A DNA stretch of 60,886 nt from contig JAFYCE010000049.1 of assembly GCA_017539865.1 (NCBI GenBank), positions 1-60,886 of the forward strand. Reading direction: 5' to 3'. The translations under genes and the position numbers were made by a program. The notes under the pieces were generated by a model. That model saw only the letters and a program-made list of their open reading frames with translations, did no database searches and had not been told where the DNA came from. Each line of letters opens with the position of its first letter. Within the stretch, counting starts at the first letter, position 1. This document shows, piece by piece, positions 1 to 60,886 of the stretch. The DNA comes from Alphaproteobacteria bacterium (lineage in GTDB: Bacteria; Pseudomonadota; Alphaproteobacteria; CAAGCB01; CAG-977).

Positions 1-1
1 C

Positions 2-1111
2 AACGATCGTTTACTGACAGCGCGCGTATTGGGCAACGCCGGCAATGCCGCATTCTATCAACCGCTGATCGAACTGATGAACGATCCGGATACGGAGGTG
101 TGCATCGCCGCTTTGAACGCGGCCGGAAAACTGAAGAATCCTTTGTTACTCCCCGCCGTTATGGAAACCTTCCGTTATCCCGAATTACGGGAAACGGCCG
201 GTGCCGTTTTATCCGGTTTTAAAGAAAAAGCGTTTGACAGCATCGCCCCTGTTCTGAACTCTCGGGACTATCCGGTTCAATTCCGCATTCTGTTGGTTCG
301 TCTGGTCGGACATATCGCTTCGCCGGCGGCGGAAGAATTCCTGTTCAGCCATATTCAAACCGAAGATCGCCGCGTCCGGTTTCATATCTTAAAAACGTTG
401 GCTCTATCCGGTTACAAAGCGACCGGCAAAAAAATCAATATCGTCCGCTTATGCCTGTATGATGAAATGGAAACGGCGACCGGCATTTTGGCCGCGCTTC
501 ATTCTTTTGATAAAAATAAAGACGAAGCATTATCGGATTCTTTAGCGGTCTTAAAAGACGCCTTAAAGAAGGAAATCGAATATATCAGAGAACGGATTTT
601 GTTGTCATTGGCATTATTACAACCATCGTCGGCGTTAATCAATCTTTTAAGCCGCTATACATCGACGACCCCGAAAAACGACACGCTTAAGATTATTGAC
701 AAGATTTTGTCCGGCGAACTCAGAAGGCTGTGCCTGCCGTTATTTGAAGACAAAACCGTTCAAGAGCAATTAACGTTACTGCGTCCCCATTTCTATCCGC
801 CCATATTGCCGGCGGCGGGTCATATTCTGGAAATACTGAAAACGGCCGCCGGTGAAATGACCGATTGGACGCGCGCCTGTGCCGCTTATGCCGCGGGATA
901 TATTGCGGACACGGCGTTTATCAACAGTCTGACGCTTCTTTTATCCGATCCAGATCCCATTGTTCGGGAAACGGCAATCTGGGCAATCGGAAAAACATTG
1001 CCGAGGAATGAAGCCGCCCGACTGATTTCCGGAAACTTGGAAGATTTTTCAATTTACGTCGCCCGTATGGCTCGATTTGTCACAGACGGTTCGGGGCAAA
1101 TCGTTTTTTAG
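2..1111 (+). CDS. HEAT-repeat protein, 5' end cut by the window edge
   Basis: The frame is open from nt 2, with no stop upstream of the TTG at 29. It contains repeated HEAT/PBS-lyase-like units such as LMNDPDTEVCIAALNAAGKL and LLSDPDPIVRETAIWAIGKT. The stop is TAG at 1109-1111. Confidence 0.6.
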   Translation, partial: NDRLLTARVLGNAGNAAFYQPLIELMNDPDTEVCIAALNAAGKLKNPLLLPAVMETFRYPELRETAGAVLSGFKEKAFDSIAPVLNSRDYPVQFRILLVRLVGHIASPAAEEFLFSHIQTEDRRVRFHILKTLALSGYKATGKKINIVRLCLYDEMETATGILAALHSFDKNKDEALSDSLAVLKDALKKEIEYIRERILLSLALLQPSSALINLLSRYTSTTPKNDTLKIIDKILSGELRRLCLPLFEDKTVQEQLTLLRPHFYPPILPAAGHILEILKTAAGEMTDWTRACAAYAAGYIADTAFINSLTLLLSDPDPIVRETAIWAIGKTLPRNEAARLISGNLEDFSIYVARMARFVTDGSGQIVF

Positions 1112-1123
1112 GAGTATGAAATA

Positions 1124-1531
1124 ATGCGTTTGACACTTGAAAAGGTTTTAATCTTAAAAAACATTCCTTTGTTTTCCGGCATACCGGAAGCGGCTTTGGC
1201 CGATATCATAAACGCCAGTGAAGAAACCGCCGCCATGATCGGAACGGACATTGTCAAAGCCGGCGATTTATGGAACGATTTGTATATCATCCTGCAAGGA
1301 CAGGTCAGAGCGCACAGAAACGGCCAAACCTTGCGCGAATTCAACGCGTTGACGACATTCGGCGAATTGGCGGCTTTGGATGCCGAAACGGCGGACATGA
1401 CCATTACCGCGCTGGAAGACACGACCATGTTCAAATTGGACGGAGCGGCCTTATACCGATTGATGAACGAACATAAATCGCTGGAACGGAACATGTTTAA
1501 AACGCTTTGCCAACGTTTACGCTCAAAATAA
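1124..1531 (+). CDS. Stand-alone cyclic-nucleotide-binding domain protein
   Basis: The 135-aa product has cNMP-binding beta-barrel signatures (GDxxxxLYIILQGQV ... FGELAAL). AGGAG lies upstream of the ATG. Confidence 0.7.
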   Translation: MRLTLEKVLILKNIPLFSGIPEAALADIINASEETAAMIGTDIVKAGDLWNDLYIILQGQVRAHRNGQTLREFNALTTFGELAALDAETADMTITALEDTTMFKLDGAALYRLMNEHKSLERNMFKTLCQRLRSK

Positions 1532-1538
1532 AAGATTT

Positions 1539-1892
1539 TTATTTTCCGAAAGAGCCGACTTTGCCGACCAGCAAACCGCCGGCATCTTTTTGTGAGGTCA
1601 ATAATTCCGTAATTTTAACGCCGATATATCCTTCGTCCGTGACGATGACCTCGCCTTTGGCGATAGGAATTTCATTAGCCAGAATTTCGACCGGTTCATT
1701 GACCTGACGGTTCAATTCGACAACGGCGCCGCGTCCCAGTTTCAACAGCTGATATACGCGCAAGAGCGTGCGCCCCAAAACGACTGTCAAATCCACATTG
1801 ACTTCCATCAGCGCTTCCTTATCAAACACATTTTGAAGCACTGTCGTTTTGTTTTCTTCGTTTTCCTGCGCCATCTTTTTTTCCTTATCCAT
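1539..1892 (-). CDS. FliN/SpoA-domain protein (flagellar motor switch / type III sorting-platform family)
   Basis: The C-terminal region VDLTVVLGRTLLRVYQLLKLGRGAVVELNRQVNEPVEILANEIPIAKGEVIV matches the FliN/SpoA fold pattern. The start is ambiguous between TTG 1901, ATG 1892 and ATG 1874. ATG 1892 gives an ATGGATAA overlap with the yejF stop. Confidence 0.6.
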   Translation of the reverse strand: MDKEKKMAQENEENKTTVLQNVFDKEALMEVNVDLTVVLGRTLLRVYQLLKLGRGAVVELNRQVNEPVEILANEIPIAKGEVIVTDEGYIGVKITELLTSQKDAGGLLVGKVGSFGK

Positions 1893-3474
1893 TAAAATCA
1901 AAGGCCGCCGTCATCAATCTTTGCGTATAGGGTTGTTGCTGTTTTTCAAACAAATCCGGATTTTTACCCGATTCGACGATTTGACCGTCCTTCATCACAT
2001 AAATGTAATCGGCCAAAGCTTTTACCACACGCATATCATGACTGATAAACAGATATGCCATTTTATACTGTTTTTGCAAATTTTTCAAAAGCTCTATGAT
2101 TTGTGCCTGCACGGACACGTCCAAAGCGCTGGTCGGTTCGTCCAAAACGACCAATTTCGGTTTCAGCACCAAAGCGCGCGCGATGGCGATTCTCTGCCTT
2201 TGCCCGCCAGAAAAGGCATTCGGATAGCGGTTCAGAATATCCGTCGGCAAATTAACATCTTTCAAAGCCTGACAGATTAAATCGTTTCGTTCCTTGACCG
2301 ACAGTTCCGGCCGATGAACCAGCAAGCCCTCGCCGACGATTTGTTCCACAGTCAGTCGCGGACTGAGCGAAGCGTACGGATCTTGAAAGACGATTTGCAT
2401 TTGCGTTCTCAAACGCCTTAATTTTTCACCCTTCAAAACGGACAGATCCGTTCCGTCAAAAACAATGGAACCAAAGCTTTCCTGCAATTTCAAAAGAGAA
2501 TAACCCAGCGTTGATTTTCCGGAACCGCTTTCGCCGACCAAACCGACGCATTGACCTTCTTTAATTGATACAGACACACCGTCAACCGCGTTCAACCGAA
2601 CCAACGTTTTGCCAAACAGATTTTTTTTCAGCGCGAAAGAAACGGATAAATTCCGGCACGTCAGCAAATCCTTTGCATCGGGAACGACGGCGACTGGTTC
2701 TCCCGACGGCCGCGAAGCCAGCAACATTTTCGTGTATTCATGCCGCGGGTTTTGCATCACATTTTGCGTCGCGCCCGTTTCCACGATTCGGCCGTCTTTC
2801 ATGACGCACACGCGCGAAGCGATTCTTGCCACAACATCCAAATCGTGAGAAATGAATAAAATCGCCAAACCGAGCTTCTTCTGCAAATTTTTCAGCAGAG
2901 TCAATATCTGCGCCTGAATCGTCACGTCCAAAGCGGTCGTCGGTTCGTCGGCAATCAGCAAATCGGGATTATTTGCCAACGCCATGGCGATCATCACGCG
3001 TTGCCGTTCCCCGCCGGACAGCTCATGCGGCAAAGCGTTCAAACGACGTTCCGCGTTGCGCAACCCGACCATTTTCAACAATTCAAGGACTCCGGCTTCG
3101 GCATCTTCTTTCGTAATTTCCGTATGCAACAGCATTGTTTCCGCCACTTGCTTGGCGATCGTATGTAAGGGATTTAAAGACGTCATCGGTTCCTGAAAAA
3201 TCATAGAAACGCGGTTGCCGCGAAAATCGCGCAGCGTATATTCGTTCGCACCGATTATTTCTTTGCCGTTGAATTTGATCGAGCCGGTCGGATGGGAAGC
3301 GTACGGATAATCCAGCAGCTGCATGATCGACAAAGCCGTCACGGATTTGCCCGACCCGCTTTCGCCGACCAGAGCCAGCGTTTCCCCCTTTTCAATTTGA
3401 AAGGAAACACCTTTGACGACAGGCTCAGCCTGACCGAAACGGACGCTTAAATTTTCTACGGACAACAGAGTCAT
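1885..3474 (-). CDS. yejF: ABC transporter ATP-binding protein with two fused ATPase domains (YejF-type peptide/microcin C importer)
   Basis: It has two Walker A motifs (GESGSGKS twice), two LSGG signatures (LSGGERQR, FSGGQRQR) and two Walker B motifs (LLIADEPT, LVVLDEPT). It is the last transporter gene of a yejA-B-E-F-order operon. Confidence 0.85.
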   Translation of the reverse strand: MTLLSVENLSVRFGQAEPVVKGVSFQIEKGETLALVGESGSGKSVTALSIMQLLDYPYASHPTGSIKFNGKEIIGANEYTLRDFRGNRVSMIFQEPMTSLNPLHTIAKQVAETMLLHTEITKEDAEAGVLELLKMVGLRNAERRLNALPHELSGGERQRVMIAMALANNPDLLIADEPTTALDVTIQAQILTLLKNLQKKLGLAILFISHDLDVVARIASRVCVMKDGRIVETGATQNVMQNPRHEYTKMLLASRPSGEPVAVVPDAKDLLTCRNLSVSFALKKNLFGKTLVRLNAVDGVSVSIKEGQCVGLVGESGSGKSTLGYSLLKLQESFGSIVFDGTDLSVLKGEKLRRLRTQMQIVFQDPYASLSPRLTVEQIVGEGLLVHRPELSVKERNDLICQALKDVNLPTDILNRYPNAFSGGQRQRIAIARALVLKPKLVVLDEPTSALDVSVQAQIIELLKNLQKQYKMAYLFISHDMRVVKALADYIYVMKDGQIVESGKNPDLFEKQQQPYTQRLMTAAFDFNG

Positions 3475-4487
3475 TTGTTTTTCCTCGGATCAAAAGCGTC
3501 CCTGACGGCTTCGCCGATAAAGACGAGAACGGTAAGTAAAAAAGCTAAAGAGACAAAAGCCGAAGCCGCCAGCCACGGAGCCTGTAGATTTTCTTTGCCC
3601 TGCCGCACCAAGTCCCCTAAAGACGGCGATCCCGGCGGCAAGCCAAACCCTAAAAAATCCAAAGCGGTCAGCGAAACGACCGCCCCCGACAGAATAAACG
3701 GCAGATAGGTCAGCGTCGCCACCATCGCGTTCGGGAAAACGTGTCTGAAAATGATTTTCAGATGAGGCACGCCCAACGCGTACGCCGCGCGCACATAATC
3801 AAAATTCCTCGCCCTTAAAAATTCGGCGCGCACGACGGGAACCAAAGCCGTCCATGAAAAAAGAAGCAAAACGAACAGCAACGTCCAGAACCCCGGAATA
3901 ATCAGGCTCGAAACGATAATCAGCACGAACAACTGCGGCAAAGACCCCCAAATTTCCAAAAACCTTTGCGCAAACAAATCAAGCTTTCCTCCGAAATACC
4001 CTTGCACCGCACCGGCAAAAATCCCGATTGCGGAAGACAATGCGGTTAAAATCAACCCGAACAGCAGGGAATACCGCATCCCGTAAATCAGACGCGCCAG
4101 AACGTCGCGCCCCAAATCGTCCGTTCCGAGCCAGTTTTCCCGCGTCGGCGCACTGGGCGCAGGCGTCGGCAGATTATAGTTGATCGTGTCATAGCTGTAT
4201 TCGATTGGCGGCATGATGAAAAAGCCCTTTTCGTTGATTTTCTTTTGCAGATACGGATCTTTATAATCCGCCGTCGTTTTAAATGGACCACCGAAGACGG
4301 TTTCAGAATATTGTCTGAAAATCGGAAAATACCAGTTGCCGTCATAACGCACGATAACCGGTTTGTCGTTGGCGATAAAATCGGCCATCAACGTTAAGAT
4401 AAACACGACACAAAAAACGATAAACGCATAGAAGCCGCGCCTGTTCGCTTTAAATTTATTCCAACGCTGTTTTGCGCGTTCATTCAT
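3471..4487 (-). CDS. yejE: ABC transporter permease (YejE-type)
   Basis: This is a multi-TM BPD-type permease. ATG 4487 overlaps the yejB stop by 8 nt (ATGAATGA), and its stop overlaps the yejF ATG (ATGA). The longer TTG 4517 start is less likely. Confidence 0.8.
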   Translation of the reverse strand: MNERAKQRWNKFKANRRGFYAFIVFCVVFILTLMADFIANDKPVIVRYDGNWYFPIFRQYSETVFGGPFKTTADYKDPYLQKKINEKGFFIMPPIEYSYDTINYNLPTPAPSAPTRENWLGTDDLGRDVLARLIYGMRYSLLFGLILTALSSAIGIFAGAVQGYFGGKLDLFAQRFLEIWGSLPQLFVLIIVSSLIIPGFWTLLFVLLLFSWTALVPVVRAEFLRARNFDYVRAAYALGVPHLKIIFRHVFPNAMVATLTYLPFILSGAVVSLTALDFLGFGLPPGSPSLGDLVRQGKENLQAPWLAASAFVSLAFLLTVLVFIGEAVRDAFDPRKNK

Positions 4488-5586
4488 GGCGGCCTCCGAA
4501 ATCGATACGCGGATCAACCAGATGATAGGTCATATCGCTGACAAGATTCAAAACCAATCCGATCAACCCGAAAATATACAATGTGCCGAAAATCACCGGA
4601 TAATCGCGTGTCATCACGGCTTCAAAGCCCAACAGTCCCAGTCCGTCCAGCGAAAAAATCACTTCAATCAATACGGAACCGGTAAACAGCATGCCGACCA
4701 ACACCGCCGGAAAGCCCGCCAAAACGATCAGCATCGCATTTCTGAACACATGACCGTACAATACCGCCGTATCGCTCAGCCCTTTGGCTTTAGCCGTTAA
4801 AACATACTGCTTTGAAATCTCCTCCATAAACGAGTTTTTCGTCAGCATTGTCAATCCGGCGAATCCTCCGGCGACCATCGCGCAGACCGGCATGGCCAGA
4901 TGCCAAAAGTAATCTTTGATTTTTTCGACTGTGGAAAACCGCTCCCAATCTTCGGAAAACAATCCACGCAGCGGAAACCAGTTCAGATAACGGCCGCCGC
5001 AGAAAACGACGATCAGCATCATCGCAAACAGAAAAGCCGGCACAGCGTACCCGATAATGATCGCCCAACTGGAAACAGCATCCCATTTCGACCCGTCGCG
5101 CACCGCTTTGAAGATTCCCAACGGAATGGACACCAGATAAATGATCAGCGTCGTCCAAACGCCCAAAGAAACGGATACCGTCATTTTCTCTTTAATCAAC
5201 TGTGTGACGGGCGTGTCGCGATAAAAACTTTTGCCGAAATCAAAACAAAAATAATTTTTCATCATCGTGAAAAAGCGTTCCGTCAACGGCTTATCGAAAC
5301 CGAACTGCGCTTCCAGTTCTTTAATCAAAGCGGGATCCAGCCCTTGCGCTCCGCGGTATTTCGACATTACGGCATAATTTTGTTTATGGGAAACGGATGC
5401 CATACCGCCGTCCCCCATTCCCGTACTGCCGATTTTCGCTGTTGCCGAACCGTCACCCTGCAATTTGGATATCACCTGCTCAACGGGGCCTCCGGGGGCA
5501 AGCTGCACAAAAATGAAATTCACGGCCATAATGCCGAACAGCGTTAAAGGAATCAAAGCCAGACGGCGTAAAAAATAACGAAACAT
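4480..5586 (-). CDS. yejB: ABC transporter permease (YejB-type)
   Basis: This is a DppB/OppB-like permease beginning MFRYFLRRLALIPLTL. ATG 5586 lies 8 nt downstream of AAGGAG and overlaps the yejA TGA (TGATG). Confidence 0.8.
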   Translation of the reverse strand: MFRYFLRRLALIPLTLFGIMAVNFIFVQLAPGGPVEQVISKLQGDGSATAKIGSTGMGDGGMASVSHKQNYAVMSKYRGAQGLDPALIKELEAQFGFDKPLTERFFTMMKNYFCFDFGKSFYRDTPVTQLIKEKMTVSVSLGVWTTLIIYLVSIPLGIFKAVRDGSKWDAVSSWAIIIGYAVPAFLFAMMLIVVFCGGRYLNWFPLRGLFSEDWERFSTVEKIKDYFWHLAMPVCAMVAGGFAGLTMLTKNSFMEEISKQYVLTAKAKGLSDTAVLYGHVFRNAMLIVLAGFPAVLVGMLFTGSVLIEVIFSLDGLGLLGFEAVMTRDYPVIFGTLYIFGLIGLVLNLVSDMTYHLVDPRIDFGGRHE

Positions 5587-7466
5587 CAGAACCACTCCTT
5601 CAACTGCTGAAAGACCGTTTTTTCAGCGTTTTTCGCCAGCGCTTTTTTTTCATTGCGCAAGTTTTGCAAGGCTTCTTCCTTTTCGGTATCGACCCACCAT
5701 GCCATCATTTGAACGCCTTTCATCACGGAAACGTCGGGCATACCGAATTTATCCCAAAAGACCAATCGCGTCGCCGGAATGTACCAATGCGGCACGACAT
5801 AGTATTCCCATAACAGAACCCGATCCAGCGCTTTAACGGCGGCCACCAGTTTTTTACGATCGGCGGCTTCTATGACTTTTTCAATCAAACTGTCCACGAC
5901 CGGATTTTTAATGCCGGCGTAATTTTGCGAACCGTTCGCATCCGCCGCCGCCGCCCCCCAGAAATAGCGCTGTTCGTTTCCGGGGGATGTCGATTGTCCC
6001 CAGATATGGACGATCATATCGTAATCATACGAATCAAGACGGTTTTTATACTGGGTTGAATCCACGGCGCGTAAAACGGCGTCAATGCCCAACCGTTTCA
6101 AGTTGCGGATATACGGCAGCGTAATTCTTTCCCATGCGGCGGAAGACGCGGAATCGATCAGAATTTCAAAACGGAAGGGTTCGCCTTTTTCATTTTTCAA
6201 AACATTGTCCCGAATTGTCCAACCGGCTTCTTCCAACAAAGCGAAAGCCTTTTCCATTTGCGGTCTGATATTGCCGTCTCCTGTCGTTTTTTCCAAAGAA
6301 AACGGTTTTTCGAACACCTCGGGCGGCAACTGTTTTTTATAGCGTTCCAGCAATTTCAATTCCTCCCCTTCCGGCAAATCTCTTGATGCCAGTTCGGAAT
6401 TGTCGAAATAGCTTTCCGTTCGCTCATACAATCCGTAAAACAAATTCTTGTTCGACCATTCGAAATCGAAAACCATTCCCAACGCTTTGCGGACTTTCCG
6501 GTCGGCAAAAACGGGACGGCGCGTATTGAACACGAACCCTTGCATTCCGGACGGCAAAGAATGACCGAAGCTTTTCTTTATCAAGCCGTCCTTTTCAGAA
6601 AATCCGTTATAAGCCGACACCCATTTTTTGGCTTCGTTTTCCACTCTCACGTCAAAAGCGGCGGATTTAAAAGCCTCGACGGCGACTGTCGCGTCACGGT
6701 AGTAGTCATAGCGTATCTTGTCAAAATTATAAAAACCTTTGGCCGGCGGCAAATCTTTCGCCCAATAATCGGGATTGCGCTCGTAAACGACATACCGTCC
6801 CGCTTCAAAATCCGAAATTTTATACGGCCCGCTGCCGACGATTTTATCCAGCGTCGTTGCGGTAAAATCCTTATCTTTCCAATACTGTTCGGATAAAACG
6901 GGCATCTGCCCCAAAATCAGCGGCAACTCGCGATTATCGCCTTTTTTAAACGTGAACAAGACACGCATCGGTTTGTCAGCCGTCACGTCTTCCACATTGC
7001 CGTAATAATAGCGGAACATCGGCAGACCTTTTGTTTTCAACAAATTAAAGGAAAAAACGACATCCTGCGCCGTGACGGGCGTTCCGTCCGAAAAGCGCGC
7101 TTTACGATTGATATTAAAAGCGACCCAAGACCGGTCTTGCGGCATTTCGATCGTTTCGGCGATCAAACCGTATTCGGAAAACGGCTCGTCGGCGGATTCC
7201 ACCATCAGCGTATCAAACAGCAATCCCGTTCCCGCCGCCGCGACGCCTTTAATCACATACGGATTGAACGTGTCAAAACTGCCAAAAGCCGACATCTTCA
7301 GCGTTCCGCCTTTCGGCGCGTCCGGATTGACGTAATCGAAATTTTTAAAGTTCCATCCGTAACGCGGCAGTCCGTGCATGGCCACCCCTTTTGCCAACGG
7401 AGCCTGATATTGCGCCCAAGCGGGAAAAGAAAATAAAAGGAATAATACTATGCCAAGTTTTTTCAT
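5586..7466 (-). CDS. yejA: Periplasmic substrate-binding protein, family 5 (YejA-type)
   Basis: The 626-aa product has an N-terminal signal peptide (MKKLGIVLFLLFSFPAWA) and the size and organisation of an SBP_bac_5 protein. It is the first gene of the yej block. Confidence 0.8.
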   Translation of the reverse strand: MKKLGIVLFLLFSFPAWAQYQAPLAKGVAMHGLPRYGWNFKNFDYVNPDAPKGGTLKMSAFGSFDTFNPYVIKGVAAAGTGLLFDTLMVESADEPFSEYGLIAETIEMPQDRSWVAFNINRKARFSDGTPVTAQDVVFSFNLLKTKGLPMFRYYYGNVEDVTADKPMRVLFTFKKGDNRELPLILGQMPVLSEQYWKDKDFTATTLDKIVGSGPYKISDFEAGRYVVYERNPDYWAKDLPPAKGFYNFDKIRYDYYRDATVAVEAFKSAAFDVRVENEAKKWVSAYNGFSEKDGLIKKSFGHSLPSGMQGFVFNTRRPVFADRKVRKALGMVFDFEWSNKNLFYGLYERTESYFDNSELASRDLPEGEELKLLERYKKQLPPEVFEKPFSLEKTTGDGNIRPQMEKAFALLEEAGWTIRDNVLKNEKGEPFRFEILIDSASSAAWERITLPYIRNLKRLGIDAVLRAVDSTQYKNRLDSYDYDMIVHIWGQSTSPGNEQRYFWGAAAADANGSQNYAGIKNPVVDSLIEKVIEAADRKKLVAAVKALDRVLLWEYYVVPHWYIPATRLVFWDKFGMPDVSVMKGVQMMAWWVDTEKEEALQNLRNEKKALAKNAEKTVFQQLKEWF

Positions 7467-8242
7467 ATATTCAAAACCTCGACGGCTTCCTTCAATAAAC
7501 GTCTGTCGCCGACGGCCAGCGCTTTTCCGTCGGGATTGGAGCTTTCAAACAAATCGTTGCCGTCCCAATCCGTCATAATACCGCCCGCGCCGGTCACAAC
7601 CGGCACCAAAGCCGCATAATCGTACAGCTTTAAATCCGTTTCGCAGATGATATCGCCAAAACCGGCCGACAACAATCCGTACCCGTAGCAATCCGTGCTG
7701 AAACGTTCGATTTTCGTTTTGGAACACAACGCGTTAAAAGCCCTTTTTTCTTCCGGCTTGACGAACATCAGCTTATCCGCCGTTGAAAACAGGACGGCCT
7801 GACTTAGCCGGTTGCACGGTCTTGTATGAATTTCCTTCCCGTTCAACGTCGTCGGTTTCCCCGAAACACCGACCCAGCGTTCTTTGGCATACGGCTGGTC
7901 TATGACGCCGACGACCGGTTTTCCGTTATGCAACAGCGCGATCAAAATTCCGAACAAAGGCAATCCGGCGATAAAGGATTTCGTCCCGTCAATCGGATCA
8001 AGCACCCAAACGAATTCGGCGTTTTCGTTTTCCTTGCCGTATTCCTCTCCGACAATACCGTGATTCGGAAAACGTTCTTTCAGCATTTCCCGCATCACGC
8101 GTTCGCTGTTTTTATCCCCTTGCGTTACGGGGGACGTATCCGCCTTGTCTTCGATATTCAGAGGCTGACGGAAATATTTCAGGATTTCCCGCCCCGCCGC
8201 GTCCGCCATCCGGCACGCGAATTCACTTTCGGTTTCATACAT
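7463..8242 (-). CDS. Inositol monophosphatase family protein (HisN-like histidinol-phosphatase candidate)
   Basis: It carries the IMPase motifs EEYG ... WVLDPIDGTKSF ... WD. There is a 4-nt ATGA overlap with yejA. Confidence 0.75.
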   Translation of the reverse strand: MYETESEFACRMADAAGREILKYFRQPLNIEDKADTSPVTQGDKNSERVMREMLKERFPNHGIVGEEYGKENENAEFVWVLDPIDGTKSFIAGLPLFGILIALLHNGKPVVGVIDQPYAKERWVGVSGKPTTLNGKEIHTRPCNRLSQAVLFSTADKLMFVKPEEKRAFNALCSKTKIERFSTDCYGYGLLSAGFGDIICETDLKLYDYAALVPVVTGAGGIMTDWDGNDLFESSNPDGKALAVGDRRLLKEAVEVLNI

Positions 8243-8996
8243 ATTTCTGCATCCATTTCAATCCGGCCGCCGTTGTCGTTCTCGGCGTATAAGAACAGCC
8301 GATATGACCTTGATATCCCTGCATTTCCAACAAAGACAGCAAATAATCGTAATTGATTTCCCCCATATCCGGCTCTTCGCCCGTCGGAACGCCGGCAATC
8401 CGCACATGACCGATCAGGGAAATCAAAGAATCGATCGTATTGCTCAATCCGCCTTCGCAGGACTGCGCCCGATAGATATCGAACAAATAGGCGAAAACCT
8501 TGTCATCATTCAGTTCGTCCAGCAATTCAAGCACTTCCAAAGTGGAAGCGGGATAAGCTTCGGGCAGATCCTGCGGATTTTCAAATCCCAGCAGGATTTT
8601 TATTCCCGCCCGACGCGCTCGCGGCGCAGCAGCATGAAGAGCGGAGGCAAAAGCCTCGCGCTGTGCCTCGAATGTATCGGGCGGTAACTGTTTGGCGGGA
8701 ATGAAGATTTTTTTACACTCCAAAAAATCCGCCTTATCCGTCAAATCGTCCAAAGCATCCAAAAATTTTTGCTTTGATTTTTTTTCAAAAGCCAAAGCCG
8801 CCTGTTCTTCCGGCATTGTGATGACGGATACTTTCAATCCTTTATACGCGGCGGCATCCCCCAATTCCCCCAATCCGGTCTTCTCGGGAAAAGTAAATTC
8901 AATCGAAGCAAAGCCGTTTTCCTTTGCCGCCTTGCACCGTTCCAAAAAAGGCAATTCCGTAAACAGCTTATCGATATCCGCGCAAAACGAAACCAT
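8235..8996 (-). CDS. Xylose-isomerase-like TIM-barrel protein (hydroxypyruvate isomerase family)
   Basis: It shows the Hyi-like N-terminus (FCADIDKLFTELPFLERCKAAKENGFASIEF) and the C-terminal pattern IGHVRIAG. ATG 8996 lies 1 nt after the upstream stop. Confidence 0.6.
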   Translation of the reverse strand: MVSFCADIDKLFTELPFLERCKAAKENGFASIEFTFPEKTGLGELGDAAAYKGLKVSVITMPEEQAALAFEKKSKQKFLDALDDLTDKADFLECKKIFIPAKQLPPDTFEAQREAFASALHAAAPRARRAGIKILLGFENPQDLPEAYPASTLEVLELLDELNDDKVFAYLFDIYRAQSCEGGLSNTIDSLISLIGHVRIAGVPTGEEPDMGEINYDYLLSLLEMQGYQGHIGCSYTPRTTTAAGLKWMQKYV

Positions 8997-8997
8997 T

Positions 8998-9978
8998 TTA
9001 ATCTCCCCATTTTTTGATGCGGGCGGCGATTTCGCCCGCAACATTCAGCCGTTTATGCCCTCTTTGCCCGACCGGTTCGGGATTCTTTGTCAATTCGACA
9101 GCATATCCGTCGTCGTAAAGTTCCCGATGCAGCAAAGCATGTTTTTTTCCGACCGTTCCCTGCGGCGCGTAAATATAGACAGGCGCATCGGCCGCACAGG
9201 CTTCCGAACACATGGAAACGGAATCCCCCGTCACGATGATATGATCGGCCAACGCTAAAAAGCCGAAATACGGATTTTCCATTTCTTTATTTCCCCAACC
9301 GTAGAAAAATTCCGGTTCCGGCAAAGCGTCACGAATGATTTTTTCCTGCTCCGCTCCCGTACGGCGCGACGTCGTCACCAGAAAAGAACCGCCGCCGAGC
9401 TTTTCGGCCAACGCTTTTGCGCGTTCCGCCAAATCGACGGCCATATCCGTCGTAAAAGGCTTGTCCTTGGTCGCACCGCCGACAATCAAAGCGATACGGG
9501 GCGAAGGAAGGCTTTCAAAAACAGGCGTCCATTTTTCCTTTTCGATGCTGAGACGTTCCGGCGTAATTCTGTGCGGAGCCCCCGTCACGCGCATGATGTT
9601 CGGGCGAATCAGTTTACACCCGTCGTGACGGGGCAGAACAATCAAATCAAAATCGGACAGACTGAAACACCCCGGATACATGATCTGAACGATTTTCGTT
9701 TTGCCGCCTGATTTTTTCTTGATATATCGCAACAGCGGCGCAGCACGGCGCCCCGCGGCGACGGCGATATCGGGAAAAGGTTCCGTCAATCCGGCGACTG
9801 TTTCCGCCGTCACGCCCAATGTCGAAGCCCCTCGTACAACATTCGGCAAAACGACCGATCGGGTATAACGTACTTTTTTAATTTCCGGATTTTTCACAAA
9901 AGCTTCTGCCACACCTAAGGCTTGCGCCGTATTTCCGGCTCTGTCGTCCGCAAGCACCCAAATTGTTTTATCAGTCAT
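8998..9978 (-). CDS. ELM1/DUF1022 family protein (predicted glycosyltransferase-like fold)
   Basis: The N-terminus IWVLADDRAGNTAQALGVAEA and the overall length are typical of the alphaproteobacterial ELM1 family. It is the first gene of a long co-directional block. Confidence 0.6.
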   Translation of the reverse strand: MTDKTIWVLADDRAGNTAQALGVAEAFVKNPEIKKVRYTRSVVLPNVVRGASTLGVTAETVAGLTEPFPDIAVAAGRRAAPLLRYIKKKSGGKTKIVQIMYPGCFSLSDFDLIVLPRHDGCKLIRPNIMRVTGAPHRITPERLSIEKEKWTPVFESLPSPRIALIVGGATKDKPFTTDMAVDLAERAKALAEKLGGGSFLVTTSRRTGAEQEKIIRDALPEPEFFYGWGNKEMENPYFGFLALADHIIVTGDSVSMCSEACAADAPVYIYAPQGTVGKKHALLHRELYDDGYAVELTKNPEPVGQRGHKRLNVAGEIAARIKKWGD

Positions 9979-10037
9979 GTCAGTCTTCTTTTGTTAATGA
10001 AATCCAAATGAATTTAAAATAGAATACCTTATAAATT

Positions 10038-11180
10038 ATGAAAAAAAACATTAAGAAAGTGCTTTTTATGATTAAAACCGCATATTTTTATCTGATATGC
10101 CTGATTTTGTCCCTGTCTTTCCCCGTGAAAGCGCAGGAACAGCCGCAGATTCCGGAAGATTACGATCCTTTGGAAGAACAGTTGAAAATAGAAGGGGCAT
10201 ACGTTCCCAATTATCGGGAACTGATGCGGGACGTCATTGTCGCTTTGGGGCAATACGCACGCGAAAATAAAAGCGACTTTCAAATTATCATTGACGGCGG
10301 ACAGGAGCTGCTGACACGCGGGGAATGGGAAAACGATCTGGATGATTTGCACCGCGCTGAAATGGCGGGCGCCAAAACGGACGACGAACGTTTTCTGCTT
10401 AAATTGTTTGCGCCGGAACACCCTATCGCCGTCGGATCGCCCATCCGCCGATACATTTCCATTGTCAACGGCATATTGGTAACGAATCAGGTCTGTTCGG
10501 AAAAAACGGGAAAACTTTCCGCCGGCGTTGAAAAGATCGTCAAAGAGTACGGACTTTCCTTAATCGGCGTCGAGCATTGCTCTTCTGACAAGGAAAAAAA
10601 GAACGCCGTTCTGACATTGGCCGAAAAAAAGATTCCCGTTCATGCGGACACGGATAAAACGGCGATTTTCGATACCGTTCCCGAGCGCTCGGAATTGTTC
10701 TTGGAAAATCCGGCAAACATCAATTCCGTAGCAAAAGTCCGCAATGTCTTAATGCTGACCGACACACGCAATTTCACCGACAAGGATTTGCTGATTAAAA
10801 CATTAAGCAATACAAATTATGATTTGTTGATTGTCGATCCTTTTTTCAAATCTTCCATCCCTTTCACCAAAGAAGACGTCAAACAACTTCAAACGAAAAA
10901 AGTCGGCGCAAAACGTTTGGTTTTTGCCGTTTTGAATGTTGCGAAAGCGCAGGACACCAGACTTTATTGGGAAAAAGGCTGGAAACAGGGGGAACCGGCT
11001 TGGCTGCGTTTTCAATCCAAAACGGATCCGTCCGGTCTGATTGTCGACTATTGGAATCCCGCTTGGAAACGGATTTTAGGCGTTTATTTCAAAAGCATCA
11101 TGGAACTGGGCTTTGACGGCATTGTTCTGCAAGGCATTGACGAACACAAAACCTATGAACGGATTATCCCGATCAATTAA
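10038..11180 (+). CDS. Secreted TM1410/GH114-like putative glycoside hydrolase
   Basis: It has a signal-like N-terminus. The C-terminal pattern IVDYWNPAWKRIL ... GFDGIVLQGID resembles the endo-alpha-1,4-polygalactosaminidase/TM1410 family. The assignment is by eye only. Confidence 0.45.
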   Translation: MKKNIKKVLFMIKTAYFYLICLILSLSFPVKAQEQPQIPEDYDPLEEQLKIEGAYVPNYRELMRDVIVALGQYARENKSDFQIIIDGGQELLTRGEWENDLDDLHRAEMAGAKTDDERFLLKLFAPEHPIAVGSPIRRYISIVNGILVTNQVCSEKTGKLSAGVEKIVKEYGLSLIGVEHCSSDKEKKNAVLTLAEKKIPVHADTDKTAIFDTVPERSELFLENPANINSVAKVRNVLMLTDTRNFTDKDLLIKTLSNTNYDLLIVDPFFKSSIPFTKEDVKQLQTKKVGAKRLVFAVLNVAKAQDTRLYWEKGWKQGEPAWLRFQSKTDPSGLIVDYWNPAWKRILGVYFKSIMELGFDGIVLQGIDEHKTYERIIPIN

Positions 11181-12958
11181 AGCTGAGCAGCCGACGCCAA
11201 ATCTTCTATAATGAACTGAGCTTGATCGCCCCCGCGGAAAGTATCCGGACGGATATAACCGGCAACATGGAACACCCCGCCCCGATTGTTCAACAAAGAA
11301 ATGCCGATGATAGAATCCGCCGCGCCGAAAGCAATCGCACGCACCCGACTTTTTCCGTTTCTTCCGACCAAAAAACAGGAAACGTGCCCCGACCCGACGA
11401 TACGGGCGGAAGAAACGGCAACATCCGGCAACGCGAAACGCGGCTCGGGATTACCTTCGCCAAAAGGCTCCATTGATGACAGCATTTGCAGCAACCGGCC
11501 GTCGACCGCCCCGATATCAATGACAGAATCGACCGGATAATCGACAGACGGCTGAATTTCGGAACGATGCGTCTGAAAATATTCGATCAAAAAGTTTTTA
11601 AATTCTTCCGCCTTCTCGACCTTCAACGAAAAACCGGCCGCCATCGTATGACCGCCGCCCGCGATCAATATCCCTTTTTCCTTAGCCGCCAGAACGGCCG
11701 CCCCCAAATCCGCTCCTTCAACGGAACGTCCCGAACCGCGCAGTTCGTCACCTTCCTGCGCCATCACCAAAGCCGGCAGATTATAACGCTCTTTCAATTT
11801 TCCGGCGATAATGCCGACAACACCTGAATGCCAGCCTTCCCCGTAAACAAAAACCAGCGCATCGTTTTGTCCGCCGCTTTCGATTCGTCCGATGGCCTGC
11901 TTGTATATATCTTCGCACATTTGGCGGCGCAGCGTGTTCAACTCATCCAAACGAGCCGCGATCTCATAAGCCTCATCTTCATTCGCCGCGCATAACAGTT
12001 TCATCCCCAAAGACGCGTTTCCGATCCGGCCGCAGGCGTTCAATCGGGGGCCTAACACAAACCCCAAATGATAAGCGGTCGGTTTATCTTTGATTTTTGC
12101 CAGATCGCTTAAAGCGCTCAGGCCTTTATTCTTTTTCTCAGCCATCACGGACAAGCCCGTTTTGACAAACAAACGGTTCAACCCGCGCAAAGCCATCACG
12201 TCGCAGACCGTCCCCAAAGCGACCAGATCCAAAAAATCCATCAATCGCGGTTCGGGACGGTTTGCATAAAACCCTTTTTCCCGCAGCAACCGGTTGACGG
12301 CAATGACCGTCATAAACACAACACCGACGGCCGCCATCTGACAGCAGGGATTGTCCTGCGGTTCGTCCAACCGCTTCGGATTGACGACGGCACAAACATC
12401 CGGCAGACGGACATCCGGTTCATGATGATCCAAAACAACGGTGTCTATTTTATGCTCCGTCAGTAATTTAAGCTGTTCAAACGCCGTCGTGCCGCAATCC
12501 ACCGTTACGACTAAAGAAACCCACGCCGAGATAAATTCATTCATGGCGACATCACTGGGGCCGTATCCCTCCTCGCGTTCCGGAATGCGGGAAACGACAT
12601 CCGCGCCCAAAGCCGTCAAGAACTGAACCATCACGGCGCCGGAAGTCGCTCCATCCACGTCATAATCGCCGAAAACGCCGATTTTTTCACCGTTCAAAAC
12701 GGCGGAAGCGATCCGTTCCGCCGCTTTTTCCATATCACGCAAAATATACGGATCCGGCAAATGAGACCGAAATGAAGGGTGCATGAAAAAAGACACGTTT
12801 TCCGGCTTGACTTGTCGAGCCGCCAACAAACGGGCGATGACTTCGGGAACCGCCGCCATCCGGACAATGTCCGCAACAGTGCCTGCATCCGCTTCCCGCG
12901 CCGACCAAAATTGAGACGTCAGAGATTTTTCAACGCCCAGAACAGCATTTCTTTCCAT
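11177..12958 (-). CDS. recJ: Single-stranded-DNA-specific exonuclease RecJ
   Basis: It carries the DHH motifs (FGDYDVDGATS, VVTVDCGTTA, VLDHHEP) and a DHHA1 motif (GGGHTMAAG). ATG 12958 (MERNAVLGVEKSL) fits RecJ N-termini better than GTG 12988. Confidence 0.9.
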   Translation of the reverse strand: MERNAVLGVEKSLTSQFWSAREADAGTVADIVRMAAVPEVIARLLAARQVKPENVSFFMHPSFRSHLPDPYILRDMEKAAERIASAVLNGEKIGVFGDYDVDGATSGAVMVQFLTALGADVVSRIPEREEGYGPSDVAMNEFISAWVSLVVTVDCGTTAFEQLKLLTEHKIDTVVLDHHEPDVRLPDVCAVVNPKRLDEPQDNPCCQMAAVGVVFMTVIAVNRLLREKGFYANRPEPRLMDFLDLVALGTVCDVMALRGLNRLFVKTGLSVMAEKKNKGLSALSDLAKIKDKPTAYHLGFVLGPRLNACGRIGNASLGMKLLCAANEDEAYEIAARLDELNTLRRQMCEDIYKQAIGRIESGGQNDALVFVYGEGWHSGVVGIIAGKLKERYNLPALVMAQEGDELRGSGRSVEGADLGAAVLAAKEKGILIAGGGHTMAAGFSLKVEKAEEFKNFLIEYFQTHRSEIQPSVDYPVDSVIDIGAVDGRLLQMLSSMEPFGEGNPEPRFALPDVAVSSARIVGSGHVSCFLVGRNGKSRVRAIAFGAADSIIGISLLNNRGGVFHVAGYIRPDTFRGGDQAQFIIEDLASAAQL

Positions 12959-12960
12959 TT

Positions 12961-14256
12961 TTACAGCCGTTCGATTCGAATCATGCACGGCTTGTTAACG
13001 ACGCATTCCAGATGTTCGATCTTCTTTAATGCCGAAAGAACGGAACTTTCTTTCGATTTATGGAAAGTCATAATCAACGGAACGAAATCTCCCGCCGCCC
13101 GTTCACGCTGAAGCATGGATGCGATGGATACGTTTTCATCCCCTAAAATACGGGAAATATCCGCGACCACACCGGAACGATCACACACATCAAACCGGAC
13201 ATAATATTCGCCTTCCCGTTCACTCAAAGGAACGACGGGAAGCTGTTTGACCTCTTTGTTTGCCACAGACAAAACCGGACTGCCGCGATGCATGACGGCA
13301 TCGGCGATATCGGCGACAACGGCGGAAGCGGTGGGACGTTCACCGGCTCCACGCCCGACAAACATTGAATGCCCGACAAAATCGCCTTCCGTGATCACCG
13401 CGTTAAAAACGCCGTCAACATGGGCGATTTCCGCCGTTTGCGGAATCATGCACGGATAAACGTTCAAAGAAACGCCGTTTTCATAACGGCGGCCTACCCC
13501 TAACAGTTTGATACGGAAACCAAGTTCTTCGGCAAAAGCGATATCCGCATCGGAAATAAAGCGGATGCCTTCAATGGACATCATGTCCAGACTGATTGGC
13601 ATACCAAACGCCAACGCCCCCAAAATGCACGTTTTATGCGCAGTATCGATTCCGTCGATGTCGAAACTCGGATCCGCTTCGGCATAGCCGAGCTTTTGCG
13701 CTTCCGCCAACACAACATCAAACGGTTTACCCGTTTCGCGCATAACGGTCAGGATATAGTTGCACGTTCCGTTCAGAATGCCGTAAATTTCTGAAATTTT
13801 GTTTCCGATCAAGCCTTCGCGCAAGGATTTGATAATCGGGATACCACCGGCAACGGCAGCCTCGTAACCGAAAAAGACGCCTTTTTCTTCCGCCAAAGCC
13901 GCCAAGTCGTTTCCGTGGTGGGCAATCATCGCCTTGTTCGCCGTAATGAAACCTTTTCCGCGTTTTAAAGCGGTCAAACAAATATCATACGCTATTCCGT
14001 TTGCGCCGCCGATCAGCTCGATAATGACATCAGCCGACGTTTTTTCCGCCATTTCACGCGCATCATCGAAACGCCCGACACTTGAAGGCAACCCCAATTC
14101 ATCAAAACGGGCTTGATTTTTATCCGCCGCCGCAATCAGTTCTATCGGCCGGCCGCACCGTTTCAATAAAACATCCCTTTGTTCCGTCAACAGTTTGGCA
14201 ACGCCGCCGCCGACAGTTCCCAAACCGGCCAGAGCCACTTTAAAAGAATCAGACAT
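12961..14256 (-). CDS. hom: Homoserine dehydrogenase
   Basis: It has an NAD-binding N-terminus (VALAGLGTVGGG), a catalytic region and a C-terminal ACT-like domain. ATG 14256 is preceded by AGGTG. Confidence 0.9.
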   Translation of the reverse strand: MSDSFKVALAGLGTVGGGVAKLLTEQRDVLLKRCGRPIELIAAADKNQARFDELGLPSSVGRFDDAREMAEKTSADVIIELIGGANGIAYDICLTALKRGKGFITANKAMIAHHGNDLAALAEEKGVFFGYEAAVAGGIPIIKSLREGLIGNKISEIYGILNGTCNYILTVMRETGKPFDVVLAEAQKLGYAEADPSFDIDGIDTAHKTCILGALAFGMPISLDMMSIEGIRFISDADIAFAEELGFRIKLLGVGRRYENGVSLNVYPCMIPQTAEIAHVDGVFNAVITEGDFVGHSMFVGRGAGERPTASAVVADIADAVMHRGSPVLSVANKEVKQLPVVPLSEREGEYYVRFDVCDRSGVVADISRILGDENVSIASMLQRERAAGDFVPLIMTFHKSKESSVLSALKKIEHLECVVNKPCMIRIERL

Positions 14257-14263
14257 AACACAC

Positions 14264-15073
14264 CTATTCATCCAAAAAAACTTCAACGGAAGGATTGCCT
14301 CCCTGCTCCGGCTGAAGCAACAAAATCATTTCTTTTTTCGGAGGAAGAAGCTTCACCGTTTCTTTCGCCGCCGGTTCTGATAAAACGACCTGTTGTTCCG
14401 CAAAAGCCGGCTCGCGAAGTACGACGGGAGGCGTCAGTAAAACGATTTCCTTTTCCGCAGAGACTGGCTTTTCTTTTTCAGAAGCGACGATGGACATCGT
14501 TTTCAATTCGATTTCGGATACATCGACCGGCTCCATCGGTGTAACGACCGGCGACGGAGAACGGACGGGATTAACTTCCGCCTGTGCGGGAACGACTTCA
14601 ATCATTTCGACCGCCGCTGTTTTAGGCGCGATGATTTGCGCCAGCATTTCCTCTTCCGAAACAGTCTGGAATTCGTCTTTTTCCTGTTTTTTTACTTCCA
14701 AAGGACGGACTTCTTCAGCGTTTTTACGCTTTTGAACACCGTAAAGGATACCGGAATCGGGAATATTCAGCCCTTTGCGCAAGGATATTTTTTCTTTAGA
14801 GCCGAAACGCCCCGAATGCTCATAGACCCGACTGTCTTTTTCAACCTCATACGTTGCCTTTTTCACCGTCACGTCGGGCGTTGTCAAAGCCAGCATTTCA
14901 TCAACGGTTTTCCCCGGTTTGTCATCCGGCGTAACAGGAACCATATCGGGTTCCGGAATAACGAAATCCTTTTCATATCCGTAAAGATCCAAATCGTCGG
15001 CGGAAGAACACGCCCCCAGACACAAAACTCCGAAAACGGCTGTCGCCCGTACAGTCTTTGAAAAAAACGTCAT
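14264..15073 (-). CDS. Lipoprotein of unknown function, with a P/E/V/K-rich C-terminal half
   Basis: ATG 15073 gives MTFFSKTVRATAVFGVLCLGAC, which contains the lipobox L-G-A-C. No recognisable catalytic motif was found. Confidence 0.55.
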   Translation of the reverse strand: MTFFSKTVRATAVFGVLCLGACSSADDLDLYGYEKDFVIPEPDMVPVTPDDKPGKTVDEMLALTTPDVTVKKATYEVEKDSRVYEHSGRFGSKEKISLRKGLNIPDSGILYGVQKRKNAEEVRPLEVKKQEKDEFQTVSEEEMLAQIIAPKTAAVEMIEVVPAQAEVNPVRSPSPVVTPMEPVDVSEIELKTMSIVASEKEKPVSAEKEIVLLTPPVVLREPAFAEQQVVLSEPAAKETVKLLPPKKEMILLLQPEQGGNPSVEVFLDE

Positions 15074-15245
15074 TCCTTTATAATCCCGATAAAATGAATC
15101 TTTCCTGATATTACAAGCACTCGCTTTAAATCGCAAGCATGACTTTACCGTCTTTTTTTTCAGAAAATAAAATGGTTAACAATCCGTAAAAAACATTTAT
15201 AAACAATTTATTAACTTGTTTTTCATGGACAAACTGGACAAATTG

Positions 15246-15274
15246 TTGACAAGAGATAAAAACCATGCTATTGT
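15246..15274 (+). promoter_or_regulatory. Sigma-70-like promoter candidate for add
   Basis: TTGACA (15246-15251), a 17-nt spacer and TATTGT (15269-15274) lie about 70 nt upstream of the add ATG. Confidence 0.3.
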
Positions 15275-15343
15275 GATGTGTTAAGAATGGATAAGTCTAA
15301 GAAATTATAAACAGAGGGCCGGAATGCCCCGAGAAGGTGGATT

Positions 15344-16675
15344 ATGATAAACGAATCAAACAAGACGGCTTTGCCGGAGAAAGCTTCGACAACGGTCATC
15401 AAAACAAACAAAGTGGATACGGCTTCCCTGCCGAAGGTTACTTTACACGAACATATCGAGGGAACGGTCACCCCCGAAATGGCCATGAAACTGGCGCAGC
15501 GTCATCACGTCAAATTGCCGGACAATTTTGTCATGGCGGACGGCCAATATGACAAAGCCGATTTTCCCAACGGACGTTATGCTTATGACGAAAGCGATTT
15601 TTGGGCTTTCATCAATACGTACGACAGCGTCGCGGATTTAATGCGCACGCCGCAGGATTATTACGACGTCACAAAAGATTACCTCAGCAAAAACGCGGCG
15701 GAAGGCGGTGTTTACGCGGAATTGATTTTATCGCCGGCTCATATGGCCGTGGAGGTCAATCCCGAAACGGGAAAAAGCGAATTGTCCGCCCCGCGTTATC
15801 ACGCCATGATGAACGCCATTTCCAAAGCGGCGGCCGAAGTCAAAGAGGAAACCGGATTGGAAACCCGCTTTATTGCAACGGGGGTTCGCAATATGGGCGC
15901 GGAAAACGTCAAACAGGTTGCGGAATTCGTCCGTGACAATCCGCATCCGTTGGTAACGGGCTTCGGCATTGCCGGAAACGAACGCGCCGGCAAATTCGAT
16001 GATTTCGCCGAAGCCTTGTCCATCGCCAAAAGCGCAGGATTGAAACTGGCTCTTCACGCCGGCGAAATTTGCGGTCCCGAAAGCATTAAAGACGCTGTCC
16101 GGCTGGGAGCCTCCCGTATCGGACACGGCGTTTCGGCTCCACAGGATCCGGAAATTATGAAAGAATTGGCGGAAAAGAATGTCATGGTTGAAGTCTGTCC
16201 GACATCCAACCGCATTCTGGTTACGGATTTAAAGGGCGATTTGGCCAACCATCCGGCGCGCACACTGTATGACGCAGGCATCCGGATTTCCTTGAATCCG
16301 GATGATGCCGGAATCTTCGGTACGCATACCGGAAAGGAACACCGGATCAGCGCCGAAAAATTCGATTTCACCAAAGCGGAAATGTTGGATATTACATTAT
16401 GCGGCATTGAAAATTCGTTTGCAGACGTAAAAACACGCAAACAAATCAAAGAGAATGTGTATAGAAACATGTCCTCCGAAGATCGTAAAGAAATGAAAGA
16501 TCTGGCGGACAAGGCTAAGAATCCCGCTTTAAAACAACGACTGGAAACGCGCGTAGCGGAAAGCGAAAAAGTCGCAAAAAAAATGGAGATTCAAAAAAGA
16601 CGCGCCAACGCCATAAAAAGCATGAATACCGCCAGAATGGTTATGTTGGGTAAAAAGGCCGGTCTGACACGTTGA
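15344..16675 (+). CDS. add: Adenosine deaminase with a basic/acidic C-terminal tail of about 75 aa
   Basis: It carries the ADA signatures LHEHIEG, GFGIAGNE, LHAGE, RIGHG, EVCPTSN and SLNPDDAGIF. GAAGGTGG lies upstream of the ATG. Confidence 0.85.
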   Translation: MINESNKTALPEKASTTVIKTNKVDTASLPKVTLHEHIEGTVTPEMAMKLAQRHHVKLPDNFVMADGQYDKADFPNGRYAYDESDFWAFINTYDSVADLMRTPQDYYDVTKDYLSKNAAEGGVYAELILSPAHMAVEVNPETGKSELSAPRYHAMMNAISKAAAEVKEETGLETRFIATGVRNMGAENVKQVAEFVRDNPHPLVTGFGIAGNERAGKFDDFAEALSIAKSAGLKLALHAGEICGPESIKDAVRLGASRIGHGVSAPQDPEIMKELAEKNVMVEVCPTSNRILVTDLKGDLANHPARTLYDAGIRISLNPDDAGIFGTHTGKEHRISAEKFDFTKAEMLDITLCGIENSFADVKTRKQIKENVYRNMSSEDRKEMKDLADKAKNPALKQRLETRVAESEKVAKKMEIQKRRANAIKSMNTARMVMLGKKAGLTR

Positions 16676-16690
16676 TAACGGTTTTACGTT

Positions 16691-16727
16691 AAACTCTCCG
16701 TTTGAACAAACGAACGGAGAGTTTTTT
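16691..16727 (+). terminator. Rho-independent terminator after add
   Basis: A 10-bp stem (actctccgtt / aacggagagt) is followed by a T-run. Confidence 0.6.
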
Positions 16728-16759
16728 ACGCGCCGAACTCGATTCTCTACTCTAAGATA

Positions 16760-16800
16760 CTAAAACAAAGCATCCCGCCAAAAGGCGGGATGCTTTGTTT
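16760..16800 (-). terminator. Rho-independent terminator directly downstream of tRNA-Arg
   Basis: A perfect 17-bp stem (aaacaaagcatcccgcc / ggcgggatgctttgttt) with a 4-nt loop abuts the tRNA 3' end and is followed by a T-run on the minus strand. Confidence 0.6.
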
Positions 16801-16877
16801 TGGTGTCCCCGGCGAGAATCGAACTCACAGCCCCCAGTTTAGGAAACTGGTGCTCTATCCGGTTGAGCTACGGGGAC
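16801..16877 (-). tRNA. tRNA-Arg (anticodon CCT)
   Basis: Hand-folded cloverleaf: acceptor GTCCCCG/CGGGGAC, anticodon stem CCAGT/ACTGG, loop TTCCTAA, T-loop TTCGATT, encoded CCA. Confidence 0.9.
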
Positions 16878-16888
16878 AGAGCCAAACC

Positions 16889-17635
16889 TTATAAAACGTG
16901 TCCTAAGAAATACGGCAGCTGAACACGCCACGCAGGCCAATCATGCGGCACATCATAGCCCCAATAATCCACCCACGCATTGATGCCTTTGGAACGCAAA
17001 ATATCATCCAAAACATGCGTATCATGCAAACACTCGTTCTCCCACGCTCCCTGTCCGACGGAAATGATAATGTCGGAACGGTTGTAAAGATCAAGCGTCC
17101 CCCGATCCTTCATCCCCGGCAAATATTCTATCGGAGAATTAAAATAAATCCCCGGTTCGTCACAATCGCCGAAAAACGAACGGATGCTGTACAGACCGCT
17201 CTGCGCAATCACGGAATCGAAAATATCCGGACGGCGGAAAAAGAAGTTTGCCGCATGCAAAGCGCCCATCGAACAGCCGGTTGTCATCATGCCGCCCGCA
17301 CGATAGTTGCTGCACATTGCGTTCATATCCAACGCCCACGGTACAAATTCTTCGCAGACATAATGAAAATACTGCTCAAAGCGCCACAAACGGTCGCCCG
17401 GCCAACCGGCGCAGACAAACGTTTCCCAATCCAGTCCGTCAACGCAGAAAAACTGCGCTTTTCCTTCTTCAATGAATCCCGAAGCGGCATCAATCATACC
17501 GAAATCTTCGTATTCATAGAAACGTCCGCACTGCGACGGGAAAACGAGAATCGGCTTTCCCGCGTGTCCGTAGACTTTCAGCTTCATATTGCGCCCTAAA
17601 GACGGACTGTATTCCTTATAGTATTCAATTTTCAT
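16889..17635 (-). CDS. Esterase family protein (esterase-D/putative esterase fold)
   Basis: The 248-aa product has an alpha/beta-hydrolase nucleophile elbow (GCSMGA). Its ATG overlaps the upstream ATP-grasp stop (TGATG). Confidence 0.7.
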   Translation of the reverse strand: MKIEYYKEYSPSLGRNMKLKVYGHAGKPILVFPSQCGRFYEYEDFGMIDAASGFIEEGKAQFFCVDGLDWETFVCAGWPGDRLWRFEQYFHYVCEEFVPWALDMNAMCSNYRAGGMMTTGCSMGALHAANFFFRRPDIFDSVIAQSGLYSIRSFFGDCDEPGIYFNSPIEYLPGMKDRGTLDLYNRSDIIISVGQGAWENECLHDTHVLDDILRSKGINAWVDYWGYDVPHDWPAWRVQLPYFLGHVL

Positions 17636-18819
17636 CAGTATTTTTCCTGAACAAACTTAATGATTTCGTCTGTTTTTTCTTGAGTTTCCGCACGCATTAA
17701 ATACATATGGTCGCCCATGACCGGCGCAAAAATCGCATCGACAGGATTGTATTGCATCAAATATTCGCCATACTTTTCCAGAATTTCTTCATGAGAATGA
17801 ACATAATTGAAGCAATCCTTGCGCGCAACGTAAATACCGATGTACTTCTTGTCCGTCGGCTGATAGACTTTATCGTGAACAATCATTTCGGCATACATTT
17901 GATAAACATCCGAATCATGTTCATAGTTCATCAGTTCGGGCATGCAGCCGCCCGGCGGACGCATATTGACTTCCAGCGCGACATAATCGCCCTTCTTCCC
18001 CAAGCCTTTTTTGTCTTCATACAGTTTGAAAAATTCAAAGTGGAAAAAACGCGCCGTCGTATTAAACGAAGCCAAAACGGCACGACCGGCTTTTTCCAGT
18101 TTCGGATCGATTTTCATAACGGAATAGTAACGCAAATCGTCGCCCGCATTCACTGTTTCGGCAACATTTTCGGGAAAGATGTGGCTGGTCATGAAAATCG
18201 GTTCATTTTCATAATTGGCAATACCGTCAAAAGTAACAATCAAACCGTTGACGAATTCTTCCATCACATACGGAACGGAAGGATAGTTGTCATAGAAACG
18301 GTTGAATTCCTCATCATTATGAATCGAATAGGAAGCATACGCGCCGACACCGATATCCGGCTTGACAAAAACAGGATAACCGACTTCCTTGACGAACTTT
18401 GCGCCTTCTTCACGCGTCGTAACGCAATGGCAACGGGCGGAAGGAACGCCGGCTTTTTCAAAATGGTTTTTCATCAAGTATTTGCGCTTGCTTTCCAAGA
18501 CTTCCGGATACTTCGTTCCTTCGATATTGAAATCCGTGCGCAAACGCGCATCCATTTCCAACCAGTATTCGTTAAACGATTCCAATCTGTCGATCCGGCC
18601 GTATTTATGGATAAAGTAAGCAACGGCGCGCATGACTTCGTCATAATTTTCCATATTATCGACACGATAATATTCGGTCAGTGATTCTTTAAGCTGAGGC
18701 GTTAAAGAATCATAAGAGGCATCGGCGATGCCCAAAACATTGACGCCCATTTTTTTCAGGCGATCCGCAAAGTTCACGTAGTGTGTCGGAAAATGCGGAG
18801 AAATGAAAACAAAATTCAC
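17635..18819 (-). CDS. ATP-grasp domain protein (carboxylate-amine ligase type)
   Basis: The 394-aa product has an ATP-grasp-like core (GYPVFVKPDIGVGA ... VMEEFV ... ALEVNMRPPGG). It is translationally coupled to the esterase. Confidence 0.7.
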   Translation of the reverse strand: MNFVFISPHFPTHYVNFADRLKKMGVNVLGIADASYDSLTPQLKESLTEYYRVDNMENYDEVMRAVAYFIHKYGRIDRLESFNEYWLEMDARLRTDFNIEGTKYPEVLESKRKYLMKNHFEKAGVPSARCHCVTTREEGAKFVKEVGYPVFVKPDIGVGAYASYSIHNDEEFNRFYDNYPSVPYVMEEFVNGLIVTFDGIANYENEPIFMTSHIFPENVAETVNAGDDLRYYSVMKIDPKLEKAGRAVLASFNTTARFFHFEFFKLYEDKKGLGKKGDYVALEVNMRPPGGCMPELMNYEHDSDVYQMYAEMIVHDKVYQPTDKKYIGIYVARKDCFNYVHSHEEILEKYGEYLMQYNPVDAIFAPVMGDHMYLMRAETQEKTDEIIKFVQEKY

Positions 18820-19031
18820 GGTATTCTGCTCCTGATTTTTTCAGTTCTTTTTCAACTGTTTTTCAAAATTTCTCTCTTTGGAGAATGATTTTCTTACGGT
18901 TTTCTTCAACCATGTTTAAATTGGCAATCTCTAAAGCCGTTGTCAATTCATTTTTATATTTTCTTTATCTGAAAGAATAGGATAAAACAAGATTCGGACA
19001 TACCCTTTTATCAACACATCAAGGAGTCACC

Positions 19032-19904
19032 ATGTCGGTTCGTATTCGTAAGGCCGTTTTCCCCGTCGGAGGATTAGGTACAAGATTTTTGCCCGCAACC
19101 AAGGCCATGCCTAAAGAAATGCTGCCTGTCGTTGACAAGCCGTTAATTCAATACGCGGTGGAAGAAGCCGCCGCCGCCGGTATCGAACATTTCATATTCG
19201 TCACCGGCCACGGCAAAACCGCAATAGAAGACCATTTCGATTCCAACATCAATTTGGAAACATTGTTAAAAAAGAACAACAACACGGATCTGTTGAATTT
19301 TTTAAAAGACTGTACATTCGATTCGGGTAAAATTTCCTATACGCGTCAAAGCGAACCGAAAGGGTTGGGACACGCCGTCTGGTGCGCGCGCGATCTGGTC
19401 GGCGACGAACCGTTTGCCGTTTTGCTTCCGGACGATTTGTTCCACTGTAAAACGCCGTGTTTGAAACAAATGGTGGCAGAATATCCGAAAACCGCCGGCA
19501 ATTTGGTCGCTATTGAAGAAGTACCGCAAAGCCAGACCTCCCGCTACGGCATTTTGAGCATTTCTTCGGATGACGGCAAACTGGTACGGGTCAACGGCAT
19601 GGTTGAAAAGCCCGCGCCCGAGTCGGCTCCGTCCAGATGCGCGATTTTGGGGCGCTATATTTTATCGCCGGAAATCTTTTCGGAGCTGGACAAGCAGAAA
19701 ACCGGCGCAAAAGGGGAAATCCAGCTGACGGACGCCATGGCGCAAACGCTGGACAGAGTGCCTTTCCACGGCATGCGTTTCGAAGGAAAACGCTTCGACT
19801 GCGGCAACAAGATAGGATTCTTGCTGGCAAACATTGAATTTGCGCTTGACCGTCCGGATTTGAAAGACGAATTCAGAGCGGCATTGAAAGAACTCGATTT
19901 TTAA
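19032..19904 (+). CDS. galU: UTP--glucose-1-phosphate uridylyltransferase
   Basis: The N-terminal signature is AVFPVGGLGTRFLPATKAMPKEMLPVVDKPLIQY, with VEKP later. AAGGAG lies upstream. Confidence 0.9.
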   Translation: MSVRIRKAVFPVGGLGTRFLPATKAMPKEMLPVVDKPLIQYAVEEAAAAGIEHFIFVTGHGKTAIEDHFDSNINLETLLKKNNNTDLLNFLKDCTFDSGKISYTRQSEPKGLGHAVWCARDLVGDEPFAVLLPDDLFHCKTPCLKQMVAEYPKTAGNLVAIEEVPQSQTSRYGILSISSDDGKLVRVNGMVEKPAPESAPSRCAILGRYILSPEIFSELDKQKTGAKGEIQLTDAMAQTLDRVPFHGMRFEGKRFDCGNKIGFLLANIEFALDRPDLKDEFRAALKELDF

Positions 19905-19916
19905 TAAAGGATAGAA

Positions 19917-21065
19917 ATGTCTTTCTTTTCAAACAGGGACTTGAATTTTCTGAACGCTCATTACGGACTGCGCGCGATGGGCTGGGAAATGTGCTCCATG
20001 TTCACATTGGCCTATCTGTATAAACAAGGGCTTTCCCTGCCGTTGGCTTTTACCGTTTATGCCGGTATGCTGTTTGTTCGCACGCTGACCCGACCGATCG
20101 CAATGTGGCTCTGTTTGAAAAAAGGTGTTCATTTTACCCTGATGATCGGAACGGCCGTTTTTGCCTGTCGCTATCCGGCCATGTTGCCGATTAAAGGGTT
20201 AAGCTGGATGTTAGCGCCGTTTATGCTGGTTTCGGGATTGGCCGATGTTTTGTATTGGGTGCCGTATCACAACTATTTTGCTTCAATCGGCGATTCGGAA
20301 GACCGAGGTTCCAGCGTTGGCATCCGTGACGCCATTGCCACCGTCGTCGCGGTGATAGGCCCCGTTTTCGGCGGATTGTTGTTGGCCGTCAATGCTTTTT
20401 ACGCATTCATGATGCCGTTTGTTTTGACATTGATTGCCGTCCTGCCTTTGCTGAAAACACCCTCGCTGCCGCTGCCGGCGAAACCGACGGCGGAAGAAAA
20501 GAAACACATCGACCCGTTCGGCTTTATCGTTTTCATCGGTGACGGACTGTTTTATCAGGCCGGCGCGATCTGGCCGCTGATCGTTTTCATGATTTTAAGC
20601 GAAAATTACGGAAACTTCGGCTTTATTCTTGCTTTAGCGGCGTTCTTCCGAGCCATGGGCAGCATGCTGTTCGGCAAGATGATCGATAAAGGCAAAGGGG
20701 CCTTGATTTGTTATATCGGATATGGCATGCACATTGCCATTCTGACGATTCGCGGCCTGTTCGCTTATACGGTTCCGGTTATCATCGCCTGTGACTTTTT
20801 TGCCGCCATTGCGTATTGCTTTTCGATGACCGGATTGATGACCGCCGTTTATAACGCGACCAAAAAAGCAAAACATCCGTTGTATTTCACCTACTACACG
20901 GAGTTGGGATGGGATGTCGGCGCGGTTTCCGCCATGCTGATGTGCGCCGGATTGACGGCGTTGGACATCAATCTGCGTTGGGGATTGATTATTTCGATTG
21001 CCGGAGCCGCCTTGAAAATCTTTGTTCTCGGCCGCTATTATCGCAAGCACGGAAATCACGGCTGA
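19917..21065 (+). CDS. Polytopic membrane protein, MFS-transporter-like
   Basis: It has about 11-12 hydrophobic segments over its whole length and no soluble domain. Confidence 0.5.
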   Translation: MSFFSNRDLNFLNAHYGLRAMGWEMCSMFTLAYLYKQGLSLPLAFTVYAGMLFVRTLTRPIAMWLCLKKGVHFTLMIGTAVFACRYPAMLPIKGLSWMLAPFMLVSGLADVLYWVPYHNYFASIGDSEDRGSSVGIRDAIATVVAVIGPVFGGLLLAVNAFYAFMMPFVLTLIAVLPLLKTPSLPLPAKPTAEEKKHIDPFGFIVFIGDGLFYQAGAIWPLIVFMILSENYGNFGFILALAAFFRAMGSMLFGKMIDKGKGALICYIGYGMHIAILTIRGLFAYTVPVIIACDFFAAIAYCFSMTGLMTAVYNATKKAKHPLYFTYYTELGWDVGAVSAMLMCAGLTALDINLRWGLIISIAGAALKIFVLGRYYRKHGNHG

Positions 21066-22039
21066 ACGTTCGCCGGTTCCCCCAAGGACAGGAAAATCTG
21101 CAACTGCGTCATATAGCTGTCATATTGACGTTTCATTCCCTCATCTTGAAACACGGGAACGCCGTCGACAAGCGTATATTTGTTTTTTTCTTCCGATTGA
21201 AAAGCTTTCAGCATGCTTTCGAATAAACCGGCGCGCATTTTTTCGGAAAACAAAAAACCGTCCAATTCCGCCAAGACCGCCTTCAACTGCCGTTCCCGCA
21301 TTCTCTTCAGATCGTTGATCGACATCTTGTCCAACCGTTTTTGCAATTCCGTCTTGATAACGGATAATTCATCCGATTTTTCCTGCAGCAGTTTCTGAAC
21401 CGTCTCCATCCTTTTGCCTGCCTGAATGGCGGCTCGAGGTGTCAGAACGGCTTCCGGCGACAACGCCGCCACCATTTGAGGCCGGATATTTTCGAAATAA
21501 TCGGACAAGACATTGTTTCGTATCGCGTCAAAATCGGGTTCCCGATGCAAATAGGCCATCCGGACGGTCAGAAAATAACCGGCTGCCAGAAAACAAAGGA
21601 AGCCCGCCAGCAACATTTTATCCCAAAGCGACGTTTTGACGCATTTCACCGAACAAGCCAGCGATTTATCCCAGAAAACGCCTTTGCGCCGGAAAAACAA
21701 AATTGCCGTACACGCCGGTAAAATCAACGAAATATACGGCAGGAAAAACCCCATTCCCATGCCGAAAACAAAAAACGACCGCTTTAAAGCGAGCGGATAC
21801 GATAATTTTTTGCCTTCTGCGTCAAAGACATAAACGCCCGTCAATTTTTTTCCCGCCGTTGTCGCGAACGAATTCAACAAAGCGGCTTCGACGAAAGGGT
21901 ATATCCAAAAAGACGCATAAAAGAACAACGACGGCGAACGAAGATCGCCCGTTTTTTCCCCGAGAACGGCAACGGTTATCATTCCCCACAACAGATAATC
22001 GATAAAGCGGGCGGCGGCTCTTTTGAAAAAGCAGAACAT
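21056..22039 (-). CDS. RDD-family membrane protein with a long cytoplasmic coiled-coil-like C-terminal domain
   Basis: The N-terminus (RAAARFIDYLLWG) plus 3-4 TM segments is RDD-like. The C-terminal 150 aa or so are hydrophilic and helical in character. Confidence 0.5.
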   Translation of the reverse strand: MFCFFKRAAARFIDYLLWGMITVAVLGEKTGDLRSPSLFFYASFWIYPFVEAALLNSFATTAGKKLTGVYVFDAEGKKLSYPLALKRSFFVFGMGMGFFLPYISLILPACTAILFFRRKGVFWDKSLACSVKCVKTSLWDKMLLAGFLCFLAAGYFLTVRMAYLHREPDFDAIRNNVLSDYFENIRPQMVAALSPEAVLTPRAAIQAGKRMETVQKLLQEKSDELSVIKTELQKRLDKMSINDLKRMRERQLKAVLAELDGFLFSEKMRAGLFESMLKAFQSEEKNKYTLVDGVPVFQDEGMKRQYDSYMTQLQIFLSLGEPANVQP

Positions 22040-22091
22040 CGAGATTTTCCATATTTATTTTCGACCATTGAAAGAGTAACGCGTTTTGCAT

Positions 22092-23381
22092 TTACTTTTC
22101 AACCGGTTTGATTTCCCAGCTTTTTTTATTTTGAGGCTCGGCCAGAACGAAATCGTCCGACTTCGGCCGGACAAGGATTTGCGTCGGGTAAAGACTGTGC
22201 GCGCCGGAAATCATATAACTGACGATGCAAACGATACCGGCAAACGGGGCGATAGCGGCTCCGAACAATTCCACGGCCAGAAAAACGGCGGCGACCGGCG
22301 TATTGACCGCGCCTGCGACACAGCCGACGAATCCCAGTGCGCCGAAAAAGGCGATATCCAGTCCGAAAATGCCGGCGAACAAAGCTCCGGCCGCCGCGCC
22401 GATGTAAAAAGTCGGGGTCAGAACGCCGCCCGAACCGCCGCCGGAAAGCGTTACACCCAATAAGAAGGATTTTAAAATGAAGGCATACCAAACAACGGAA
22501 CGCCCTGATAAAACGGCGTTCAATCCGTTTTCCCCCATACCCAGAAACGAATCGCCGAAACAGAAAACCGTTCCTAAAATCATGCCGGAAGCGATCAGGC
22601 TTTTACTCCAATCGGGCAGTTTTACCTTTTTAAAGGCGGACATGACGCCGTTTGCCGTTTTGATATGAATGATACAGACCAGCCCGAAAAAAATCGCGGC
22701 GAACAGGCACCATTCCAAAGCTTCGGGCGTCAAAGCGGGAATGTAAATATTGTACGGAGTGTACGGAACGTTCATCCGGCCGCAAACCATGAAAGCGACA
22801 ACGGCACTGATTAACGCCGGCAAAAGAACGGGGTAAAAAAGCTCTCCGACGAACAGAACTTCGACGCCGAAAACGGCTCCGGCGACAGGAGCGCCGAAAA
22901 CGGCGGACAAAGCGGCCGCCACACCGCAAACGACCAATTTCTTGCGATCTTTGACGGTTAATTTGAACCGCCGCGCCAAAGTCGACATCAATCCCGCGCC
23001 GATTTGGACGCTCGGGCCTTCCGTACCGACAACCGCCCCCGGAGCCAATGTAAAGATGGTCGAAAGGATTTTGACCGGCACAACGGCGAACGGAATGAAC
23101 GCTTCTTTGTAATGAATCGCCGCGATAACTTTGTCCGTTCCATGACCGGCGGCAGCGGGCGCAAGAAATTTTATTGAATACAGACTGGCCAGCAATCCGG
23201 CGGGAATCAGGGCGTATCGCCAATCCGGCAGAGAATCGATAAAATCGATTGCCTGATATAAAACGATCAAAAACGCGCCGACGACACAACCGACGACAAC
23301 GCCGCAAACGGCCGCCAAAAACAACCAGCGAACGAACCCTTTGAATAAGATTTCCTCGTCTTGCACTTCCGGATTCAGCAT
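22092..23381 (-). CDS. ClC-family voltage-gated chloride channel / H+-Cl- antiporter
   Basis: It carries the ClC selectivity motifs GHGTDKV (GSGIP position), GTEGPSVQIG (GxEGP) and GGVLTP (GxFxP-like). Confidence 0.85.
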   Translation of the reverse strand: MLNPEVQDEEILFKGFVRWLFLAAVCGVVVGCVVGAFLIVLYQAIDFIDSLPDWRYALIPAGLLASLYSIKFLAPAAAGHGTDKVIAAIHYKEAFIPFAVVPVKILSTIFTLAPGAVVGTEGPSVQIGAGLMSTLARRFKLTVKDRKKLVVCGVAAALSAVFGAPVAGAVFGVEVLFVGELFYPVLLPALISAVVAFMVCGRMNVPYTPYNIYIPALTPEALEWCLFAAIFFGLVCIIHIKTANGVMSAFKKVKLPDWSKSLIASGMILGTVFCFGDSFLGMGENGLNAVLSGRSVVWYAFILKSFLLGVTLSGGGSGGVLTPTFYIGAAAGALFAGIFGLDIAFFGALGFVGCVAGAVNTPVAAVFLAVELFGAAIAPFAGIVCIVSYMISGAHSLYPTQILVRPKSDDFVLAEPQNKKSWEIKPVEK

Positions 23382-23654
23382 TTTTCCTCCGTTTCAAACA
23401 TTTTCTGCGACTGTAAACAAACGGGACGAAGACTCAAAGATGACCGTCAGACTATAAAACGAACGGATGTCGCCGGAAGAAAAAACCGTTTTGTTCAGCC
23501 TGTTTCCGGCGGATATGGCGGAAAGCCTTGATTCTGAAAAATTGAATTTCTAAAAAAATTTTTATATTTGTCTAAAAATTTCTTGACATTTTACCCTTAT
23601 CGCTCCAGTATGTAATCGTAAATAAATTTTTACATAAACAGGTTAGGAACCGTT

Positions 23655-26012
23655 ATGGCTGAAGAAGTTAAAGAAACAAACACGAAATCCCCGATGCTCG
23701 ACGCCTTTATGAAGGCCGGCAAAATCTCCGTTTTCGAAAGCGGGCTGGATCGCCCCGATCATTTGGAAGAACGCCCGTTCTTCAATTTATTGCCGCGGGA
23801 AAAAGTATCCTTCGTCAATATGAGCGAAACCGCCGACAAATTGTATATTAAAACCGCTGATGAAATGGCGGCGGATCAGTCGCTGGATACGGAAGCGCAC
23901 CAATTCTTCCAGAATGTGGAAAAACGTTTCCGCACGGTTGCGCCCGGCACCACGATTTTCATCATCGATCCGGATGCGGTTCAGGGACGTTACCTGATGG
24001 ATCAGTCGCCCGACCGCAGTCTGAACAAGTCTTTGTATATGTATGTCGAAGACAAGTTGCAGAAAGCCTCGGCGGGAAAAGGCCAAACGATTATGACAAA
24101 GAAAGAGGTTCTGGACGAAGTCAACAATTCCGCTGTTTCCGATCGCAACCCGTTTTCCATGCGTGCCGTTATCGCGCCGACCGATAAAAATCTGGCCGGT
24201 TTGGGCAATGTCAATCTGGTGATCGGCGACAATCCGGATGCGATGTCTCCCAACGTGTTGGATACGGTTATCGGTTCCGAAAAGCGCCGTGTGAAAGAGG
24301 GAATTTCCCGTGACGAATTTCGTCGCTTGGTCGTTTATCATGAATTGGGACACGCAACGGACAATAATTATTGTTCCTCGTTAAACTCCATTGAAAAAAT
24401 CACAAAAACGGAACTGGACGACGTGATGGATCGTCACCGTACGGAATGCATTGCCGATGCCCATGCCACACTGCAGCTGGCTCGCGATTTCGGAAATACG
24501 AAGTGCGCCGAACTGTGGGGCGACTGCCGCATAGAATATCTGCGTATGTGCGTGGAAAATCGTTTTGACGAAGTAAAATACGACAATGATTTCATGAAGT
24601 CTTTGCGTGAAGCTGATAAAAAGACGCACGCCTTGAATCCGGCCGATCCCGATTACGAAAACAAGTTCAAACAACTGATGCTTGACAAACATGTTGCGGA
24701 CACGATTAAAAAATTGGGAACGCCGTTGGCCTATCATACGACGGACGTCATTGATGCGACCGTCAAATGGGCGAAAGAGCATCTGGCGGACGGTTCCTTG
24801 CAGAAAATGACCGACGCCGAAGTCATCAAACAGGCGCAAGTCATGTCTGAAACCTACGGATTGACGCGTCAGCAGATGGCGGAAATGTCGATCGCTTTGG
24901 CAAAGGGCGAAAAGCATCCGAAATACGAACAGATGATGGCTCGTGTTCAGGAAGGTCGGGCTCGTATGCCTATTGACGTCAAAGAGCAGGAAAAGCAGTA
25001 CGAACTGCGCCGCGAATTGAGAGCGTATCGTGAAACGGCTCGGTTTTACGCCAATTTGGGATTGCCCATTCCTGACGTCAAAAAGTCGGTTTCGAAAGAT
25101 TTGCTGAAAAAGATGGCGATTGATCAAGTCGTCGGGCAGAACATGCAGACTTTGGAACAGATCAGCATTGATAAATATCAGCAGGACTTGCTGGACAAGC
25201 TGGAAAAAACGGCGTCCCGCGAAGATATGCGCGTTGTTCTGAGTAAAGAAAAAGAAGCCCTGCGCGCCGCCGGTAAAAACGACAACGGCAAGAAGGATCT
25301 GTTTGCGGGTACGAAGCTGAAAGTCGTCGATTCCGTTATTGCGGAAGCTCCGAATGTGGAAGCCATTATGGCGACGAACAAAGTCATCAAGAAACAGTTG
25401 GCCGATATCAAATCGACGACGGAAGTTTCCGGTGAAAAGGCTTTGGTGCACTTCGTCAAAAACGAATTGCGCGAAACCGCGTCCATGAGCAAGGTGCTGA
25501 ATCAGGCGTTCAACCGCAAGGGCGATCAGACGCCGGCCGAACAGCTTTCCGCGATGCGTTCCGAATACAAGGAATTCAAAAAAGCGATGATCGCGGAAAA
25601 GGAAACGCAAATCGCCGCCTTTGCGATTCGTTCGGACAAGGAAACGTGGGCGTCGGTTTCCGCCGATCCCGTTCTGTCGGTGCTGATCGATCAAAAAGCC
25701 AAGCAGAAACCGGATGCCGTTTTGGCTCAGTATCAGATGAACATGGGAAGCATGAACAAAGAAATCGCTGCCACCCTGTTTCAGGATGTTTCCGCAACGC
25801 ACAAATATCTGGTGGAAACATTCACGGGCAATGCGGCTTCGGCGACGGCATTGAAAGCGAACGACGCCCGTATGTTCGATACGATGAAACAGTATGCGGA
25901 CAGTCTGAAAACGACGGAAACGGTTTCTCCGCTGAATCTGAAAAACTTCAAGATCGCGCAAAAGAAAACGGTTCTGGAACAGATCGCTTTAAAAACTCAG
26001 AAGCAAAGATAA
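23655..26012 (+). CDS. Large hydrophilic protein of unknown function with an HExxH motif (possible metallopeptidase/effector)
   Basis: The 785-aa ORF has no signal peptide or TM segment. HELGH lies at aa 229-233 (nt 24339-24353). The rest is K/E/Q-rich. A strong terminator follows. Confidence 0.55.
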   Translation: MAEEVKETNTKSPMLDAFMKAGKISVFESGLDRPDHLEERPFFNLLPREKVSFVNMSETADKLYIKTADEMAADQSLDTEAHQFFQNVEKRFRTVAPGTTIFIIDPDAVQGRYLMDQSPDRSLNKSLYMYVEDKLQKASAGKGQTIMTKKEVLDEVNNSAVSDRNPFSMRAVIAPTDKNLAGLGNVNLVIGDNPDAMSPNVLDTVIGSEKRRVKEGISRDEFRRLVVYHELGHATDNNYCSSLNSIEKITKTELDDVMDRHRTECIADAHATLQLARDFGNTKCAELWGDCRIEYLRMCVENRFDEVKYDNDFMKSLREADKKTHALNPADPDYENKFKQLMLDKHVADTIKKLGTPLAYHTTDVIDATVKWAKEHLADGSLQKMTDAEVIKQAQVMSETYGLTRQQMAEMSIALAKGEKHPKYEQMMARVQEGRARMPIDVKEQEKQYELRRELRAYRETARFYANLGLPIPDVKKSVSKDLLKKMAIDQVVGQNMQTLEQISIDKYQQDLLDKLEKTASREDMRVVLSKEKEALRAAGKNDNGKKDLFAGTKLKVVDSVIAEAPNVEAIMATNKVIKKQLADIKSTTEVSGEKALVHFVKNELRETASMSKVLNQAFNRKGDQTPAEQLSAMRSEYKEFKKAMIAEKETQIAAFAIRSDKETWASVSADPVLSVLIDQKAKQKPDAVLAQYQMNMGSMNKEIAATLFQDVSATHKYLVETFTGNAASATALKANDARMFDTMKQYADSLKTTETVSPLNLKNFKIAQKKTVLEQIALKTQKQR

Positions 26013-26044
26013 GTCTTTGATTTATTTTAGATACGAAACCCCGC

Positions 26045-26078
26045 TTTTCAGCGGGGTTTCCGTTTTTTAACAAAACTT
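26045..26078 (+). terminator. Rho-independent terminator
   Basis: A 10-bp stem (gaaaccccgc / gcggggtttc) with a 6-nt loop is followed by cgtttttt. Confidence 0.65.
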
Positions 26079-26132
26079 ACCTCTACCCGTGGCGATATTG
26101 TTTTAACGACCGACATCTTTTATCTTCATATT

Positions 26133-26963
26133 ATGAACAAAATGAAAGATGAAAAAAAAATCATTCTGCCGTCCGGCCGCATCGTTCCCGCTTTGGGGTT
26201 GGGGATGTGGTATCTCGGCGAAGATGCGGGCGCTTTTTTCAAAGAAGCCGATCTGATCCGTCAGGCATTGGATTTCGGATACAAAGCCTTTGATACGGCG
26301 GAAATGTACGGACACGGCGGAGCGGAGGAGGTCTTGGGCGAAGCGGTTGCCGACTGCCGTGACGAAGTGTTTCTGACATCAAAAGTATCCCCTGCGCTTT
26401 CCTCATACGATGAAATCGTCGAAGCGTGTGAAAAAAGTCTGGAGCGGCTTCGAACCGATTATTTGGATATGTATCTGCTGCATTGGGGAACATATCGCAA
26501 TCGTCCGGAGGAAGTGCTGGAAGCGTTTACCGACTTGAAAGAAGACGGAAAGATTCTGGATTTCGGCGTTTCTCATTTCGACCTGAAAGACTTTAAAGAA
26601 TGGCTTTCTTTTGAAAACGCCGAAGAAACCGCTATGAATCAGGCTTTTTTCAATCCCTGCCATCGTCAAATGGAAAAGGAATTGCTGCCCTTTTGCCAAA
26701 AAAGGAATATCCCTTTGATTGCCTATGCGCCGACAGACGTATGCGCCGCCGCTTATAAAAATACCGTCGTCTGCAAAATAGCGCGCGCCCATAACGCCTC
26801 GTCACGTCAAATAGTGCTGGCGTGGCTGTTGGGAAAAGAAAATGTCGGCGTCCTTGTCAAAGCGCTGTCGAAAAAAGCCCTGCAAGATTGCTTTCGCGCC
26901 CAATTCATCACGCTTCCGCCCGAAGAAACGGACGCGCTGAACACGATTTTTCCGTTATACTGA
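26133..26963 (+). CDS. Aldo/keto reductase
   Basis: AKR signatures are present: LGLGMW, FDTAEMYG, LHW. Confidence 0.85.
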   Translation: MNKMKDEKKIILPSGRIVPALGLGMWYLGEDAGAFFKEADLIRQALDFGYKAFDTAEMYGHGGAEEVLGEAVADCRDEVFLTSKVSPALSSYDEIVEACEKSLERLRTDYLDMYLLHWGTYRNRPEEVLEAFTDLKEDGKILDFGVSHFDLKDFKEWLSFENAEETAMNQAFFNPCHRQMEKELLPFCQKRNIPLIAYAPTDVCAAAYKNTVVCKIARAHNASSRQIVLAWLLGKENVGVLVKALSKKALQDCFRAQFITLPPEETDALNTIFPLY

Positions 26964-26964
26964 T

Positions 26965-27714
26965 TTATTCGACGTGCACCGCCGTCAATCGCGCGGCGAC
27001 AGCATCCGCCGCATCGGCCGGTGTGGCGACCGACGCTAAAACAGCATAAACATCCTTCTGCGTCAAACCGGAAAACTCAATCAAAGCCGCTATGTATTCC
27101 CGATTTCCTTTAGCCAACTCGGTATAATTCTTCAAAACGAATTTTTTGACCTGCATTTTAACAGCGTCAAATCGCGTCGCTTTTGAAGCGCTCAGCGGCA
27201 TCATTTCCACATAAAACTGATTTTTATCATAAGCCAGATAATAACCGAACGGATTGAATTCCGTTGTGGAAGTAAACGGCAAAGCGACTAAATCAACGAT
27301 AAATTTTCCGAAATTATAAAACAGGTTCACGGTCGATGTCGGACTGGTCGTTGCCGCATCCGCCCCCAATTCCGACAGATTCGACGTTATATCGGAACTT
27401 TCCTGAGTCGTCCAAACGACGGAACTGGCGCGCGATATCACGCTCTTTTCCTCCGGCTGATTGCGGTAGACGATGATTCTGGCGTCATGATATCCGGAAG
27501 CTTTCAATGTGATGACACCCATTCCCGCCTGCTTCAAAATATGTTCCTTTGCCGCCGGCTGAATTTCCCGTCCGTTGATCCAAACGGCCGCCGGAACGTT
27601 TGAAGAAACGGAAATATCCGTTTCTTTTTCCTGATCCAGACTGTTGTAATGCGTTAAAGAACATCCGCCGAGCAAAACGGCGCCGAGAACTCGAAAAATT
27701 CGAACCGTCTTCAT
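26965..27714 (-). CDS. Lipoprotein with a PEGA-like domain
   Basis: It has a signal peptide plus lipobox (LLGGC). The segment VWINGREI ... ITLKASGYHDARIIV resembles a PEGA domain. Confidence 0.55.
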   Translation of the reverse strand: MKTVRIFRVLGAVLLGGCSLTHYNSLDQEKETDISVSSNVPAAVWINGREIQPAAKEHILKQAGMGVITLKASGYHDARIIVYRNQPEEKSVISRASSVVWTTQESSDITSNLSELGADAATTSPTSTVNLFYNFGKFIVDLVALPFTSTTEFNPFGYYLAYDKNQFYVEMMPLSASKATRFDAVKMQVKKFVLKNYTELAKGNREYIAALIEFSGLTQKDVYAVLASVATPADAADAVAARLTAVHVE

Positions 27715-27937
27715 AAAAACCCCTTCTTTTAAAGCAACCGGTTACATTCTTATTATCATATTTCGCCATTAAAAGCACGCATTACCTGCGAATGATAAAA
27801 AAACTGTTTTCCGCCGAAGGAAACGCTTGCTTTTTTTTTAATTTGTGGCAAATTATCTATGCTTTTAAAGTTCACTCGGGGGTGTCCGGCTGAAAAGGGC
27901 GCCCTCATTAAAAAACATTTTTTCAAGGAGAAAATAC

Positions 27938-28948
27938 ATGGCAGTTCGCGTTGCGATCAATGGTTTCGGCCGTATCGGTCGTTTGGCTTTCCGTGCTTTG
28001 GCCGAATCCGGCCGTACGGATGTTGATGTCGTTGCGATTAACGACTTGGGTTCGCCGAAGGCTAACGCTCATTTGTTGCAGTTTGATTCCGTTCACGGCC
28101 GCTTCCCCGGCGAAGTTTCCGCGACCGACGATTCGATTACCGTCAACGGCAAGACCGTTAAGGTTTTGGCTGAAGCCGATCCGACCAAATTGCCGTGGAA
28201 AGAAATGGACATCGATATCGTGTATGAATGCACGGGTCGTTTCACCGACGCCGACAAGGCGAAAGTCCATCTGGAAGCCGGCGCCAAACGCGTTTTGGTT
28301 TCCGCTCCGTCCAAAGGTGCTGATTTGACGGTTGTCTATGGCGTCAACGATGACAAACTGACCGCCGAACACAAGATTGTTTCCAACGCTTCCTGCACGA
28401 CAAACTGCTTGTCTCCGGTTGCCAAAGTCATTCATGAAAAATTCGGTATCGTCCGCGGCTACATGACCACGATTCACTCCTACACGGGCGATCAGCGCAC
28501 GGTTGATACGTTGCACAAAGACTTGTACCGCGCTCGTGCCGCCGCTATGTCCATGATCCCGACAACGACAGGTGCCGCAAAAGCCGTCGGTCTGGTTCTG
28601 CCGGAATTGGCCGGTAAGCTGCAGGGTTCCGCTATCCGCGTTCCGACTCCGGACGTTTCCGTTGTCGATCTGAAAGTCGTTCTGGAAAAGAGCACGACCG
28701 AAGAAGAAGTCAACGCCGCGATCAAAGCCGCTTCCGAATCTGGCCGCCTGAAAGGCATTCTGGGTTACAACGACCTGCCGCTGGTTTCCACCGACTTCAC
28801 GCATACCAGCTTCAGCTCCATTTTCCATGCCGACCAGACGAAAGTCATCGACGGCAACTTCCTGCGCATCATGAGCTGGTACGACAACGAATGGGGCTTC
28901 TCCAACCGTATGTCCGACACGGCTGTCGCTATGGCAAAGTTCATCTAA
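27938..28948 (+). CDS. gap: Glyceraldehyde-3-phosphate dehydrogenase, type I
   Basis: Signatures include INGFGRIGR, the active site SNASCTTNC and WYDNEWGFS. AAGGAG lies upstream. Confidence 0.95.
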   Translation: MAVRVAINGFGRIGRLAFRALAESGRTDVDVVAINDLGSPKANAHLLQFDSVHGRFPGEVSATDDSITVNGKTVKVLAEADPTKLPWKEMDIDIVYECTGRFTDADKAKVHLEAGAKRVLVSAPSKGADLTVVYGVNDDKLTAEHKIVSNASCTTNCLSPVAKVIHEKFGIVRGYMTTIHSYTGDQRTVDTLHKDLYRARAAAMSMIPTTTGAAKAVGLVLPELAGKLQGSAIRVPTPDVSVVDLKVVLEKSTTEEEVNAAIKAASESGRLKGILGYNDLPLVSTDFTHTSFSSIFHADQTKVIDGNFLRIMSWYDNEWGFSNRMSDTAVAMAKFI

Positions 28949-28963
28949 GGATTTCAACAATAA

Positions 28964-28999
28964 AGCGGCTTCCTCCCTCAAAGGAGGGAGCCGCTTCTT
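28964..28999 (+). terminator. Imperfect GC-rich hairpin between gap and pgk (attenuator/terminator candidate)
   Basis: The arms gcggct..ctccctc / gagggagccgc are followed by a T-rich tract. The left arm is bulged. Confidence 0.35.
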
Positions 29000-29022
29000 T
29001 TATGTAACAAAGGAAAAAACAA

Positions 29023-30213
29023 ATGGCTAAATTCAATACAATCAAAGATCTGGACGCCGCCGGAAAAGTCGTTTTCGTCCGCGCCGACCTGAACGTTCCC
29101 TTTAAAGACGGCAAAGTCACCGACACCACCCGTATCGACCGTTTCGTCCCGACCGTCAAAGCTTTGACGGACAAAGGCGCAAAAGTCGTCATCGCCTCCC
29201 ACTTCGGTCGTCCGAAAGGACAGGTCGTTCCCGAAATGTCTTTGGGACAGATCGTCGGTGATGTCGAAAAGGCTCTGGGTCAGAAAGTCGTTTTCGTTGA
29301 CGACTGCATCGGCGAAAAAGTCGAAGCCGCCATCAAAGCCATGAAAAACGGCGACGTCATTATGTTGGAAAATCTGCGCTTCTACGCTGAAGAAGAAAAG
29401 AACGACGCCGATTTCGCCGCCAAGTTGGCGAAAGACGTCGACATCTATGTCAACGACGCGTTTTCCTGCGCTCACCGCGCCCACGCCTCCACGGAAGGCA
29501 TGGCGAAATTAAAGCCGAATGCCGCCGGTCTGTTGATGCAGGCTGAACTGGAAGCTTTGGACGCCGCTTTGGGCAACCCCGTCCGTCCGGTCGTCGCGAT
29601 CGTCGGCGGAGCTAAAGTGTCCACGAAGTTGGATCTGCTGGGCAATCTGGTTGCCAAAGTCGACAAGTTGGTTATCGGCGGCGGCATGGCGAACACGTTC
29701 CTGTTTGCCAAAGGCATCAACGTCGGCAATTCCTTGTGCGAAAAGGAAATGGCCGATACGGCGCGCGAAATCATGAAGAAAGCGGAAACCGCGAAATGCG
29801 AAATCATTCTGCCGGTTGACGTTGTCGTTGCAAAAGAATTCGCCGAAAACGCCGAAAACAAGACGGTTGACGTGAACGCCGTTCCGGCTGACATGATGAT
29901 TTTGGACATCGGACCGAAATCCGTTGAAGAAATCAACAAGAAGCTGGCCGAATGCAAGACAGTGATTTGGAACGGCCCTGTCGGCGCGTTCGAAATCAAA
30001 CCGTTCAACAAAGCGACGTTTGCGATCGCCGAAGAAGTTGCCGCTTTGACGGCCAAGGGCTTGAAGTCCATCGGCGGCGGCGGCGATACGGTTTCTGCGC
30101 TGAAGAAAGCGGGCGTTGCCGATAAATTGTCCTATCTGTCCGCTGCGGGCGGCGCTTTCCTTGAATGGATGGAAGGAAAGATCCTGCCGGGCGTCAAAGT
30201 TTTGGAAAAATGA
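29023..30213 (+). CDS. pgk: Phosphoglycerate kinase
   Basis: The N-terminus is [18 protein letters not shown] and GGGDT follow, and it ends VLEK-TGA. Confidence 0.95.
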
Positions 30214-30233
30214 TTTTTCCAATAAAACGACAA

Positions 30234-30264
30234 AAGCCGCGTTTCCCACAAACGCGGCTTTTTT
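30234..30264 (+). terminator. Rho-independent terminator after pgk
   Basis: An 11-bp stem (aagccgcgttt / aaacgcggctt) with a 5-nt loop is followed by a T-run. Confidence 0.7.
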
Positions 30265-30396
30265 GTCAAGTCTTCAAAAGAAACATGAATGAAATCGCTT
30301 TTTGTTGAAAAGTATTTTTTCAAAATTTTGTCATTTTTCTTTTTTTAAAAGTGTGGTAGCATACTTATAATAATTTTTTTACACGGAGGAATTCCT

Positions 30397-31767
30397 ATGA
30401 CTGAACAGACTGAACAGACCGAACAGAAAAACAATGATTTGACCGCGCTTCATCAAGCCCCCGAGCATACTCAAAAAGAAGGATTATCTGAAAAGGAAGC
30501 TTCCGAAAATACGTCGTCTGTTGATTCCACCGCCGTTACGGAAACACCGGTCGAAGAAATCGTTAAACCCGCACCGAAAAACGCGCAGAGCGATGAAAAA
30601 GACGTTCCCGTGTTCAGCGGAGGTCAATTCGTCCCCCAAAAGGAAAACCAGCAAGAAGCCGAAGAATCCCTTGACGATTTGGAAGCCCAGCTGCTCCGGA
30701 CGGCATGGAAAAACAAATTTATGGCTTTTGAAGACGAAGAAGCCAATAAAGGAAAAAAAGAAAGTCAATGGCATTTTTGTCCGTTCGGCCAATGTCTGCC
30801 GCAAACAATCACAAGGAATGAAAATCCTCCGTACGTTTCCATGGAACTGAAATCGGGTGCGGTCGTAAAAAACGCTTCAAAACAAGTGAACATAACCTTT
30901 GAAGAAGACGCCCCCTCTTTTGAAGACTGCATGACCATGGCTCGTATCGGCATGGAAAAAGGCTGGAAAACGGCAAAACTGGAAGGCCCCGAAGAATATA
31001 AAGCGCAAATGTATCTGGCCATGCGCGCCATGGGCATAAAGGCGATCGGATACACACCTTCTCCCGAATTGGAAAAACAAGGTGACGAACTGGCCGCCAA
31101 ACATGAACCGGATCGCATACACGCGGAAGACATGGATCGGCGATATCCGGCTTTGGATAAAGCGCGCGGCGACATGCCTTTTGAAAAAGTTGACGCAAAG
31201 GAATATGCTGAAATTCGCGCCAAAGCAAACGGAAATCAGGCGGAACAGGTTCAAACGGCGGAAAAAGAAGAAGCCGGAAAAACATCCGCTTCGTCCGAAA
31301 TGAAGGGGATGGCCGCTGAAATGGCGCATGAAACCGGTGTCGACAACAGCCTCTTTTCAAAAAAGCTTAAAGACTTGAATTCAGAAAACGAAGTTGATTC
31401 TGAAGCTGCAATGGATAAGTTTTTAACAAAAAACACGTTCAAAAAGATGTTGAAAGGCTACGATAAATTGCCCGACGAAAAGAAAGAAGAACTGGCCGGA
31501 AAGCTTGAAAAAATGGTTGGCAATCTGGTTGAAAAACATCCGCAGATTGCAACAAAGCTGGCTTATGATTTAAGCAGCGGCAATAAGAAAAACGGCTCAG
31601 GTCCGGCAAAAATGCTTCAGGCTTACGGCGCGGCTTTAAACAGCGTCAAGGAAGCGGAAGCAAAAGGCCACGAAACGACAAAAGAACAAACTCAAATCAA
31701 GAATCCGAAAAGAGTGCAAAACGCTATTTTGAATGCGACAAGACGGCTTTCAGGAATTGAAAAGTAG
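30397..31767 (+). CDS. Acidic hypothetical protein (ORFan 1 of a pair)
   Basis: The 456-aa product has GGAGG upstream and an N-terminal (TEQ)x3 repeat. It has no TM segment or signal peptide. It contains the module EDCMTMARIGMEKGWKTAKLEGPEEYKAQMYLAMRAMGIKAIGY. Confidence 0.55.
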   Translation: MTEQTEQTEQKNNDLTALHQAPEHTQKEGLSEKEASENTSSVDSTAVTETPVEEIVKPAPKNAQSDEKDVPVFSGGQFVPQKENQQEAEESLDDLEAQLLRTAWKNKFMAFEDEEANKGKKESQWHFCPFGQCLPQTITRNENPPYVSMELKSGAVVKNASKQVNITFEEDAPSFEDCMTMARIGMEKGWKTAKLEGPEEYKAQMYLAMRAMGIKAIGYTPSPELEKQGDELAAKHEPDRIHAEDMDRRYPALDKARGDMPFEKVDAKEYAEIRAKANGNQAEQVQTAEKEEAGKTSASSEMKGMAAEMAHETGVDNSLFSKKLKDLNSENEVDSEAAMDKFLTKNTFKKMLKGYDKLPDEKKEELAGKLEKMVGNLVEKHPQIATKLAYDLSSGNKKNGSGPAKMLQAYGAALNSVKEAEAKGHETTKEQTQIKNPKRVQNAILNATRRLSGIEK

Positions 31768-31812
31768 CGCAGAAAAGACCGCTTTATCATATTTTCAGGG
31801 AGGAAAACCGGT

Positions 31813-33078
31813 ATGACAGAAAATAAAAAGAAAACGACCGACGGATCATCCGTTGACATCGACCGGTTGATGTATGCATGGGAACGTTTGCAAAAAGAAC
31901 AGGAAAGCATGCCTTTCCGCAAACGGAGAACATGCATTTCCTCCGTTAAGATCGTTGATGACGGCAAAGGTCACAAATCCGTTCAGGTTAATTTATCCGA
32001 CGGCGGAAAAATCAATGATATCGGTGACAAAAAAGATGTTTTTCTTTCAATGGCGCCTCAAAAACAAATCAATCTCGGCCGATTGGCTTCTCTTCTGGAA
32101 GCGGTTCGCGCTTTGGGATTTGCGGCTGTCGCCATGGGATTGCCGCCGGAATTGAAACGCGCTCTGTTGCATGCCTGCGAACGATGCGGCATTCCACTGA
32201 AGATCGAAAAAAAACAAAAACAAAATAATAATATGGCGATTCAAAACAAAACCGCCTCTAAATCTTCATCCGCCCCCGCATCTTTCATGTCCGCTTTAAA
32301 AGAAAAGGAAAGGAGTGCGACTTCGTCAAATACTCGGATTACATCCCCCAACTCGTTGGATATCACTGTTCGCCGGCTGCAGCAACAAAACAAAGATTAT
32401 TTGGAAAATCGTTTGCGCCGCTGCGAAAATGAAATCAAAGAAGATTTTTTTGACCAATGCCGAAAACAATTGCCGGTTATCGCCGGAAAGAGAAATGGCA
32501 ATTTGACGATTGAAGAAAGAAAAATTTTAGAGTTTGCGAACAGATGCGGTTTAGCATCTGATACAAATCTTGAAAAACCGACTCCCGAACAAATAAAAGC
32601 TCGAAGTTCCTTGATTTTGTTTGAATTGCCACAGGAATTTCAAAAGAAATTTACGGAACGGAAGAACCGTTATTGCTCCATTTGTCAGGCTAAAAACAAA
32701 GCTTTGGAGGTAACGCGAACCGAATTAACGCATAAATATCACGAAAATAAAAATTTTAATATTTCCGAAACAGATATGATTCAAAGTGCGACATCACTGC
32801 TTCCGTCAAAAGAAAAATGGGACCAAAAACATTTAGGTCGTTTTATGCAAAATATGAGCAGCCAGTTGAAAGAAACTAAAACGAAAATATCAGCTTTCCG
32901 ACAGGAAAAACGGAAACAAATCGCCGCTCATTTGATCAACACTATGGAATCTTTCAGAAAAGACGAAATTTCATCTGCCTATCAGGAACAACAAACGCCG
33001 GCAATAAAGCATCGTCAAAGCTTTGTTCAAAACGTTCTGGTTCAGGATTTGATAAAAGACCGGCAAATAGTGCATTGA
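31813..33078 (+). CDS. Hypothetical protein (ORFan 2 of a pair)
   Basis: The 421-aa product has GGGAGGAAAA upstream. Its module LGRLASLLEAVRALGFAAVAMGLPPELKRALLHACERCGIPL resembles the one in the preceding ORF. Confidence 0.55.
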   Translation: MTENKKKTTDGSSVDIDRLMYAWERLQKEQESMPFRKRRTCISSVKIVDDGKGHKSVQVNLSDGGKINDIGDKKDVFLSMAPQKQINLGRLASLLEAVRALGFAAVAMGLPPELKRALLHACERCGIPLKIEKKQKQNNNMAIQNKTASKSSSAPASFMSALKEKERSATSSNTRITSPNSLDITVRRLQQQNKDYLENRLRRCENEIKEDFFDQCRKQLPVIAGKRNGNLTIEERKILEFANRCGLASDTNLEKPTPEQIKARSSLILFELPQEFQKKFTERKNRYCSICQAKNKALEVTRTELTHKYHENKNFNISETDMIQSATSLLPSKEKWDQKHLGRFMQNMSSQLKETKTKISAFRQEKRKQIAAHLINTMESFRKDEISSAYQEQQTPAIKHRQSFVQNVLVQDLIKDRQIVH

Positions 33079-33089
33079 TACCGGCTTTT

Positions 33090-33731
33090 TCATTCTACGC
33101 CCGTTTTAGAACATAATTCTGCCACGGGGCAACTGTCACAGGCCGGTTTTTTTGCTGTGCAGATATAACGGCCGTGTAAAACCAGCCAATGGGAAACGTG
33201 CTTCAAATCTTCGTCGGGAATAACGCCCGTCACCGCTTCGGCCAACGCTTTTTCGACTTCCAGCGGCGTTTTTCCTTTAGCTAAACCGATTCTGTTCCCC
33301 AACCGCAAAACATGAGTGTCGACGCCGAACGTCGGCGCGCCGTACATCGTATTCAAAAACACGTTCGCCGTTTTTCGCCCGACTCCCGCCAATTTTTGCA
33401 ATTCTTCGACATTTTGCGGGATTTCTCCATTGTATTTTTCAATCAAGTCCTTAGACAAGGCGATAATGTTTTTTGCCTTGCTGTTAAACAACCCGATGGA
33501 ACGGATATATTCTTTCAGTTTTTCTTCACCCAAAGCGACCATTTTCGCCGGCGTAGATGCGACTTTGAAAAGCGCCGGCGTCGCTTTATTGACGTTTTTA
33601 TCCGTTGTCTGGGCGGACAGAACGATTGCGACCAAAAGCGTATAAGGCGATTGGTAATCCAGTTCGCATTTCGGATCCGGATTTTCTTTTTTCAAGCGCG
33701 CAAAAAATTCCTTAACGTCGGCAGACTTCAT
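33090..33731 (-). CDS. nth: Endonuclease III
   Basis: It has an HhH-GPD motif (LQKLAGVGRKTANV) and a C-terminal 4Fe-4S cluster loop (CTAKKPACDSCPVAELC). Confidence 0.9.
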   Translation of the reverse strand: MKSADVKEFFARLKKENPDPKCELDYQSPYTLLVAIVLSAQTTDKNVNKATPALFKVASTPAKMVALGEEKLKEYIRSIGLFNSKAKNIIALSKDLIEKYNGEIPQNVEELQKLAGVGRKTANVFLNTMYGAPTFGVDTHVLRLGNRIGLAKGKTPLEVEKALAEAVTGVIPDEDLKHVSHWLVLHGRYICTAKKPACDSCPVAELCSKTGVE

Positions 33732-33734
33732 CGT

Positions 33735-34616
33735 TCAGCATCCGAATCGGGATAAAACGGCATTGATACGCGGCAAGCATTCCGCTCCAAACAACTTAAC
33801 GTTTAATAACATCGGATACAAATTGTAAATGCTTTGCCGATATTCGAAAAATCCCGCCCTGAACGGTCGAAGCGCATTATAGCGGTCAAAAAACGCTTTG
33901 CCCAAAGAAGACTGCGTGCCATGGAATACAAATTCAAATTCAGAATCGCCAAAATAGATGGCGGGATCAACGAAAGCTCTGATTTTCCCTTGATAGCATA
34001 AAACCGTACTGGAAGTGATATCCCCGTGCAGCAAACTCGGCTTTGCCGGCTCGTCGAGATAAGCGTCCGCTTTTTCGGCAAACCTTTCAATGCGAGCCAT
34101 TGTTTCCACCGGCAGATTACCGCTTTCCAAAGCCAAACCGGCCATATAAAGCAATCGGTTCTGTACAAAAAAGGGAACCCATTTTTGCGTCTTCGGATTA
34201 GGCTGACGTATGCCCGCACGCAAGGTATCAAATTCGAATCCGTAGAAATCCGATGTGATCTCGTGCAGTTTTGCCAAATGTTCCGCCGCTTCCGGTTCGC
34301 TGTCACGACTTAAAGTTCCGTCGGCGACGATATATTCATGCACCAAGGCGTCGGAACCGGAATAAAAAACCTCCGGCATCGGCAGCTGCGTATGCCGTTT
34401 CAAATAATCCATTGTTGCGCCTTCAATGGCCAAATCGCTGCCGGAATCCTTAAACAGCTTCACGACGACTTGCGATCCGTCCGATAAAACGACATGCTTG
34501 GCGTCGGAAAAGCCTCCGGCCAATGTCGCGGCGGAAAGAACCAGTTTACCCGTAGAAGATTCCACAATGCGCGTGACTTTGGCGGACAACGGATTGTTTT
34601 CAACCTGCATCCCCAT
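33735..34616 (-). CDS. Fructosamine/ketosamine-3-kinase family protein
   Basis: It has a kinase-like fold with LLHGDITSSTVL (the LLHGDLWxGN position) and a DPA motif. It overlaps the upstream phosphatase gene by 17 nt. Confidence 0.7.
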   Translation of the reverse strand: MGMQVENNPLSAKVTRIVESSTGKLVLSAATLAGGFSDAKHVVLSDGSQVVVKLFKDSGSDLAIEGATMDYLKRHTQLPMPEVFYSGSDALVHEYIVADGTLSRDSEPEAAEHLAKLHEITSDFYGFEFDTLRAGIRQPNPKTQKWVPFFVQNRLLYMAGLALESGNLPVETMARIERFAEKADAYLDEPAKPSLLHGDITSSTVLCYQGKIRAFVDPAIYFGDSEFEFVFHGTQSSLGKAFFDRYNALRPFRAGFFEYRQSIYNLYPMLLNVKLFGAECLPRINAVLSRFGC

Positions 34617-35091
34617 GCTCCCGTATATATTTCAAAAGGCCTTCACATGCCGATTTTATCATATCAAACACGTTTTGAAAGCCCTCTTTTCCCCCGTAAT
34701 AAGGGTCGGGGACATCATTGATTCCATATTGCGGCGCAAAACGCATCATCAAGTCGAGTACCGCTCTGTCATGATCCGGAGCCGCCTCCGGACGCATTTC
34801 TTCCAGTGCCCTCAAATGCGTTGAATCCAGAGCGATTATCAGATCGAAATCTTTAAAATCGTCCCGAACAACTTTCCTTGCGCGAAGGGATCCGATGTCC
34901 ACACCGTTATTCAAGGCTGTCTCAGCCGCTCTGGCGTCCGGCGGTTCGCCGACGTGCCAGCCGCTGATTCCTGCCGAATCCACGGAAATGACGTCCCCCA
35001 ATCCCGCGTGTCCGACGATTTGTCTGAATACGCCTTCGGCCGTTGGAGAGCGGCATATGTTTCCCGTGCATACGAACAAGACTTTATACAT
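34600..35091 (-). CDS. Low-molecular-weight protein-tyrosine phosphatase
   Basis: ATG 35091 gives MYKVLFVCTGNICRSPTAEG (the CX5R(S/T) P-loop), with a downstream DP(Y)Y motif (VPDPYYG). Confidence 0.85.
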   Translation of the reverse strand: MYKVLFVCTGNICRSPTAEGVFRQIVGHAGLGDVISVDSAGISGWHVGEPPDARAAETALNNGVDIGSLRARKVVRDDFKDFDLIIALDSTHLRALEEMRPEAAPDHDRAVLDLMMRFAPQYGINDVPDPYYGGKEGFQNVFDMIKSACEGLLKYIREHGDAG

Positions 35092-35224
35092 AATTTGATT
35101 TGACCATAAAAAGGTTAATAAAAACATAAAAGCGGTTTTCTTTTCTCCCCGCCTGTTGTTTATCTGTTTTTCCGACTTATTTTATGATATAAGAAAAAAA
35201 CGTTTTTTTAATGGAGGCTATACA

Positions 35225-35959
35225 ATGTCTTTTGATTCAAACAGGGATTTCATCATTTCCCGCACTTCTTCAACCGTCGAAATGGATGAAGGGCTACGCC
35301 AATACATGCTGAAAGTCTACAATTACATGACAATCGGCCTGTTGATTACAGCCGGCGTCAGTTATTTATTGGCAAATTCAGCTTTAGGCGCAATGTTCTT
35401 CACGCCGGAAACGGGTGAACCCAATGCGTTGGGATGGATCGCCATCATTGCGCCGTTGCTTTTGGTGTTCATGATGGGTTCCGCCGTCACCTCCGGCAAT
35501 GCAAGCAAAGCCTTTACCCTTTTCATCGTCTATTCCGGATTGATGGGCATTTCTTTGACGACGATTTTCTGGGTCTACACAGAATTAAGCATTTTGCGTG
35601 TTTTTCTGATTACGGCCGGTATGTTCGCAGGAATGAGTTTGTACGGCTATACAACAAAACGCGATCTGACAAATATGGGATCGTTTATGATGATGTGACT
35701 GATTGGTATTATCATTGCCTCAATCGTCAATATTTTTCTGAAAAGCCCTGCGGTATACCTGACCGTATCCGTTTTGGGTGTTGCGATTTTTGTCGGTTTA
35801 ACGGCTTGGGATACATGGAAAATCCGTGAAATTTACAATGAACGGGATTCTGAAAACGCCGTAACCAGCAAAGCGATTTACGGCGCTTTGATGTTGTATC
35901 TTGATTTTATCAATCTGTTCATCATGTTGCTGCGCTTTTTCGGCGACCGCAAGAACTGA
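35225..35959 (+). pseudogene. Bax inhibitor-1/YccA family membrane protein interrupted by one in-frame TGA (35696-35698)
   Basis: ORFs 35156-35698 and 35774-35959 share a frame. Reading through the TGA gives a continuous protein of about 244 codons (...GSFMMM*LIGIIIASIVNIFL...GLTAWDTWKI...LYLDFINLFIMLLRFFG). GGAGG lies upstream of ATG 35225. Confidence 0.7.
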
Positions 35960-35977
35960 TAAAACAACGATTATCTT

Positions 35978-36007
35978 AAAAAAGCCCCGAAACGGGGCTT
36001 TTTTTTA
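35978..36007 (+). terminator. Rho-independent terminator after the BI-1 gene
   Basis: The stem agccccg / cggggct with an aaa loop is followed by a T8 run. Confidence 0.7.
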
Positions 36008-36060
36008 TATAAAACCGGCAAACTGTTTATCCGCATTATATAATTGTGTCTGTTTTTGCC

Positions 36061-36093
36061 AAAAAAAAAGAACCCTCCGAAAATAAAGGGTCC
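36061..36093 (-). terminator. Rho-independent terminator downstream of tRNA-Ser
   Basis: On the minus strand, ggaccct-ttattttcgg-agggttc is followed by T9. Confidence 0.5.
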
Positions 36094-36103
36094 TTTTGCA
36101 AAA

Positions 36104-36195
36104 TGGCGGAGAGAAAGGGATTCGAACCCTTGATAGGCTTTGACACCTATACTTGATTTCCAATCAAGCTCCTTCGGCCTCTCGGACATCTCTCC
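36104..36195 (-). tRNA. tRNA-Ser (anticodon GGA)
   Basis: Hand-folded: acceptor GGAGAGA, anticodon stem CTTGA/TCAAG with loop TTGGAAA, long variable arm, T-loop TTCGAAT, encoded CCA. Length 92 nt. Confidence 0.9.
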
Positions 36196-36347
36196 ATACT
36201 TTGATGGGGTATAAATACCCTATTCATCTTAAAAAGACAACACTTTTTTATTCATTACGAAAAATATCTGTTTTTGTCTTCTTTTTAATTATTTTTTTAA
36301 GAATAAATCCTATTCTTTTATCAGACAAATAAAGAAATAGGTGACTT

Positions 36348-36635
36348 ATGTTTCTGGGACGTCTTTTAGGCTGGATGCTTTTATTGATTGCCGTTTTCAC
36401 CGCTTCGGCCGAAGCGGTCGCCGCTCTCAGCACGGGAGAATACACCAGTATAGCCACATCCGACATTTTAACAATCATAACCGGCTTAACCCCTCAACCG
36501 ACGGATACGCTTGCCAGTCAAATCTTGCTTTGGCCGGCATGGGCAAGTATCGGTCTTTGCGGGACGCTTTTAATTTTCCTGTTCCGCCCGAAAAAGTATA
36601 AATCTTTGTTTCCTCTTAAAAGCGAACGCTTGTAA
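36348..36635 (+). CDS. Small membrane protein, unknown function
   Basis: The 95-aa product has two hydrophobic segments. AGGTGA lies upstream of the ATG. The ORF ends 3 nt from the convergent lepA stop. Confidence 0.45.
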   Translation: MFLGRLLGWMLLLIAVFTASAEAVAALSTGEYTSIATSDILTIITGLTPQPTDTLASQILLWPAWASIGLCGTLLIFLFRPKKYKSLFPLKSERL

Positions 36636-36638
36636 AAA

Positions 36639-38447
36639 TCATTCGTCGCCGATTCTTAAAGCGGAAATAAAAGCGGACTGAGGTATTTCGACTTTACCGA
36701 ATTGCCGCATCCTCTTTTTGCCTTCCTTTTGTTTTTCCAACAACTTGCGTTTGCGGGTGATGTCGCCCCCATAACACTTTGAAGTCACATCTTTGCGGAA
36801 AGCGGCAATGTCTTCACGCGCGATAATCTTACCGCCGATCGCCGCCTGAATGGGAATCTTGAATTGATGACGGGGAATCAGAACTTTCAGGCGTTCACAT
36901 ATCTGACGACCGCGCCGTTCGGCATCCGACCGATGAGCCAAAAAAGACAACGCATCCACCGTTTCCCCGTTGACCAGAATGGTGACTTTGACCAAGTCGC
37001 CCTGCTGATAACCTGCAACTTCATAATCAAAGCTGGCATAACCGCGTGTAATTGATTTAAGACGGTCGTAAAAGTCGAATACTATTTCGTTCAACGGCAA
37101 ATCGTAAACCAGCATCGCTCTGGAGCCGACATAGGTCAGATCTTTCTGCACGCCGCGGCGTTCCGTACAGAGCTGCAAAACGGAACCGAGATATTCGTCC
37201 GGCACAAGAATGGATGCCTTAACCCACGGTTCTTCAATAAAGTCGATTTTAGTGACTTCCGGAAAGTCTGCCGGATTGTGCAATTCCATTAAAGAACCGT
37301 CCGTCATGTGCATTTTATACACAACACTGGGAGCTGTCGTAATTAAATCCAAATCGAACTCGCGCTCCAACCGTTCTTCAATAATCTCCATATGCAGCAA
37401 TCCCAAAAAGCCGCAACGGAAGCCTTGCCCCAATGCCGCCGACTTTTCGGGAACGAACTCGAAACTGGCGTCGTTCAACTGCAACTTGCCCAAAGCGTCA
37501 CGCAGATTTTCATAATAGCTTGTGTCCAAAGGAAACATCGAACAGAAAACAACGGGAACGCTCGGTTTAAACCCCGGCAACGGTTCCGCCGCCGGCCGCC
37601 GGTCATCCGTAATCGTATCGCCGACCTTCGTATCGCCGACCGTTTTAATGCCCGCCGTAATAAAACCGAGTTCTCCGGCAGTCAGTTCGGAAATATCCTT
37701 CATCTTCGGAGTAAAGATACCGACTTTTTCCACCTCATGCGTCGTACCATTCGCCATCATGCGAATTTTCATGCCTTTTTTCAGACGGCCGTCTTTGATA
37801 CGCACCAAAATAATCACACCCAGATACGGGTCGTACCAAGAATCGACCAACATCGCCTTCAGCGGCGCGTCACCGTCCCCCTGAGGAGCCGGCAAATCCG
37901 TCACGATACGTTCCAACACTTCATCGATTCCCTGCCCCGTTTTGGCGGACGTTTCAACCGCATTAGATGTATCTATGCCGATTACATCTTCAATCTGTTC
38001 TTTGACTTTTTCGGGTTGAGCCGCCGGCAAATCGATTTTGTTGATGACTGTAACCAATTCGTGATTGGCATCCAAAGCTTTATAGACGTTTGCCAAAGTT
38101 TGAGCTTCCACCCCTTGGGACGCGTCAACCACCAGCAAAGAACCTTCGCACGCGGCCAAAGAGCGGCTGACTTCGTATGTAAAGTCGACATGCCCCGGCG
38201 TATCGATCAGATTCAGCTGATATTCCCGTCCGTCTTTTGCCGTATAGTTCAAACGGACCGTTTGAGCCTTAATTGTAATGCCGCGTTCACGCTCCAAATC
38301 CATCGAATCCAGAATTTGGTCTTTCATTTCGCGTTCGGTCAATCCGCCGCATTTTTGAATCAAGCGATCAGCCAAAGTCGATTTGCCGTGATCAATATGA
38401 GCGACGATTGAAAAATTGCGAATATGAGACAAATCCGTCATAAACAA
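36639..38447 (-). CDS. lepA: Translation elongation factor 4 (LepA)
   Basis: G-domain motifs are [14 protein letters not shown] and NKID, followed by the LepA-specific C-terminal region. Length 602 aa. Confidence 0.95.
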
Positions 38448-38583
38448 ACCTCTTTAACAAACGATATGCTTTACATATATATGAAATGAAAGCGGGATAA
38501 AACAAAATCTTTTTCCCTCTCTTTTCTTTTATATCCGAATTTGCTAATTTAGCTGACTGTAAATGTAAAAAAAGGATTTTAAA

Positions 38584-39210
38584 ATGCTTTCCCTTCTGGA
38601 TCTTTTTCTGCCGCCCTTGACAATGCTGTTCGTAGTTATGGATCCGATTGGCAATATGCCTATTTTCATGAGCCTGACAGAAAGCCCTCGACCGGGTTAT
38701 CGTCAGCTGATGGCAAAAAGATCCGTGCTGATCGGTTTTTGCGTCATGTTGTTTTTTGCCTATGCCGGAGAAGCTTTTTTAAACCTGTTGGGGATATCGA
38801 TGCCGGCATTCCGGATAGCCGGCGGTATTATGCTTTTCATTGTTGCGCTGCAAATGATTTTTGTTGAAGAACAGAAGGAAAAGGCGGCCGGAGAAATCAC
38901 GGAAGACCCTTACGCAAACGACGTGGCCGTCTTTCCTTTGGCCGTTCCGCTGATTGCCGGCCCCGGTTCGATAGCGTCAATCATTTTGTTGATGTCGGAA
39001 CGTCACGGACAATGGAAACAGCAGTTGTATGTCATCTCCGCCCTGGCTATCGTTTCGCTGATAACCTATATCCTTTTCCGCTTATCCAATTACTTTGCGC
39101 GCGTTTTGGGTAAAACAATAAATACGGTTATCTCGAAATTACTGGGAATCGTACTGGGCGCGATGGCATCACAGTTTGTCATTGACGGTGTCCGCAGCCT
39201 TCTTGAATAA
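38584..39210 (+). CDS. MarC/UPF0056 family integral membrane protein
   Basis: The 208-aa product has six hydrophobic segments. The N-terminus FVVMDPIGNMPIF is typical of MarC. Confidence 0.8.
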   Translation: MLSLLDLFLPPLTMLFVVMDPIGNMPIFMSLTESPRPGYRQLMAKRSVLIGFCVMLFFAYAGEAFLNLLGISMPAFRIAGGIMLFIVALQMIFVEEQKEKAAGEITEDPYANDVAVFPLAVPLIAGPGSIASIILLMSERHGQWKQQLYVISALAIVSLITYILFRLSNYFARVLGKTINTVISKLLGIVLGAMASQFVIDGVRSLLE

Positions 39211-39291
39211 GAACAAGAAAAAAAATCCGAAACAATAAAAAAAGCTTGTCAATCCGTCAGTAAAGGATTATATAGGTCTTACTTTAACGCT

Positions 39292-39365
39292 TGGGGAATA
39301 GTTTAAAGGTAGAACAGCGGACTCTGACTCCGTTAGTCTTGGTTCGAGTCCAGGTTCCCCAGCCA
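39292..39365 (+). tRNA. tRNA-Gln (anticodon CTG)
   Basis: Hand-folded: acceptor TGGGGAA/TTCCCCA (U1-A72, as in bacterial tRNA-Gln), anticodon stem GCGGA/TCCGT, loop CTCTGAC, T-loop TTCGAGT, discriminator G, CCA. Confidence 0.9.
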
Positions 39366-39371
39366 ACACAT

Positions 39372-39398
39372 AAGCCGTTGATTTTCAACGGCTTTTTT
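39372..39398 (+). terminator. Rho-independent terminator after tRNA-Gln
   Basis: A perfect 10-bp stem (aagccgttga / tcaacggctt) with a 3-nt loop is followed by a T-run. Confidence 0.6.
39382..39394. repeat. Left copy of the islet-flanking repeat 'ttttcaacggctt'
   Basis: It is identical to 44677-44689. Because the left site is palindromic, 39368-39381 (acataagccgttga) is also the exact reverse complement of 44680-44693. Confidence 0.5.
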
Positions 39399-39496
39399 GT
39401 TTTCCCGTTTCGGATAAAACCTCTCCGTTTTCTGTTGATAAAAGTTGCGGGCATCAATATCTCTAACTGTAATGATTTCTGAGGAAACCTCGGAAA

Positions 39497-39622
39497 ATGA
39501 ATAAAATTTCAATCCGGTTTTTCGATGATCGAAAAGTTCGCGCCGTTTGGGATGATGAAAACGCCAAATGGCGGTTTTCGGTATTGGATATTATCGGTGT
39601 TTTACGCGGTTTGGACGATTAA
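39497..39622 (+). pseudogene. Truncated 41-codon fragment resembling the N-terminus of Bro-N/phage antirepressor-type proteins
   Basis: MNKISIRFFDDRKVRAVWDDENAKWRFSVLDIIGVLRGLDD* matches the pattern IRxxWDxExxxWxFSVxDxxxVL seen in prophage Bro-N-like proteins. It stops after 41 codons with no continuation in any frame. Confidence 0.4.
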
Positions 39623-39673
39623 GCGTAAGGGGAGAAAAGGCTTTATGATTGTATACCCTAAAACCTTTATGTT

Positions 39674-41971
39674 TCATAGCTCTTTATCTTCTTTTACAAA
39701 GCTTTGTTCCAACGAGCTTTGACAAAGGTATCCGATATAATCATAAACTTCCTCGGCAGAGGCTCCTTGTTCCAATAACGCTTTTGCGACAAGAGCGTAT
39801 TCCATTCCTAAACTGGTTTGGAATACGGCACTGTCATCCGTATTGATGGAAACAGGAACGTCATAATCCGATTTTTTCCGTGTCTTCAAGGAATAAAGCT
39901 TATGGGTGTTCAAAAAGAATAGCGGTAAATCGGAATAATTGTCGATAGGAGATATTTTTCTGTTTGACGACGGATTTGTTTCAACGGCTATTCCTTTTTT
40001 TACCAGTGTTTTTTTCAGTAAACCCTGACATTCGGACAGACATTTAAGATAAATATCGTCTATTTGGATTTCAATACCGTGCGCCCGGTTTCGGATAAAA
40101 GAATCGTCGTATAAATAATGCCAATGAAGTCTTTGAGCCATTTTATTCGAAGAAACCGAACGATAATCCGGATTGTCGATATTTTTGCGCCAAAAATCTT
40201 CTAAAGAAATCAAAGGGCCGTTACACTCATAAAGGAACGGATCGTCCGCTCGCAAACGCCATGCGGACAGATAGGTATCAATGTCTATATTTCGAAAATA
40301 GCCGTCTCCGTTGAATAATTTATTCCTCTCGGAAAAGAAACGGTCCGCGATTTCAAACAAAAGCGACGGATCCGCCTGTCCGGATTTCAGCATAAAGTAT
40401 ATCCAAGCCAAATTATCCAAATATTCCCCTCTGGGAATGACAATACGGTTCATTCTGATATTTGAAATTTGTTCAGGATCCGCACCCAACGCCAAAGCGT
40501 GCCCCAGCCGGTCTCCGCGCCGGAAATTAAAAAAATCAATCGTTTCGTAAATCGCTCTTAATCCGGAACAAAGCGACGTATAGACTTCGCCGACATGGTA
40601 AGTGAAAAACAAATCCTTTTTTTCCGCGCGACAACGCCTGAAATAGGGGGCGAAAAATTCCGGTGCAATGTTCAATTCATTTCCCGCCGCATCAATACCC
40701 AATAAACATTCGCCATAACCGCTCCTCAACACATTCAGTACGCATTGAGCTTGCCGGCTTATCATACGATGTTTTTTCTTCAGCCGTTCAAAAGCTGTTC
40801 CGTTATCATCGATATCGCGTTTTATAAAATGGAATATATAACCGCATCGAACACCGTTTTGTTCGAAAGTTTCCATTTCCTTTTTTATCTTTTTGAAAGC
40901 CCCTCTTTTCAATGGCACTATTCTGAATTCTATTTTGGAAACGATCCCTTCCTCGGAATATTTATCAAAAATGCTTTTATACAAAGCGGCTTTCTGATTT
41001 TCATCAATAAATAAACCTTTTTTATCTTGGCATTCTTGAAATTTTTCAAAGCCCATACCGACATTATCCAATGTAAATTGGAAATAAATTTTTATCAATC
41101 CCACCAAATATAAATTAAACAAGTCCCGAAAGAAGTCAGACTTTTTTGTGATTTTACCGAAGCAGTCTTTTAAAAAACGGCATTCGTTATCATATCTGCC
41201 GCAACGTTCCTTGTGGTGTTCGGCCAGATAAGACTGCATCCATTTTATTTTATCGATACATTCCGAAACATCCGCGTATTCTTTCGCTTTCAGAATTTTT
41301 CTTATATCGGAAAGGAATAAAACGTCTTCATCTTTTTTTTGATACGTCCTTTCATCGAATAAATTCCGATATTCCATGAAAATACGTAAGATTTTCACTT
41401 TAAGATAAAAAATGTCATTAAAACATGCCGATTTATTATAAAACGGCTTTTTATAAATAAAATTGTTCCAGTTGATTTCGGTCGAATAGCCGGACGCGTT
41501 CAAGTGCATATGGTTTTCGGCAACCTTATCCTTTTTCAAGATGCTGTATAATCTGTGATTGTCGTGCTTGAATAAAAAATGTTTCGGAAGATCCGCATGA
41601 AAAGCCGCCATATAAACAATCGCCGGTGCGACATTGATAAAATCGTTCCATTCCAGCAGATCGTCAAATCGGATTTCGATGTTTTCATTTTTATCGATCA
41701 GATATTTTTCAGCGACTTGAACAAATAATTCATCAGCCCAAAAGCACTCTTTTTCCCCGATTTTTTCAAAAACGATATTGTCTAAAATCGTGCGGGAATA
41801 ATTATCCGGATAAAGGCTCAGGTATCTGCTTTCAATCTCCCGCCGGACGTTTTTATCCGCCAGATTAAAGGCAGAACCGTCCATATAGGAGGATTGAGAC
41901 ATTTTAGCGCAAAGCCCGTCAAAATCCGCTTCCTTGTAGATACAACGAATCAAACGTTCATGATTTTTCAT
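39674..41971 (-). CDS. Large divergent adenosine-deaminase-fold protein (RdrB-like, RADAR-type effector candidate)
   Basis: The 765-aa product carries the ordered ADA signatures HMH (aa 154-156), GIDAAGNE (425-432), YHVGE (458-462), RLGHA (488-492), ETNPSSN (664-670) and INTDDSAVF (709-717). Its ATG overlaps the upstream gene by 14 nt. Confidence 0.7.
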   Translation of the reverse strand: MKNHERLIRCIYKEADFDGLCAKMSQSSYMDGSAFNLADKNVRREIESRYLSLYPDNYSRTILDNIVFEKIGEKECFWADELFVQVAEKYLIDKNENIEIRFDDLLEWNDFINVAPAIVYMAAFHADLPKHFLFKHDNHRLYSILKKDKVAENHMHLNASGYSTEINWNNFIYKKPFYNKSACFNDIFYLKVKILRIFMEYRNLFDERTYQKKDEDVLFLSDIRKILKAKEYADVSECIDKIKWMQSYLAEHHKERCGRYDNECRFLKDCFGKITKKSDFFRDLFNLYLVGLIKIYFQFTLDNVGMGFEKFQECQDKKGLFIDENQKAALYKSIFDKYSEEGIVSKIEFRIVPLKRGAFKKIKKEMETFEQNGVRCGYIFHFIKRDIDDNGTAFERLKKKHRMISRQAQCVLNVLRSGYGECLLGIDAAGNELNIAPEFFAPYFRRCRAEKKDLFFTYHVGEVYTSLCSGLRAIYETIDFFNFRRGDRLGHALALGADPEQISNIRMNRIVIPRGEYLDNLAWIYFMLKSGQADPSLLFEIADRFFSERNKLFNGDGYFRNIDIDTYLSAWRLRADDPFLYECNGPLISLEDFWRKNIDNPDYRSVSSNKMAQRLHWHYLYDDSFIRNRAHGIEIQIDDIYLKCLSECQGLLKKTLVKKGIAVETNPSSNRKISPIDNYSDLPLFFLNTHKLYSLKTRKKSDYDVPVSINTDDSAVFQTSLGMEYALVAKALLEQGASAEEVYDYIGYLCQSSLEQSFVKEDKEL

Positions 41972-44360
41972 TTTCTTCCGTCATCTTTTCAAGGATAGCT
42001 TTCGCATTTGGATAGTTTTTGAATATATATATAAAAGTATCCATTTCGCTATCCCATATTTTTCTTCGCTTCTTTATATTTAATGTTTTTCTTATCTCTT
42101 TTATTTTTCCTTTATCTTTATCAGACAGCTCTATTAAACTTAACAATTGCTCAACAAAATCACGTGCATCATAAATGTTTAACTGCTTAAGCTTCATTTT
42201 TACAACCGCTTCATCAAAATTATTTAAATTCTCAAAATCACGATCTATATCCTTCTTTATTCTTTCAATATTTTCAATTAATACATCATCAAAAACAATT
42301 ATATTATCTTCCTTTCTTTTTAATAACAGAGAAATCTTTTCCTTTAACATTTTTTCATAAGGCGTATAAAATGTTGTATTTTTTCCATCAAGCATCCGAT
42401 TGATTTTTTCATAAACATACTTCAATTTTTCTTTTTGTTGATTATCAAAATTTATTCTCACAAAAACGTCAATATCAAAAACGGAATAGAAAACATACCC
42501 ACTATTCGCTGAATTTTCAAAATATTCCTTTTTAAGAACAGCCGTCATCGGATCTGTTCTGTAATTTATTTTCTCTGAATTATTAATGTATTCATCATCG
42601 AAAACAGGACGATATTTTCTATACGAATTATTAATACGTTCGCTATACGGTCGAGTTTCGGTCCAAATCCTACTATTACGCATTATTTTAAAATAGCATA
42701 TTAAATTTATGAATTTTTTTTCTTCTTCATCAAGTATTTCTGTTTCACTATCGACATAACTAATGAAGTTCTCAAACGAATATGTATACCCAAACGTCTC
42801 CGGCATAAACTTTCCATTGATCAGGAGAGAATAATCCTTTTGGTCGTCAAAAGATATATCACCAAAGCTCCGTATAATATCTTTATTAGCTAAATCTAAA
42901 AAAGAGTTTAATAGTTCTATCGAATAAAGAAGTTTTATTAAATAGCAAAGATACATTATCTGTTCACTAGAAGACAATTCTATTTTTATCTTTTCTAAAA
43001 ACTGAAAGACATCACCCATCATTACATTGTAAGTTTCTGTTTTTTTAATAAAAACAATATCGTATTCTTCACTATTTAAAATACCATCAAGCTTTGAGCA
43101 TATATAATAATTTTTATTTCTTACGCTTGTTTTCAACCATTCTTCCAAAATGGAATAATACTCCATATCCAAATTCGCTTTTGCTCTGGAAAGGATATAA
43201 TCCTGATATTTCTTCAGATTAGCTCGCAATTCTGCTTTTTTTATACCGTTTTCTTCATCACGAATTTTATCCATTTCCATCAACATACGCACGAAAGCCA
43301 GCATTTCGCGCAAGCCGTTCGGATAAATCAAATGAACTTTCTCTTTTTCATCAACCGGATCCAGCGGAAGAGCCAGTTTTTCACGAACCAAATTTTCCAT
43401 CAAATCGTGCAGATTTGTTTCTTTATATTTATTTTGATCTTCGTCTGACAATTTATATCCGTTTTCTTTTTTAACGGCAAACGGCTCTAAAATAATCCAA
43501 GCCTTTTCAGTAAAAAATTCTTTTTGCCCTTTTAAATAAATACGACGGGACACCGGCATTTGTTTTTCGTAAAATTGAACGGTCTGATCCTTGATTTCGG
43601 CTATGGAAACAATTTGCTTGTCCATCAAATTTTTATTTTGTTGAATAAAGTGATCCTGAATGATATTCAACAGCTGAATTTCACGGAAAGACAAAATGAC
43701 AATGCAGTTTTTATTCAGCCATTTTTGAATATCTTCTATCATTTGATAAACATATTGATTGGCGACCAAATCCAAATCGTCTATGCACACGACCATTTTG
43801 GTTTTCGAATCTTTTCCTAAAACACCATAAAACGCTTCAATCAGCTCTTTCAAAAGAGCGGCAAAATTGCTTCGTCTTTGAATGTTTTTTACAATATCGG
43901 AAGCGCAGGTATCCTCATAAAATCTTTCTTTGTTCGATTTTATATGGGAAATGACATCCATTATGTCATTTAATTTTTTATTGAAGCGAATATATTTGCC
44001 TTCTGTTTTGTTTTCAAAATTATTGCTCTCTTTTTCTTCTTTATACTTTCTCACTTCTTCAGCCAAAACGCTGATAAAAAATTCGGAGATCGAAAGCGTG
44101 TCGTCAAAAATACTGGGATCAATGATGTCCGTTACAAAAAAATTCTTATTCTTATTTAATTTTTCCCGAACGGCATTGATAAGCGATGTTTTTCCGCATC
44201 CCCGATTGCCGACGATACAGATGATATTGCTGTTGTCTTTTTTATCATCATAACCGTTGCAAAGATTTTCTATCTTCCCGACTTCGGTATTAAAAATGTT
44301 TTCCCCCTCTTTTCCGAGAGCCCCCGTGATTTTATCCCAATTAAACTCTAAATCCTTCAT
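41958..44360 (-). CDS. Large KAP-like P-loop NTPase (RdrA-like, RADAR-type sensor ATPase candidate)
   Basis: The 800-aa product has Walker A GNRGCGKTS (aa 51-59) and Walker B MVVCIDDLDL (aa 189-198) with a spacer of about 130 aa. It has no TM segments. GAGGAAG lies upstream of ATG 44360. The gene is very AT-rich. Confidence 0.65.
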   Translation of the reverse strand: MKDLEFNWDKITGALGKEGENIFNTEVGKIENLCNGYDDKKDNSNIICIVGNRGCGKTSLINAVREKLNKNKNFFVTDIIDPSIFDDTLSISEFFISVLAEEVRKYKEEKESNNFENKTEGKYIRFNKKLNDIMDVISHIKSNKERFYEDTCASDIVKNIQRRSNFAALLKELIEAFYGVLGKDSKTKMVVCIDDLDLVANQYVYQMIEDIQKWLNKNCIVILSFREIQLLNIIQDHFIQQNKNLMDKQIVSIAEIKDQTVQFYEKQMPVSRRIYLKGQKEFFTEKAWIILEPFAVKKENGYKLSDEDQNKYKETNLHDLMENLVREKLALPLDPVDEKEKVHLIYPNGLREMLAFVRMLMEMDKIRDEENGIKKAELRANLKKYQDYILSRAKANLDMEYYSILEEWLKTSVRNKNYYICSKLDGILNSEEYDIVFIKKTETYNVMMGDVFQFLEKIKIELSSSEQIMYLCYLIKLLYSIELLNSFLDLANKDIIRSFGDISFDDQKDYSLLINGKFMPETFGYTYSFENFISYVDSETEILDEEEKKFINLICYFKIMRNSRIWTETRPYSERINNSYRKYRPVFDDEYINNSEKINYRTDPMTAVLKKEYFENSANSGYVFYSVFDIDVFVRINFDNQQKEKLKYVYEKINRMLDGKNTTFYTPYEKMLKEKISLLLKRKEDNIIVFDDVLIENIERIKKDIDRDFENLNNFDEAVVKMKLKQLNIYDARDFVEQLLSLIELSDKDKGKIKEIRKTLNIKKRRKIWDSEMDTFIYIFKNYPNAKAILEKMTEENEKS

Positions 44361-44435
44361 TTTTCTTCCTCTTTTAATAAAGTCTTGTCCGAAGAGAGGG
44401 TTCTTGAATCGTCAGTATGCCGACAAGAAACCGAT

Positions 44436-44444
44436 TTTATATCA
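44436..44444 (-). promoter_or_regulatory. Extended -10 promoter candidate for the ATPase-deaminase operon
   Basis: The minus strand reads TGATATAAA (the TGnTATAAT class) about 75 nt upstream of ATG 44360. No good -35 element occurs at proper spacing. Confidence 0.2.
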
Positions 44445-44676
44445 AAGTCTATCTTTTATAGACGGATTTATCAAACAGTTTAACACTCCGACGTTTATTT
44501 TTAGAACAGCCTGAGAAAATCCGCCATTGTCTCTTTATTACCGATGATTGCCTACCCTGTTTTTACCGATTCGATATGAAAATTTTTTTGAGCCGCCTAC
44601 ACTCCCGTTTCCGTGCTAGCTATTTGTTAGCTTTGAGGCATTTTCAGGCAAAAGAAAAACCATTGAAAACATTATG

Positions 44677-44693
44677 TTTTCAACGGCTTATGT
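44677..44693. repeat. Right copy of the islet-flanking repeat
   Basis: ttttcaacggctt (44677-44689) equals 39382-39394. tcaacggcttatgt (44680-44693) is the reverse complement of 39368-39381. It forms part of an imperfect hairpin, ccattgaaaac-attatg-ttttcaacgg. Confidence 0.5.
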
Positions 44694-44713
44694 TGTTCGG
44701 AGTGAGAGGATTT
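44694..44713 (-). repeat. Duplicated 3' end of tRNA-Pro (att-like scar), 19/20 identical to 44847-44866
   Basis: tgttcggagtgagaggattt compares with tggtcggagtgagaggattt (acceptor 3' strand plus part of the T-arm). It lies 133 nt from the intact tRNA. Confidence 0.6.
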
Positions 44714-44812
44714 ACTCGCGCTGCTCGCCCCTCGGGTCGCCTTCGGCGATACCTTCGCTCACGCTCCGGTGCCGACCTCCTTCTCCGGTTCAATCCGATT
44801 CCCAAATAATAT

Positions 44813-44846
44813 AAAAAAAACCGCTAAACAGCGGCCTTTTTTATAT
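44813..44846 (-). terminator. Short hairpin plus T8 downstream of tRNA-Pro
   Basis: The minus strand reads ggccgct-gttt-agcgg followed by tttttttt. The stem is only 5-6 bp. Confidence 0.4.
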
Positions 44847-44923
44847 TGGTCGGAGTGAGAGGATTTGAACCTCCGGCCCCTACGTCCCGAACGTAGTGCT
44901 CTACCAAGCTGAGCTACACTCCG
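44847..44923 (-). tRNA. tRNA-Pro (anticodon CGG)
   Basis: Hand-folded: acceptor CGGAGTG/CACTCCG, D-arm GCTC/GAGC, anticodon stem CTACG/CGTAG, loop TTCGGGA, T-loop TTCAAAT, discriminator A, CCA. Confidence 0.9.
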
Positions 44924-45004
44924 AATAAGTGTTATTGCTTATAGCGCGAAGTTTGATATACTGCAAGAGGCTTTTATCATTTTTTTTATTTTTTAGGTGC
45001 TGTT

Positions 45005-45982
45005 GTGAAAAGAAATGCGTTTTTTATCGGATTGATTTTGCTTTTTGTCACTGCGTTATGCTTTGTTTTTTATCCGAAAAACAAGTCGGACACAATAATT
45101 TCCGCACCTGAAGAACAAATCGACAAACATGAGAGGACGACCGTCGAAAGGCCTGTTGCAGAAGCGAAAAAAGAAATGATTGTATCCGGTTTAAAGGCCT
45201 CTTTTGATATTGTTCGTGTCGAAGAGGATGGAAGCATGGTCGCAGCCGGTAAAGGAAAAAAAGGCGCGGTTGTTTCTTTAATGGACGGCGAGAAAGTTTT
45301 GACGCGCTTTTCCGTTAATGACGACGGCGAATGGATTTTTATTCCGACGGAACCGTTGGCGGCAGGCGAACACGAAATATGGCTGCAGGATGATTCTATG
45401 AATTCCCGTGAACAGTCCGAAGTCATTGTTGTCAGCGTTCCCGAGCCTAAAAATGCCGGACAGGCTTTAGCCGTAATGATGTCGCCCGACGCGCAGCAGG
45501 TCGAAGTTCTTCAAGCGCCGGTCCCGCAGGTGGAAGCCGAGATTGATATCCGTTCGGTCAATTATGTCAATAATGCATTTGTTATAAACGGAACAGTGCG
45601 TGACAGCGGTCGTATAAACGTTTATTTAGACAACCTGTTTTTAGGTAATGTGACAGCAGAACAGCCGGACTGGCTTTTGCGTGTTTCCAAGCGTCTGCAA
45701 GAAGGAAAAAAATATCAAATTCGTGCAGATAAAGTTGACGCTCGCGGAAAAGTCATCGCCCGCATTGAAGTCCCATTCGAAATGGAAAAAGGGTTGGATA
45801 AAACGAAAAGACGGCATATACGTGTTATCAAAGGCGATTGTTTATGGGCGATTGCCAAGCAGCTGTACGGTTCAGGTTTTGCTTATGTAACCATTTACCA
45901 GGCCAATAAAAATCAAATTAAGAATCCGGATTTAATTTATCCGAATCAGGTCTTTGTTTTGCCTGTAAAATCTGAAAAATAA
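45005..45982 (+). CDS. LysM peptidoglycan-binding domain protein with an N-terminal membrane anchor
   Basis: The GTG start is preceded by AGGTG, followed by an N-terminal TM segment. The C-terminal LysM domain reads IRVIKGDCLWAIAKQLYGSGFAYVTIYQANKNQIKNPDLIYPNQVFVLP. Confidence 0.75.
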   Translation: MKRNAFFIGLILLFVTALCFVFYPKNKSDTIISAPEEQIDKHERTTVERPVAEAKKEMIVSGLKASFDIVRVEEDGSMVAAGKGKKGAVVSLMDGEKVLTRFSVNDDGEWIFIPTEPLAAGEHEIWLQDDSMNSREQSEVIVVSVPEPKNAGQALAVMMSPDAQQVEVLQAPVPQVEAEIDIRSVNYVNNAFVINGTVRDSGRINVYLDNLFLGNVTAEQPDWLLRVSKRLQEGKKYQIRADKVDARGKVIARIEVPFEMEKGLDKTKRRHIRVIKGDCLWAIAKQLYGSGFAYVTIYQANKNQIKNPDLIYPNQVFVLPVKSEK

Positions 45983-46064
45983 AGGAAAACGTAAAAAATA
46001 CTTTTCACAGTTTCACGAATGGCATACAAATACACCTGCCAATCAAATAAAAAAGGAGTTTTAA

Positions 46065-46772
46065 ATGTCCCGAGTTGATTTATCATGGCGTCGCTTTATT
46101 CTTCCGCCCATTCATCCGGAAGGCTGGCGTTTTGTCGGCGTTTTCAGCGCGGTTACGGTTCTGATGTGGATGCTGTTCAAACCGGTCGGAGTGATTTGTC
46201 TGATATTGACGGTGTGGTGCTATTTCTTTTTCCGTAATCCGATTCGTGTCATTCCGGAAGGGGACAGCCTGATTGTTTCTCCTGCAGACGGAATTGTCAG
46301 CGCGATTCGGGACGTCGTTCCGCCGAAAGAATTGGACATGGGGGAAGAGCCCATGACGCGCGTCAGCATTTTCATGAGCGTTTTCAGCGTTCATGTGAAT
46401 CGTGCGCCGGCATCGGGAAAAATCACAAAAATGTTTTACCGTCCCGGGGCTTTTGTTGATGTTTCGTTGGATAAAGAAAGTGAAAACAACGAACGTCAGG
46501 AATTGGCGATGGAAACGGTGACGGGACATAAAATCGCTTTTGTACAGATTGCCGGATTGGTTGCTCGTCGAATATTGACTTTTGTCAAAGAAGGCGACCA
46601 ACTGAAAAAGGGCGAACGTTTCGGTCTGATTCGTTTTGGCAGCCGTTTAGATGTGTATTTGCCTAAAGACGTCGCTCCGCTTGTTATTGAAGGACAAACG
46701 GCCATTGCCGGTGAAACCGTTTTAGCGGATTTGAATGTTTCCGGTCCGGCGCGTAAAGGAGATATGATATAA
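46065..46772 (+). CDS. psd: Phosphatidylserine decarboxylase proenzyme (short alphaproteobacterial type)
   Basis: The self-cleavage site lies in LIRFGSRLDVYLP. It has N-terminal TM segments and sits immediately upstream of pssA. Confidence 0.85.
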   Translation: MSRVDLSWRRFILPPIHPEGWRFVGVFSAVTVLMWMLFKPVGVICLILTVWCYFFFRNPIRVIPEGDSLIVSPADGIVSAIRDVVPPKELDMGEEPMTRVSIFMSVFSVHVNRAPASGKITKMFYRPGAFVDVSLDKESENNERQELAMETVTGHKIAFVQIAGLVARRILTFVKEGDQLKKGERFGLIRFGSRLDVYLPKDVAPLVIEGQTAIAGETVLADLNVSGPARKGDMI

Positions 46773-46773
46773 A

Positions 46774-47571
46774 ATGTTGAAAAATTCCCGTAAACGGATC
46801 AAAGATTTACCGTTAAACCGCATCGCGCCGAATTTGGTGACGTTGTTTGCTTTGTCCTCCGGCGTTACGTCGATTCGTTTTGCAATGGAAGGCAAATTCG
46901 AATTTGCTGTTTTTTGCATTTTAATGTCATCCCTTTTTGATGCTTTGGACGGACGCGTAGCGCGTATGTTACGTGGAACTTCCGATTTCGGAGCGGAACT
47001 GGATTCTCTTTCCGATGTCGTTTGCTTCGGCGTCGCTCCGGGGCTGTTGATGTATTTCTGGGCGTTAGGGACGACTTCCCCGGTCGGTTGGATATTCGCT
47101 CTGTTGGTTCCGATTTGTTGCGCTTTACGTCTAGCTCGATTCAACGTGATGTTGGATGAAGGGCCGCAACCGTCTTATTGGAAACATTTCTTTGTCGGCT
47201 TGCCCGCGCCGGGGGGGGCGTATATTGCATTGGTGCCGATTATGCTGTATTTCCATTGTGAATGTGATTTTTGCCGCAACGGAGCTTTTGTGGAAACGTT
47301 CTTGCTGATCAGCGCTTTTTTGATGGCTTCCCGTTTGCCGACGATTTCTTTAAAGCATTTTCGCATACCGGTGCGTTTCGTTGTTCCGTTGCTGATATTA
47401 GCCGGATTTTATGCCGGCGCTTTGGTTTATAAGCCGTGGCTGACGGCCAGCTTAACATTTATTTTGTATTTGTTGAGCGTTCCGCTTTGCTCTTATGTGT
47501 TCTTAAAAATGAAAGCGCAAGAGGAAAGCAAAAACGAAGAAAAACCGGCAACGGAGGAAAACGCTAAATAA
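46774..47571 (+). CDS. pssA: CDP-diacylglycerol--serine O-phosphatidyltransferase
   Basis: The CDP-alcohol phosphatidyltransferase motif is DALDGRVARMLRGTSDFGAELDSLSDVV (DxxDGxxAR...G...D...D). Confidence 0.85.
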   Translation: MLKNSRKRIKDLPLNRIAPNLVTLFALSSGVTSIRFAMEGKFEFAVFCILMSSLFDALDGRVARMLRGTSDFGAELDSLSDVVCFGVAPGLLMYFWALGTTSPVGWIFALLVPICCALRLARFNVMLDEGPQPSYWKHFFVGLPAPGGAYIALVPIMLYFHCECDFCRNGAFVETFLLISAFLMASRLPTISLKHFRIPVRFVVPLLILAGFYAGALVYKPWLTASLTFILYLLSVPLCSYVFLKMKAQEESKNEEKPATEENAK

Positions 47572-47618
47572 AAGACGCCCATCCGGTCTTTCAGATAAAA
47601 AAACTGCATGACAAAAGG

Positions 47619-48071
47619 ATGCTGAAAATGGCTAATTTATTTGATAAAGTTCAAACGGCAATCAGTGCTTTAAAAAACGATGCCGGCGAGAGCTGCGCAT
47701 TAAGCGGCTTGGAAGAGCGTATGCTTAAAGAACTTTGCTATATCGGTGATTTGGACGCTTTAAAAACACAAGGGACGCATTTTATTCTACCGGTCGGATT
47801 GATTGTTTCCAAATATGTCCGTTTAGGAAAGAATTGCATTCTATATCAAAACGTAACAATCGGAGGAAAGGATTTCCCCGGCCATACGGGTAATCCGGCG
47901 AATTATCCGCAAATCGGAGACAATGTCGTTGTTTATCCGGGAGCATTTATCGCCGGTCCGATAACAATCGGGAATAATTGTATCATCGGTGCGAACACGG
48001 TCGTGTTCGGAAATGTTCCGGATAATTGCATGGTCAGCGGAAATCCTGCCAAAATAACACCGAGAGGATAG
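47619..48071 (+). CDS. Left-handed beta-helix (hexapeptide-repeat) acyl/acetyltransferase
   Basis: Hexapeptide repeats run through IGDNVVVYPGAFIAGPITIGNNCIIGANTVVFGNV. Confidence 0.7.
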   Translation: MLKMANLFDKVQTAISALKNDAGESCALSGLEERMLKELCYIGDLDALKTQGTHFILPVGLIVSKYVRLGKNCILYQNVTIGGKDFPGHTGNPANYPQIGDNVVVYPGAFIAGPITIGNNCIIGANTVVFGNVPDNCMVSGNPAKITPRG

Positions 48072-48214
48072 CCCCTTCATCACAGTTCAACAGTTTTCAT
48101 CCTTATCCGGACAGAAGTCATGGCATTTCAAATGTTTTTACGGATAAAGGATGTCAAAATGGATTGAAAACTGAAAAATCTCGGGTATATTTTAAGAAAA
48201 AAGGAGTTTTCTTG

Positions 48215-49075
48215 ATGCCCAGAATTTCGGTGTTGCTTCCGGTATACAATACACCGGAGCTTTATTTGCGGGAATGCATTGACGGGATATTATCCCAGAC
48301 TTTTGCTGATTTTGAATTGATTATCGTCAACGACGCTTCTCCGGATGAAAATGTCGAGCGAACCGTTAAAAGTTATAAGGATTCCCGTATCCGTTACGTC
48401 CTTAATGAAAAGAACATGGGAATATCGGAAACGCGCAACAAACTGATTGATTTGGCGCAAGGCGAATATTTGGCCGTACATGACCATGACGATGTGTCCG
48501 TTCCGGAGCGTTTTGAAAAACAAGTCGCCTATTTGGACGCACATCCTGAAATCGGAATTTTAGGAACGGCTCACATTGAAATTCCCAAGAATAAAATCGT
48601 TATGCATCCGCTGGAAAATGACGAAATAGAAGAGCGGCTGATGTATGACTGTCCTTTGATTCATCCGTCGGTGATGATGCGCAAAAGCGTTTTGATCAAA
48701 ACGGGCGTACGATATGACAAAGCGTATTTTCCGACGGAAGACTATAATCTTTATCTGCATCTGATCGGCAAGACGCGTTTTGCCAATCTGCCGGAGGTGT
48801 TGTTCAAATACCGCAAACATGATTCAAACACAACGAACAAAGCAACGCAGCATATTCGGGAAATCGAACGGAATGTTTTCGCTTATCTGCAATCGGAGCA
48901 TGCTGCGCTTTGGCAAAAAGCCCAAAGTCGCCATGTTCGCGTAACAAAAATCAAAATATTCGGAATACCCGTTTTAAAAATCAAACATTTTCAGACGACG
49001 ACGAATTATTATTTATTCGGTTTTTTACCCGTGGCTTCCGTTTATTCCAAGATATCGGCAAAGAATAAACTGTAA
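48215..49075 (+). CDS. Family-2 glycosyltransferase
   Basis: ATG 48215 follows AAGGAG. The product begins MPRISVLLPVYNTPELYLRECIDGILSQTFADFELIIVNDASPD and has a DHDD motif. The ORF-track start at 48026 is considered too far upstream. Confidence 0.8.
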   Translation: MPRISVLLPVYNTPELYLRECIDGILSQTFADFELIIVNDASPDENVERTVKSYKDSRIRYVLNEKNMGISETRNKLIDLAQGEYLAVHDHDDVSVPERFEKQVAYLDAHPEIGILGTAHIEIPKNKIVMHPLENDEIEERLMYDCPLIHPSVMMRKSVLIKTGVRYDKAYFPTEDYNLYLHLIGKTRFANLPEVLFKYRKHDSNTTNKATQHIREIERNVFAYLQSEHAALWQKAQSRHVRVTKIKIFGIPVLKIKHFQTTTNYYLFGFLPVASVYSKISAKNKL

Positions 49076-49169
49076 GCGGAGCGACCGGTTCGTTTTCTTT
49101 CTCGACAATTACCGGTTTTTTCGTTAATGTTCAAAAATGCTTCAAGGGTATTGTTAAAAACGGAAAAAG

Positions 49170-50960
49170 ATGTCTGTTCTTAATGAAATAAAAAACAAAA
49201 TAACGAACTCTCCGGTTGTTGTAAACTACCGGAAAATGTGGCCGTATGTGAAACCGTACAGCGTCAGAGCCGTTTTAGCCGTATTGATTACAATTCCCAT
49301 CGGCTCTTTTGATGCCATCACCGCCGCGATTTTAAAGCCGTATATGGATATCGTTCTGGTTGAAAAAGAAGCGGCAGCCGTTTCCCTGATGCCGTTGGTC
49401 ATCATTTTGGGAAGTTTGCTGCAAAGCATTTGCAACTATGCGGCGACATATTTGAACACTTGGGTCGGCCAGAAAATCACCATAGACATGAAAATGAACC
49501 TGTTCCGCAAACTGCTGTTCAAAGACGCCTCTTATTTTGACCATTCGTCTTCCGGCGACGTCATTATGCAATTCAGCACTTGCGCGGAAATGGCCTGCGG
49601 CGGTTTGCTGGCAAACGTTAAATTGTTCACCACACGTTTTTTCTCTTCTATATCGTTGATTTGCGTTTTATTCTGGAATTCATGGCAATTGGCGATCGTC
49701 GCGCTGATTTTTATGTTCGGCGCACTTTATCCGTTAACGACCATCCGGAAAAAAATTAAATCTCTGATGGGTAAGCAAATCGGCGGATTGGCCGCTGTTA
49801 CAACGCATTATAACGAAACATTTTCCGGCAATCGAATCATTGCTTCTTACAATTTGCATCAGTATGAAGAAAATCGTTTTTTCAATGACTTGAGGGGCAT
49901 TTTCCACTTACAGATGAAAATGGTCCAAAGAACCGGCGGATTGTCGCCATTGGTTCATTTCATAGTTTCTTTAGGAATAGCCGGAACGATTTGGTTGGGC
50001 AGCTGGTTGATTGTCACGCATCAAATCACCAGCGGCAATTTCGTTTCTTTTATTGCGGCGTTATTGATGCTTTACACACCGATTAAAGGCATCGGAAACA
50101 GCTTTACCGCCGTGCAGATGTCTTTTTTAATGATGGAACAGGTTTTTTCTCAATTGGCTTCCATTCCGAATGTCCGCAATGCTGAAAATCCCGTGCCGCT
50201 GAAAAATGTTCATAAGGAGATCGAATATAAGAATGTTACGTTTGAATATATACCGGGGAAACCTGTTTTAAAAGGTGTTTCCGCTGACATCGAAATCGGC
50301 AAGATGTATGCTTTTGTCGGCAATTCCGGCGGTGGAAAAACGACATTCGTCAATTTGTTGCCGCGTTTTTACGATATTACCGGCGGGGAATTGTTAATTG
50401 ACGGGATTCCGATTAAAAATATTGATTTGCATGACTTGCGCGAAAACATCGCCATTGTGTTTCAGGATAATTTCCTGTTTTCCGGTACAATTCGCGACAA
50501 CATCCTGTTGGGCAAGACGGATTATTCGGAAGAAGATTTGAAAAAAGCGGTTAAAAATGCCTGCTTGGAGGATTTTATCGCATCTTTGGACAAAGGGCTT
50601 GACACGCAAATCGGCGAGCGGGGAGTTTTGCTGTCCGGCGGACAAAAACAGCGTATTGCGATTGCTCGCGCGTTTATGAAAAATGCGCCGATTGTCATTT
50701 TGGATGAAGCGACTTCCGCTTTGGACAATAAGTCTGAAGCCATCGTACAGCAAGCCATTGATAATCTGATGAAAGACAGAACGGTTTTGGTTATTGCACA
50801 CCGTTTATCAACCGTAAAAAATGCGGATAAAATATTTGTTATCAATGAAGGCGAGATTGTTGAAAGTGGTACGCATGAGGAATTGTTAAAGCTTGGCGGA
50901 GAATATGCCGCTTTATACGAAATGCAATTCAAGAAAAAAAGAAACAACGACGCATCCTGA
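49170..50960 (+). CDS. ABC exporter, fused permease/ATPase (MsbA-like lipid/polysaccharide flippase type)
   Basis: Six N-terminal TM segments precede an NBD with GNSGGGKTT, LSGGQKQR and ILDEATSALD. Confidence 0.85.
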   Translation: MSVLNEIKNKITNSPVVVNYRKMWPYVKPYSVRAVLAVLITIPIGSFDAITAAILKPYMDIVLVEKEAAAVSLMPLVIILGSLLQSICNYAATYLNTWVGQKITIDMKMNLFRKLLFKDASYFDHSSSGDVIMQFSTCAEMACGGLLANVKLFTTRFFSSISLICVLFWNSWQLAIVALIFMFGALYPLTTIRKKIKSLMGKQIGGLAAVTTHYNETFSGNRIIASYNLHQYEENRFFNDLRGIFHLQMKMVQRTGGLSPLVHFIVSLGIAGTIWLGSWLIVTHQITSGNFVSFIAALLMLYTPIKGIGNSFTAVQMSFLMMEQVFSQLASIPNVRNAENPVPLKNVHKEIEYKNVTFEYIPGKPVLKGVSADIEIGKMYAFVGNSGGGKTTFVNLLPRFYDITGGELLIDGIPIKNIDLHDLRENIAIVFQDNFLFSGTIRDNILLGKTDYSEEDLKKAVKNACLEDFIASLDKGLDTQIGERGVLLSGGQKQRIAIARAFMKNAPIVILDEATSALDNKSEAIVQQAIDNLMKDRTVLVIAHRLSTVKNADKIFVINEGEIVESGTHEELLKLGGEYAALYEMQFKKKRNNDAS

Positions 50961-51143
50961 ATGTTGAACAATAAACTTCACACGATGGGCGCGGGACAAA
51001 ACGTCAACATTGCTTATACGCCGGTAACCAATGAAAAATATTATCTCCACTTTTACCGGACAATCGTTTAATGTTGTCATCGCAAATACGTCGGTTTGAA
51101 GATGTGCAAAATGAGTTTTTAGCTTTATACAAGAAATTGACAA

Positions 51144-51851
51144 ATGACTGAATATGTGGGAATTGACGGGTGTCCTGCCGGATGGATTGCCGTTTTTATA
51201 AATGAATATGGCATGTTGAATGTTGAAGTCGAGAAGAATTTAAAAGACTTTCCGTTTGACAGACAATATCCGAACGACATTATTTTAATTGATATGCCAC
51301 TGGGATTGGAAAACAGACCTGACGGAGCGTTGCGCAAAGCGATGAACGGGAATAAAAGTTCTGTTTTTTCTCTTTCTGAAAAATTACCTTCTACGGAAGA
51401 AGAATATGACAGTGTCAAAGATACGATTACTATGTCAGAACAAACAAAAGCAATTATGCATAAAATTTATGAAGCAAAAAGATTTGCAGGAAAAGACCCT
51501 GCGATTTTTAAGTTTTGGGAATCTCATCCTGAGTTTTGCTTTGAATTATTAAACAACCGGAAACAGCTTTTTCCTAAAAAAACAGGTGCGGAACAGGCCG
51601 AGCGCCTTTTAATTTTGAAAGAATATCTTGGCGTTGCCGGAATTGAAAAGCTTTTGCAGGAAGCCTCAAAACAAGAAAAGGACGCCTTTTTCAAATTTGA
51701 TGATTTGCTTGATGCTGCCTGTTTAGCTGTGATGGCTAAAATAATCGGCACAAAAGAAAATTGCAGCGTCATTACGGATAAAGGGAAACAAATGACTGTC
51801 CCTGACAGGTATCCTTTTATCGCTTACGCAAAAAATTTGGGGCGTTACTGA
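51144..51851 (+). CDS. DUF429-like protein (predicted RNase-H-like fold), unknown function
   Basis: The N-terminus YVGIDGCPAGWIAV resembles the DUF429 signature. The gene is AT-rich (33% GC in line 51241). Confidence 0.5.
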   Translation: MTEYVGIDGCPAGWIAVFINEYGMLNVEVEKNLKDFPFDRQYPNDIILIDMPLGLENRPDGALRKAMNGNKSSVFSLSEKLPSTEEEYDSVKDTITMSEQTKAIMHKIYEAKRFAGKDPAIFKFWESHPEFCFELLNNRKQLFPKKTGAEQAERLLILKEYLGVAGIEKLLQEASKQEKDAFFKFDDLLDAACLAVMAKIIGTKENCSVITDKGKQMTVPDRYPFIAYAKNLGRY

Positions 51852-52047
51852 AAAAATCAACTTCTCCAGCGTTTGCTAAAGATTGTTTATGATTGATGAT
51901 GATGACGGGCTTGAAAAATCCGGTTGTTTCATTGATAATCATTCTTGTTCATTGGCAGGAACAAAACGGAAATACGGCGGCGCCCCGGCAGTACCCCGGA
52001 ACTTTCGGAGAAGAATGAAACAAGGATTTTTGAAAGATCGCCGGAAC

Positions 52048-52073
52048 AAAAAAAGCCTTGATTTCTCAAGGCT
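52048..52073 (-). terminator. Rho-independent terminator downstream of tRNA-Leu
   Basis: A perfect 8-bp stem (agccttga / tcaaggct) with a 4-nt loop is followed by T7 on the minus strand. Confidence 0.6.
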
Positions 52074-52079
52074 TTTGAT

Positions 52080-52167
52080 TGGTGCGGAAAGCGGGACTTG
52101 AACCCGCACGAGGACAAAGCCTCAACAGATTTTAAGTCTGTTGTGTCTACCATTCCACCATATCCGC
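52080..52167 (-). tRNA. tRNA-Leu (anticodon TAA)
   Basis: Hand-folded: anticodon stem ACAGA/TCTGT with loop CTTAAAA, long variable arm, T-arm GCGGG-TTCAAGT-CCCGC, CCA. Length 88 nt. Confidence 0.9.
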
Positions 52168-52206
52168 GAAAGGGACAAGATATTTATTAGCACAAGGAAC
52201 CACCGA

Positions 52207-52629
52207 ATGAAAAGAAACTTTTTGCTTTTAGGTATATTTTTTTTAAGCGCATGCGCTTCGGAAGATTTTCCGCTCAATTCGGATTGTCCTGTTTCTTACG
52301 GGCAGTGGGTGGACGTTCAATTTGAATACGGCAGTGCGGAACTGAATGAAAACGCGATCCAACAAATAAAAGAAATTGCAAAAGAAGCTCGGGAAAACGA
52401 TTCTTTTGTATGTTTTTTAGGAAAACTTTCTTATAGGGGTGTTCCTTCTTTTCAAGCGACGGGAGCTCTTGATCGGGTGAAAAATACAGCGGCGATTTTT
52501 TTGAAAGAAGGCGTGGAACCGACAAACATCTATATCGGTATCGCAGCTGAAAATCCCAAAACCGGTTTTTCCAATCCGCAAACTGCGGCGCAAGAGGAAC
52601 ACATATTGAATATTTTAGTCGGGAAATAA
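52207..52629 (+). CDS. Small lipoprotein with an OmpA-C-like (peptidoglycan-associated) domain
   Basis: ATG 52207 gives MKRNFLLLGIFFLSAC (lipobox). VQFEYGSAELNENAIQQIKEIA resembles the start of OmpA-like domains. Confidence 0.5.
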   Translation: MKRNFLLLGIFFLSACASEDFPLNSDCPVSYGQWVDVQFEYGSAELNENAIQQIKEIAKEARENDSFVCFLGKLSYRGVPSFQATGALDRVKNTAAIFLKEGVEPTNIYIGIAAENPKTGFSNPQTAAQEEHILNILVGK

Positions 52630-52699
52630 TCCGGTACGCTTCTTTTATCGTCACGCTTGGGCTGCCAATCCGGACGAAAAGGAGGGGCTTATCAGAACA

Positions 52700-53191
52700 C
52701 TATAAAAACGGATCGTAAGCCCATTGCAATAAAGCCTGTCTTTGCCGGCGGCGGCAGGATAAATCAGCCGGCAGACAATTTTGTTCCACCTGTGCTTTGT
52801 GACGTTTAAAAGATTTCCACCTTTTGATTTGAACGGCATCAATATCGGAAAGTCTGCGCCCCATATAGTAGCGGCAATACCATTGGAACCACCCGCGCGG
52901 ATCGGGGTCAAAAATCCAGCCGCGTTTTTGCCATTCGGGCAAAGACATTCTGGATTTGATTTGAAAACAGTTTTTCGTTATGTCGGGCGCGTCGGGGGAA
53001 AGTTTGGCGTTTACAAACCAATCAGCGGGAAACTCAGCTTGGCAGTCGTTCAGATAGTGCCCTTCGAATATGCCCAGTTCCAACATTTCTTTCGGTGTCA
53101 GTTCGGGCGCAAAATCAGGCGCAAACGCTTTTCCCGCCGGTGCGGAAAGAGCGTATTCGTATCCCTGCTGCATTCTATCGAAAACAATCAT
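52700..53191 (-). CDS. Conserved-looking hypothetical protein, family not assignable by eye
   Basis: The product of about 163 aa starts at ATG 53191 (GAAAGG upstream). A Trp/Arg-rich block reads PEWQKRGWIFDPDPRGWFQWYCRYYMGRR. Confidence 0.5.
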   Translation of the reverse strand: MIVFDRMQQGYEYALSAPAGKAFAPDFAPELTPKEMLELGIFEGHYLNDCQAEFPADWFVNAKLSPDAPDITKNCFQIKSRMSLPEWQKRGWIFDPDPRGWFQWYCRYYMGRRLSDIDAVQIKRWKSFKRHKAQVEQNCLPADLSCRRRQRQALLQWAYDPFL

Positions 53192-53247
53192 GAAAACCCG
53201 CCTTTCTTTATTCAAATAAGGCGGCTAAAAACTGTTTTCCACCAACC

Positions 53248-53685
53248 TTATTGTTCTTTAATCCGTTCGTTCAAATCCGCCGTAATGTCCGCCAGACTCA
53301 TACTGCGCAGTTTCAATTCCATAACTTCTTGCACAGCCGTCAAACGTCCGTCCAGTATTTCGTAAATATTCCGTCCGACCGGACAATTTTTGTTTGAATT
53401 TTTGTGAATACGGAACAGCCTCCCTTTTTCCAAAGGTTCAATTGCCCGATATACATCCTGCAGACAGATTTCATCCGCCGGCTGTTTCAGATAAGCTCCG
53501 CCCGTTCCGCGATCGACCCGTATCAATCCCGCCGCCTTCAGCTGAAGCAGGATATTACGGATGATGACCGCATTTGTGTTCACGCTTTCGGCCAGAAAAG
53601 CGCTGGTGACTTTTGTTTGCTTTGAAAAGGCTGAAATACACGCCAAAATGTGCAAAGCTATCGTAAAACGGCTGGAAATCTGCAT
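53248..53685 (-). CDS. Rrf2-family transcriptional regulator
   Basis: The N-terminus MQISSRFTIALHILA plus a winged-helix region is typical of Rrf2/BadM. Length 145 aa. Confidence 0.85.
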   Translation of the reverse strand: MQISSRFTIALHILACISAFSKQTKVTSAFLAESVNTNAVIIRNILLQLKAAGLIRVDRGTGGAYLKQPADEICLQDVYRAIEPLEKGRLFRIHKNSNKNCPVGRNIYEILDGRLTAVQEVMELKLRSMSLADITADLNERIKEQ

Positions 53686-53747
53686 AAAGCCCCCTCAATA
53701 TATCAATTTAATTACATTAAGGTCTTTTTTTGTTGTAATGTCAACTG

Positions 53748-54587
53748 TTACCTCTCAAACGCCTTCAATACGTTATCCGCCGCGATTTTATTGATAACGG
53801 CTTTCAAATAGAGGTCGATTTCGGCATTTTCGGAATAATCGGCTGCGGCTATGATATTGACACGGTCATCCGTAATCAGGTGTTTGATTTTCTCTTTTGC
53901 CCCGTCAACGTGCGGAGGATAGACCGCGATTGAATGACCGCCGCTGATTTTAACCATTTTCATGCAGGGAATATCTGTTTCCCCGTCACCGATGTAAACC
54001 ATGTTTTCGAAAGGAATATCCCGCTTTTCCAAAGGCGTGTATTCGTTGATTGTTTTATTGTCGGTTTCATCCAAAACGCCTTTGTTGATGCGATACAAAA
54101 ACTGCGTTTTTGTCGTATAGTTCAAAGCGACTGCCGGCCATTGCGCCGCGCCATCCGCATCGTACATGAAACAGGAAGCGTAAATTTTTTCAAATTTTTC
54201 AGCGATGCTTGAGCCTTCAATCATTTCTTTCAAGCCGGAAGAAATAATAAAGTGCTTCAACTCTATGTCTTTGTCGGCGGCATAGGCAGAGATACGGTCG
54301 AACCACTCTTCGACACCTTTAAACAGTTTAATTCCTTTGCCGTATTTTTTAAAATCCTCACGTGTGAAAGGAACATGTTTGCTTTTAGATTCTTCAATCA
54401 TCAACTGCATATAGGCCAAAATACCGTCGGCATGCTGTTCTTTGGCGATATCAGCGGCTTTTTTCCAAAAATCCTTGGGATTGGCATACCCCACTTTTTC
54501 GGTAAAACCGTATTCCTGCATATTCCCCGGCGCAAGCGTTCCGTCGAAATCGTAACAGATTGCCATTTTTATTTTCTTTGCCGTCAT
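53748..54587 (-). CDS. HAD-superfamily hydrolase
   Basis: HAD motif I is ICYDFDGTL and motif IV is YIGDGETD. AAGGAG lies 7 nt upstream of the ATG. Confidence 0.7.
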   Translation of the reverse strand: MTAKKIKMAICYDFDGTLAPGNMQEYGFTEKVGYANPKDFWKKAADIAKEQHADGILAYMQLMIEESKSKHVPFTREDFKKYGKGIKLFKGVEEWFDRISAYAADKDIELKHFIISSGLKEMIEGSSIAEKFEKIYASCFMYDADGAAQWPAVALNYTTKTQFLYRINKGVLDETDNKTINEYTPLEKRDIPFENMVYIGDGETDIPCMKMVKISGGHSIAVYPPHVDGAKEKIKHLITDDRVNIIAAADYSENAEIDLYLKAVINKIAADNVLKAFER

Positions 54588-54625
54588 CGCCCGCTCCTTT
54601 CGAACAATATCATGGACAGTATAGC

Positions 54626-55129
54626 CTATTTTTTGAAAAAATCAGCTTTTTCCAGTTCAAGCAATTTGATTTTCCTGTCCACGCCTCCGGCATAGCCGGT
54701 CAATTTTCCGTTTGCGCCGATAACACGATGACAGGGAACAATCAGAGCCACCGGATTGCGTCCGACCGCATTGCCGACCGCTCGCGCGGACATACGACCG
54801 GATAATTGAGCCGCGATTTGTCCGTACGTCCTTGTTTGGCCGAACGGAACGGTCAGCAAAATATCCCAGACAGCTCTTCTGAAACCGGAGCCGCACAGAT
54901 TTAACGGAGGAATAAAATCGGGAGCGCTCCCCTTGAAATAAATATCAAGCCAGCGCTTCGCCGTATCGAAGACGGGCAAGTCTTTTTCGGAAGTCCCGCC
55001 CGAAAGACCGGCGGCAAAATGTTTCTGCCCGTCGAACCACAGTCCCGTCAGTGCATATCCGTCGCTTGCCAACGTTACGGCGCCTAAGGGCGAAAGATAA
55101 TGATTTGTAAAACCGGATGTTTTATCCAA
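54626..55129 (-). CDS. ogt: Methylated-DNA--protein-cysteine methyltransferase
   Basis: The active site is IVPCHRVIGANGKLTGYAGG. The gene overlaps the tag stop by 8 nt. Confidence 0.9.
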   Translation of the reverse strand: MDKTSGFTNHYLSPLGAVTLASDGYALTGLWFDGQKHFAAGLSGGTSEKDLPVFDTAKRWLDIYFKGSAPDFIPPLNLCGSGFRRAVWDILLTVPFGQTRTYGQIAAQLSGRMSARAVGNAVGRNPVALIVPCHRVIGANGKLTGYAGGVDRKIKLLELEKADFFKK

Positions 55130-55742
55130 AGTGACACACCTGTTTTTCCGCTTCCCTTTTTTTATTTACGGTTAAAGAAACGGCATTGATAAAGGCGTAT
55201 CTCGGACAGTTCTTATCGTGGTCGTTGATAATGCCGCACGCCTGCAAATGCGAATAAACGGTAATCGAGCCCAAATATCTGAAGCCCCGTTTTTTCAAAT
55301 CTTTGGCGATTCTGTCGGACAGCCCGTTGGAAACGGGAATGAAGCCGTCCGCGTGCTTGTCGTATAAAATCGTTTTTCCGTCGGAATATCCCCACAAATA
55401 CGCGCAGAAAGTGCCGTATTCCGCCCTGATTTGTTGAAAGCGTTTCGCGTTGTTGATGACAGCTTCAATCTTGCGGAGCGAGCGGATCATCCCTTCGGTG
55501 TTCAAAATCCGTTCGACGTCCCTTTCCGTATAAAGCGCGATCTTGTCGTAATCGAAGTTATCAAAACATTGCCGGAAAATTTCGCGTTTCCGAATCATCA
55601 AATTCCAGCTCAAACCGCACTGCATCGCCTCAAGCATCAAAAATTCGAACTGCTTGAGATCGTCATGAACGGGAACGCCCCATTCCTCGTCATGATACTT
55701 CCGGCACAACTCTGACGCCTTGTCCCAATCGCAATAGCTCAT
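55122..55742 (-). CDS. tag: DNA-3-methyladenine glycosylase I
   Basis: The N-terminus is CDW...YHDEEWGVPVHDD, and a zinc-snap Cys/His pattern is present. Confidence 0.9.
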   Translation of the reverse strand: MSYCDWDKASELCRKYHDEEWGVPVHDDLKQFEFLMLEAMQCGLSWNLMIRKREIFRQCFDNFDYDKIALYTERDVERILNTEGMIRSLRKIEAVINNAKRFQQIRAEYGTFCAYLWGYSDGKTILYDKHADGFIPVSNGLSDRIAKDLKKRGFRYLGSITVYSHLQACGIINDHDKNCPRYAFINAVSLTVNKKREAEKQVCHFG

Positions 55743-55862
55743 TTTTTCTCTCCGGCCGGAAGAATACTATATTTGCCGCCGTCCCGCAAAGCTAAAATCC
55801 GCTTTCGGCCGATGCGGATATTTGATATATTTTTTCCGGCACAGTAATTCAGAGCAACAAAA

Positions 55863-56723
55863 ATGGCTGTTTCAAAATCACCTCTTATCATGGGCGTCGG
55901 CGAACTGCTGTGGGATATGCTGCCGACCGGAAAAGTCGTCGGCGGCGCGCCGGTCAATTTCGTTTACCACGCGACAAAGCTGGGCGCGCGCGGCGTCGCC
56001 GTCAGCGCGATTGGTACGGACGTTTTGGGAAACGAGTTGCTGAACAAATTGGATCAAAACGGCATCAAACATTGTTTATCCCGTTCGCCTTATCCGACCG
56101 GCACAGTTAAAATCACTTTGAATGACGGCATCCCTTCTTACAATATCGTTGAAAACGTCGCATGGGATCATATCCTTCTTTCCGGCGAAGCGATCGAACT
56201 GGCGAAAAAAGCGGACGCGATCACGTTCGGCACTTTGGCAATGCGACACGAAGACTCCCGCAAAACAACGGAAAAGCTGCTGTCGTTCGTTCCGGACGGC
56301 GTGCTGAAATTCTTCGATATCAATTTAAGGGGAAGATACTACTCCCGCGAACTGATAGATTCTCTGCTGTCAAAAGCGAACGCTTTTAAAATCAATGACG
56401 AGGAACTGAAGCTGCTGATTCCGATGTTCGGCTTGCCGCAACAGGAGGATGACGCCTGTCGGGAAATAATGCGGCGTTATTCCCTGAATTATGTGGTTTT
56501 GACGGCGGGGGACAAATACAGTGCGGTTTACACGCCGGCGGAAAAATCTTTTCTGCCGACGCCGAAGGTTAAAGTCGTCGATACCGTCGGCGCGGGGGAT
56601 TCCTTTTCCGGCGCGTTTGTTTACGGCATTCTGACGGGAAAATCCGTCCCCGAAGCTCATAAAAAAGCCGTAGAAACAGCCGCGTTTGTCGCTTCGCACG
56701 CCGGCGCCTGGGCAACGACGTAA
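55863..56723 (+). CDS. PfkB-family carbohydrate kinase (fructokinase-like)
   Basis: The N-terminal motif is GGAPVNF and the C-terminal PfkB signature is DTVGAGDSFSGAF. Confidence 0.8.
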   Translation: MAVSKSPLIMGVGELLWDMLPTGKVVGGAPVNFVYHATKLGARGVAVSAIGTDVLGNELLNKLDQNGIKHCLSRSPYPTGTVKITLNDGIPSYNIVENVAWDHILLSGEAIELAKKADAITFGTLAMRHEDSRKTTEKLLSFVPDGVLKFFDINLRGRYYSRELIDSLLSKANAFKINDEELKLLIPMFGLPQQEDDACREIMRRYSLNYVVLTAGDKYSAVYTPAEKSFLPTPKVKVVDTVGAGDSFSGAFVYGILTGKSVPEAHKKAVETAAFVASHAGAWATT

Positions 56724-56804
56724 ACATTTTTCCTTCTTTTCTTCAGCTAAAAAGCATATTTTCATATAGTCCCTGTTTTATTCTTTGTTATCGGAATCGA
56801 AAAA

Positions 56805-58202
56805 ATGGAAAAGAAACAGCCGAAACTGGGAACGGATCCCATTTCTAAATTGCTCTGGATATTTGCTCCGCCGGCGATTATCGGATTGTTGATCAACGCG
56901 TCCTATAACCTGATCGACCGGATATTCGTCGGAAACGGAATCGGAGCATTAGGATTGGCGGCGATCACCGTCAGCTTTCCCAGCATGATTTCACAACTGG
57001 CGCTGGGATTGATGGTCGGAATCGGCGGCAGCGTGAACTTTTCCGTCAGCTTGGGACAAAAAAAGATTCCCCGCGCCGAAAAAATCCTGACAAACGCCGT
57101 TATGTTAATTGTGATATTCGCCCTTCTCTTTATCACGGTTCATTTGTTGTTTTTGGAACCGCTGTTAAAACTGTACGGCGCAACGGCGACAATCATGCCG
57201 TACGCCAAAACATATCTGAGCATCATTTCGCTCGGTTCGATTTTCATGATGACGAACATGACGTTGAATAATTTCATCCGCGCCAGCAGTTTTCCGCACT
57301 TTGCGATGTATACAATGCTGATCGGAGCGATAACGAACACAATTTTGGATGTATTGTTTATTTTTGTTTTCCACTGGGGAATCGCCGGCGCGGCATGGGC
57401 GACCGTTATTGCGCAATCGATTTCGTTTTTTTGGGCGGCTTCGTTTTTCATCTCATCCAAAGCGGTTTACCGGTTCAGAAAAAAACATATGAGACTGTCC
57501 TTAAAAATCGTTTTAATGATTTGCTTTGTGGGAACGGCACCGTTTTTAATCCAGATCACCCATGGTTTTATGCAGGCGATCGTCAACACATCGTTGATTC
57601 AATACGGCGGAGATGTAGCCGTTTCCGCGATGGGGGCGACTTTGGCGGTCACGATTTTGCTTTTTATGCCGGTCACGGGGCTTTGCGAAGGAATGCAGCC
57701 TGTCATCGGTTTTAATTTGGGCGCGCAAAAATACGACCGGATGTTAAAGATATTCCGGCTGAATCTGGTTCTTTCAACTTTGTTTTTCATTTTCGGATGG
57801 CTTGTTCTGCAAATATATCCCGAAGAAATCATCCGTACATTCAACGATCGGGATGCGGAACTGATAAAAATCGGAACGGAATCTTTGAAAATAATCAGCC
57901 TTCTGTATCCGTTCATCGGATTGCCGATAGCAACGACCTTTTTCCTGCAGGCCGTCAAGCACCCCCGAGCGGCGACCTTTTTATCGGTAGGGCGGCAACT
58001 GATGTTTATCATTCCGGCTCTTTTCATTTTACCGCGCTATTTGGGATTGAACGGTGTTTTTTATGCTTTTCCGGCAGCGGATGTCTTCGGATTTTTAATC
58101 GCGGTTCCCTTTACCGTTCATCAATTCCGGAAATACCGGAAAATGGAAAAGGAATTGAAACTTAAAGAAGCGGCTTTTCTTTCTTTGATAAAACCGTTGT
58201 AA
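56805..58202 (+). CDS. MATE-family efflux transporter
   Basis: The 465-aa product has 12 hydrophobic segments and a typical MATE N-terminus (LLWIFAPPAIIGLLINASYNLIDRIFVG). Confidence 0.85.
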   Translation: MEKKQPKLGTDPISKLLWIFAPPAIIGLLINASYNLIDRIFVGNGIGALGLAAITVSFPSMISQLALGLMVGIGGSVNFSVSLGQKKIPRAEKILTNAVMLIVIFALLFITVHLLFLEPLLKLYGATATIMPYAKTYLSIISLGSIFMMTNMTLNNFIRASSFPHFAMYTMLIGAITNTILDVLFIFVFHWGIAGAAWATVIAQSISFFWAASFFISSKAVYRFRKKHMRLSLKIVLMICFVGTAPFLIQITHGFMQAIVNTSLIQYGGDVAVSAMGATLAVTILLFMPVTGLCEGMQPVIGFNLGAQKYDRMLKIFRLNLVLSTLFFIFGWLVLQIYPEEIIRTFNDRDAELIKIGTESLKIISLLYPFIGLPIATTFFLQAVKHPRAATFLSVGRQLMFIIPALFILPRYLGLNGVFYAFPAADVFGFLIAVPFTVHQFRKYRKMEKELKLKEAAFLSLIKPL

Positions 58203-58352
58203 AATTTTTGCGTAAGTTTTTATTTTTTTCTCCGTTAAAGAGGAAAACGACCATTGGACATATCGGATCACAAAGATTACTCTTGAACGGATAAAAAAAG
58301 TCATGCAAAACTATTTTAAAACGAACTGTTTTTCCGACGGAGCTTTTGCAGA

Positions 58353-59723
58353 ATGACGAAACGTTTCTTTGCTTTATTCTTTTTGCTCAGTCTGCCCGCC
58401 TTGCCGGCACATGCGGATCCGTTTGACATTGAAAGAAAAATAAAGCCTACGCCGCGGGCGGCAATTTGCGCAACGGACATCAAAAAAGAAAAATTGCATT
58501 TGGCGGACGTTATCAATCTGGCGCTGTGCCAAAATCCGCAAACCCGAAAACTTTATATGGGAGCGTTGGCAACGGCGGCGGAATACGGTCAAACCAAAGC
58601 GGATTATCTGCCGGAACTGGATTTCAGCGCGGGCATCAATCAATCGGACACAACGGTTCACCACGGACAGGACAGCAACTCGACAGCCGTATCGGCAGGT
58701 ATAAATCTGAACTGGCTTTTATATGATTTCGGCGGACGGGAAGCGTCGAACGAAAGCATCCGTCAATCTTTGAACGCCGCTTTGGCATCACGCTCGGACG
58801 CGCTGCAAAGCTTGATTTTCGATACGGCGAAAGCTTATTTTTACATTCTCGCCGCTCAAGAGGAATATGACAATTCAAATGCGACTCTGGCGGCAGCTCT
58901 TTCCGCTTTCGAAGCCGCGTCCAAACGCTATGAATTGGGGTTGGCCGCCTTATCCGACAAGCTGCAGGCGGAAACATCCTATTCCGAAGCGCAGCTGAGT
59001 GTCACCAAAGCGGAGGAAACGCTTGCTTTGGCAAAAGGAAATCTGGCCGTTTTACTGAATTACACGCCTGATCAACCGTTGGAATTGGTTGAAGAACGAT
59101 TCCCCGACGACTATTTGATGATCTCGGACGATCTGGAAAGCCTGTTCAAAACGGCTTTGAACAACCGCGCCGACATTGCGGCTCAAAAAGCCGTTATCAA
59201 ACAGGCGGAAGCCGCTTTAAACATACAAAAAGCGCGTAACGCTCCAAGTTTGAACCTTTCCGCCGGCTTGAACGGACGGGACGAATTAACGAACGGAGGA
59301 CCGCGGTCTCATACAAGCTCCGTCGGGCTGACAATGACCGTTCCCTTGTTCACGGGATTTAAAAACACATACCGGACTTCTCAGGCCAATTATCAGCTGG
59401 AGCGAAGCAAAGCCGAATTGAAACAACTGGAAAACGATATCCGGAATGAAGTCTGGACAACGTATCAAAATTTCCACACGGCAAAGAAAACGTATGAAAT
59501 TTCTTTAACGATGTTTGCGTCGGCCAATCAAAACGCTCAAGTGGCTTTAGGCGCATACAAAGCAGGAAAAGGCAGCATTTTAAACGTGTTGGACGCCCAG
59601 TCCAAACTGGCGGGCGTGCGCTCGACCAAAAGCCGCTCTTTCTACGAATTATTGATAGCGAAAACGAATCTGATCCGCAAAATCGGATTGATCACCCCTT
59701 TTCAAACGAACAAAGGATTTTGA
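58353..59723 (+). CDS. TolC-family outer-membrane efflux protein
   Basis: A signal peptide is followed by two repeats of the TolC coiled-coil/beta pattern. Length 456 aa. Confidence 0.85.
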   Translation: MTKRFFALFFLLSLPALPAHADPFDIERKIKPTPRAAICATDIKKEKLHLADVINLALCQNPQTRKLYMGALATAAEYGQTKADYLPELDFSAGINQSDTTVHHGQDSNSTAVSAGINLNWLLYDFGGREASNESIRQSLNAALASRSDALQSLIFDTAKAYFYILAAQEEYDNSNATLAAALSAFEAASKRYELGLAALSDKLQAETSYSEAQLSVTKAEETLALAKGNLAVLLNYTPDQPLELVEERFPDDYLMISDDLESLFKTALNNRADIAAQKAVIKQAEAALNIQKARNAPSLNLSAGLNGRDELTNGGPRSHTSSVGLTMTVPLFTGFKNTYRTSQANYQLERSKAELKQLENDIRNEVWTTYQNFHTAKKTYEISLTMFASANQNAQVALGAYKAGKGSILNVLDAQSKLAGVRSTKSRSFYELLIAKTNLIRKIGLITPFQTNKGF

Positions 59724-59726
59724 CCC

Positions 59727-60884
59727 ATGAAAAAAACGCTTGTTATTCTGATCATTTTAGGACTGGTCTGCGGCGGTTTTCTGTTTTACATACATTGCGG
59801 AAAAAAATCCGAAATCGTTTATGATACGACAAAACCGGCGATCGGTTCTTTGCGGGTCGACGTAACGGCTTCCGGCACGATTCAACCGGTCAACGTCGTC
59901 AGTGTCGGCACACAGGTTTCCGGCATCATTGAAAAGGTCTACGCGGATTACAACTCCGTTGTAAAAAAAGGCGACCTGATCGCCCAGTTGGAAACGTTCA
60001 CTCTGGAAGAAGACCTCAAAGAAGCCAAGGCGGCCGTTACCGACGCAAAGGCGAAACTGGACTACGCCAAATTGAACGCAAAACGCAATAAAGAGCTATT
60101 CGAACAAAACTTTATCGCCCGCTACGAATGGGAAGAAGCCGAACTCGGCGTCGTCAACGCGCAGGCGGCATACGATAAGGCGGTGGCGCAACAGAAAAAA
60201 GCCAAGCGCAATTTGGGATACGCGAATATCATTTCGCCGGTCAACGGCATTATCGTAACCAAAAAGGTGGAGGAAGGGCAAACGGTGGCTTCCAGCTTCC
60301 AAACGCCGGAATTGTTTACGATTGCGGAAGACCTGACGAAAATGCAAATCGAAGCGTCGATTTCCGAAGCGGATATCGGCCAAATCAAAGCGGGATTGCC
60401 GGTCACGTTCACCGTCGACACGTTCCCGGCCGACACCTTCAAAGGTACCGTTGAACAAGTGCGTTTACAGCCTAACGAAGATTCAAACGTCGTGATGTAT
60501 ACGGTCGTCATCACAATCTCAAACGACGATTTGCGTTTGCTGCCCGGCATGACGGCGTATGTCACAATCACGGTCGAAGAAAAGCACGATGTTTTAAAAT
60601 TGCAAAACATGGCTTTTCAGTTCCGTCCCGTCGTCGCCGGACAGGTTTCGGGCAATAAATCGAATGTGGAACGTCAAAAAATCATTCAGGAACGGAAATC
60701 TTTGAAACCCGATGAAGCCATCGTTTATGTTTTGCAAAACAACAAACCTGTTTCCCGCAAAGTCAAAAAAGGAATATCCAATTTGTTGGAAACGGAAATC
60801 AAAGAAGGCTTGTCGGCAAACGACAAAGTCGTTTTAGAAGACCTGACCACAAAAGTCACCGTTAAACGCGGAGGTCCTCCATGA
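59727..60884 (+). CDS. Efflux periplasmic adaptor (HlyD/MacA-like membrane fusion protein)
   Basis: An N-terminal anchor is followed by lipoyl-like, coiled-coil and beta-barrel regions (ISPVNGIIVTKKVEEGQTV). Its TGA overlaps an ATG at 60881 that starts the next, cut-off gene, presumably the MacB-type pump. Confidence 0.85.
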   Translation: MKKTLVILIILGLVCGGFLFYIHCGKKSEIVYDTTKPAIGSLRVDVTASGTIQPVNVVSVGTQVSGIIEKVYADYNSVVKKGDLIAQLETFTLEEDLKEAKAAVTDAKAKLDYAKLNAKRNKELFEQNFIARYEWEEAELGVVNAQAAYDKAVAQQKKAKRNLGYANIISPVNGIIVTKKVEEGQTVASSFQTPELFTIAEDLTKMQIEASISEADIGQIKAGLPVTFTVDTFPADTFKGTVEQVRLQPNEDSNVVMYTVVITISNDDLRLLPGMTAYVTITVEEKHDVLKLQNMAFQFRPVVAGQVSGNKSNVERQKIIQERKSLKPDEAIVYVLQNNKPVSRKVKKGISNLLETEIKEGLSANDKVVLEDLTTKVTVKRGGPP

Positions 60885-60886
60885 CC

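What the first reader, a model, noticed from the sequence alone, without database searches (positions are those of the whole stretch)
39674..44360. P-loop ATPase plus divergent adenosine-deaminase operon, a RADAR-like or novel ATPase-deaminase anti-phage candidate
Seen in sequence:
- Two large minus-strand genes (800 aa and 765 aa) overlap by 14 nt (ATGAAAAATCATGA), so they are translationally coupled.
- A GAGGAAG RBS and an extended -10-like TGATATAAA lie upstream.
- Gene 1 has Walker A GNRGCGKTS and Walker B MVVCIDDLDL.
- Gene 2 carries every adenosine-deaminase signature in canonical order. Each one can be matched to the genuine Add in this window: HMH vs HEH, GIDAAGNE vs GFGIAGNE, YHVGE vs LHAGE, RLGHA vs RIGHG, ETNPSSN vs EVCPTSN, INTDDSAVF vs LNPDDAGIF.
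Established knowledge: a large ATPase (RdrA) followed by a divergent adenosine deaminase of about 800-900 aa (RdrB) defines the RADAR defence system. RADAR was first reported as RNA A-to-I editing and later as ATP/dATP-to-ITP/dITP conversion during phage infection.
Inference:
- The genome already has a metabolic add, and the pair sits on an AT-rich tRNA-flanked islet next to a phage gene stub.
- It is therefore most likely an abortive-infection-type defence module.
- I cannot establish true homology to RdrA/RdrB without a search.
- If it falls outside that family, it is a new ATPase-deaminase system.
Basis: partly seen in the sequence, partly recalled or inferred. Interest (0 to 1): 0.85.

Follow-up and report, generated by a model that had tools for sequence, protein, structure and literature searches.

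The report
Divergent RADAR anti-phage operon (rdrA-rdrB)
The two large overlapping genes are a divergent copy of the known RADAR anti-phage system (RdrA ATPase plus RdrB adenosine deaminase) on a small mobile islet in an uncultured gut alphaproteobacterium; this is ordinary, except that close relatives carry swapped versions of the ATPase's presumed phage-sensing tail.

Summary

This is a RADAR system, not a new ATPase-deaminase system.
- Gene 1 aligns over its full length to the solved, experimentally validated Streptococcus suis RdrA (profile E 4.6e-83; best Foldseek hit).
- Gene 2 aligns over its full length to E. coli RdrB (profile E 2.8e-67; Foldseek TM 0.72-0.75). The His tetrad and the catalytic Glu are in register.
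- All 19 fetched loci that carry a gene 1 homolog have a gene 2 homolog directly downstream.

Standard annotation would miss it. No PADLOC RdrA profile matches gene 1, and gene 2 scores 151 bits against NCBIfam's RdrB cut-off of 800.

The pair lies in a 5.1 kb AT-rich module between tRNA-Gln and tRNA-Pro. Related strains carry the same module next to different mobile-element or restriction-modification genes.

The one non-routine point is a ~1.08 kb cassette encoding RdrA's C-terminal domain. It comes in at least three types, 28-38% identical to each other, on backbones that are 93-96% identical at nucleotide level. That fits the published guess that this domain senses phage.

Verdict: new member of a known kind, modest interest.

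The parts
41958..44360 (-). rdrA: 800-aa AAA+/KAP-type ATPase with Walker A G56-K57-T58, Walker B D194-D195, a helical insertion at about aa 91-181, and an all-helical C-terminal half
   Evidence: ORF. Pfam KAP_NTPase 5e-12. phmmer against S. suis RdrA 8fnu gives 3.2e-34. Profile A3 against 8fnu gives 4.6e-83 over chain residues 4-844, and 5e-7 against E. coli and C. rodentium RdrA on the ATPase domain only. Foldseek top hit is 8fnu at 2.4e-16, then other RdrA chains; the first non-RdrA hit is at 1e-2.
41997..43074 (-). Variable cassette inside rdrA (aa ~430-788, the C-terminal helical domain), exchanged between otherwise near-identical operons
   Evidence: blastn against L002 and L010: flanks 44503-43075 and 41996-39429 are 93-95% identical, and the stretch between them is essentially unalignable, with only one 145-nt piece at 74%. 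Protein identity is 89-93% in the N-terminal part against 28-33% in the cassette, with three cassette types.
39674..41971 (-). rdrB: 765-aa adenosine deaminase with RdrB-type insertions; metal and catalytic residues H154, H156, H459, E462, H491, D712, D713
   Evidence: ORF. NCBIfam RdrB 6.4e-44 and PADLOC RdrB 1.4e-27. Profile A2 against EcRdrB gives 2.8e-67 over chain residues 48-764. AF2 model pLDDT 88.8. Foldseek against 8fnv and 8hr7: E 6e-25 to 8e-22, TM 0.72-0.75; the next hit is an ordinary ADA-like protein at 2e-6. The listed residues are invariant in 38 homologs.
41958..41971 (-). 14-nt overlap between the rdrA stop and the rdrB start (ATGAAAAATCATGA)
   Evidence: Coordinates and sequence. 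The same 14-nt overlap is in L001 and L002. More distant relatives have a 4-nt overlap.
44361..44520 (-). Conserved upstream region with RBS GAGGAAG (44365-44371) and promoter-like elements (44435-44474)
   Evidence: Sequence and consensus scan. Nucleotide conservation with L001, L002 and L010 starts at 44503-44520 even though the genes beyond differ. Promoter function is inferred.
39429..44520 (-). Full extent of the shared RADAR module, found in different genomic contexts
   Evidence: blastn end points against L001, L002 and L010. The upstream neighbours differ: type I RM plus Fic in L001, an integrase/relaxase/HTH_17/Fic element in L002-L004, and tRNA-Pro here.
39497..39622 (+). 41-codon stub of a Bro-N/Fic-family gene, left over from a mobile element
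   Evidence: tblastn: 88% identical to the start of the full-length 301-aa Bro-N/Fic gene of L002 and L003. A stub copy also sits next to rdrB in L001-L004 and L010. The stub alone has no significant Pfam hit.
39292..39365 (+). tRNA-Gln(CTG) bordering the islet, followed by a terminator hairpin at 39372-39394
   Evidence: ARAGORN, Rfam, terminator scan. The same tRNA-Gln, MarC and LepA flank is present in L001, L002 and L004.
44847..44923 (-). tRNA-Pro(CGG) bordering the islet on the other side
   Evidence: ARAGORN, Rfam.
44697..44713 (+). 17-nt direct repeat of the tRNA-Pro 3' end (TCGGAGTGAGAGGATTT), an att-like scar
   Evidence: Two exact copies, at 44697-44713 and 44850-44866; 0.04 expected by chance.

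Best explanation
This is a two-gene RADAR anti-phage system of the Streptococcus suis-like branch. It is carried on a horizontally acquired 5.1 kb AT-rich module in an uncultured gut alphaproteobacterium.

Proposed mechanism, by homology: RdrA is an AAA+/KAP-type ATPase that should form a ring. Its helical 'crown', inserted between Walker A and Walker B, should dock onto RdrB. RdrB is a zinc adenosine deaminase that should form a shell-like oligomer. [quoted passage not shown] That poisons the nucleotide pool and aborts the infection. The C-terminal helical domain of RdrA may sense the infection.

Shown here: homology of both proteins, intact catalytic residues, gene order and overlap, and mobility of the module.

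Inferred from published RADAR work: oligomeric assembly, ATP-to-ITP chemistry and phage protection.
For: RdrA homology:
- phmmer against S. suis RdrA 8FNU gives 3.2e-34.
- The family profile gives 4.6e-83 across chain residues 4-844, and also hits E. coli and C. rodentium RdrA at 5e-7 on the ATPase domain.
- The top 20 Foldseek hits are all RdrA chains; the first other protein (ORC4) is at E 1e-2.

RdrB homology:
- The profile gives 2.8e-67 against EcRdrB over residues 48-764.
- The AF2 model has pLDDT 88.8 and pTM 0.90.
- It superimposes on RdrB over its full length at TM 0.72-0.75, against TMq of about 0.3 for ordinary adenosine deaminases.

Active sites:
- H154, H156, H459, E462 and H491 align with the EcRdrB zinc tetrad and catalytic Glu, that is H152, H154, H498, E501 and H530.
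- These residues, D712/D713, Walker A G56/K57/T58 and Walker B D194/D195 are invariant in 36-38 homologs.

Family link: the closest named relative of gene 2 is a Carnobacterium iners deaminase (852 aa, 34% identity over 99% of the query, E 1.3e-103). It has the same species and length as an RdrB in the published RADAR catalogue, Table S1 of PMC9994260.

Gene pairing: a gene 2 homolog lies directly downstream of the gene 1 homolog in all 19 fetched loci that carry one, and the two genes overlap in every locus where gene calls were listed.

Experimental anchor: S. suis RADAR protects E. coli from T-even phages, and RdrB converts ATP to ITP (PMC9994260).

Mobility: GC dips across the module and tRNAs flank it. 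The same module is embedded in an integrase/relaxase element or sits next to type I RM in related strains.
Against: - No experiment exists for this locus.
- The curated profiles do not call it. No PADLOC RdrA model hits gene 1 even at E<=10. NCBIfam RdrB scores 150.7 bits against a cut-off of 800.
- The RdrA model is of low confidence: pLDDT 61.6, and TM only 0.50 to 8FNU at rmsd 25.
- Identity to characterised RADAR proteins is low: 15-19% in the structural alignments.
- The trigger, and whether RADAR acts on nucleotides or on RNA, is still debated in the literature.
- A near-identical natural sequence carries a nonsense codon in rdrA, so the system is dispensable at least sometimes.
Confidence: 0.88

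Rival explanations
1. It is a RADAR homolog that acts by A-to-I editing of RNA, as RADAR was first described, rather than by deaminating free ATP and dATP.
For: The original report of RNA editing by C. rodentium RADAR is summarised in PMC9994260. PDB entries 8HRA and 8HRB are titled 'RdrA ring in RNA-loading state'. Weak A-to-G signals of about 4% were seen for CrRADAR.
Against: The fold and active site of gene 2 are those of mononucleotide/nucleoside deaminases of the amidohydrolase type, not ADAR/TadA-type enzymes. For E. coli RADAR, protection occurred without detectable editing, and purified RdrB converted ATP to ITP.
Confidence: 0.07
2. It is a distinct ATPase-deaminase defence system that merely resembles RADAR. 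On this view a KAP/PifA-like abortive-infection NTPase was recruited independently to a deaminase.
For: PADLOC assigns gene 1 only to PifA (1e-8) and mad8, not to RdrA. Pfam calls it KAP_NTPase. Gene 2 is far below NCBIfam's RdrB cut-off.
Against: The PifA match covers only aa 40-197, the P-loop region. Homology to S. suis RdrA spans the whole protein, including the C-terminal domain, which has no other known relatives. PDB itself labels 8FNU a 'KAP NTPase domain-containing protein', so the KAP label and RdrA membership are compatible. Gene 2 shares the full RdrB architecture, including the parts outside the deaminase core.
Confidence: 0.03
3. It is a decaying or non-functional remnant of a mobile element, or a metabolic purine-salvage deaminase with a chaperone ATPase, and has no defence role in this host.
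For: One near-identical metagenomic contig (L005) has E466* in rdrA. The rdrA reading frame is also interrupted in MAG locus L013. The neighbouring Fic gene is reduced to a stub.
Against: Both ORFs are intact in the window and in L006, with every catalytic residue present. The genome has its own canonical add gene. The pair is conserved as an overlapping unit at 45-96% identity across different genomic sites, which argues for selection on the pair.
Confidence: 0.02

Closest known systems
RADAR of Streptococcus suis SS993 (RdrA structure PDB 8FNU; Duncan-Lowey et al. 2023, PMC9994260)
   Same: - Two-gene rdrA-rdrB operon.
- RdrA aligns end to end (profile E 4.6e-83), including Walker A and B, the helical insertion and the C-terminal helical domain.
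- It is the best structural hit for gene 1.
- That system was shown to protect E. coli from T-even phages.
   Different: - Low identity: 19% in the Foldseek alignment.
- RdrA here is shorter, 800 aa against 907.
- The host is an uncultured gut alphaproteobacterium, not a Firmicute.
- It is untested experimentally.
RADAR of E. coli P0304799.3 and Citrobacter rodentium DBS100 (PDB 8FNT, 8FNV, 8FNW, 8HR7-8HRC)
   Same: - RdrB shares the full-length fold at TM 0.72-0.75.
- The zinc tetrad and catalytic Glu are in register.
- The RdrA ATPase domain is homologous at 5e-7.
- Gene order is the same.
   Different: - RdrA similarity is limited to the ATPase domain; the C-terminal domains are not alignable by sequence.
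- The PADLOC RdrA profiles miss gene 1.
- There is no RdrC or RdrD accessory gene here.
Cad1 (CARF-fused adenosine deaminase of type III CRISPR; PDB 9OFB/9OFD; PMC11645235)
   Same: It has an adenosine-deaminase fold and is used in antiviral immunity, converting ATP to ITP. PADLOC's CARF_ADA profile hits the C-terminal deaminase part of gene 2 at 1.2e-11.
   Different: Gene 2 has no CARF domain and there is no CRISPR context. The structural match is weak (E 1.8e-2, TMq 0.27). Regulation is by a partner ATPase, not by cyclic oligoadenylate.
Housekeeping adenosine deaminase Add (Pfam PF00962; the window's own add gene at 15344-16675)
   Same: It shares the catalytic motifs in the same order and the amidohydrolase fold.
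   Different: - Gene 2 has an N-terminal extension of about 150 aa.
- It has about 150 extra residues between RLGHA (aa 488) and ETNPSSN (aa 664); the same two motifs are about 25 aa apart in the window's Add.
- HMH and GIDAAGNE are 271 aa apart, where published RdrB carries a large insertion that divides the catalytic core.
- It scores 48 bits against the 216.55-bit cut-off of TIGR01430.
- It is coupled to an ATPase on a mobile islet.
PifA (F-plasmid KAP-type NTPase, phage T7 exclusion)
   Same: The P-loop region is similar: PADLOC PifA 1e-8 over aa 40-197.
   Different: The match covers only the nucleotide-binding core. PifA has no deaminase partner, and the rest of gene 1 matches RdrA instead.

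Membership tests
RADAR (RdrA/RdrB) | RdrA: full-length homology to an experimentally validated RdrA | tested here: met
   phmmer against 8FNU (S. suis RdrA) gives 3.2e-34. Profile A3 gives 4.6e-83 over chain residues 4-844. The top 20 Foldseek hits are all RdrA chains.
RADAR (RdrA/RdrB) | RdrA ATPase catalytic motifs: Walker A GKT, Walker B DD, sensor 1 acidic residue, sensor 2 Arg | tested here: met
   G56-K57-T58 and D194-D195 are invariant. They align with the GKT and DD motifs of S. suis, C. rodentium and E. coli RdrA, published for E. coli as G81/K82/T83 and D221/D222. By my count on the alignment, E227 aligns with Ec sensor-1 D253. Sensor 2 is only inferred: invariant R351 in the PNGLREM motif.
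RADAR (RdrA/RdrB) | RdrA alpha-helical 'crown' insertion between Walker A and Walker B, which contacts RdrB | tested here: met
   About 130 residues separate Walker A (aa 51-59) from Walker B (aa 189-198). They are predicted as five helices, H91-181, and align with the corresponding segment of 8FNU. Model confidence here is only 50-80 pLDDT. Contact with RdrB was not tested.
RADAR (RdrA/RdrB) | RdrA C-terminal alpha-helical domain with no relatives outside RdrA | tested here: met
   aa 430-800 are predicted all-helical and align with the C-terminal part of 8FNU. An exhaustive search with aa 430-790 found 35 representative clusters. Nearly all are proteins of 800-970 aa matched in their C-terminal part; the few others are short fragments and one 2270-aa repetitive protein.
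RADAR (RdrA/RdrB) | RdrB: adenosine-deaminase active site with His tetrad plus catalytic Glu | tested here: met
   H154, H156, H459 and H491 plus E462 align with EcRdrB H152, H154, H498 and H530 plus E501. They are invariant in 38 homologs.
RADAR (RdrA/RdrB) | RdrB-specific architecture: three large insertions around the deaminase core | tested here: met
   Full-length Foldseek match to 8FNV and 8HR7 at TM 0.72-0.75, against TMq of about 0.3 for ordinary ADAs. The profile alignment spans chain residues 48-764. Motif spacing shows an N-terminal extension of about 150 aa and about 150 extra residues after the last catalytic His; HMH and GIDAAGNE are 271 aa apart. Published insertions are described.
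RADAR (RdrA/RdrB) | rdrA and rdrB encoded in tandem, rdrA first | tested here: met
   The window shows a 14-nt overlap. The order is the same in all 19 fetched loci that carry a gene 1 homolog, in at least five different genomic neighbourhoods.
RADAR (RdrA/RdrB) | Passing curated profile thresholds (NCBIfam RdrB equivalog; PADLOC RdrA) | tested here: not met
   NF041744 scores 150.7 bits against a cut-off of 800. No PADLOC RdrA hit appears at E<=10. These are annotation thresholds tuned to enterobacterial-type sequences, not biological criteria. The published family explicitly includes S. suis RdrA, which is under 20% identical to E. coli RdrA.
RADAR (RdrA/RdrB) | Supramolecular assembly: RdrA heptamer, RdrB dodecamer, RdrA docked on RdrB | not testable with these tools
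   Only monomer models were made. This needs multimer prediction or cryo-EM.
RADAR (RdrA/RdrB) | [quoted passage not shown] | not testable with these tools
   Known for the E. coli, C. rodentium and S. suis systems. No data exist for this locus.
Cad1 / CARF-ADA | N-terminal CARF sensor domain fused to the deaminase | tested here: not met
   The PADLOC CARF_ADA match covers only aa 649-759 of gene 2, which is deaminase core. There is no CARF Pfam hit. Cad1 structures match only at E 1.8e-2.
Housekeeping adenosine deaminase (Add, TIGR01430) | Protein of about 330 aa that passes the equivalog cut-off | tested here: not met
   Gene 2 is 765 aa and scores 48 bits against the 216.55-bit cut-off. The window's real add gene scores 241 bits on PF00962.

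The most novel reading that the evidence does not exclude
The C-terminal domain of RdrA (window 41997-43074) is an exchangeable specificity cassette. Homologous recombination would swap divergent sensor alleles between two conserved anchors. One anchor is the ATPase-plus-crown half of rdrA. The other is the last ~10 codons of rdrA together with rdrB. The RdrA-RdrB docking partners would therefore stay matched while the range of phages sensed changes. If so, the natural chimeras found here offer a ready-made experiment on what RADAR senses, which is still unknown. They comprise three cassette types, 28-38% identical to each other, on backbones 93-96% identical in nucleotide sequence.
Probability: 0.4. 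Interest if true: 0.55.

Novelty: new member of a known kind. Interest (0 to 1): 0.3.

Why it matters
The locus itself is a routine finding: a known defence system in one more lineage. Two practical points follow.

1. Current profile sets miss this branch. No PADLOC RdrA model matches, and the NCBIfam RdrB equivalog cut-off is far above its score. RADAR is therefore probably under-counted in gut Alphaproteobacteria and similar uncultured groups.

2. The trigger and sensor of RADAR are unknown, and the published hypothesis places sensing in the RdrA C-terminal domain. The sharp cassette-like replacement of exactly that domain fits this hypothesis, because the crown-bearing ATPase half and RdrB stay nearly identical. 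It also supplies natural allele sets for domain-swap experiments.

Tried and rejected
- PADLOC scan for RdrA at E<=10: no RdrA hit, only PifA, mad8 and a CARF-AAA profile on the P-loop. I rejected this as evidence against RADAR, because direct comparison with S. suis RdrA is strongly positive.
- tblastn of RdrA against PLSDB plasmids and INPHARED phages: no match. There is therefore no evidence that this branch is plasmid- or phage-borne in those collections.
- Rfam scan of the whole window: only the five tRNAs, and no regulatory RNA near the operon.
- Pfam on the 41-aa stub and on the 77-aa ORF at 44576-44809: nothing significant. The stub was identified by tblastn against related loci instead.
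- Search for a third gene (RdrC or RdrD): none in the window or in any related locus.
- Attempt to define att sites: only a 17-nt tRNA-Pro 3'-end repeat 153 nt from the tRNA, and a 14-nt inverted match between two terminator hairpins. These do not bracket the RADAR module, so its insertion mechanism stays unresolved.
- Exhaustive search with the C-terminal cassette for other domain contexts: it essentially occurs only in RdrA-like proteins. It is not a domain borrowed from another family.
- The RdrA AF2 model is of low confidence (pLDDT 61.6). I used it only for secondary structure and for ranking Foldseek hits, not for residue-level claims.
Full report
**Observation.** The window has two long minus-strand ORFs: 41958..44360 (800 aa) and 39674..41971 (765 aa). 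They overlap by 14 nt, sequence ATGAAAAATCATGA.
- A GAGGAAG Shine-Dalgarno sequence lies at 44365-44371, 4 nt before the start codon.
- The TGATATAAA element lies at 44435-44443, and the consensus scan finds a TTGATA/17/TAGACT site at 44474-44446.
- All quoted motifs are present at the stated residues.
- tRNA-Gln (39292-39365, +) and tRNA-Pro (44847-44923, -) flank the pair.
- GC drops to 0.27-0.36 inside the pair, against about 0.47 around it.
- The window has a separate canonical add gene at 15344..16675, matching Pfam A_deaminase at 1.9e-71.

**What the proteins are.**

*Gene 1.* Library scans give Pfam KAP_NTPase (5e-12) and only a P-loop-level PifA hit in PADLOC. No PADLOC RdrA profile matches, even at E<=10. 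Direct comparison with solved structures is decisive.
- Gene 1 matches PDB 8FNU at 3.2e-34. 8FNU is the Streptococcus suis RdrA of Duncan-Lowey et al. 2023 (PMC9994260).
- A profile of 36 homologs matches 8FNU at 4.6e-83 over chain residues 4-844.

*Gene 2.* It hits NCBIfam RdrB at 6.4e-44, but with 150.7 bits against a cut-off of 800. It hits PADLOC RdrB at 1.4e-27.
- It matches E. coli RdrB (8FNV, 8FNW) at 5e-27.
- A profile of 38 homologs reaches 2.8e-67 over chain residues 48-764.
- In these alignments H154, H156, H459, E462 and H491 fall on EcRdrB H152, H154, H498, E501 and H530. Those are the published zinc tetrad and catalytic glutamate.
- These residues and D712/D713 are invariant across the homologs.
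- In gene 1, G56, K57, T58, D194 and D195 are likewise invariant.

**Structure.**
- The AlphaFold2 model of gene 2 is confident (pLDDT 88.8, pTM 0.90).
- Its eight best Foldseek hits in the PDB are RdrB chains, with E 6e-25 to 8e-22 and TM 0.72-0.75 over the full length.
- Ordinary adenosine deaminases follow at E 2e-6 and cover only the core, with TMq about 0.3.
- Motif spacing shows the RdrB-type extra segments. Compared with the window's Add, gene 2 has a 150-aa N-terminal extension and about 150 extra residues after the last catalytic His. HMH and GIDAAGNE are 271 aa apart, where published RdrB carries its second insertion.
- The gene 1 model is poor (pLDDT 61.6). Even so, its top 20 hits are all RdrA chains, led by S. 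suis RdrA at 2.4e-16. The first unrelated protein, ORC4, is at 1e-2.

**Conservation of the pair.**
- Homologs of gene 1 are few: 55 clusters in the word-indexed search.
- In genomes they come from uncultured gut and rumen Alphaproteobacteria or Rhodospirillales MAGs.
- Metagenome hits include human-gut metagenome assemblies.
- In all 19 fetched loci that carry a gene 1 homolog, a gene 2 homolog follows directly, at 51-100% identity in the 11 loci compared by tblastn.
- The overlap is 14 nt in close relatives and 4 nt in distant ones.
- No third gene such as RdrC or RdrD is ever present.
- Outside this clade, the nearest relatives of gene 2 that carry a species name are from Bacilli: Carnobacterium, Exiguobacterium, Brochothrix and Streptococcus, at 31-34% identity over the full length.
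- The Carnobacterium iners protein (852 aa) has the same species and length as an RdrB listed in the published RADAR catalogue.

**Context and mobility.**
- Nucleotide comparison shows that a 5.1 kb module, window 39429-44520, is shared at 93-96% identity with loci whose upstream neighbours differ.
- Those neighbours are type I RM plus Fic in L001, an integrase/relaxase/excisionase-like/Fic element in L002-L004, and tRNA-Pro here.
- In more distant relatives the bare pair sits between housekeeping genes at other sites.
- The 'phage gene stub' at 39497-39622 is the first 41 codons of the Bro-N/Fic gene that is full-length in L002.
- A 17-nt repeat of the tRNA-Pro 3' end lies at 44697-44713. It looks like an old integration scar but does not bracket the module.

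**Mechanism.** By homology, RdrA should form an AAA+ ring. Its helical crown lies between Walker A and Walker B, at about aa 91-181 here, and should dock on RdrB. [quoted passage not shown]
- Shown here: homology, intact sites, operon structure and mobility.
- Inferred: assembly, chemistry and protection.
- Minor rival: RNA editing, as RADAR was first reported.

**A non-routine detail.** Against L002 and L010, the operon is 93-95% identical in nucleotide sequence from 44503 to 43075 and from 41996 to 39429. It is essentially unalignable from 43074 to 41997, which encodes RdrA aa ~430-788.
- Among proteins whose N-terminal parts are 86-93% identical, there are three C-terminal types: A (window, P0001), B (P0002, P0003, P0006) and C (P0005).
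- The three types are only 28-38% identical to one another.
- The matching RdrB proteins stay 92-96% identical.
- The right-hand junction keeps the last ~10 codons of rdrA, which include the rdrB start.
- The cassette has relatives essentially only in the C-terminal part of RdrA-like proteins: 35 representative clusters out of 1.84 billion.
- The published structures show that the crown contacts RdrB, and the authors suggest that the C-terminal domain is the sensor.
- The mosaic pattern is what one would expect if sensor alleles are exchanged while the docking partners stay matched. This is an inference, not a demonstration.

**Verdict.** This is a divergent but clear member of the RADAR family, S. 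suis-like branch. It is not a new ATPase-deaminase system. It belongs to a known kind and is of modest interest. Its value is in showing a gap in current profile-based annotation and in offering natural RdrA C-terminal chimeras for testing what RADAR senses.

Noticed in passing
window 41997-43074 (rdrA aa ~430-788); compare L002 7290-8505 and L010 9284-10342: There are sharp recombination-like junctions. The RdrA C-terminal domain is replaced by divergent alleles: three types, 28-38% identical at protein level. The DNA on both sides is 93-96% identical. L001 shows the opposite pattern, with the C-terminal part plus rdrB at 97-99% and the N-terminal part at 87-96%.
   Followed up: yes
window 42965; L005 12380-12382: A 16.6 kb metagenome contig that differs from the window at only 4 positions carries a G-to-T change turning rdrA codon 466 (GAA) into TAA. 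This splits the gene into 465 aa and 332 aa. A third contig (L006) is intact. It is either a natural loss-of-function allele or a sequencing error.
   Followed up: partly
L013 about 9914-9944: In MAG UBA6411 the rdrA homolog's reading frame ends after 637 aa and similarity resumes 30 nt later. This is a frameshift or stop, so either a pseudogene or an assembly error.
   Followed up: no
window 44697-44713 and 44850-44866: There is an exact 17-nt direct repeat of the tRNA-Pro 3' end (TCGGAGTGAGAGGATTT), 153 nt apart, with 0.04 expected by chance. The stretch between the copies holds a terminator hairpin and a GC-rich segment. It looks like the scar of an almost completely deleted integrative element.
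   Followed up: partly
window 39368-39381 and 44680-44693: There is a 14-nt perfect inverted match (ACATAAGCCGTTGA) between the terminator hairpin after tRNA-Gln and the hairpin after the pseudo-tRNA-Pro end. It may be chance, with roughly 0.2 expected, or a shared terminator type.
   Followed up: no
window 39497-39622; L002 1674-2579 and 10935-11057: The 41-codon Bro-N/Fic gene stub next to rdrB is present in all close relatives. In L002, L003 and L010 a second, full-length copy of the same gene lies at the other side of the element. The RADAR-carrying segment is therefore bracketed by direct repeats of that gene's 5' end.
   Followed up: partly
window 15344-16675: The ORF holding the canonical add gene is 443 aa as listed. 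The deaminase domain occupies aa 30-373, leaving a C-terminal tail of about 70 aa with no significant match.
   Followed up: no
window 41958-44360: No PADLOC v2.0.0 RdrA profile detects this RdrA. NCBIfam has no matching RdrA model, and its RdrB model scores far below cut-off. Standard pipelines would leave this RADAR branch unannotated.
   Followed up: yes
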